The notes below the pieces were generated by a model. It ran no database searches and had not been told where the DNA came from. It was given only the letters and a program-made list of their open reading frames with translations. The translations under genes were made by a program, and so were the position numbers. From Cercozoa sp. M6MM (lineage: Eukaryota > Protista > Endomyxa: Ascetosporea), in assembly GCA_040357565.1 (NCBI GenBank), contig JBDODJ010000093.1: a stretch of 42,835 nucleotides of DNA; one strand, written 5' to 3'. Of this stretch, positions 1 to 42,835 are shown in pieces. The first letter of the stretch is position 1. Each line of letters starts with the position of its first letter.

Positions 1-1068
1 GTCAGCACGGTGCGATGAGAAAGCCGGCGCGACCGATTCTGCAGAAACTTTACAGAAAGACACTCGACTTGATCCTGTACCTTTATCCCCCTCAACCCTA
101 CTTCCCTTAACCCCCTCTTTAACCACACCCCTGCCCCCCCCCCCCCCCCGTGAAGTGGCGCGACACTGCCGAAGCAGCTGATGCGGTTAGCGACCGAATT
201 GGTTCTTTTACCCCTTTACCCCCCCTTACCTCCTTCTTTACCTCCCACCCCTGCATAGTCACACGCGCTGCCAGACGTACAGTCATTTTCGGAGGCGCAG
301 CTGCGTCACTACGTTCGATTGGTATGTGTCCGTGTACCTGTATTTGTGTACCTGTATTTTTGTATCTGTATTTTTGTGCTGTACCTCTGTGTGTATCTAT
401 GTGTCTCTTTATATGTATGTGTATGTGCATGTATCTATGTCGTGTATCGTATGTATAGTATGTATGTCCATGTGCAGCTGCAAGTGAACGCAGACACGAA
501 GAAACTGTGTTTCCGACGACTCAACGACGAAATCCAGCGCGAGATCGGCGTACTTGCTCTTTTTCCTTCTCCTTCGCCCCGCCCCTTTAAGCAATCGAAA
601 AATAACACTGTCTCGCGACACACCCACTGTAGGTTCGATTCGACACGATTCTTCTTGACTGGGAACGACTCAGCTACGCCGAGTTGCTTGTGTGTTCTGC
701 CCTTCTCCCTCCCCGTAATTAAAACTAGTCCGGAGTTTCTGTGTTGCTGCGCAGGACAAAGCCGACGAGATGGCCGAGGTGCTGTACCAGCGACGCGTCT
801 TGCTTGGCGATGACGACGAACTCATCATCGCAACGCCCGAGCAGATTCAGCAGGTGCGCGAGGACGCCGGTATTACATCGCATCAATCTTTATACAATCT
901 ATATGCATATATATGTCTAACCTTGCTTGCCCACACTCTGTATTCTGGATTACTCTGTTTCTGTTTCCTCTCTCAGAAATGGAATTCAAGGAGTTCAAGA
1001 AGTCCGATTACTACACCGCTCTGTTCGGACGCGTGCGCGTGCCCAAGCCGAGTACTAAGCCCGAATAG
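1..1068 (+). CDS. Multi-exon hypothetical protein, possibly 5'-partial
   Basis: GT-AG introns join one frame: MRKPARPILQKLYRKTLDLILGATLPKQLMR...LQVNADTKKLCFRRLNDEIQRE...DKADEMAEVLYQRR...EMEFKEFKKSDYYTALFGRVRVPKPSTKPE*, TAG at 1066-1068. No family confidently recognised. Confidence 0.6.
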
Positions 1069-2200
1069 CTGCGTCGGCACTTCTCGTCATCGCGATCGAC
1101 CAGGATCGCAATTGTGCCCATTTCGGGTCCTGTGCTGCACCTACACTACCGTCACGTCACACAGTTGTTACGAAACGGTATCTTCCATCCGACCAGTCGA
1201 GTCAGATCTGTGTGCGGTGAGTTCTGGTGCTCCGCGCGGAAGAAAGTTAACGTTCATTAAGCACTTTGAGAAGTGTGGTCTATTGTGTTTGCCTGGTATT
1301 CTGACCTCTCCGAGAGTGTTGCTAACCTCCTTACCCTGTGCTTGGTAGGCTGACCTCGAAAGAGCAAGATTTTGCTCCTTTCCTGAAAAGGCTCTCTACT
1401 CACCAGGTAAAGCACCTCTCCAGGCTCCAGTCCTTGCACTCTCATGTAATCCCTTGATGCTGTCTTCCCAGCACAGAGAGCCTTTCTTTTTCTCCTTACG
1501 TCCCTCCTTCTCCTTCCTTCCTTCTTCTGACTACCGGGCCTCTCATCCTTCCCGACCTCTACTTCATGTACTTTGCCAACCCTATCTTGGGGTAACTATA
1601 TCTGAACTGACTACGTCTACAGACTCAATTCTTCACATCGGTTCCATTTGCTTCTTTGGTCTCTTTTCCTGGCATAGTACTCTTTTGCACTATCAAAGCC
1701 TCAATTTCTGAAAGGCTGCGGTAACACAGTGACGGCTGCCATGAGTGCTAGTAGCCGTGATGATGATTTCGATCAGTGCAGCACGTTGATACCAATTTTG
1801 CAGAAGATGCCCTGGCTGGGGAACTTCAAAAGGAAGTGGATGCCCCGCCCTATATGCGAGCGGTGGACTACCGTACGGCCATGCACTTGAGACTCACCCC
1901 AGGACTGGACAGAGGAACTAAACTTACATAGTTGGTTTCTTCTAGCAGACTGAACTACGTTCGATTGTGTACTGCAGACTACAGACGGTACGTATACAGT
2001 CTACATGATACAATACAGTGCGGTATCGTACTACAGTACAAGAAGTACTATACTCAGTCTATGTACAGTACTGTCAACCATTGGTGGTGTAAAAATACAC
2101 CGGGCCAGGTCGTACTCGCAAACAAAGTGTGCAGACGGTTTGGTAAAACCACAGGTTCGACTGCCGGCCAGTGAGAAACACCGGGGCAAATGTCGCAGAG

Positions 2201-2872
2201 TCAGCGACGACGATGGAAGCGTCGGTGAGGCGAGCCGCATCGAGCTTCCAGAGCGCACGGCTGCGCACTGCTGGCGCGAACGGCAATGGCATGCTGCAGG
2301 CGCAGTTCGAGCAGCTGACGGAAGATCTGGCGTGCGCGGCAGGCGATGCGCACCACCCTCGCCTGACGTTCGAGCTCGCGTGCTCGGAGTCGCTCGCGCT
2401 CGAGTTGCTCCTGTCGCTCGCGCACGACAGCAGCAGCTTCGGCGGCGACTTTTCGCAGCTGGAGTCGCTGCTGCTGCCGCCGGCGCTGCCAGCACAGGGG
2501 GAAGGAAGCACCTCGCTCTTGCTGGCGCTGCAGCTGCAGACGCCAGCACTCGCGAGCGGCCGCATCGCTGTTCAGCAACAGCAGCAGGCGCTGCTCACGC
2601 TCACTTGGCGGCGTTTCAAGCTTCGGCACGGCCGATTCCTCGTTGCGGGGTGCATCAAGGCACCCAAAGAACTTGCGCAGGAAATTCTGCGCCCAAAATG
2701 GCACAAACCCATTGTCATTTTTATCTGAAAAATGCACAAAAGACAGAAAACGACACGACAAAAGAAAAAGTAAAAACACACAAAGCAGCCCCGAAAACCA
2801 CCCCCACAGTGTTCCAACGTGCCGAACAACAGTCTTGCGCAGTATTGCGCAGGAACACTGAAAACGCACCAT
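2201..2872 (-). CDS. Hypothetical Arg/Gln/Glu-rich coiled-coil protein
   Basis: Open frame 2201..2914 with RERQEQLERERLRARELERQAR; pyrimidine-rich acceptor (tttttcag) near 2725. An overlapping plus-strand ORF (2171-2728) is the alternative reading. Confidence 0.4.
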   Translation of the reverse strand: MVRFQCSCAILRKTVVRHVGTLWGWFSGLLCVFLLFLLSCRFLSFVHFSDKNDNGFVPFWAQNFLRKFFGCLDAPRNEESAVPKLETPPSEREQRLLLLLNSDAAARECWRLQLQRQQERGASFPLCWQRRRQQQRLQLRKVAAEAAAVVRERQEQLERERLRARELERQARVVRIACRARQIFRQLLELRLQHAIAVRASSAQPCALEARCGSPHRRFHRRR

Positions 2873-3775
2873 TTCCGGAGGCGCAAAAAATCGTTGTCTT
2901 AGTGCACAATGCACTCAGGTCGTTCTGTAGTCACTAGTTTCACAAGTTTTTAACTCACACAATGCGTGGTGAGAGAGCAGTGCATTTTTTGTACATCACG
3001 CATCCGGCACTCATGTGGCTACCACAGAGACCATGTGGCATTCCGACGTGTGCCAGAGTGTCGCTGCACCACCTCGGCCACTCTACACACGCCAACCCGA
3101 AATGCCCAGAGCCAGGGCCCAGAGCCCAAAAGTGCTTAGATTAGATTTGGGGCATGTGCAAGGGAGACTCAGAACTGCAGAAAGCCCGTTGCACACCTTC
3201 CGACACGCTCTCATGCTGCAACAAAATTGCTTTGCAAAAACAAAAACAGTCACTTGGCGCGCGTTTCTCCACACACAGCATGGATGACTAGTGACGCTTC
3301 TAGCATCAGTAGCATCTAAACAACATTCTCCACCCATTAGATTGAGCCAAACCTCTAATTGCGCTACTGTACAAGTACACGGGGAGGGTGCGCTGGTACT
3401 GCTTCTGGGCACTGAACAGCGTGCTCAGGCATGTGCTAGGTGCGTTCACTGAGAATATTTAAGCGAAATAGACTCTAATAAACATCGATGTGTGATGGTA
3501 CCCAGTGTACCGTGATGTGCATGTCCTTTGTCAGTTCCTTCAATTGTGCGTCAATCTAATCCATCTCTTTGTTCTGAGGTGTTGTCAGGTGCAGGATGGT
3601 TCCTTTGTTGTCAATCAGGAGCGTGGAGCACGATACGTAACAACTGCGTCCTAGGTTTGCGTTCAGGCAGACCCACTCGCCCCCCAAAAGTCTGACATGT
3701 AGTAGAACTAAAATTGACTCGGTAATCTCTGACCTCTCCACTCGCCATACCGACTAGATGCAGTTTAAACGCGGC

Positions 3776-4223
3776 CTAACCGGTGCGGCAGCCGACGCCC
3801 GGGTGCTCGTCCTCGTCGTCGTCGTCGTAGCTCTCGCGTGCCTCGTGCCTGGCGCGCTGCAGCTCGGCCTCAATCTGCGTGTGCGACACGTGGACGGCCG
3901 TGGCGTCCTCCTCGTGGTCAGCTACGTCACACACCACGCTCCAAGATACACACCAACACACCAACACACCAAGAGACAACACCTGCCAAGGTACCATCAT
4001 CGACCATGGCGCTCTCCTCATGATCCTCGTCCTGCTTGGGCAGCACGCTCAGCAGCTGCTTGCGCACCTTCTGCGACAGCGAGGCCGGGAACTGCACGTC
4101 GAACTTGATGAAGAGTGAGCCGCGCGTGAAGCTGCTACGCGGCACCGGCATACCTTCGCCTTCAATCTACACGGGGGGGGGGTAACAGGAGGGTGGGTAA
4201 AAGCTGCCTACACACGCACACGC

Positions 4224-4277
<54 letters not shown>

Positions 4278-4550
4278 TCTTGAAGGAGTCAGGCTCAGTG
4301 ACGCCGGTGTCGCACTTGACGACGAGCACGCGGCCGTCGAGGTGCTTGACCTTCATCGTGAAGCCGCACAGCGCCTGTCGCAGCGAGATCTGCTTCGACA
4401 TGAACAGGTGCTGGCCCTGCCGCTTGAACGTGTCGTGGTCCTTCTCGCGCAGAATCACCACCACGTCGCCCGGCACGTAGCCTGTTGCACCACCAAGATC
4501 ATCAGGGAGGCACACACGCAAGGCACACACCAAGCTCACTCCTCTCCCTC

Positions 4551-4589
<39 letters not shown>

Positions 4590-5858
4590 ATCGGGTACCC
4601 GGCTTCTGGTCGGCCTCCTGTTCCAGCACGACGCGCTGGCCGTTACGCATGCCGCTATGTACACACACACACACATACATGACACGCACACATACAACAT
4701 GGCAGGAGTATGGAGGGAGTGTATATCTAAAACATGAGTACCGTCCAATGTGGATCGAGTGGATCTTGGCCTCGCTGACCACACCTAAGCACACAACACA
4801 AGGCGCTATACACCCGAGTCACCAAGGAGACAGACAGAAAAGCTACCGCGGCCAGAGCAGCCGCCGCAACGCTTGTCGCGCGGCAGCACCTCACCGCTGC
4901 CGTCACACGCATCGCACGGACGCTGCACCTGCTGCACCATGCCCGGGCCGATCTGACGCAGCTGCACGATGGCACCGCGGCCGCGGCACGTCGTGCACGT
5001 CGTCTTCGTGGCACCGTCTTTGCCGCCCGAGCCTTCGCACAACTTGCAGATCACCTTGCGCGTCACCTTGCACTTTTTCGTGGCGCCATTGTACAGGTCC
5101 TCCAGCGACTGAACAAACACGCACCTTGCCTATCATTTCGGCAGTGCAAAGGCTTTCTACGTACCACGTTAAGTTCGAACTGCACGTTTTGCGTCTTGCG
5201 CGGACCACTCGGCTGCGTTAAATCAGATCAAGGTCTTACTCCTTCTTCACACAGATTAGTGCAACAAGGTGCACCCCCCTGCGGCCGCCAAACATGCTGC
5301 CAAAGCCTCGCGGACCGCCCTCCGGATCGCCTGTTTACAGAGATAATTGTCGTGGATGCTTTCTCTATCTCACATGAAAAACGTACCAAAGTTGTCGTAG
5401 TTCTCGCGCTTTTGCGGATCGCTGAGCACCTCATAGGCCTGTCCAGACGCTTACATAATTAAACATGGACATTAGGCATATATAATATAAGAGAAAATGT
5501 CACCTTGGTGATCTCCTTGAATTTCTCGGGGTCGCCGCCTTTATCCGGGTGGTGCTTCATCGCGAGCTTGCGGTAGGCCTGTCACAACAATCAACTCAAT
5601 CCACTACGATACAATCACAGATTGGGGTAGAGCAGTGTCAGAATGCACCTTCTTAATCTCACGTTCCGAGGCACCCTTCTCCAGACCGAGCGCCTCGTAC
5701 AGCTTCGTGTCGCCCGGGTTACCGCCTTTTTAGTGTACCAAAAGCCAACAATGAGCAAAAACAGCAATACACTACAGAGCGACAAGGAAACGAGTACCGC
5801 CCATGCCACCCATGCCGCCCGGCATACCGCCACCGCCAAAGAAATCCTCGAAGAACAT
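3776..5858 (-). CDS. DNAJA: Type I DnaJ/Hsp40 (DNAJA/Ydj1-like)
   Basis: Spliced MFFEDFFGGGGMPGGMGG..., J domain LYEALGLEKGASEREIKK/AYRKLAMKHHPDKGGDPEKFKEI, four CxxCxGxG motifs (CKLCEGSG, CTTCRGRG, CDACDGSG, CGGCSGRG), C-terminal domain PGDVVVILREKDH...ISLRQALCGF, and a terminal CaaX-like CRTG*. Confidence 0.95.
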
Positions 5859-6349
5859 CTGCTACTGCGCTCAAGACACTCGTAAAGATCTACAGCGACG
5901 AGAGCGAAAAACAAACACAAAACACAAGCGAAATTTCCACCAAAACAAAGCGAAATTTCGACACGATCAATGGATTAAATAGGCGGCTAAAACGCACAAC
6001 ACAAGGTTAGCCCGCGCGCAAATCAAACCTAAAAACTCAAGCACACACTCGGCTGGTCTGACCTGGGCGTCCGGACAAACAGCGAAGTTTCGAAAGTCGA
6101 TTTCGGTGCGTTCAAAGCATGCTAACGTGAACCTACAGTGCGTGGGTGTCCTTCGCGGTTTATAATGCCGTCGCAAATGGACTCTGACAGGGAGATGGTC
6201 AATCAAAACGAAAAATGCCATTTGTGACGTCCAACGGACGGTTGGAGCGCTGCTTGGTTTCAAAAATATAAAAACTGTTCCAGCTTGACGGAGCGCAGAT
6301 CAGCCAGTCCTCTGTGTAGACCAACCTGCATAAGTCGAAGGATAACACA

Positions 6350-7716
6350 ATGGTAGTGAGATCTTGCAGGAGTGTGGTCTACACAGAAAAAATGAATTTG
6401 CTTGACTTGCTTTGTCAGACTTCAGTGCTGAGCGAGGTTCGTGGTCTCCGAGGCGGTGTCAATCTGTCCAACATTCGTCGAAGGTATGGAGGGAGTAGGC
6501 GTGGTTGTAGAGTGCAGGATATTGGTGTGTATAGAGACCCGAGCGTGCGCGAGCTGCTGGCTTCGGCGCGGCATGTGCACGTGTTCGCCATGCAGCACGC
6601 CACGCGCACCTGGCAGGAACAGAAGGTGTGTCGGCTTTTCTTGAATAGCCCTGTTGTTCATAAACTGACTCAGGTGCCTTGCTGACAGGTCGATGGACCA
6701 TGTTTTCTGGTGCGCCGTTCCGAAGAGTACAGTGTTCCCTGATGTGCCCTCCTCCTCCCTCCCCCGGTATACGGAACTATGATAATAGGCCGCACTTCCG
6801 ATTGTGCGTCATGTCGCGTCAACGAGCGGCGTACTGGCTGCGCGATTTGTCTGCTGACTCTCTAGTCGAGTCGCAGGTATCAATAGACATACTTGCCACG
6901 AGGCAAGGTAGGTAGGGGTGTTGTACAGGGCGCCTACCTGTTCCTGCGTCTGTCGAAGCAAGGCGGCGAGGACAATGACCTCGCCTTGTGGCACTACGAC
7001 GCTGCTGATGTGCCGGCCTTTGTGGAAGCAGTCAAAACGGCGGTGCACCTGCTGCAGCAGACACGACTCGAACGAGAACACAGCAAGCGACCGTCACTGG
7101 CGCAGGTGCGTTGTGTTCTGCTTGCTCCCCCCTGCTCCGCCTCCCCTACCACCTGATGTCCGCACAGTCCATGACTTCGCCCATGTTGCGGCCATTGGTG
7201 CCTGCCTCGGCCTTGCGACAGTCACGGTGAGAGACACAACACACACACATATATACACACACACGCACACACACAGACAGGTGCATGCAGTTGTCCCCTG
7301 TGTACACTGTCTGTGATCGAGCAGGAAGCAGTACGACACCTACGTACCTCCGGCTGCTGCCCGGCGAGAAATGTCGGTTCTCGACTTGGACGACAATAAC
7401 GAAGACGGCAACGAAGATAGTGAGGAGTCTAGTAAGACTTCTGTCGTCAGCAACGGCACCAACGACGAGAGAGACGAAGCACTTGAAGACACACACGAGC
7501 TTCCCACTGCAAGCCCACCACGCAGGAGTGCTCTGCCGCAAGGCGTCCTCCTGTCGCCCGAATTGATTCAGCTCCTTCTCAATGGTAGCACACCAACTCG
7601 CTGTCTCTCGAATGTTTACATGTGAGTGTCACTCCCTGCATGCATCCGTTGCGTGTCTTGATGTAGGCGACGCGACACTGGAGCAGTTGTTTGACAAGTC
7701 CGACCAAATGTGTTAG
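6350..7716 (+). CDS. DCP1: mRNA decapping subunit Dcp1 (EVH1 domain) with low-complexity C-terminus
   Basis: Exons give NLSNIRRR/DPSVRELLASARHVHVFAM..TRTWQEQK/VDGPCFLVRR/PHFRLCVMSR/GAYLFLR...LALWHYD, matching the Dcp1 EVH1 pattern (NL..L.R.DP....IL..A..V.......W....VEG.LF...R). Stop TAG at 7714-7716. Confidence 0.8.
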
Positions 7717-7834
7717 TTCTGACATGGGTCGCCGGGCTTTCTGTTGTTTGAGGATTTCAAACGAAAGTGATCATGGTTCTTTCGATTAAACTTCATTAAC
7801 TAGCGCTTCGCTTACTGCACATGTCGAATCGAAG

Positions 7835-10114
7835 TCACTGGTAGCACGTGCGCACGTGAGAGAGCGCCTCTCGCGTGCTTTCGTCCCGCTGCTCAGGCGC
7901 GCGCACAGCAAGTTGCTGCGCCTCGTCGATCACGCTAACTCGGCCTGCAAAAAAAAAAAACACATAGGGCATCTGTCGCTGAGCTAAAGCAAGACAGATA
8001 CCGGACGCAGTGATCGCGACAACCCGGTCCTTGTTCTGCCAATGAAAGTTGGCTTCTTGTTTCGCAATTCACCCAAGAGATGAAAACTGCCACTTTACCT
8101 TTACAGAACAGACGTCCATGCCGACCCTAAAGCGATAGAGATAACAAGCATAGCAGGACAAAGCAGTGTCGGACAGTGCCATACCACCGAGAGTCGCCAC
8201 GCAGGCAACCACCGAATTGTCGTCTCACCTGCAAAAGACCATATTTCTTCTGCTTGTTGACCAGACAGCGAGGGGTTCTTACCTTCTTCTTGGCACCCAC
8301 ACGCTGGCACATAATTTCGCTGTCCATGCCGACTGTGTAGGCGAGTGGGCTGTTGGAAAAGCACGCGTAACACACGGGAAAGGGCGGTCGAAATACATGT
8401 TTTACAAAACATCCTTGTCGTCGAGTGGCTGCATATTGATGTCAACAGGCACGGCGTTACTCGGCGAGAAATGAAGTCCGACAATGTCAAACTTGGCACC
8501 TACAAGCCCCAGTCAACAAAACGAAGCTGCACACACACACACGCGCGCGCGCGCACACAACCCAAACTAAACAAACCGAGGCGCGCCTGCGACACGGTCA
8601 CCAGTCTCCTGGCGTCCATGACATACAGAACCTTATCGGCACCGGCACACGCAAAGTCGAAGGTGGCGACGCTGCTCTGGCCGCCCATCGCAATGCCACT
8701 GTACACATTGCACCGTTTGTGACAGCAAAAGCATCAAGTAGCTTAGTACGAAGGAACTGATGCGATGGAGTAGAGCGGAGTCATCGCGACACGTGCTGTT
8801 CATCACCATTAACTGTGCTTCAAGCACCTACTGCTTACAAGGAACAGATACCTCGTTGCTGTGGCCTGTTGCTTCGCACGTCCCTATCGCAAACAAAAAC
8901 ATACTTTCACCAAAGCAAAAAGCAAAGTGAGCTTTCTCGTACCACAGCGACACAACGCCGTTGCCTTCGCACACTGCGAATGCGTCTGGTGAGACCTGTT
9001 GAAACTGTACATTAAACAAACAACACGACAGATGCGACCAGGTACCGATGGAAGACCTGTGACGGCGTGTGCACTGGCAGCAGTGTGAAGACACATGATT
9101 TCGCGATGAGTCTCGACATCCACTTGCGTTACGATCCGTGACAAAGTGGAAGCAGTCAGTCTGTGCTCAAGCAAGCAGTAAAGTTACAGTGTCCATCCAC
9201 GATCGAGAGATGACACAACTCACAATCGGTTCTGGTCCCTCATGGAGCACACTCGCGCAGGACCAAAGTCAGTGACAGTGGCATCACGCACCACTGTCCG
9301 CAAGGGTTGAGTGCGACGCTTTTTTGAAACCTGTTGAGGCTTCGAATCGTCGCCTTCAACTTCGTCTTCAACGCGAGTGTCAACGACAGTGATCACAGTC
9401 TTGTGGCAGCCGTCAACGGAAGCGATCACAGATCTGTCGCCGTTGTTTCCAACACACGAGATAGACTGAACTTCGCGCCGGTGAATGTGCCGAGTTTCGC
9501 TGCATTCACACCAAAGCTAAGCCACAACAAAATGTAAGACATGTCAACAAAGCTACCTCGCAGTGGAAGCACTCGCATCAACTGAAACGCACTCAACTGA
9601 GACGCGAGACAGCGGAACTGGCACCTGTCTGAGGCAAAGCGAATTAGCGCATAGATCGAAATCATTAAAGTTGCGATACTTTGAGCACAGCGGTCCTTGA
9701 CGACCAAGTTGCAAGTCATCAATGGAGATGCTGAAGAATTCAGAAAAAGAGATCGACATTCGCGCAACAAACCAGCCAGACTTACTCGGGAAGCGCTGCC
9801 GTCACCACAGACACCTGGCATCCGTGGCCAACGGCAAAGGTTGACCGACGAGCCTGCAGCGAGTACGAATTGTCGGCAAAAAGGTTTGGATCAGCTGCCA
9901 AACTACCTCATTGGCGTCGGCGTGTAAGATAGTCAGTCGGTCTGATGGGAGAGACCCAGCTGATTGCGCGAACGACGAGAACGCAAACGAGTATACAGGA
10001 GCAAGCAACATGAATTACAACCAATCGTGTAGCCCAGCGCGCGTTTCGCGCCCTCGCTGCCGAGCCTTTGACAAATAAGGGTGCGTTGGGAAGAATATCC
10101 AGCTGCTGGGTCAT
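7835..10114 (-). CDS. Multi-exon WD40-like protein
   Basis: Series of minus-strand exons with beta-strand-like content (FACAGADKVLYVMDARR, VGMDSEIMC, LRGDSRWYG); last exon GRVSVIDEAQQ...TCYQ*. The start is tentative. Confidence 0.5.
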
Positions 10115-10254
10115 TGTTGGCGAATAAAGTTCAGTTGTGGGGCAAGTGTGTGGGCACAGTGTGCTCCTTTGGCTTGTGCTGCGTTCTGAGCCGGGTATGA
10201 TCTATCCAAAAAAAAAAAAATACATGTTTTTCAGCGATATCTTGGTTCGATAGG

Positions 10255-12670
10255 ATGAGTTCGCTGCGGCTTCATAGAGTCTCTCAGCCACGTATTTCTA
10301 GCGGTCAGAGTCAGCTTCGGCCTGGAAAGGGCAGCCAAACGAATGACGATCTTCCAACCTCGTTTGGTTCACCTGCTGTGAAACGTGTCACCACCAGCAG
10401 TGCTTTCGACGCACAAGATGGCTCAGTTGTACGCTTGACCTTGCTTCCAATTTTCCTTACTGCTTTTGTTAATCTACATCCATTAGACCACTGATGTCAA
10501 GTTCCAGCTAAATTTTGGAAAAGGGCAGCAACGTGTTTCAGTCTCAATGCCATGGATGTTCCACACTCTCTTTGACATCCACGTTCAGTACCTCCCGCTA
10601 CTTTGCATGAGTGCTCGATTTTAAAGACCAGTTTCGCAGGAACACTCAAAGGAACGATGAAAACGCGCTTGCTTTCAAACTATCGTTGGACCTGGTTTGA
10701 TTGAAGATCTATTGTGTGAAGGAAGAATCTACAGTTTCAAGAGCGGGTTTTGTTTAGGACGATAGTCAGTATCCAGAGAAATCCACGCTCACCAAGAGAC
10801 AGCAAATGCCGTAAAATTACAGATATTTATTTAATCTATCTCTGTCTGTATTTATTTAATACTGTATATATTTATTGCGCTTGTTTGTTTGATTGTGTTA
10901 CCCCCTCTCGCAGTGTCGTGCTATTAATGCGTGGTGTTAAACTCTTTGTGTCGGTCCATGTTGGCGACTTTCACATCTTAAACAAAGGTAACACTGTTCA
11001 CCCTCGCATACCCGTGGATATCAAGTGAGCTATATGAATACAGACCTGCCTTTGGACACGCTTATTCGTTTACCGTGGTAACTGGCCGTTTTTCTGTATC
11101 AACCTTGTGTATACGTGCAAGTGCATGTCGTAAATGCAGCAAGTTTCCGTCTCTGCAGTCGCCAGTTCGCGCCAGCGATTTCGATAAGTCTACTCTGCCG
11201 GTGTGTTTGCGTCTGCGCATGAAGGCGCGCAGTGGCGTTGATAGTCCGATCGAGTACTACCGACAAGACACGATGCAGCGCATCAGACATCGTACTCCAT
11301 ATGCCTCTCACACTCTGATGGTGTCGTTGCTAGAATGAACTCATGCTCAGACACGTCGAACAGTTTCCGTCGACGCGACACAACCATCCGAATTGCCCGG
11401 CAGTTTCTCGAAAAACAGGAGCAAATGCTCGAATTCGAACGCAGTGTTTTCCGGTACCCCCATGTGGCGTGTGGTTTTCTCTTTGCCCTGCACTGTTTCT
11501 CCGTAGCCAAAAAGGCCGCATAAAATCGGTGGAGCGTCGAACGCCTAAGAAGCCCTATTTCGGTCTGTCGGCCGCCGACCGCATGTCGGGCATGGATGAG
11601 CCACAAGCCAAGCGGCGCCGTGTGACGCCGTTGCGCGCCACTCCCAGGCACGGCGACGCTAACGGTGACATTGTCGCAGGCATCGTCAAGGACAACAATG
11701 GCGACCACTTCAAAGCACAAGCCAGCTTCGAGGCCGATCGCTTGGCGGAAGGCGTCTGGGGCAACTCATCGCCGGCGAGGACGAGCCACTGGAAGCACAG
11801 TTCGCCCCGACACAACGCAGGCAATCCTTTCTCGACGAGTCGCTCGCGTCTGACGCCCAAGAAGTCGGCGCATGTGACGCCGGTGTCACCACACGTGACA
11901 CCCAGACACGTGACACCCAGAAACGTAACACCCGGACAGGTGACACCCAGACAGGTGACACCCAAGCATGAGACACCCAAGCATGAGACACCCAAGCATG
12001 AGACACCCAGACACGTGGCATCAAAGTCAGTGACACCGGAGCACGTGCCAGCGTCGCCAGTGACGCGATCGGACCTGCCATTGGACGAACTGCCCAGTGG
12101 CCTGATCAATCAGAGCTGCACGTGCTACCTGAACTCGTACCTGCAGGTGATGTTCCACTTGCGCGTGTTTCGCGAACTCGTGTTCCGGGAGGCACTGCCA
12201 AAGTCGACTTTCTCGACGCCTCTGTCACCGGCACAAGTGCAGAAGTTTCGCGGAACGCTCCTGCAGCACATGCGGAAGCGTGTCAGTTCTGAGCAGCGTG
12301 TACCTTGCTGTTCATGTTTGAGTGTGTGTGTATGTGTGTTTATGTGTGTGTATGTGTGTGTATGTATGTCTGTGTGTCTGTGTCTGTGTTTGTGTGTGTG
12401 TGTGTGTTTCTGTGGGTGTGTTATTGGTGGATACGCATTATGACTGCAGCTTAAAACTTCGACGGACATTGTGAAGCGCGAAATCGACATCTGCGTGCGC
12501 AAACTGCGCGAACGCAACATCATGCGCGAGGTACTTATTGTGTGTGTATGCGTGTGTGCGTGTGTTTGCGTGTGTGTGTGTGTGTACGACACTGATGCTA
12601 CCCCAAATGCAGGTGCAGCGACTGTTCTACCGACTGGCCACCGCCGATGGCGTGTACGTTTCCTTCTCTT

Positions 12671-12706
<36 letters not shown>

Positions 12707-12731
12707 TGAGTGTGTGTGTGAGTGAGTGTGT

Positions 12732-12784
<53 letters not shown>

Positions 12785-15452
12785 TGTGTGTGTGTGCTGT
12801 GTTCTAGTCAAGCATCAAAGAGAATCTGCGCAGGGCTCAAAACACGCGACTGCTGACGGACAGTTTCGGCTGGTTCAACGATCAGACGTGTGCGTCGTTC
12901 CAATGTGTAGACTTGGCATCCCATACCATTGCACTTGCTTTTGTGTGCGTGTGCAGCACGACAGCAGGACGCGCAGGAGTTCGTGCGGCGGTTCTGGAAT
13001 CACCTGGACGAGAAGGTATGTCAATTGTACACGTGGGAGGTGTGTATGATGTTGGTGCCTGCGGCAGGGTGAGAAGGAGCTGACAAAACTGTTCGAGGGT
13101 TGCGAGACCTCGCGTATCGAATGCCGCCATGTGGATTTCACGTCGTGTCGCAGCGAGGATTTTCATGGTACAGAATAACAGACGAATGGACTGCACGAAT
13201 GAACAATGCAACTGTAACCCGGCAGACCTGTCGCTGCCGCTGGCGTCGGTGCGGTCGCTGCGAGGGGCACTCGATGGCTACACACGCGCCGAGTCACTGG
13301 ATGGGGGTAAGCGTTCCTTCCCTCCCTTCTTTTGAGAGAACAAAATGGGTGTCCTGCCACAGAGAACAAGTACGACGCCGGCAAGCATGGCAAGCAGGAC
13401 GCAACGAAGCGACTGACGTTCTCGCGTCTGCCCAAGGTGTGTCTTATTCCGTGCCATCACTTTGTGTCTACCCTACGCACCCCCTGAGACAGGTGCTGCA
13501 ACTGCACTTCAAACGCTTCCTCATGGACTGGCACACTGGTACATTCGTACTTTCGGTTGTTTGTGTATATACACAACATATTGCATAGAGACGGTCAAAA
13601 AGGACTCGCGTCGCGTTCAGTTTCCCTCGACACTTAAGTTGCACACCGAGGTTAGTTGTTAGTTTGTTTGGGTGTATTCTCCTTGATTAAGATGTTTTCT
13701 GCAGGACGAAAACGGCGAAAAAACTGAGCGCGAGTTTTCGTTCTTTGCGGCGATTTTTCACCACGGCGACACGATCAATCACGGGCACTACACGTACCAA
13801 CGATATTAATTGTCAGAGTTGCTTCTTTTTCTATTTTAAGCGCGTATTACCTTGATTAGGTGTGCGATTCGTGTTGCAAAAGATGTCAGTTTCTGTTCAG
13901 TTTGTGAAGCTTTCGTTTTCGCTTGTCTTCAGTCGTGCTTTCCTTTTCGCAGGTGATTCTAAACTTTGACGACACCAAGGTCACGCAGATACACGACCTG
14001 TTCGATAATCCGTCCTACAAGGTACAACACGTCGACAATCAATGGTTTTTCGTGTTGTGGCGTGAAGTTTTGTTGGAACAGAGACGCGCGTACTACGTTT
14101 TCTACCTGGACGAGGAGACCACCGCGGCGCAGTTCGGACACGAAGTTCACAATGTACTTTTTTCTCCAACAACCGACTCTACACCTTTTGTGATCTGCAT
14201 GCTTTGTGTGTTAGCTCCGCCAAATGCTGGCGAGTGAAATTCCTGCCGGTTTCGCTGATTTCTTTCACTCGGACGTAAGTTGTGTTTCTCGTCGTCGTAT
14301 TTGTTCACTTCCGTGCGGAAGTTTACCTTGGTTTCTTTGTAGGAAAACAAGGCAGAAAAACTCCGCAACGAGCTGTGGGATTCTGCTCGGTACTTGAGGT
14401 GTCTTGCTGTGTGACACAAGTGGATTTTCCTTTGTATTATAGCCAAGTCCAAGTTCCAGTTGTGAAACTGAACGATCTGATCGGCACATCGCTGGTAGCG
14501 CTTTTGTGAGTTTTGAGTTTTTTTTTTTTTTTTGTGATTCCGATCGCTGGCGCAGGTGGGCAGTGCGCTGGATTACGCGAAACACAAATCGACGCAATGT
14601 TGGCTGGTACACGCACTATGTATTTTGTTCGAGTTCTCTCGTTAAATTCGCTCGTTGCATAGCACCCGAGAACTGGTCTGCACGTTGATGGCATTCCGTC
14701 CGAGCGACTGGTAGCGTTGAGTTCTCTGAACAACCACAGTGAGGCACGCGTGCATGTGTGTGTGCATGTGTGTGTGTGTGTGTGTGTGATGTTGTGGATG
14801 TGGGTGTATGTGTTGATTTGGCAGGCGACGTTCATGATGACCGGTAGTAATTTAGTGCCCCTAGACGAAGGCATGCTGCGCGACTATGTTGACTACGTTA
14901 TCGATAAGGTAGAATGCTTCCGAATACATGTGCTGGTTGCTTGATTTTTATTGTGTTTTAGGGTGGAACAAAGGTGTTATTGCTCGCTGCTGACAATGCC
15001 GACTGGGCGGTACCAGTTGCCTCCTATATCGATATAAATATAAATTGAGTGTATGTCCACATGCATGCTTTTGTCCTGACGGTTTGTTGCAGTCCCAGAA
15101 TGCGCGCGTGCTGTCGCATATTCGCGAGAAGATCGATCCGCGCGACCCACGCTTTACTGAAACAGGGTACCTTCCGTCCCTTTCTCTATTGTCTAAGTCT
15201 CTCGTGTTACGTGTGCCTCTGCATAGCGATGTGGATACCTTTTCCAAGAACGCCTTCCTCGTGCAGAGGCTAGCGTACGCTACCGTGCTTTGTGACGGCA
15301 AGAGAGTGCTGCGTGACGGCCAGAGGGTGTTGAAGAAGCACCTGGAGAGCATTCGAGAGCTTGGTCGGGTGCGCCATAGCTTCGTGCTTGAGCTGCACAA
15401 GAACTGTCGTGAGGTTGGATAATCCGTATCTCTGTGTGTGTATACAGGGGCA

Positions 15453-15527
<75 letters not shown>

Positions 15528-15537
15528 NNNNNNNNNN

Positions 15538-15588
<51 letters not shown>

Positions 15589-18109
15589 TGTCTGTGCAGG
15601 TGGTTCCCGTGGTGCCGCATCTATTGCTGCGGTGTGAGGAAGACCAGCTCGTGTTCGAGAACCTAGTGATGCTGGCGTCCAAACCGACCGACCGCGCGGC
15701 CGACTGTGTCGCCAGAATACGTCGTGCGTGTGGCCTGCCCGACGGTATTCCCTCTGTGTCCCACCTTCTTTACCTCGCATGTGTGTATGAGAGCAGAGCC
15801 ATTGCTGGTGGCTACGCAGTCACTGCATTTGAAAGGAAAGCCGAGTGCTCTCTGCGCCGACGGTGACGGTACACTCTGCTCTTCCTGTTACCTACGTGTA
15901 ATGAGTACATGTTTGTGTTTATTTATGTGTGTGTGTATGTTGCAGTGGACAAGGCCGTGGCCAACACCTTCCTGAGCGACGCCGTAGACAAGCCAGAGTC
16001 GCTGCTGCTCATGCAAGAGGCGCCGATCGACCTGTCCGATCTGTGCGAGCATGGTAGCTCGACCTTATGATCGACCTTATGGTTTATGTGTTGATCTGAC
16101 ACGTGCCAACTGATGTATGTGAGGGTGTGTAATTGCAGGCGTCCTGGCGATTGCGAATCGAGAGTCCCACCGCGTCGTTGTCACTGTCGGTGCACTCGCC
16201 TTGCTCGGTCCTGGCTGCGGTCGCGCTGTGTTGCGAAAGACGGCCACTGCCTTTGGGTACACAGTCAGTCAGTCAGTCCAACCACATGGGCTGTGAGATG
16301 GGGATGGACCGTTTGACTTTGGCTGCAGTTTCGTGTGCAACGAGTGCACGCTGAGTGGCGACAGCGACGGCGACAACGAGTTTGGTATCGTAATGTGCAG
16401 CGCCTCGGTCCCCTTGTCGCGCTTGTTCGTGCTGCTGTCCAAAGCGCTCGATGTGCCTCTGTCACGGGTACTCGGTTGTCTCTCTCTACTGTATATCCTT
16501 GTCGTTTATGTGTACGTGTGTGTATGTGTATAGTTGCTGCTTCAGCATGGTGCTCGAAACAAGTACTTCTCGTACGCTTGGGCACAGGTACTAAGTCTTC
16601 ATGGCGATAGGCATATATATATATACATATATATGTATACATATATTCATTATATATTAAAATACATTGCTGTTGCAGGAGCATGACAACGTGCACACGC
16701 CGTCGGAGGTGACTCTGGCCATTGTATCCAACGATGTCGGCGGCGAAGACGGCCTGCGGAAGAACAGTTACTCTCTGGCGCGAGTGCGGTGCTTTGTGCC
16801 GCCGCTCTTTGTGCCGCGCACCGTCACTCTCGCTCTGCGAGGGTAGTCTGCCCTTGTGCGTCCTGTCTGTCCATGTGCTTCACGTGTGCTGTGTGCTGTG
16901 TATGGTACAGTGGCAGCGATACACTGCAGGTGCTGCTGGAGGCAGTACCAGCGCTGCGAAACACACTGCCGGCGCTCGCTGCCGTCGGTATCCAGCGTCG
17001 TGGTCTCATTCTTCCCTCTACCCCTCCCCCGTACTCCTTGCTGTGTATACATGGCCTTGTATACAGGCGGAACACACACAATACCGAGAGAAACCGTCGA
17101 ACGTTCGTTGCAACTGCTGCTATGTCGTGTCGATTTGAAGAAGCGACGACCATTCGAGTGTAGTCTCTTCTGTGTCAGTGTTCTCATGGAGTTCTATGGA
17201 AAGGTTGTGTCCCACAGTGCCTCGTAAGTCGCTTGACAACTTTGTTCTGGCGTGGTCGCTGCGAGGCACTCGGCCCGGCCCGCACGTGTTCCTGACGCGA
17301 CTGGCGGCGTCGCACAAGGTAGCCTTACTTGGAGGGTTCTAGGTGGATACAGAAGGACACACATGTGGCAGGGCGAGTCGACGCCTGTGTTGCCGCCCTT
17401 CATGTGGCAAGCATCTTCAACGTACCTTTCTTTTTCTTTTGTTTGTTAGTGAAGTCCTGGGCTTGACTGGGTTTGTGTAGTCCAAATGGCGGGATTGATG
17501 GATCAGCGATGGCAACGCGGGTGCCCGAGTCAGTGCTGCCCTTCCTCCTGCTGCTGGGCGTACCTCTCTTTCCCTACCGAGTGCCTGTAGATACACCTGC
17601 TCGTGTTGTCTAGTTGGAGCCGCAAGAGGTCCGCCAGGTCGATGATTCTCACCGAATCGACGATGCAGACTCACGTGTGTTCCAATCGGTAGTTGCCTCC
17701 TGTGTCCCTCAGTATCTAGTGTCCTTTGTCTAGACTCTCTTGTTCTGCAGGACAAGTGGAACCAACGCAGACTAAAGGTGCAGGCTCCCAGCACTGGATG
17801 TACCTACGTACTGCGTTGTCGCGACCTGGATGGTGCCGTTGTGTTCACTTGTTTTCTCTCATTCTCCAGTATGCTGTTGTTGCTGGTGATGCAGGTGTGC
17901 CAGTGTACTACGACACTGCCAACAGCAGCAGCAGCAGCAGCAGTAGCAGCAGCAACAGCAGCGACAAAACCAGTGCCAGCACTGCTTTCGCGCGGACGAG
18001 TAATGACCATAGTCACCAACGTGACTCCGACAGCTCGAACGACCTGTGCACCGACATTGACGAGCTCGACGACAACGCTCCGCCGCCGCCCAGCACGCTC
18101 GAGTTTTAG
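10255..18109 (+). CDS. Ubiquitin-specific protease (peptidase C19, USP7/USP47-like) with long N- and C-terminal extensions
   Basis: Cys box GLINQSCTCYLNSYLQ (~12098-12148), QQDAQEF, LFEGCETSRIEC..VDF.S.R.EDF, ENKYDAGKHGKQDA, LPKVLQLHFKRF, His box HHGDTINHGHY, FDDTKV, AYYVFY. The frame continues through ...EIPAGFADFFHSD|ENKAEKLR into downstream exons. The catalytic core is secure; both ends (10255, 18109) are inferred. Confidence 0.8.
11892..12017 (+). repeat. Coding 15-bp tandem repeat encoding eight (H/N/Q)(V/E)TP(R/K/G) pentapeptides
   Basis: CACGTGACACCCAGA-type units giving HVTPR HVTPR NVTPG QVTPR QVTPK HETPK HETPK HETPR. Confidence 0.9.
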
Positions 18110-18397
18110 CGCGCCGTGTGTCGTGTACCGTCCAGTACTCAACTAGCTTAGGTTTTAGTAGGCGAATCGAATCGAATCGACAATGAGCTTGTGTCGCGCG
18201 TACCCGTTGTTTCGATTTACTTAATTTTTTTGTAAGTTCTCTTGCTCTGCCGCCCCCCATAACTCCCCTTTTGGTTGGTCAGGTACTGCAGGGTGGCGAG
18301 CTACAAGTGAGTGGCGTGAGTTGCCCAACGGTTCAGTTGGGCGACAAAGAAGAAAAGTAGGAGCGAAGACAACTGGTCCCGGAGAGATCAGATACCT

Positions 18398-18401
<4 letters not shown>

Positions 18402-18464
<63 letters not shown>
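18402..18464 (+). repeat. (AG)n microsatellite abutting a dispersed repeat copy
   Basis: Pure AG run directly followed by the repeat core at 18461. Confidence 0.95.
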
Positions 18465-18468
<4 letters not shown>

Positions 18469-18541
18469 CCTTTGAGTTCAGCTGCAAAAGCTTGCTCAAG
18501 GTTCAACAGTCTGGACCGAAGATCTCACGCTCTAGGTCAGG
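18461..18541 (+). repeat. Dispersed intergenic repeat, copy A
   Basis: AGAGCCCTCCTTTGAGTTCAGCTGCAAAAGCTTGCTC is 36/37 identical to 33031-33067, and both copies are followed by ACAGTCTGG and TAGGTCAGG. Confidence 0.85.
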
Positions 18542-19307
18542 ATAGTTAGTTAGTTCAGTCTTCTAAGAACATTGAAGCTTGGCGACTTGAAGCCGTCAAA
18601 CGTGCGTCATTGGGGTACGAGCCGTCAAACGTGAGTCATAGGGTTGCTTCTGCAGGATACAGTAGCTCATGCAGTAACATGCAATCTCGCAAAAGAACTA
18701 ACCAACAAAATCTAGGCACGCGGTTCGGTTGCGCTGGGCTTTACGTGTTGACGTCCGTCGGTCCAGTCGTCGTCGCAATCGGTGTCCGCCCCCTGTCCCG
18801 GCCACACGACCTGATTGGCCCCCATGTGCACGGAGTGCTGCAAGGGAAAGTGATTGAAAAGCGGGCAGGGTAAAGAAGGGAGGGGGGGTACCGGCGATGA
18901 CGAAATCGAAGCGGTACTGCGACGACGGCGACACTGCCGTGTGCTAGGCGGCGACCACGGTCCAGTCAGTTAGCGTCTCTGCCAAAGAAAAACGTTCGAG
19001 AGAGTACTCTACCTGGTGATAGTTTCAACTACCTCGCCTCGACCGTGTCTGCGTGCGGCGGTCGCGGCTGTCAGACCGTCGGCTGCGGCTGCTGGCTGCT
19101 GCAACTGTTCGGAGTCTCCGCGAACATTGCGCTTGAATTATGACTTCTGAGCGCGCTTCTTGTTTGTGTTTGTTTTTTGTTGTTGTTTGTGTTTGTGTTA
19201 TTGTGACTGTTTTTTGTTTGTGTTTGTGTTTGTATGTTGTTGTTTTTGTGTTTGCGATTCTTGCTGTTATTGTTTTTTTGTTTGCTGTTTTATTGTGCGT
19301 GCTTGAC

Positions 19308-21031
19308 TCAGCCGTTGGTCATGTGATATTCATGGTCAATCGGCTTCGTCTTTGTCGAACTGAGAAACCAGACGATGCTCACGACCAGAGCGACGATCAC
19401 AAAAACAAGGAAGACGGTTGACCGGTCCCAGGTCCAGCCTGAGTTCCCCTTCTCCTCTACGCACAAAGCACGTGTTGAGTCCATTCACGCCAAAGCAACA
19501 CAACAAAGCACCTGCGCTCTTGCCTGCCGATGCTTCAATCTCGATCTACACGAACCATTGGTGCCAGTAGGAAAACAACTTTCATAAGACAAATGAACCG
19601 GAGCTGGCGGCTGAAGACGTTTCTTGACGCGGCCGTAAACGCGTCGGAGCGCAGCGCTCCAAGCCACCGTGCCGTCGGCAGTCAACTGATCGATCAAACG
19701 GCAAATCTTACGGAGGTCGTCCTTGCTGGCCGTTGGACGAGCGTGGAATTCGCACTGTCCCCAAATCAACACAGCTTACAAACTCGACACACGCAAGTAG
19801 GAAGATACATCGTACCACGGCAAGCAGTATGCTGTGCTGCAAATTCGAATCCGCGTCTATGAAGCATGCAGCTCGTGCTGTCAGTACGGCCTTCAGCGCG
19901 CCGATCAGCTGGCTGCGCGTTTCGCCTTCGAAGACGTCACAGAGCCGGAGCAGACTGGCCAGAGTGGCAGTCGAGGCACTGTTGGGCGACTCCGCAACAG
20001 AAGTCGCAACTTCTAGCACGAAGTGCGACACAGCCTTCGCTACAAGGACAGTACTCCCAATATCCCGGTATAGTTCAAAACTCAGCACACAAGGCACGAG
20101 ACTACCAGCCCAACGTGCATCGCCTCTTTGACATGCGACGTCGAGTTCGACGAGCCATCGGCCGCGACGATAGGGCCGCGCCGCACCGGAAACGGCGGTT
20201 CCTGCACAGAATGAGGGTCTATGCGCACCACAAAACCACGATTAAGTAGACACACTGGTACCGGCAACCGCTTGAGCAACTCTTGCTCGATTTTGCCCTT
20301 CTGACTCGGACTTGCGCTGACACTCGCTCGTCCAGCTGCCTCGACGCCAGCCAGTGCCTCCACCGGCAGGTCGGCCCCGGTGTTCTTACTCGGAAACATG
20401 ACTGCCTACGTACAGACCGACAGTTTTACGCTCTGCTGCAACACTAAAAGACTTGAGTCTGCTGTACCAGCTTGTTTCGCAAGGCAGCTTGCGTGGGTGT
20501 GTCCGCGTCGTCAAGAACAACCAGCATAGCAAGCGCCTCCGCGCATTTCGCTTCCACACAGTCAACCGTGTTCTGGATGAACGTTTCGTTCTCTAACACG
20601 TGCGCAGCCTTCAAAAGGAAGAACTGCAGCAGGTGCTTTTCCGGCGCACTGACAGCGCCCAACGTTGCAAAGCATCGTTTCGCCACCGCGTGCACCGAGT
20701 GTGTCTGTGCAACAAAAAGATTCACTCGGCCAGCAATGCTTCCCACAGCTTCAGAAACTACCACATGCTCGATCAGGCGGCGTTTGGTGTCCCAGACAAA
20801 GTGATTGTGACGCTCGGCGGCCACAATCTCCAGCAACGCCAACGTGGCGTTTGTGCTTGTGTATCGTAAGATCGTCTCTGCATCTTCTTCCGTGGCTGTG
20901 CGCGGCGATCTAATGATGCGATTGGCCAGTTCGGCCACCTCGGCCACCTCGGCCACCTCAGCCTGAAAGCCAACCACACAATACGAAAGATCAGAATTTC
21001 CAAAACGCCAGAACGAAACTAATACCTCCAT
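19308..21031 (-). CDS. Hypothetical helical protein with a C-terminal transmembrane segment (tail-anchored-like)
   Basis: ME|AEVAEVAEVAELANRII... followed by several exons, ending WTWDRSTVFLVFVIVALVVSIVWFLSSTKTKPIDHEYHMTNG*. Confidence 0.6.
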
Positions 21032-21349
21032 TTGTCCGCTTTTCCCAGGCTTGTTGTGAGTGAGTGTTCTCAATTCTTTGTGGGTTTGTGGTGTTGGGGA
21101 ACAGCATCGATTTTCTTCGAACTTTCCCGTGATCTCCGACCACTCGCCCCCTTAAAAGATACGAAAACAACACCCGCGCTTTGAGCCAATCGGCGCGGCT
21201 GGATAGATCAGAACTGTGTTAGCTACCATGCTTTTGCATTGGGATATGTTTGCTATAGCAGTGTGCGTTATCCACTCAGAATAACACACGATCAGGCAAT
21301 ACTCGTAACGAGAGACAGGACGAGTACTAGTATTCCCACACGAGATTCG

Positions 21350-22728
21350 TCACTCAGGCTGCAGGTTAAACAGCAGTTCGTTGCGCCGGTGCAGTCGACG
21401 CAGCCAGGCAGGCCGTGTGTCAGATGGCGTGCCGTGAGAAGGCATGTCATGAGGTATCGACGGCCTGCCTGTGTTGGAGGAAGAAGAGCGCGCCGGAACC
21501 ATGAGGTTGGGCGAACGCGAGACCTCACGGCGCAGCGGTCCGTCCTTGGCGTTGCCGACACCGGCGCACTCGTCGAAGGAAGGCTCGACGCCAAAGTCGT
21601 CGCGCAGCTCGCGTGCTGGCAGCTTGATGGCCCACCAGAGTCCAAAGGCGAGCCAGCGCTGCCGTAGCCACCAGTGCAGGCCGAACCACTTGGACTCCAG
21701 TCGCTCCACATCGACCGACGTGATACGCACACAGCGCGCCAGTTCCAGGTCGAAGAAACGCTGCAGTCGATCGCACAGGTGCGGCTCTATTGTCAGCACC
21801 TTGAGTTCCTTCGCGTTTGCGAAACTCAGCGCTGTCCGGGGGGGGTAAGGGGATAGGATAGAGGGGGTATGGGGTACCGTCCAAATTGAAGGTGCCGAGC
21901 ATTGCCAATCGTCCATCAATCAGCAAGTTCTATCAGGGGTGGGGTAAGAGGGGGGTAAGAGAGGGTAAGAGGGAGGAGTAAGAGGGGTAAGAGGGCAGGG
22001 AGCACCTTGGCATGCAGCTCGCGCGCAGCGTACTCGTAGAGTTCGGCGCCGCACTCGTGCAGTATGCGCGAGTAGTAGGCCACGAAGGCGAAGCGTCCGA
22101 GCGGCTCGTCGCACTTGTCGCCGCTCGTCATGATGCGCACGCGCACGCCGCGCGACACTGCGTCCTTCAGGGCATCCAGTATCGGCTCTGCAGCCCATAG
22201 GTTAGTCCATACACGAGTCCATAATTTAGTCCTGTCCATACACGAGTCCATCTGTACCAGGTGGGAACAAATACGGCGACATGATATCGATGCTGTGTCG
22301 AGCGTTATTGATACTGTTGAGTAGTGCACGTTGGATCTGTCCGTGTCGAAGCACCGGGTTGCTGCGCAGCACCTGCAGCACCGCCCACTCGCGCGTGCCT
22401 CGCAGTCGCACATTGTCCTGCGACGGACCGCACAGACCCACCGACGGGTCCTGGGATAGCCGGGTATAAAGGGTAGAATAGGGTAGGGTAGGGTAGGGTA
22501 GGGTAGGGTAGGGTAGGGTAGGGGTAGGGTAAGGTAGGGTAGGGTAAGGTAGGTAGAGTAAGGTAGGGTAGGGTAGGGTAAGGTAGGGTAGGGTAGGGTA
22601 GGGTAGGGTAGGGTAGGGTAGGGTAGGGNNNNNNNNNNNNNNNNNNNNNNNNNNNNNNNNNNNNNNNNNNNNNNNNNNNNNNNNNNNNNNNNNNNNNNNN
22701 NNNNNNNNNNNNNNNNNNNNNNNNNNNN

Positions 22729-22772
<44 letters not shown>

Positions 22773-25700
22773 AAGCTACCACTCCGGTCGAAGCACTGCC
22801 GCAGCGCCCACACGGGCAAGGCGCGACTCTTGTGACTCCGCATTCGCGCCGTCTCCTTCACCCTCTTGGGCCAGTACTTCTGCGCACACGGGCAGGGGGT
22901 AAACAGGGGGGTAAACAGGGGGGTAAACACGCACCTCAGGCATCTTGGAGGCAATGTGTGCCACACGCGACACCACCGATCGATCTGCAATCAGAGAAAC
23001 CGTCAGTCCAGCTCAGTAAGAAACCGTCCCCAGTCCTCAGAAGGATCAGTATCAACACAAGAGAAACGCACCGAGCATTCGTCGGTACATTGCGAGAGGA
23101 TACGTCTGTGATTTGTTATTGGCTACACACAAGGTGTACGGTCCATTTGGACCAAAAGAAATGGACAGTCCGCAAGTACCACGTAGTAGCCGCACACGGC
23201 GCAATCGCATCGCCAGTTGCCGCACGCGCTGACGCAGCATGTGCCGGTGCAGAAGCGCGTGCACCGCCGCTCTTCTCTTCCTGCCGGGGGGGGGGGGGTA
23301 AAGGGTAAAGGGGTAAAGGGTAAAGGGGTCAAGGGGTAAAGGGGGTCGGGGGTAAACACACCGCTGCACCGGCGTCAGCGTCTTCTTGGTCTTGCGAATC
23401 GCTGGCGGCGGCCGGCGCTCGCGGCGCGACGACACGCCGGGCTGCACCACCGGCCTTACCTTCAGACGACCGCTCTTGTCGCGAATGTACTTGCCCTTGA
23501 GAGCCACTTCCTCCTGCATCTGCGTCACCAGCTCACGCACGCGGTACAAGTCTGTGCGTTGCGAGGCCTTCTCGCCCTCCACTCGCACCACCGGCTTCAC
23601 TGACGGCGAATTGAAGCGATGAACGCTCTCTTGCCGTATCCTGTCCCAGCATGCACACACAGCACACTCCAGGATACAGCACACTCCAGGATACACACTC
23701 AACTGCTCTACAAACTCCTGATATCACTCAAAATTAAAACGCACAAACCGTCACATGCAAACTGCAAAACCGTCACTCAAAAATCAAAAAACCAAAAACA
23801 CACAGCTACCGCTCATTGACGCGCCGTAACTCTTCTCGATCGTACTCACGCAACGGCTCGTACTGAAACAGCCCCTTGTCGTTCTCAAGCAGCTCGAGAC
23901 GCTTCTGGACCTCGGATTTTTCGGGCTCCGGCTTCACGCGCTTGCGCTTACGCAACCGTTTTCGCTTTTGTGGTCGGCCACGCTTGTTTTTGGCCCGCTT
24001 GTGCCTGTCATGTGCGTGTGGCTGCACGAAGCGTGTCCTGGAGCCGCTGCTTTTGACACCGGCCGACCGCCGATCGCGGATCATTTGGGCCAAGTCGTTT
24101 GGGTGGTCGAGTAGCCACTCACACATTAATTCGCTTTCCTGCAAAACACACAGGATACAGGCGGTGCTAAGACTATCCAGGTGCGCGTGGGTAGTACTGA
24201 GAAGGCATCAGAAAGCTGCTGGACGGCAGGGCCCTCGATTCGCATGTGCATGTCACAGAAGCGTGCCGTGCCGAATCGCTGCAAAACAAGCGAGAGAGAT
24301 AGGTCATTTAGAGAGTGTGGGGAGGGGGAGGGGTCTACCTGGCCAACGTAGTCGCCGCCGAGATTCATGCCGCCAGTGAAGCCGACAGTTCGGTCGACCA
24401 CGAGGAGTTTGCGGTGATCGCGCCGAAATTTGTTCAGCGCGAATCGCGGCAACCGCAGCGGCAGCAGTCTGCGGGGGGGGGGTAAAGGGGGTAGGGGGGT
24501 AAAGGGGGGTAGGGGGTAAAGGGGAGTACCGCATTGGCTGCAGCGACGGTGCGTTGAACGCGTGTACTCGCATGAACGGCAGATTCACAAAGGTCTACAG
24601 TAGGCACACATAGTCACTGAGTGGTCACTGTATGATTACTAAGTGATCACATAGTCACTGAGTGGTCACTGTCTGATCACTAAGTGAGCACAGGGTACCT
24701 GACGGTGCATCAACTGCAGCAGCATCGGAAACGAGCCCAGGAAGTCCAGCACGAAGCGCACGTCGACGCCCTTGCGCGCAGCCATGCAGAGCTCCTTCAC
24801 CCTAGGGGGGGGGGGGGAGGACGTGGGGAAGAGGGGGGGTAAGACGGGGGGTATAAGTCTACCGAACAGCGCGCCACATCTCCGCAAAGGCGCGATCGCC
24901 AAACAGAAATTTGACCTACACAGAGGGGTAAGGGATAAAGGTAGGAGGGTAAAGGGGTAAACACCCTCGTAGCCAGCGTCAGCGTCGGCATTTCGCGTCG
25001 CCTGTTTCGATCGTGCCACTTGGACTGCAGGGGGTAAAGAGGGGTAAGGGAGGCCAGAGGGGTAAAGCGGGGGTGAAGAGGGGGTGAGGGGAGTAAAGAG
25101 GGGAGTAAAGAGGGGGGTAAAAAGGGGGGTAAAGAGGACCTACCGTGTGAAACTTCTGTGGCGACAGCAGATACGAAGTCGGTTGCGGCGGCTGCAGTCG
25201 CTTCTGCCGCTGCTGTTTGAAGCGCTTCCACGACGCACTCACCTTGCGTCTGAGGAGGGGGTAAACAGGGGGGTAAACAAGGGGGTAAAATGAGGGTAAA
25301 GTGAAGGAAGCCGGGGTAAACACGCGGGGGGGGGGGGCTAAAGAAAGAGGAGGGAGTACGCAAGTGCACTGCCGCGGTAGGCCAGTTTCGATCTGAATCG
25401 CGCCGTGTCCATGCGATGCTTTATGTGCTTCAGTGCCTGCTCGGTAAGGGGGTACAGGGTAAGGGGGTAAACAGGGGGGTAAAGGGGGGGTAAGGGGGGG
25501 GGGGGTAAACCTTTGGCGCACGCAGACGCGCGAAGAAACGCCGCATGCGCGACTTGGGAGCACTACCATACACACAAAGAGATACAGTACTGGCTACAAA
25601 TACTGGCTACAAGATACACTATGTCCAATGGACAACACACACACGGAATGGACCATAGTCTGTACATGGTCTTGACGAAGGACGGAGCGTCGTAGCCATG

Positions 25701-26487
25701 CACCAGGTGCCGCAGTCGCCGTCGCATCGACAGCGGTGCCTGGGGTAAGGGGCAAGGGGGTAAAGAGGGGTAAAACGGGGGGGGGTAAAACACAACGCAC
25801 CCGAAAGAGCGGCTTGCGCTCGCCGAGAGTCGGAGGCGCGCGCGCACTGGACGGCGCGTCCAGCAGGCGGCGCATACGCATGCGCAGGTTGGTGGCACTG
25901 TACCTGTGACACACACACACATCAGTCACATCAGTCACACGTGGTCACACATGGTCACACACATGGTCACACACGTGGTCACACACTGACACTCGCACTG
26001 TGGTACTTTTCGAAGGACGAGACACGTGCGTGCTCTGTCTGCAGCCGCAGGTCCATGAGCAGGCGACGCCACTGCGGCCGCGGGTCCGCGCGGTTGAAGT
26101 AGAAACCGCCTCGCCGCACGTACTCACGCAGCGCGCCCAGCAACGTCGCCAGCTGCCCGGACGCCGGTCGCACTAGCGCCGGCATGCGCACGTGCTGTCC
26201 GCGCGGAGGCTGCACCACCACGCGGCCATGTTGCGCCGTGTCCACAATTCGTCCGCGCGGTATCAAATCTCCCGGTTTCGTATTTGCAGCCAAGCGCTGC
26301 ACGTCACGAAACTTCATGCTCCACCGACACGCCGGCACTGCATCTGGCCTTGCCGATCGCGTCTTGTTTTGCGAGTTAACCACCGTTCGCCACCAACTCT
26401 TATGCAGTATTTTTGTACCAAATGAGCCAGCACCAGTTTGACCACTAAATCCTTGGGTTTTTGGTCAGCGAGCTGCTCGAACAGCAT
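21350..26487 (-). CDS. Bacterial-type cardiolipin synthase-like phospholipase D family protein (two HKD motifs)
   Basis: AFAEMWRAVR, AARKGVDVRFVLDFLGS, HKD1 RDHRKLLVVDRTVGFTGGMNLG, DMHMRIEGPAVQQL, INNARHSIDIMSPYLFP, LKDAVSRGVRVRIM, HKD2 LHAK|NLLIDGRLAMLGTFNLD (split by an intron). The N-terminal exons splice in frame from ATG 26487. Confidence 0.85.
22471..22628 (+). repeat. (TAGGG)n telomere-like array inside an intron
   Basis: About 30 GGGTA units with occasional GGTAA variants; ends at an N gap. Confidence 0.9.
22629..22728. other. Assembly gap (others at 15528-15537 and 29739-29838)
   Basis: N runs, each flanked by simple repeats inside introns. Confidence 0.99.
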
Positions 26488-26578
26488 GTCACTTGGCAAA
26501 AGACACAGTGCGCGTGGTCGCAATGCTACTGATCAGGTGATTTTTATTTATTGTGAATGGAATTTGAGCTGATGGTGA

Positions 26579-29254
26579 ATGGACTGGCTTAGAAAAAGAA
26601 GAGACGCAAGAAGAGCAGCAAAGGCGCTCCAACTATTGGTGGAAGCATTAGTCTGGAGCAGGCGCTGCGAAACGCTCGTGCGGCTGCAGGAGTGCCGGTG
26701 GTGTCGCCAACTGTGTCAGGTACAAAACCGATGCGTGACGTGGCCTCGGACACTGCCTTGGACACTGCTTTGAATACTGCTTCGAACATTGCCTCGGACA
26801 CTGAAAGCACCAACAATTTCGAACGGTAGAAGATACGCATGAGAAAATGAACCGACTTTTTATGTCACGGCTTTAACTGACTTGTTTGCACAGATGGACG
26901 GTGAACAAGCTGTGCGATGTGCCGTTCGACTGTCCATCTCGACTGCTGTGGGATCCCGATGTCGAATTAGACGTGCCAGTGACTCGCTGTATGTTTTGTT
27001 TCAATTTGCCTGCCCTATGTGTTTTCTGTTCAGTTTTGATGTTTGCAGCAACAAAGAAAGCGAAAGCGACGTCGCCTGCACTCGGTAAGCAGTGCTGTGC
27101 TGTGGTGTGTGTGTGTGTATGTGTGTGTGTGTGTGTGCCAGTGTACATGTATGTGCTGTACAGAGTTAAAGCGCGTGCAGTTGCTGGAGTCTTTGCGCGA
27201 GTACTTGGAAGCACTGCTGCCGGCACGACTGCGCGGTTTCGCCACTGCCTCCAAGAAGAGCCGAAAGCACAGCGACACCGACAGTGTACCGTACTCTTAA
27301 AGAAGTGCTTAAAAAGAGTGCTTAAAGAGATGCTTAAAGGGGTGCTTCAAGCGGTGTTTTCAAAGGGTATTTTTAAAAGGGATGTGTGCAGAAACTGCCT
27401 CGCGACACCTTTGATCGCTGGCGCTGGCGTGCTTGTAGCTTTGTGTACTCCTGTGTTAGTGTGTATCTGCATTAGCTCATTGTTGCAGCTCTAGCGGAGG
27501 CACTGGAGTCGGCGCACTGCGTCGTGGATCCTGTGCTGCCTACCACTAGTGTCATCGATGCGCAGCTGCTCGAGGCACTATGCGAGGCTGGCATTACCCC
27601 CCCTACTCTCTTTACTAATAACCTTCTTTACCCCCCCCCCCCCAACAGACCTGTCGCAGTCGGTGGCAAGAGACCTGATCGGCCAACTTAACGAACGATC
27701 GGCGGCACTGGCAAGACAACTCTGCAGTCAGGCCGACACACTGCGACGACAGATCAACAAGGTAACTCTCACTCACTCCCTTGAAACTTGAGTCCGGAAA
27801 CTCACACAGGTCAAAATCACTGAACGAGACTCCAAAAAGGGCGGCGGGTACCTAGCCTATATATATATATAGTACTTACAACTCTATGTATACATATCTA
27901 TATGTAGATGTGTATTAAGATGTACATACATCTATATGTCTAGGTATAAAGTTAAAAATAGACATAGTTGTATATAACTGTACAATATGGCACAGCGACC
28001 GCGTGGTAGAACTGCGCTGTCTGCAGCACTCGGTGAGTGTGCGACAGGCGCACTACGTCAAGCTGCGCCACTTGTTCCGACGACACGGTGCCTCGCCTTT
28101 CGCTGAAGGTCTCTTCCGCACGCATGTCTTCTGCCTGCTCACTCGGTAGGCTTGTGTCTACATGTACCTTGTATCCCCATGTCGGTAGAAAGTTATGTCT
28201 ACAGATATGTACAAATGTATGTGAGTGTGTGATGATAGGTACCTGGGAGTCTCGCAGACAGCGACGGGTCTGCAGGCGGCCATGCACAGCGAGGTCTTTG
28301 CCGTGCTCAAGCGGCGTCTCGACTGCGTCTTCGAGTGCTTCGCGTCGCCGCTCAACTGCCGCTACGGACGCTTCTGCAGGTGCTTCTTGTCTCTTACTAT
28401 GGTATATATGTATATGATGTATAGGTATATAGGTCTGTATATGTATTATAGATAGGTACATAAACATTATGCGTGTGTATACACAGTGCCTTTCCGGACG
28501 TGGACCGTCACTTTGGCAGTGTCGGCAGCTTCTTTGAGTTGCCGCTACCATCTAAGTACCTTCTATCTCACTATAGGTACCTCTGTATGTATATATGTAT
28601 GTGTATGTATGCAGCAAGAAGGTGATCTTGGAGGCCAATCCGCCTTTTGACGATGCCTTTGTCGACGCCTTCGTGTCCAAGGTCGAGGCTCTTGGTACGG
28701 CCGTATATATCATAAATAAGCATAGAGTAAATAAGCATGTGTACTACAGAAGGCGAGTGCGCACTGTGTGTCGTGGTGCCGCGGTGGCAGAACTCGCGTG
28801 CCTGGCAGCGACTGACACAGTCGGCCTGTGCCGTGCTGCACACGGTGATTCCGCAGAAGGAGCACGGTTTCTTTGACGGCGCTGCTCACCGCAGGAAACA
28901 GCTCTGGCGCCTCGCGAGTTTCGACACCTCGGTCGTGTGGTTACACAGCAGACCGCATCTCCAGTCAGGCCTGACAAATGACCAGTCAGACCAGTCAAAT
29001 GACCAGTCAGACCAGTCAAATGACCAGTCAGACCAGCTGTTGCAGCAGGTGCGGCAACTGATGCCGCTGCTCAAGCACGCTTTCGCGTCCAAGCAGCGCC
29101 GCGAGCGACGCGTGCTGCACCGCGGGGGTACCTACCCTCTCCGCTGTGCTGCTTGCTTTTCTTCTTCTGTGAATGTGCGTGTGTGTGTGTTACTGCCACT
29201 GTAGGCAAGGCGTCGCAGGTCCCGGACAACTTGCGCGCAGGCGGCGACTTCTGA
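26579..29254 (+). CDS. PCIF1: PCIF1/CAPAM-like mRNA cap-adjacent m6Am methyltransferase
   Basis: Spliced GLQAAMHSEVFAVLKRRLDCVFECFASPLNCRYGRFC|SAFPDVDRHFGSVGSFFE...EANPPF (NPPF at 28637-28648)...CVVVPRW...HGFFDG, the conserved PCIF1 catalytic-domain motif order. The N-terminal exons are tentative. Confidence 0.85.
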
Positions 29255-29605
29255 ATCAATAATGAATCTTCAATTTGTTACCGCAGCCTTTCGGAACCGA
29301 AGCAAGTGTGTCCATAAACAAGAGCAAGACCCCATTCACGATCACTTTTGAGCATCGATCAATAGATTTTTCGGGAACGACATGACATACTACGATAGTT
29401 GGCCATGGATTCTTAGCAGACTGAACTATCTGACTTCAGTATACAGTTGAGTTTAGAAAACCTGCATGTACAGCCACGCTAGTGCTAGTACTCAAGCGTC
29501 CGTCCTACCACAGGTCGTAACCCCAGTGCTGCAGGTCGGCTCACCAAATACAGAGCGCAGAGTCGAGTCGCGACAGCCAGTCGAAACGAAAATCTTTGTC
29601 GGTGC

Positions 29606-29838
29606 CTAGGAGCGCTCGTTAGCGTACTTAAAGTTGACAACGCCGTCGTTGCGCACGCCCATGTAACGCTCCACCTCGTCCACGCCCTAGACGTGAGCAG
29701 AGTTGTCAACGCACCCACACCCACACACACACACACACNNNNNNNNNNNNNNNNNNNNNNNNNNNNNNNNNNNNNNNNNNNNNNNNNNNNNNNNNNNNNN
29801 NNNNNNNNNNNNNNNNNNNNNNNNNNNNNNNNNNNNNN

Positions 29839-29885
<47 letters not shown>

Positions 29886-30240
29886 GCACACACACACACA
29901 CGCACGCACGCACGCACATCAGTGTGAGAGTGCAGTGTACCGACTGAAGCTGCGCAAGCTGCGAGCGCAGAACGGTTTCATTGGTCTCGAACCTGTAGGC
30001 GCGCATCATGCGCCTAAACACACAGCATAATGGTTCAAGCATGCGGCAGCATCCAGGAAACACGGTACCTCGCCTCTCGGTCCAACAATCGTCGGTTCTG
30101 CGACGGGTAGGTTTTCAAACCTGCGCAATCCTCTTTTTGTACGGAAACACCAAGCAAACCCAACCAAAAAAAAGAAGACCACCTCTCAGCAAGCGCCGGT
30201 ACATGGACAGCACGAGGTGCGGCGGTGGCAGTTTCGACAT
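29606..30240 (-). CDS. Small mitochondrial LYR-motif protein (~87 aa)
   Basis: Four exons: MSKLPPPHLVLSMYRRLLR|GLKTYPSQNRRLLDREAR|RMMRAYRFETNETVLRSQLAQLQS|GVDEVERYMGVRNDGVVNFKYANERS*. VLSMYRRLLR is a LYR-type motif. An N gap lies in the last intron. Confidence 0.75.
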
Positions 30241-30270
30241 TTATACAAGAAACTATAATTGTTTTAGTGA

Positions 30271-30735
30271 ATGTCGTGCGCTGGTGTCTTGGCTTTTCGT
30301 GGTCACAAAAAGCAATTTCAGTGGGGTGTGCTGCGCGGCGGTATCTTGTTTATCTCGCCCTCTATACTGCCACAACCCTGGTCTGCTCAGAACACACTGC
30401 AGCGGCAGCAGTAACTGCTGTTGCGAAGGCTTGTGGAGCCCACACACACCCTTGTGCAGATTGAACTTGTCGAGTACGTTTCGCATATGCTCTTGCTTTA
30501 TCTCTAGATAATTTACTGTATCTTTTAATTCTGTTCAGTTTCAAAGTGACTTTCTGTGTACTTGCGACCACGAGGCGCAGCGCTTTGTACACTTTCTTTG
30601 TTTAATGCATATGACATTTTGGTGTGTAGGTTCGGCTGGCAATTACTAGACTCACTTCGTCTATGGCGAGCTCGGGCTGCAGTAAAACCAATTGAAACAG
30701 CAGACGTGATGGCAGTATTACCCACTGTACGATAG
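30271..30735 (+). CDS. Possible small spliced hypothetical protein
   Basis: Three GT-AG introns give one open frame, MSCAGVLAFRGHKK...FKVTFCVLATTRRSALFGWQLLDSLRLWRARAAV...VR*. No family recognised. Confidence 0.3.
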
Positions 30736-30813
30736 TTCATGTGTACAGTATTTAGTGCGATCAGATTTACGGCGGTAGCTACTACCAAGTTTCCTTCCGA
30801 GCGGTTTGACGTT

Positions 30814-32627
30814 TTAGTCGGCTGAAGAAGTCGAAGGCGGTACCAGTGGTGTGGCCTGCGGCGCTGCTGTACCCGCAGTTGAAACATCAGTGTACTCAGC
30901 GGTAGCGACCGGCGGTGACGGTGTGCTTGCGCGACTTCCGACTCCATGCAACCAGCCTCCAAGAGTGGCTGCAGTGGTGCCCGCGATATTCAATCCGACC
31001 ATGCACATCTTTCCAACGCACTGTGTCGCCGAGCGACCATGGGCCACCGGGTCGTGATCTCGTGGAACACCGACTTCCGTGTCGGGTTGCTTTGCCGGCA
31101 ATTTGAACATGAAAGGGCGTTGCGTGGCAGGGACGATGTCGCCCACGGGATTCGATACGACGAACATGTCGCAGTTGCTCATATGAACGATGGGTTTAAA
31201 TTCGGTTTCGTAACCCGAGGCGGCACCTTGAACACCTAAGTCGCTGCAGTTTTCCAGTCCAAAGTATCAAAACGCATGATAGAAATACGAATTTAAAGTT
31301 ACCTTCCAAGGTATCGTGCCACTTCCATGTGTTGTTTCAAGGCCTCTTCGTTCGGCGCGCCTGGGAACTTGAATTCACCAGATGCAGCGGGGAGGTTTGC
31401 AGTGTCGTGTAGCGACAGTGCCAGCTGCGGCGCCGCCAGGGCTCGGAAGAAGGCACCGTGTGACACGACGAGCACGCGGTAGTTGGGCACTCCCAACTGT
31501 TCCTGCTTTGACAACAGACGGCGGATGTAGCCAAGAGCACGTGCTTCGGTGCTGCGACATTGAAACACGGAAATCGTTCACTTGAACAGCAACTGGAGCA
31601 ACACAACGTACTGCGATACGTGCTCCGGCTTGATGTGCCCCTGCATTTGCGAAGATTCGAACTCCACGAGAGGCTTTCGCAGAATGGCATCCACGCGTTG
31701 CTGCCGGTCCGGGATGTCCTCAAGTTCCAGGTGCTCGGCGTACTTGTGCAGACCATCTAAACTTGTATCAATCTTTGCAAGAGTGCCGTCGACGCATTCG
31801 TGCAAAAACAAACGAAAGCTACCAATATGTTGGCGACCTGGCGCTTCGATTCGCATCAACTGCTTGACAAAGTCGTCAGGATCGGACATTGCCGCTTCTG
31901 TCACAAGTCGCAGCAGCACGCCGCGTGCGCCGAGTTGCGTCAAGCTGTTGTACAGCGAGCTTTGGCCAACGTTGGCACTCTGGGTGGTAAGCGACTCTCG
32001 AATGCGCAGCATCACGCGGAACTCACGTTCGGCGAACACAGCGGCGATGGCAGTTTCTGCTTCCGCCAGGCCTCCACATATGCCGGAATCGGACATCTCC
32101 TGCGCGAATTGCTCGAGAGCAAAGTCCTGTCCACAAGAAATCCGCAGCAGATACTATACATGCACCGTACTAAATTCCTGGTCACATACCAAGGTTTGCA
32201 GCGTACGTCGCTGAGCGGATACGTGAATGGCATCGAAGCGACCGAAGAAGGCACGAGCCAAATCTTCGCAAGTCCGGCTCGGCCCAACCAGCTGGAAGGC
32301 GGCTTTGCACCAGCGCATACCCAAGTCACGCGCTTGTCGCTTGCCTTTGTCAGTGAGAGGGTGGTCGGATCCGACGAGACCCGACATTTGCTAAATGACC
32401 AAGTGCGTAAAAAATGATGATTCAGCTTCGGCTTTCAGCTCCCTACAATGTGGCACCATCACTTGGGCGTTGTGCTCGCCTTCAGCGTGGCGAGCGAACA
32501 GAATATGCAGTCCGCGCGCATTCGGGTCGAATTCGTCTCGGAGGTGGCGGATGAGTGGGTCCGCAGAAGCCAGGACTGACTGGAAAGCTGCCGCGAGAGT
32601 CACACAAGCTAAAACTACACGAACCAT
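30814..32627 (-). CDS. Signal-peptide-bearing histidine phosphatase (phosphoglycerate mutase superfamily)
   Basis: MVRVVLACVTLAAAFQSVLA signal peptide, ILFARHAEGEHN, DHPLTDKGKRQA, IHVSAQRRTLQT, VLVVSHGAFFRAL, MSNCD. Confidence 0.8.
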
Positions 32628-33030
32628 TGCAGGATTTCTCAAAACGGGTCAATCTGATCGAAGGATAGGCGTTTCTGGCCAAAACAGTAAACTAGACTTC
32701 AAGACGACAGTTTGGTCTGTCTCGGGTCAGCGATGTCAACTGAGGTCGGCACGTGGAATTTCAAACTGAATGCAAGCTATAAATTTAGTTGCTGCTGTAC
32801 GAAATATAAGCACGCTGAGCTGAGCTGACTGGAGTCTGGTCTTTTGTTAGTCCGTCCAGACACTTAAACTGAACCGAACCGAACCCGCCAGCAAGAAGAA
32901 CTTCATGTCAGCGCACTGGCAGATTCAATAAACTGATCTGACCGCAGCCCTTTGGTAAATTAAGGACAAATCGTTTGCCACCAGGAGGTACAAGAAACTA
33001 AGGAACGTAAGAAAGTCTGTTGTTGGAAGG

Positions 33031-33129
33031 AGAGCCCTTCTTTGAGTTCAGCTGCAAAAGCTTGCTCTAGACTTCCTTCTAAACTTACAGGTGTTCCACA
33101 GTCTGGGCTGGAGCTCCCAGTAGGTCAGG
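33031..33129 (+). repeat. Dispersed intergenic repeat, copy B
   Basis: Near-identical core to 18461-18497. Confidence 0.85.
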
Positions 33130-33348
33130 GTACCAGCGAACACACGTCACAATCGGCCGTGCGAATTCGAAAATCAAACACCGCGACCGCGGCCGTACGA
33201 CGCGATACCGCCGACCATGCACCCGACCGCACCCAAGCGAAGGCGCACAGTACATCTGACGTTCCGTTCACGTACACGCTATCACACCTTAGTCAAAACC
33301 ACCGGCGGTGACGGAAACAGAAGAAAAGCGACGTGGCGAGCACCAAAA

Positions 33349-33358
33349 TAACCCATGA
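33349..33358 (+). promoter_or_regulatory. Candidate snRNA upstream/proximal sequence element (TAACCCATGA)
   Basis: Lies about -72 to -63 from the U1 start, where snRNA USE/PSE elements usually sit. Supported by position only. Confidence 0.35.
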
Positions 33359-33420
33359 CCTGCGTTGCTTGACGAAAGCAGCTGCTCAAAACAGGGAAGC
33401 GGCTTGGTCAAAGCCCAAGT

Positions 33421-33586
33421 AACTTACCTGGATCATTGCGGGGTTGGGTGATCACGCAGGCCCTCCCCGTAGCGCTGAGCAGGGCCTCAAGCACTTGGTC
33501 GTCTGTGACGCGTTCACCTCGCCTTCGGGTGTCGTGGTGATTCTAATCTCTACAGCGGGATCGGCGAGCTAGACTCCTGGTCCTGG
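33421..33586 (+). ncRNA. U1: U1 spliceosomal snRNA
   Basis: 5' ACTTACCTGG. Helix H GGATCATT/GGTGATTC. SL1 TGCGGGG..GGGT/GCCC.CCCCGTA with loop GATCACGCAG (U1-70K site). SL2 with GCAC loop, SL3 with cUUCGg, and SL4 GGGATCGG/CTGGTCCT. Length ~165 nt, followed by T8. Confidence 0.92.
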
Positions 33587-33612
33587 ACCTCCCTACTTTT
33601 TTTTGTTCTGTT

Positions 33613-34003
33613 GCCACCCGGGCCGTGCCGTTACCGACAAGCCAGCAACGACACCGCACACCGGGACACAGTGCAGCCCATCAAGGTAATCTTCCTAAAC
33701 TCGCATGATTAGAAGAAAGCTCGCCAAACAGTTCGATTTTCTTCTGCACGTCGCCAAACAGCGCGAGCCATGGCAGATGGCCTAAACTGAATTGATGGAG
33801 TGATCGATCGTCCATAAATCGATCGATACGGGTGCTAAAAACCCAAGCTCCGTACAAGCTAGAAGGTATGGCACGGCGTTGCGATCTTCTGACCACGGTG
33901 AATTAAATTTATTGCAACTCCCAACCAGAGAATTGGGTACCTGATCGGAGCACCCGTGGTTGCGTGGATCGCTGATCGTATCGTTAGTACCAGGCACGTG
34001 GCT
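33613..34003 (+). ncRNA. Unassigned highly structured RNA candidate downstream of U1
   Basis: About ten nested complementary segments, with G-U pairs that work only on the plus strand, repeated loop motifs and no convincing ORF (see findings). Confidence 0.5.
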
Positions 34004-34192
34004 GGTTTGAAACGAAACGAAACGATCCAGTCGGTCAGTTGCAGCCGTTTTGCAATCGCACGTGCCTGTTTTTGCAGGAGGTACCGAGTGAGAGAACAGC
34101 GCTCGCTCCGGTTCGCGTCGAACTCACACCACTCATATTTTGTTGTTTTGCGTTGTTCCTCTTTAGTTTCTCTCAGTGCGCTCAGTGACAGC

Positions 34193-35639
34193 ATGAAGCT
34201 TGTGTTGACTACGTTGTTGGCTGCCTCGAGTGCGCTCGCTGCCTCCTGCGCCTCTCATTCAGTACTACCTCGTTATTGACTGGATGCACACACACGGATG
34301 CACTCTTGTTTCCGATCAGGCGACCTTCTCCTCGAGCAGCAGTGAGTTCACTCTGCGCGGCGCCATGACCGTACTGCATTCTCACCTTCCCCTTCCTTCG
34401 GTCCCCGGAGTTCCGGCGCAATACAATGCATGGCACTCTCTCACTGAGCAGGACTGCATCGCTGACACCGTCGACGACGTTGGCAAGCAACAGCGCTGCA
34501 CTGCTGTTCTGCACGAGACTCCTGCAGGACAGTACGCGGTCACGTGCTACGAGCATTCGTGTACTATGTTCGCTATGTTCGATCTCTCTCACACACACGC
34601 ACTTCCCGGACTCGAGCTGAATTCAGCTGCTAAATATATACCACCTTGCCCCCCCCCGCCTCCGCTGCCAATTTCCCTTGTTCAGCGTCGTGCCCTGCCA
34701 ACCAGTCTGTCGCCGCCACTGCCGCTGGCGTTCCTTCCACTGATGTCGTGCTTCACGCTGCTTGGTACAGTGCACACACTCTCAAATCTGGCCCTACTGT
34801 AAGTTTACCTTGCCCATGTTTCGACAGCGGCACCCAAGGCCAGTCGCTGACGTCGCCGTACGGAGGTCGCCAACACGTGTGCCGCAAGGTCTGTATGTTT
34901 CCTTTAAATTTGCTGTATCTAAGCTCAGCTGAAGTGTTATTTTGACTGCTTGGCGCGGCAGCTCGTGCGGCCTTCTACAGTCACTCCATTACGTTCTCAT
35001 ACGGTGCGTTCCTGTCAGTGTGTGTGTGTGTGCAGTGACTGTGACAGCGAGTGGCCACTGTGTTATCTGCTAACGTGCGTGTATGGATAGTGCCGCCGGG
35101 CGAGGACTACGTCGAAACGTGCCTGTCGATGTGCGCTACCGCCGACGCGCTGAACCCGACGAATGAGAAACTCGACCGCATTCTGCTGTCCTCCAACGGC
35201 TCGAGCAAGTATTTACTTACTTTTATTTCCATTTCCGGACGCAGTCTCGGAAGATCGGAGATGTATTGAGTGAGTGCATGCCTGTAAATTGATGTGATAT
35301 GCAAACTGCAGTGATGTCAAGTGCTTCTGCGCCACTGCCGCGGTACCTTTGATTGACTCTACTGAAGTCATGCCAGTCGGTTGAACGAAAGGGGTATGTG
35401 TGTCGTGTGCAGAACACGGAAGCCAACGTGCTTGGCACCTGTGCGTACAAGGACGTACGTTTCTTCGCAGTTTGTCTCAGTGTAGTGCACATGTATCTTT
35501 CCTTGCTTCTGTGCAGTGCCCGATTGCGCCGGGCTCGTGGTACCAGGCCAAGTGCGGCGACGGACTCGGCGACGTCCCGTACTACGACACTCACCAGGAA
35601 GTCACCGTGTACACCAACACAATGGCTGTGTCGTCGTAA
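34193..35639 (+). CDS. Secreted cysteine-rich hypothetical protein
   Basis: MKLVLTTLLAASSALAASC signal peptide; many short Cys-containing exons ending CPIAPGSWYQAKCGDGLGDVPYYDTHQEVTVYTNTMAVSS*. Confidence 0.65.
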
Positions 35640-36139
35640 ACGAGACCCGACACTGTAAACTACTGCCTAACTGGCAACGGCGCGGTGAGCACAAGAGCGA
35701 CTCTGTCGTCGCTTTCCTGACCGTTCATAGCGATTGTTTTAGTAAGTTCTGAAGAGATAACGTAAGTTTAGTTGCCAGTGCATTGGGTCTGTACTTAAAT
35801 TAATTCACGCTGCCGTCAGTGCCGGTGTGTTCAATACTTGTCTTGCTGTTTAAATCCGGGTCGTCTGCTCGAGTGCAATCGCACCTGGGCGACCTCAGTT
35901 CAGTTGTGGAGATCTTAGTAGAGCGGTTTCTCCAGCCAGGCCACAAGTGACTAGTGACTCTGTTGGGGTGACTTTTATGTATTGTTTTGTATTATTTAAA
36001 GTTACCAATACATCTAATGACGCATGAAAATTGGGAAAAAGTGTTGAGTTCTGTGAAAATTGCAGCTTACGCAACTGCGATGTTCTCGTGGTAGCATTAC
36101 TTTTGAAAGGTAATATGGTAGCGACGTGGCGTGCGTGGA

Positions 36140-38459
36140 CTAGGCATTGTTAGCCTGCAGGAAGAGCGACTGCAAGATGCGTGCCTCGAGAGCAACCGTC
36201 CGCTTGCTGTCGGTTCCATCGGCGTTTTCACTGGCAGTACCAGTGTCGAGGGTGGCCAGAACGTCGCCTCCTTCAAGCTGCACCTGCGAGAGGAACTGCA
36301 CAATCTCTGAGAGTTGCGTGTCACTCACGATCGTCATTTGTTTCGCAAGTTGAGCAGCCAGCGCCATCAGACATGTCTTGGCGTAGAACCACGTGTCTGT
36401 GTTAAGCTGCAATCGGCACAGGGCAGTGAGTAAGAGAGCCGGAGAGTCTGTAGAAGGGCAATAGAGACGAGTTGTACCTTTTCGTGAAGAGGCGTCAGAC
36501 TGCGCAGCACGCGCTGAATGCCGAATTCAAAATTTCCCTTGGCGCAGTACAGCGTGCCAATCACGAGGTTTACGATGCACAGGTGGTACTCGTGAGAAAC
36601 AGTGCTGCTAGTAGACTGCAGCTTTCGCATCGAGGCAGCTTCCTCTTCCTCCTTCTCGAGCTGATGCATGATGGCCTCTGCCTCCTCGTTCTGCGACATG
36701 AGGATGTAGGACACGCACAGATTGGCCACCACAATGGCAGGAACGTCGAGCAGTCGGTGCGCGCTCCGCACGGTGGGTTCATAGAACCGAATGGCCTCCT
36801 TGAACTTGTCCTCCTGCATGAAGAAGCAGTGCGCCAGGTTGAGCTGCCAGACCGAGTGCTCGGCGCAGAACTCCTGACTCTTCTGCAGCAGCTTTTCGAC
36901 CATCTCAAAGTGATTACGCTCCCAGTAGATTCTGGCCTGTGCCATGAGAATCGGCACGTAGGCCTCGAGAGCCTCTTGGTAGCGTCCGAGTGCCGCACGG
37001 ATGGTTTCCTGCAGTTCCCAAATTCTCCAAGTGTTTGAATACAGTTACCAAACCGAACAGAGTTCAGTCCTACCGGGTGCACGTTCTGTCGCTGTCGTGC
37101 ACTCTGAATTTCCTTCGAGAGCGCACGGAGTTTTTCGATGTGTTTTTGTGCTTGTGTGTCGAGTTGCTGGAACGCCTCAGCCGGTGCAGTTGGCGATAGG
37201 CAGAGTGCGCGCAGAAAGTCTGTGGTCGCCTTCGAAGAATCGATGGAGCTGATGAGATGTGCGTTATCAGCCAGAGTGTCGGCCGCTGTGGAAATCTTAT
37301 CCAGTCGAATGAGTAAAAGCACGAGATTCGTGAGTGTCTGCGGTGGAAACACGTCGGCCTGCAGCAGGAACGTCAGCTTTTGCAGTGCCACCTGCGGATT
37401 CTCACCTTCGCCTTCGACAATTGCCGTGTTGTGCAGAGTCACCGGGTCCAACTCATAGTCGGCACGAGGCGGCAAGGCACACAGTGCCTGCGCTGCACCT
37501 TCGGTGTTCCTGTTTTGCCACTCGATGGCTGCTTTCTGTAGAATGAAGTGTTTATATCCAACTTGTGTTATATTTCACAAAATAAACTGTCAGTGTTCGT
37601 ACGAGGTTCAACGCTTCCACCAGCGCTGTTTCTTTCAAGGCCGCAGAGTTGCCAACTGAGTGGGCTTGCTCCTTCTCTTTGTGCGCAGACACTGCGAGCT
37701 CAGGGTGCTCCTGTACTCGCAATTTATGAACCTTCGAAACTGATGTAGGATCGAGCACGTATCTACCACAATCCCCCTGGTGACGATGTTTTCGAGGTGC
37801 TGCATTGCGTTTGAGTGCTCCTTCGTGTAGAAGCAGGCGAGAGCAGCGTTGTAGGCAATTGAGGGCTGAAAGCCGACCAGTTGCAAGCTGGCGGCAAAGC
37901 ACTGTCGCGCTTTCACAAACTCATTCTGCTGGAAGGCAAAGCAGCCCATCATGCAGTATGCTTGCGCTCGTTGCGTCGTGTTGAGCGACAAGAGTGTCTC
38001 CTCGCTCATCTCGGCCAGGGAGGTGACGTACTGGCGCTGCTCGTACGCCAGTGCAGCTTGCACGAGCAACAACTGTTGACGTGAGCTTTCGTCGCTTTCG
38101 GAGAGGCTGCGCTCGATACGCGAGCACACCTTGCTTGCTTCGGCAAACTGCCCGAGTTTGAACAAGCACTGCGCGTACTGGATGCCGTACTCGTGCTCAC
38201 TCGGGTACATCAGCCACAGCTTTTCGTATGTTGTGACCGCTGCGTCGAAATCTTGCAGACAGCGCTGACAGTATCCAAGAAGAGAAAGACATGCACGTGA
38301 GCGAGGGTGCTCGCCCAGTTGGAACTGCAGTTCGGCGATGGCGTCATCGTAGCACCGCTCGCGAATCAACGAGTACACCTTCACTGTGAGCGAGTTGCTG
38401 CCGGCATCGTTTCCTGCTTTAGGGCCTGCGAGGCCAGTGCCATGCCTCGAGGCAAGCAT
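36140..38459 (-). CDS. IFT70: Intraflagellar transport protein IFT70/TTC30/DYF-1
   Basis: RSRACLSLLGYC, RGIV|EHPEL, ETALVEALNL|KAAIE, PPRADYELDPVTLHN, VPAIVVANLCVSYILMSQNEEAE, HLCIVNLVIGTLYCAKGNFEFGI, LNTDTWFYAK, RTVALEAR; five exons. Confidence 0.95.
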
Positions 38460-38648
38460 TGAAGCAATGGAAAGGCCTAGTCGGTGCCTAAACGCATGAC
38501 TGGGCACTTCGTTTTTTGTATTCTTCGTGAACAAACGAATCTCAAAATAGGGGTAATTCGCGCCGTCAGCGTTTCTCCAGATCACGACCTTGCGCAAATA
38601 AAATCAAAGGAGCTGCATGCACCGAGGAGTCGTAGGCATAGCTTGTGA

Positions 38649-40171
38649 ATGATGCGCCGACTACTTCCAGAAAGACCCTTAGACCATGTCCTCGATCCAG
38701 TGTAAATGACGTTTCTTTGCTGAAACTCTCGAATGACTGCAATTTTATCTTTTGTGTTGAAAGGTATGTATCGGGGACGTACCATTCCACAGCACAACAG
38801 CGTGCGGCAGCGACGAAAGTCCCAGTGCGTGGTGTCGCTCGTGCTGTCTTCTTTGACGTGCCCACAGCAACAGAGTTGCATGTGCCAATATCCACGGCGG
38901 CTCCTCTCGAGGATCCGTTGGTGGAGATGCTGCGGGAGGCAGAGCTCTTACGAAAGAAGGAGGCAGCTACCGACTTGTACGTGTCGAAGAATCAAGGAAC
39001 TCAAACGTTATACCGGGAGTCAGAGACGCAAACGGATCCTTTCTCAGCCAATGTTATCATTCATGGCGATGCCGTGAACCAGAAGCTGCCTCCGCTTCTG
39101 CAAATGGCAAAGTTTTCCTTCGGTATATTTACACCCCACCCCACTTCAGTTCTACAATATTTAGCTTTGATGACATTCTGTGTAATCACGCAGAGAACGG
39201 AGACCTGCCTGCTGGCGAAGACGAGTTGAATCGCATCGAAGAGTGCCTCACCATAGTCGAGCAAATCGAAGAGGCAGAACAGCGCGGTGATCTGGAGCTC
39301 AAGCGGCGACTGCTGGAGCGACAAGAAGTCAACGAATTTCGCGCCAAGAAACGCATGCTGGAGAAACGCGACAATGAGCAGCTTTTCAAGACGAAACGTC
39401 GCTTGCGACAGCAGATGCTCGAACGCGAGCAGGAGCTGCTGCTGCGAGTGGAGAGACGTCGCCAGCGACTGCGCCGCGATCGCTTCGAAGGACAGCGCGC
39501 GCAGTGCAACAAGCAGCGCGCCGTCGTTCGAACTCAAAAGAGACAGAGCGAGGCAATCGCGCAGTTGGTCACCACGGCCGTGCACGACACCCATGTTTCC
39601 GACGAGCTTGTCGATGTCGGCAGCAGTCGCTTCGTGCCGCGACGCGTTTCTGGCACAGTGCCACGTCGCAACGAACAGTGGCACAGCGAAAGTCTCTCCA
39701 CTGCCGACGGACTGCGCGAGTTGCACAATCGAATCGAGCGACAACGAGAGCGAAGCAAACTGCGCAAAGAAAGCGAACAAAAACAGGCGCGGCCGCTCAC
39801 TGTCGCTCAGCGCGAACAGAAACGAATGAACGCAGCGCTCGGAGTAAATTACTCTCTCGATTTATCCATCTAAACTTAGTAACGATTATTGTTGTGCTTA
39901 GGTCTTAGGAAGACAGCTGAGTCGTAAGGTTCAACAAGACATCAAGGCCGAAGACGAAGAGTTCAACGAAGCGCGAGCACAAAACTCTTCAAACTCCGCT
40001 GCGTCATCACAGCTCACTCCCGCTGACACGGTACCCTATAGCTAGCTCTCACAGACAGAAGTCGCTGCCCGCTTGCCTCCTTTCTGGGTTGTATGAATCT
40101 ATTGTGTTCAAACTATCTAGGGCTGGCAGCATGTTCCACCGACCATTGCAGAAGAGGAGAAAACCGCTTGA
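38649..40171 (+). CDS. CFAP91: Cilia- and flagella-associated protein 91 (CFAP91/MAATS1)-like, short form
   Basis: RPLDHVLDPV|YVSG, GTQTLYRESETQTDPFS, GDLPAGEDELNRIE, KRRLLERQE..EF, then a coiled coil. Stop is either TAG 40043-40045 or, after one more intron, TGA 40169-40171. Confidence 0.8.
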
Positions 40172-40437
40172 GTCACGCAAGTCCCCATGGCGCTTTGGCG
40201 CTGACGAAACTAAGACAATAACTGAACTGAACCTCACGTCGACGTAACTTGGACGGGCATAGGTTACACGTGCTACCTACTCTAGTACTGGAGCAATCTA
40301 TTCCATTAGTGTAATGCACGGCAAAATACCGGTCTGAACTTCAGCGAAGTGCGAAAACTGCGTTCGGATCAAAACGGAAAGTCAAACTGTTCCGAGCAGC
40401 TGACTTAGAGAGTCGACTGAACACTCAGGCTGATGCC

Positions 40438-42835
<2,398 letters not shown>

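Follow-up and report, generated by a model that had tools for sequence, protein, structure and literature searches.

A likely divergent U2 snRNA behind U1 in the rhizarian amoeba Lemnamoeba sinaloensis, and signs of co-changed intron branch points

The region directly behind the U1 gene of contig JBDODJ010000093.1 (Cercozoa sp. M6MM; the 42,835 nt analyzed are referred to as the window) is probably the middle of a tandem spliceosomal snRNA cluster, composed of U1, a possible U4 and a strongly diverged, rewired U2. Judged from its sequence, the segment from 33937 to ~34135 (plus strand) is likely a divergent U2 snRNA, and the 3′ end of a 390-nt unit (33613–34003) that the first-pass annotation had delimited here most likely represents the 5′ third of this gene. 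The divergent U2 is probably accompanied by co-changed branch points, with UGNAU replacing YUNAY. A more far-reaching reading, in which a naturally orthogonal major spliceosome, a genome-wide shift to UGNAU and the cutting of U4 and U2 from one transcript are combined, is rather doubtful.

The source organism is now named Lemnamoeba sinaloensis. This rhizarian amoeba, of which a culture and a chromosome-level assembly exist, has a genome of 27 Mb in which genes contain 13 introns, with a mean intron length of 82 nt and a median intergenic distance of 162 nt (PMC13746701); the passages of this paper that were consulted mention neither snRNA nor Rfam, Infernal or ncRNA, and those on introns give no branch motif. 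The U1 gene is real yet divergent: Rfam U1 matches at 33420–33585 with 32 bits (gathering score 69.5, E 6.6e-6), and the alignment to a comparator protist U1 (z 5.4) is matched by 0/200 shuffles. The gene (33421–33590, plus strand) has a canonical 5′ end (ACUUACCUG) and is followed by a run of eight T (33597–33604). Its atypical Sm site (AAUCUCUAC, 33544–33553) and its loop II (AAGCACUU) both deviate from the Rfam consensus. A USE-like element on the same strand (AACCCATGA, 33350–33358), a putative promoter element, places a CCCAT core 69–70 nt upstream of the U1 start and is similar to the published USEs of Blastocystis (AACCCRTAA) and Plasmodiophora (GNCCCAYW; PMC8287931). Downstream of the cluster, a multi-intron gene (34193–35640, plus strand) encodes a cysteine-containing protein of ~230 aa with a signal-peptide-like start and without Pfam match; the annotations of two further contigs of this organism include near-identical copies (P0121, P0122).

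The U2-like gene (33937–34135, 3′ end uncertain) was read as such by eye, and the evidence for it comes from alignment to a comparator U2 and a joint profile-structure test. U2 position numbers (33–38) and helix names follow common usage and the Rfam consensus. The order from 33937 onwards is 5′ end, GC at the position of helix Ib, GAUC, hexamer, GUAUC, GUU and stem IIa. Compared to the protist U2, 9/12 positions are identical at the 5′ end and 25/47, with one gap, from helix Ib to stem IIa, where the changes in IIa preserve pairing. Alignment and fold place the stem-loop I equivalent at 33950–33963, and the alignment further places the U6 helix Ia tetramer GAUC at 33967–33970 and the branch-point recognition hexamer at 33975–33980 (all plus strand). 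The latter reads AUCGUA, i.e., A at position 33 and C at position 35, where GUAGUA is canonical, and sits in a BSL-like hairpin (33971–33988); the canonical GTAGTA was not found in 33600–34020. Stem IIa (ACCAG/CUGGU with an 8-nt loop, 33989–34006, plus strand) agrees in position and loop length with five comparator U2s. At 34059–34068, ten nucleotides perfectly complementary to the loop and 5′ strand of IIa provide a stem IIc partner, directly followed by the Sm-like GUUUUUG (together 34059–34075, plus strand, from the helix list). The IIc partner of the comparator U2s likewise lies directly before the Sm site; the spacer between IIa and IIc/Sm measures 60 nt in the U2-like gene vs 31–35 nt in the comparators. 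Mutually exclusive stems IIa and IIc are an established feature of U2 (PMC8516221), and the U2-like gene has such a pair with the IIc partner beside the Sm site.

In the stem-loop III position, the folds show a hairpin after the Sm site (34083–34112, plus strand), downstream of which no canonical stem-loop IV loop was found; the stretch 34076–34150 folds no better than shuffles (z 0.25). Further oddities are the G at the start of the Sm site and a G instead of the expected U in helix Ib. The unconstrained fold of 33937–34135 is a long hairpin (−72.3), compared to −51 to −54 when IIa or IIc is formed and the core is kept open. In the unconstrained fold, a (GAAAC)n run following stem IIa (34009–34027) pairs back onto the branch-recognition region, a modelled arrangement that may resemble an internal branch-site mimic.

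Comparators were obtained with a U6 pattern that retrieved 15 loci on eukaryote-like contigs in prokaryote bins, and from one further cluster in metagenomes; Rfam identified U1, U2, U4, U5, U6, U3, SRP, 5S and tRNA genes on the comparator loci. The eukaryotic ncRNA clusters in prokaryote genome bins (G006:C5 (L028) 3162–14543, as well as L012, L017–L020 and L023) are probably binning contamination. One of these unrelated eukaryotic contigs, G006:C5, provides a precedent for the arrangement of the locus, with U1 and U2 head to tail at a distance of 137 nt and U4, U5, U6, SRP and 5S close by.

Plain local alignment of the comparator RNAs to 33600–34020 did not rise above shuffles. A descriptor of IIa, IIc and Sm site, written with the candidate in view, recovers 4/5 comparator U2s and matches at 33994/34068; it yields five matches in the window if IIc has at least 8 bp. 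In the joint test, a descriptor match also had to reach a U2 5′ profile score of 7.9 or more; 9.01 Mb of shuffled window yielded three such matches with IIc of at least 6 bp and none with at least 8 bp, i.e., a false-positive rate of at most ~3e-7 per base. The only other joint match in the window is a TG repeat (12346–12406). The chance of a joint match within the 600 nt behind U1 is ~2e-4, before correction for the ~ten RNA families tried by eye and for the descriptor's having been fitted to a known candidate. The 5′ profile alone ranks the candidate 84th among the window peaks (113th with other smoothing). U2 was not detected by Rfam (RF00004) on 33930–34160, and a covariance model from five sequences, run with filters off, gave seven chance matches, none of them at 33937–34135. 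Since neither a model match nor GUAGUA was found, the two usual tests of U2 membership, the gene is filed as a likely divergent variant rather than a proven member of U2.

Pairing of the 5′ end of the U2-like gene with the 3′ tail of a comparator U6 (helix II) reaches −8.6, a value attained by 2.4 % of random 15-mers (P 0.024). This pairing depends on the U6 used, none of which is the organism's own: with seven other foreign tails P ranges from 0.00 to 0.42, three being at or below 0.02 and four above 0.1. Helix I pairing to a foreign U6 is not above background, since 15.8 % of random 17-mers are as good (P 0.16). A U2 reading of the minus strand gave z 3.3 in one of 39 tests and was rejected as noise, a U4-vs-U1 control having reached 3.5; a decayed U2 copy in the upstream part was ruled out (281/300 shuffles).

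The hexamer AUCGUA in place of GUAGUA predicts branch sites with G at −2 and U at +1, i.e., UGNAU. C35 of the U2-like RNA would pair with intron G(−2), A33 with U(+1), G36 with U(−3) and U37 with R(−4), and the A of UGNAY would be bulged to act as branch nucleophile in the first splicing step. Stems IIa and IIc would alternate, as they do in other U2s, and U6 would be paired by the 5′ end. Transcription of the U2-like gene, the ends of its RNA, Sm binding, the IIa/IIc switch, U6 pairing and branch use of the UGNAY A are all predictions from the genomic letters.

Spliced alignment of two proteins provided 13 introns, 12 of them usable, with GTA-type donors and without a YTRAY consensus; six of the 12 carry YGNAT with the A at −34 to −14. 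A gene model without a branch term predicted 149 introns, 145 of which lie outside these 12; it recovered 4/12 known introns and missed the downstream gene with eight introns. Among the new introns, 39/145 (27 %) contain TG.AY with the A at −28 to −18, compared to 23.3 ± 4.6 in local dinucleotide shuffles (0/300 as high) and 23.0 ± 3.9 upon rotation (0/500 as high). This interval was picked after viewing the 12 known introns and the histogram; in the wider interval (−34 to −14) 54 introns have the motif vs 40.5 expected (1/500). Leaving out TGTAY, the motif is still enriched (24 vs 14.3, 4/300). Ranking of 64 patterns in 105 introns of 50–120 nt without simple repeats places TG.AT first and the canonical CT.AC 40th. 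The branch-recognition region is complementary, with a bulged A, to the motif of these predicted introns: in the intron pairing score AUCGUA beats 200/200 shuffles, while GUAGUA is equalled by 134/200. The motif is specific for the A (42/111 inside vs 116/772 outside the interval, p 6e-8), and a purine occupies −4 in 34/42 vs 63/114 cases (p 0.002). By gene, TG.AY is found in 17/44, 5/15, 2/14, 4/18 and 11/54 introns, thus strong in one gene and absent in another (2/14). Decoy YAG sites show a smaller excess of TG.AY (61 vs 52 of 600; 88 vs 74 of 500 that are TG-rich). The predicted donors mostly read GTA followed by C at +4 (GTAC in 58/149), a mismatch at +4 to the canonical pairing end of U1.

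The segment directly upstream of the U2-like gene (33746–33937, plus strand) can tentatively be read as a divergent U4 snRNA, based on cofolding with a comparator U6. The first-pass annotation had pointed to a second CCCAT resembling the element before U1, and this likeness holds: the second USE-like element (AGCCCATCA, 33675–33683, plus strand) predicts a start at 33746/33747 by the U1 spacing, i.e., the same 69 nt to a plausible start. The motif ARCCCATSA occurs three times on the plus strand and never on the minus strand of the window, which is weak evidence since the motif was defined from the two USE-like copies themselves. From this start, a stem II partner (33750–33765), an expanded 5′ stem-loop (33767–33872, with tandem GA/GA at 33776–77 and 33862–63), a stem I partner (33880–33888), an Sm-like site (33906–33914) and a 3′ hairpin (33920–33937) succeed each other on the plus strand; the Sm-like character of AAUUUAUUG, already noted in the first-pass annotation, is upheld. 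The best-ordered domain (33765–33875, plus strand) consists of a long stem that leads into a three-way junction bearing two hairpins (z −4.14, 0/200 shuffles, MFE equal to centroid); its z was reached by 0/161 random 111-nt tiles, with borders chosen after the fold had been seen.

Cofolding of 33746–33900 with the comparator U6 yields the Y-shaped U4/U6 fold unforced, with stems I and II each at about P 0.04–0.05. The binding energy (−9.6) is matched by 19/60 shuffles, in a test of low power, since a genuine U4 cofolded with the U6 from the same contig is itself matched by 4/60. A U4 descriptor at the candidate's own thresholds gives six matches in the window and 353 in 7.0 Mb of shuffles, 13 of them with CCCAY. 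Stem II is weaker than in real U4s (−17.5 vs −24.3 and −28.7), and the K-turn drawn by eye is a tandem GA/GA beside a 4-bp stem without standard C-stem or 3-nt bulge. Neither Rfam nor a covariance model from two sequences matched U4 at the candidate. As in the layout of U4 (RF00015), the stem II partner comes first, followed by the 5′ stem-loop with tandem GA pairs, the stem I partner, the Sm site and the 3′ hairpin; the candidate differs in its ~105-nt branched 5′ stem-loop, the weak split stem II, and the lack of a canonical K-turn, of a large 3′ stem-loop before the Sm site and of a spacer before U2. The upstream 190 nt would then represent a U4 whose 5′ stem-loop is enlarged and whose transcription is driven by the CCCAT at 33677. 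Since there is no spacer and CCCAT is absent 69 nt upstream of the U2-like start, the two RNAs would share a precursor, or a U2 promoter would lie within the upstream RNA.

In the first-pass annotation, 33613–34003 was taken as one undescribed 390-nt RNA exposing a repeated loop motif, possibly a protein-binding scaffold or sponge. All 29 stems and motifs listed for it are exact in letters and position, and its assignment as plus-strand non-coding RNA sequence in an snRNA locus behind U1 is retained, the latter being confirmed by the Rfam match. The boundaries were not upheld, since the U2-like gene begins inside the unit at ~33937 and extends ~130 nt beyond its end. Likewise, the closing helix CGUGCC/GGCACG finds no support: it draws on the loop of stem IIa in the U2-like gene, for which a better 10-bp partner lies at 34059–34068, outside the unit. 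The supposed absence of a U2 or U4 signature was not confirmed, as both layouts appear once divergence is allowed. Folding of the plus strand (−125.6 kcal/mol, z −2.46, equalled by 2/100 shuffles) exceeds that of the minus strand (z −1.75), but is modest compared to the window: among 105 tiles of 390 nt, scored with 8–12 shuffles each, ten reach z of −2.4 or lower, the candidate among them. Tiles at 2413, 16453, 19963, 27763, 28153 and 35173 have z of −3.3 or lower, based on few shuffles. The best helix of the unit (−18.3) is equalled by 19/200 shuffles and 17/105 tiles. The letters of the ten proposed nested stems are present, yet the stems are in part mutually incompatible (G33767 is used twice), and forcing all ten gives −107.8, ~18 kcal/mol worse than the MFE; G-U pairs, ascribed to several stems, occur in three of the ten.

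The repeated motif itself (CC(U)AAAC-like, copies A–F, 33694–33840, plus strand) is present at a frequency not above background in this repeat-rich genome. Its 11-mer pair is real, but the window contains 22 places where an exact non-simple 11-mer reappears within 60 nt, and five copies of a 6-mer (up to one mismatch) in a stretch of 156 nt are reached by 48/274 tiles and 9/150 shuffles. Four of the six copies are mostly unpaired (0.81–0.99) and the remaining two about 0.6. Copies A and B fall into the presumed promoter gap, C into the U6-pairing 5′ end of the U4-like RNA, and D to F into loops of its large stem-loop.

A single 390-nt RNA presenting its loops to proteins in multivalent fashion is therefore very improbable. 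The plus-strand folding energy, the mostly unpaired motif copies and a 10-bp helix (33622–33631/33868–33877) predicted at probability 0.94 are compatible with it, but repeat and helix lie within background, the interval from U1 to 33613 is too short for a promoter, the unit runs into the U2-like gene at its 3′ end, and searches of metagenome, prokaryote and viral collections yielded no homolog. Instead of such an RNA, the U2-like and U4-like layouts are present. Also improbable is that the stretch consists of spacer or promoter sequence without function, or forms the margin of a duplicated segment, with a chance likeness to U2 and an intron motif reflecting TG-rich composition. The negative results of all U2 covariance models, the near-identical copies of the neighbouring downstream gene on two other contigs and the slight TG.AY excess at decoy sites point in this direction; the low joint false-positive rate and the persistence of the intron motif against two nulls and upon removal of TGTAY argue against it, as does the length of the gap behind U1 (~600 nt), which is long vs the median intergenic distance of 162 nt (PMC13746701).

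Two alternatives retain a U2 at the locus. One assumes two U2s, the local gene being a specialised or minor variant next to a canonical U2 elsewhere, with separate UGNAU and YURAY intron classes. A canonical-looking YTRAY peak at −16 to −12 (15/145 introns vs 6.5 in the null, 0/300), with both motifs in only six introns, suggests that a second, standard U2 may exist elsewhere. This bin was, however, picked after viewing the histogram, 12 of its 15 members are YTGAY, and overall GUAGUA pairing stays at background, so that two U2s are unlikely. The other concerns only 33746–33937 and is compatible with the U2 reading: this segment may well not be U4, but a U5-shaped RNA, a 5′ extension of U2 or an unrelated Sm-class RNA. 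It is strongly ordered, its U4 binding energy is not above shuffles, and it has U5-shaped features (branched stem, loop GCUAAAA, CCGU on the 3′ side, Sm site and hairpin). In the related Mikrocytos, Rfam lists only U2, U4 and U6, but no U1 or U5 (PMC10245619, as excerpted), and U5 can thus be hard to detect in the lineage. Against U5, the invariant loop CCUUUUAC is missing and the U5 covariance model finds nothing, which led to its rejection; in favour of U4, both U6-pairing stems appear in U4 order in the unforced cofold.

The branch-recognition region of trypanosomatid U2s is also deviant. The preferred reading, a divergent U2 at 33937–34135, shares with U2 (RF00004) the 5′ end, the helix Ia GAUC, the GUAUC/GUU spacer, stem IIa with its 8-nt loop, the IIc partner beside the Sm site, the hairpin after it and the tandem position behind U1. 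It differs by AUCGUA for GUAGUA, a longer stem-loop I and IIb region, the G-initiated Sm site, the lack of a canonical stem-loop IV loop and of CCCAT at U1 spacing, and a score below covariance-model detection. According to the consulted parts of the respective reports, compensated changes have been described in other settings. U12 of Physarum polycephalum underwent two compensating branch-binding changes matching TTTGA branch points (bioRxiv 10.1101/2020.10.12.336362); this is the minor spliceosome, whereas the candidate would be a major U2, in which position 35 faces the normally conserved U(−2). In Entamoeba and Mastigamoeba, U1, there an snRNA that standard searches miss, co-evolved with donor sites (bioRxiv 10.1101/2022.06.08.495308), likewise a compensatory change of snRNA and intron signal, but between U1 and 5′ splice site instead of U2 and branch point; in contrast to these, the candidate locus has a canonical U1 pairing end despite its mostly GTAC donors. 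That A35-to-C together with G(−2) can work is indicated by an engineered orthogonal human U2 with C35, functional with branch sites changed from UN to GU (PMC13019295); the latter is a laboratory construct with ACU recognition, while the candidate would be natural and keeps U34 and G36. Divergent snRNAs of Giardia were identified by pairing potential, and dicistronic ncRNA precursors are cut into pairs there (PMC3510501); Giardia U2 retains GUGUAGU, the candidate does not, and no common processing motif was identified at the candidate locus. A natural branch change of major U2, or snRNAs of L. sinaloensis, were not found in the open-access literature searched.

Few features of the major spliceosome are as constant as the branch-recognition hexamer of U2 and the U located two bases upstream of the branch A; in a survey of 50 species, WCTRAYN described every lineage that has strong branch points (PMC2483917). 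If true, a compensated change in nature, with ~13 introns per gene, would mean that the major branch code is rewritable across a genome, and it would become testable how such a switch crosses its intermediates and what SF1, SF3b and Prp8 must alter. It would further account for the failure of standard Rfam scans to find snRNAs in lineages of this kind, and a UGNAU-type branch motif could serve gene finders for the group. Without the branch change, the locus would represent an ordinary, though divergent, snRNA cluster.

Several other identities were considered for the region and rejected. Rfam gave no match at gathering score for the whole window and, for sub-regions at E of 10 or lower, only U1 and chance microRNA or lncRNA fragments; a tRNA was not found in the window. 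In case of RNase P/MRP, P1-, P2- and P4-like pairings can be drawn, but CR-IV, expected with A1, G2 and A7 before P2 (PMC13184271, as excerpted), reads GCGUGGAU, CR-I is absent and Rfam is negative; the terminal helix at 33746 is not unique, as other starts close too. SRP RNA (helix 8 motif absent, alignments to four comparator SRP RNAs not above shuffles), U3 snoRNA (boxes C and D absent, alignment to one comparator U3 not above shuffles) and U11/U12 (U12 branch-binding motif absent) were dismissed as well; minor spliceosome components were not identified in Rhizaria (PMC11347168, as excerpted). The candidate pairs with U1 no better than shuffles do (68/100). A coding function of two minus-strand ORFs was discarded, one having no homolog among proteins of similar length and the other a single, pairwise unsupported match to a repetitive protein. 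Homologs of the repeat motif numbered zero in both metagenomes and prokaryote genomes, and its four matches in viral contigs lie in unrelated repeat-rich sequence, apparently by chance. A U1-shaped pattern retrieved one unrelated snRNA cluster from metagenomes and five viral loci without Rfam match, a U6 pattern no loci in viral contigs.

Telomerase RNA was rejected too, since as template for TAA[G]n, a motif at some contig ends of L. sinaloensis (PMC13746701, as excerpted), only the 5-mer TTACC at 33631 on the plus strand is available. The complement of this motif, TTTACCCC/TACCC, is encountered elsewhere in the window: the introns of a minus-strand gene at 21800–25800 are full of TTTACCCC and TACCC repeats.
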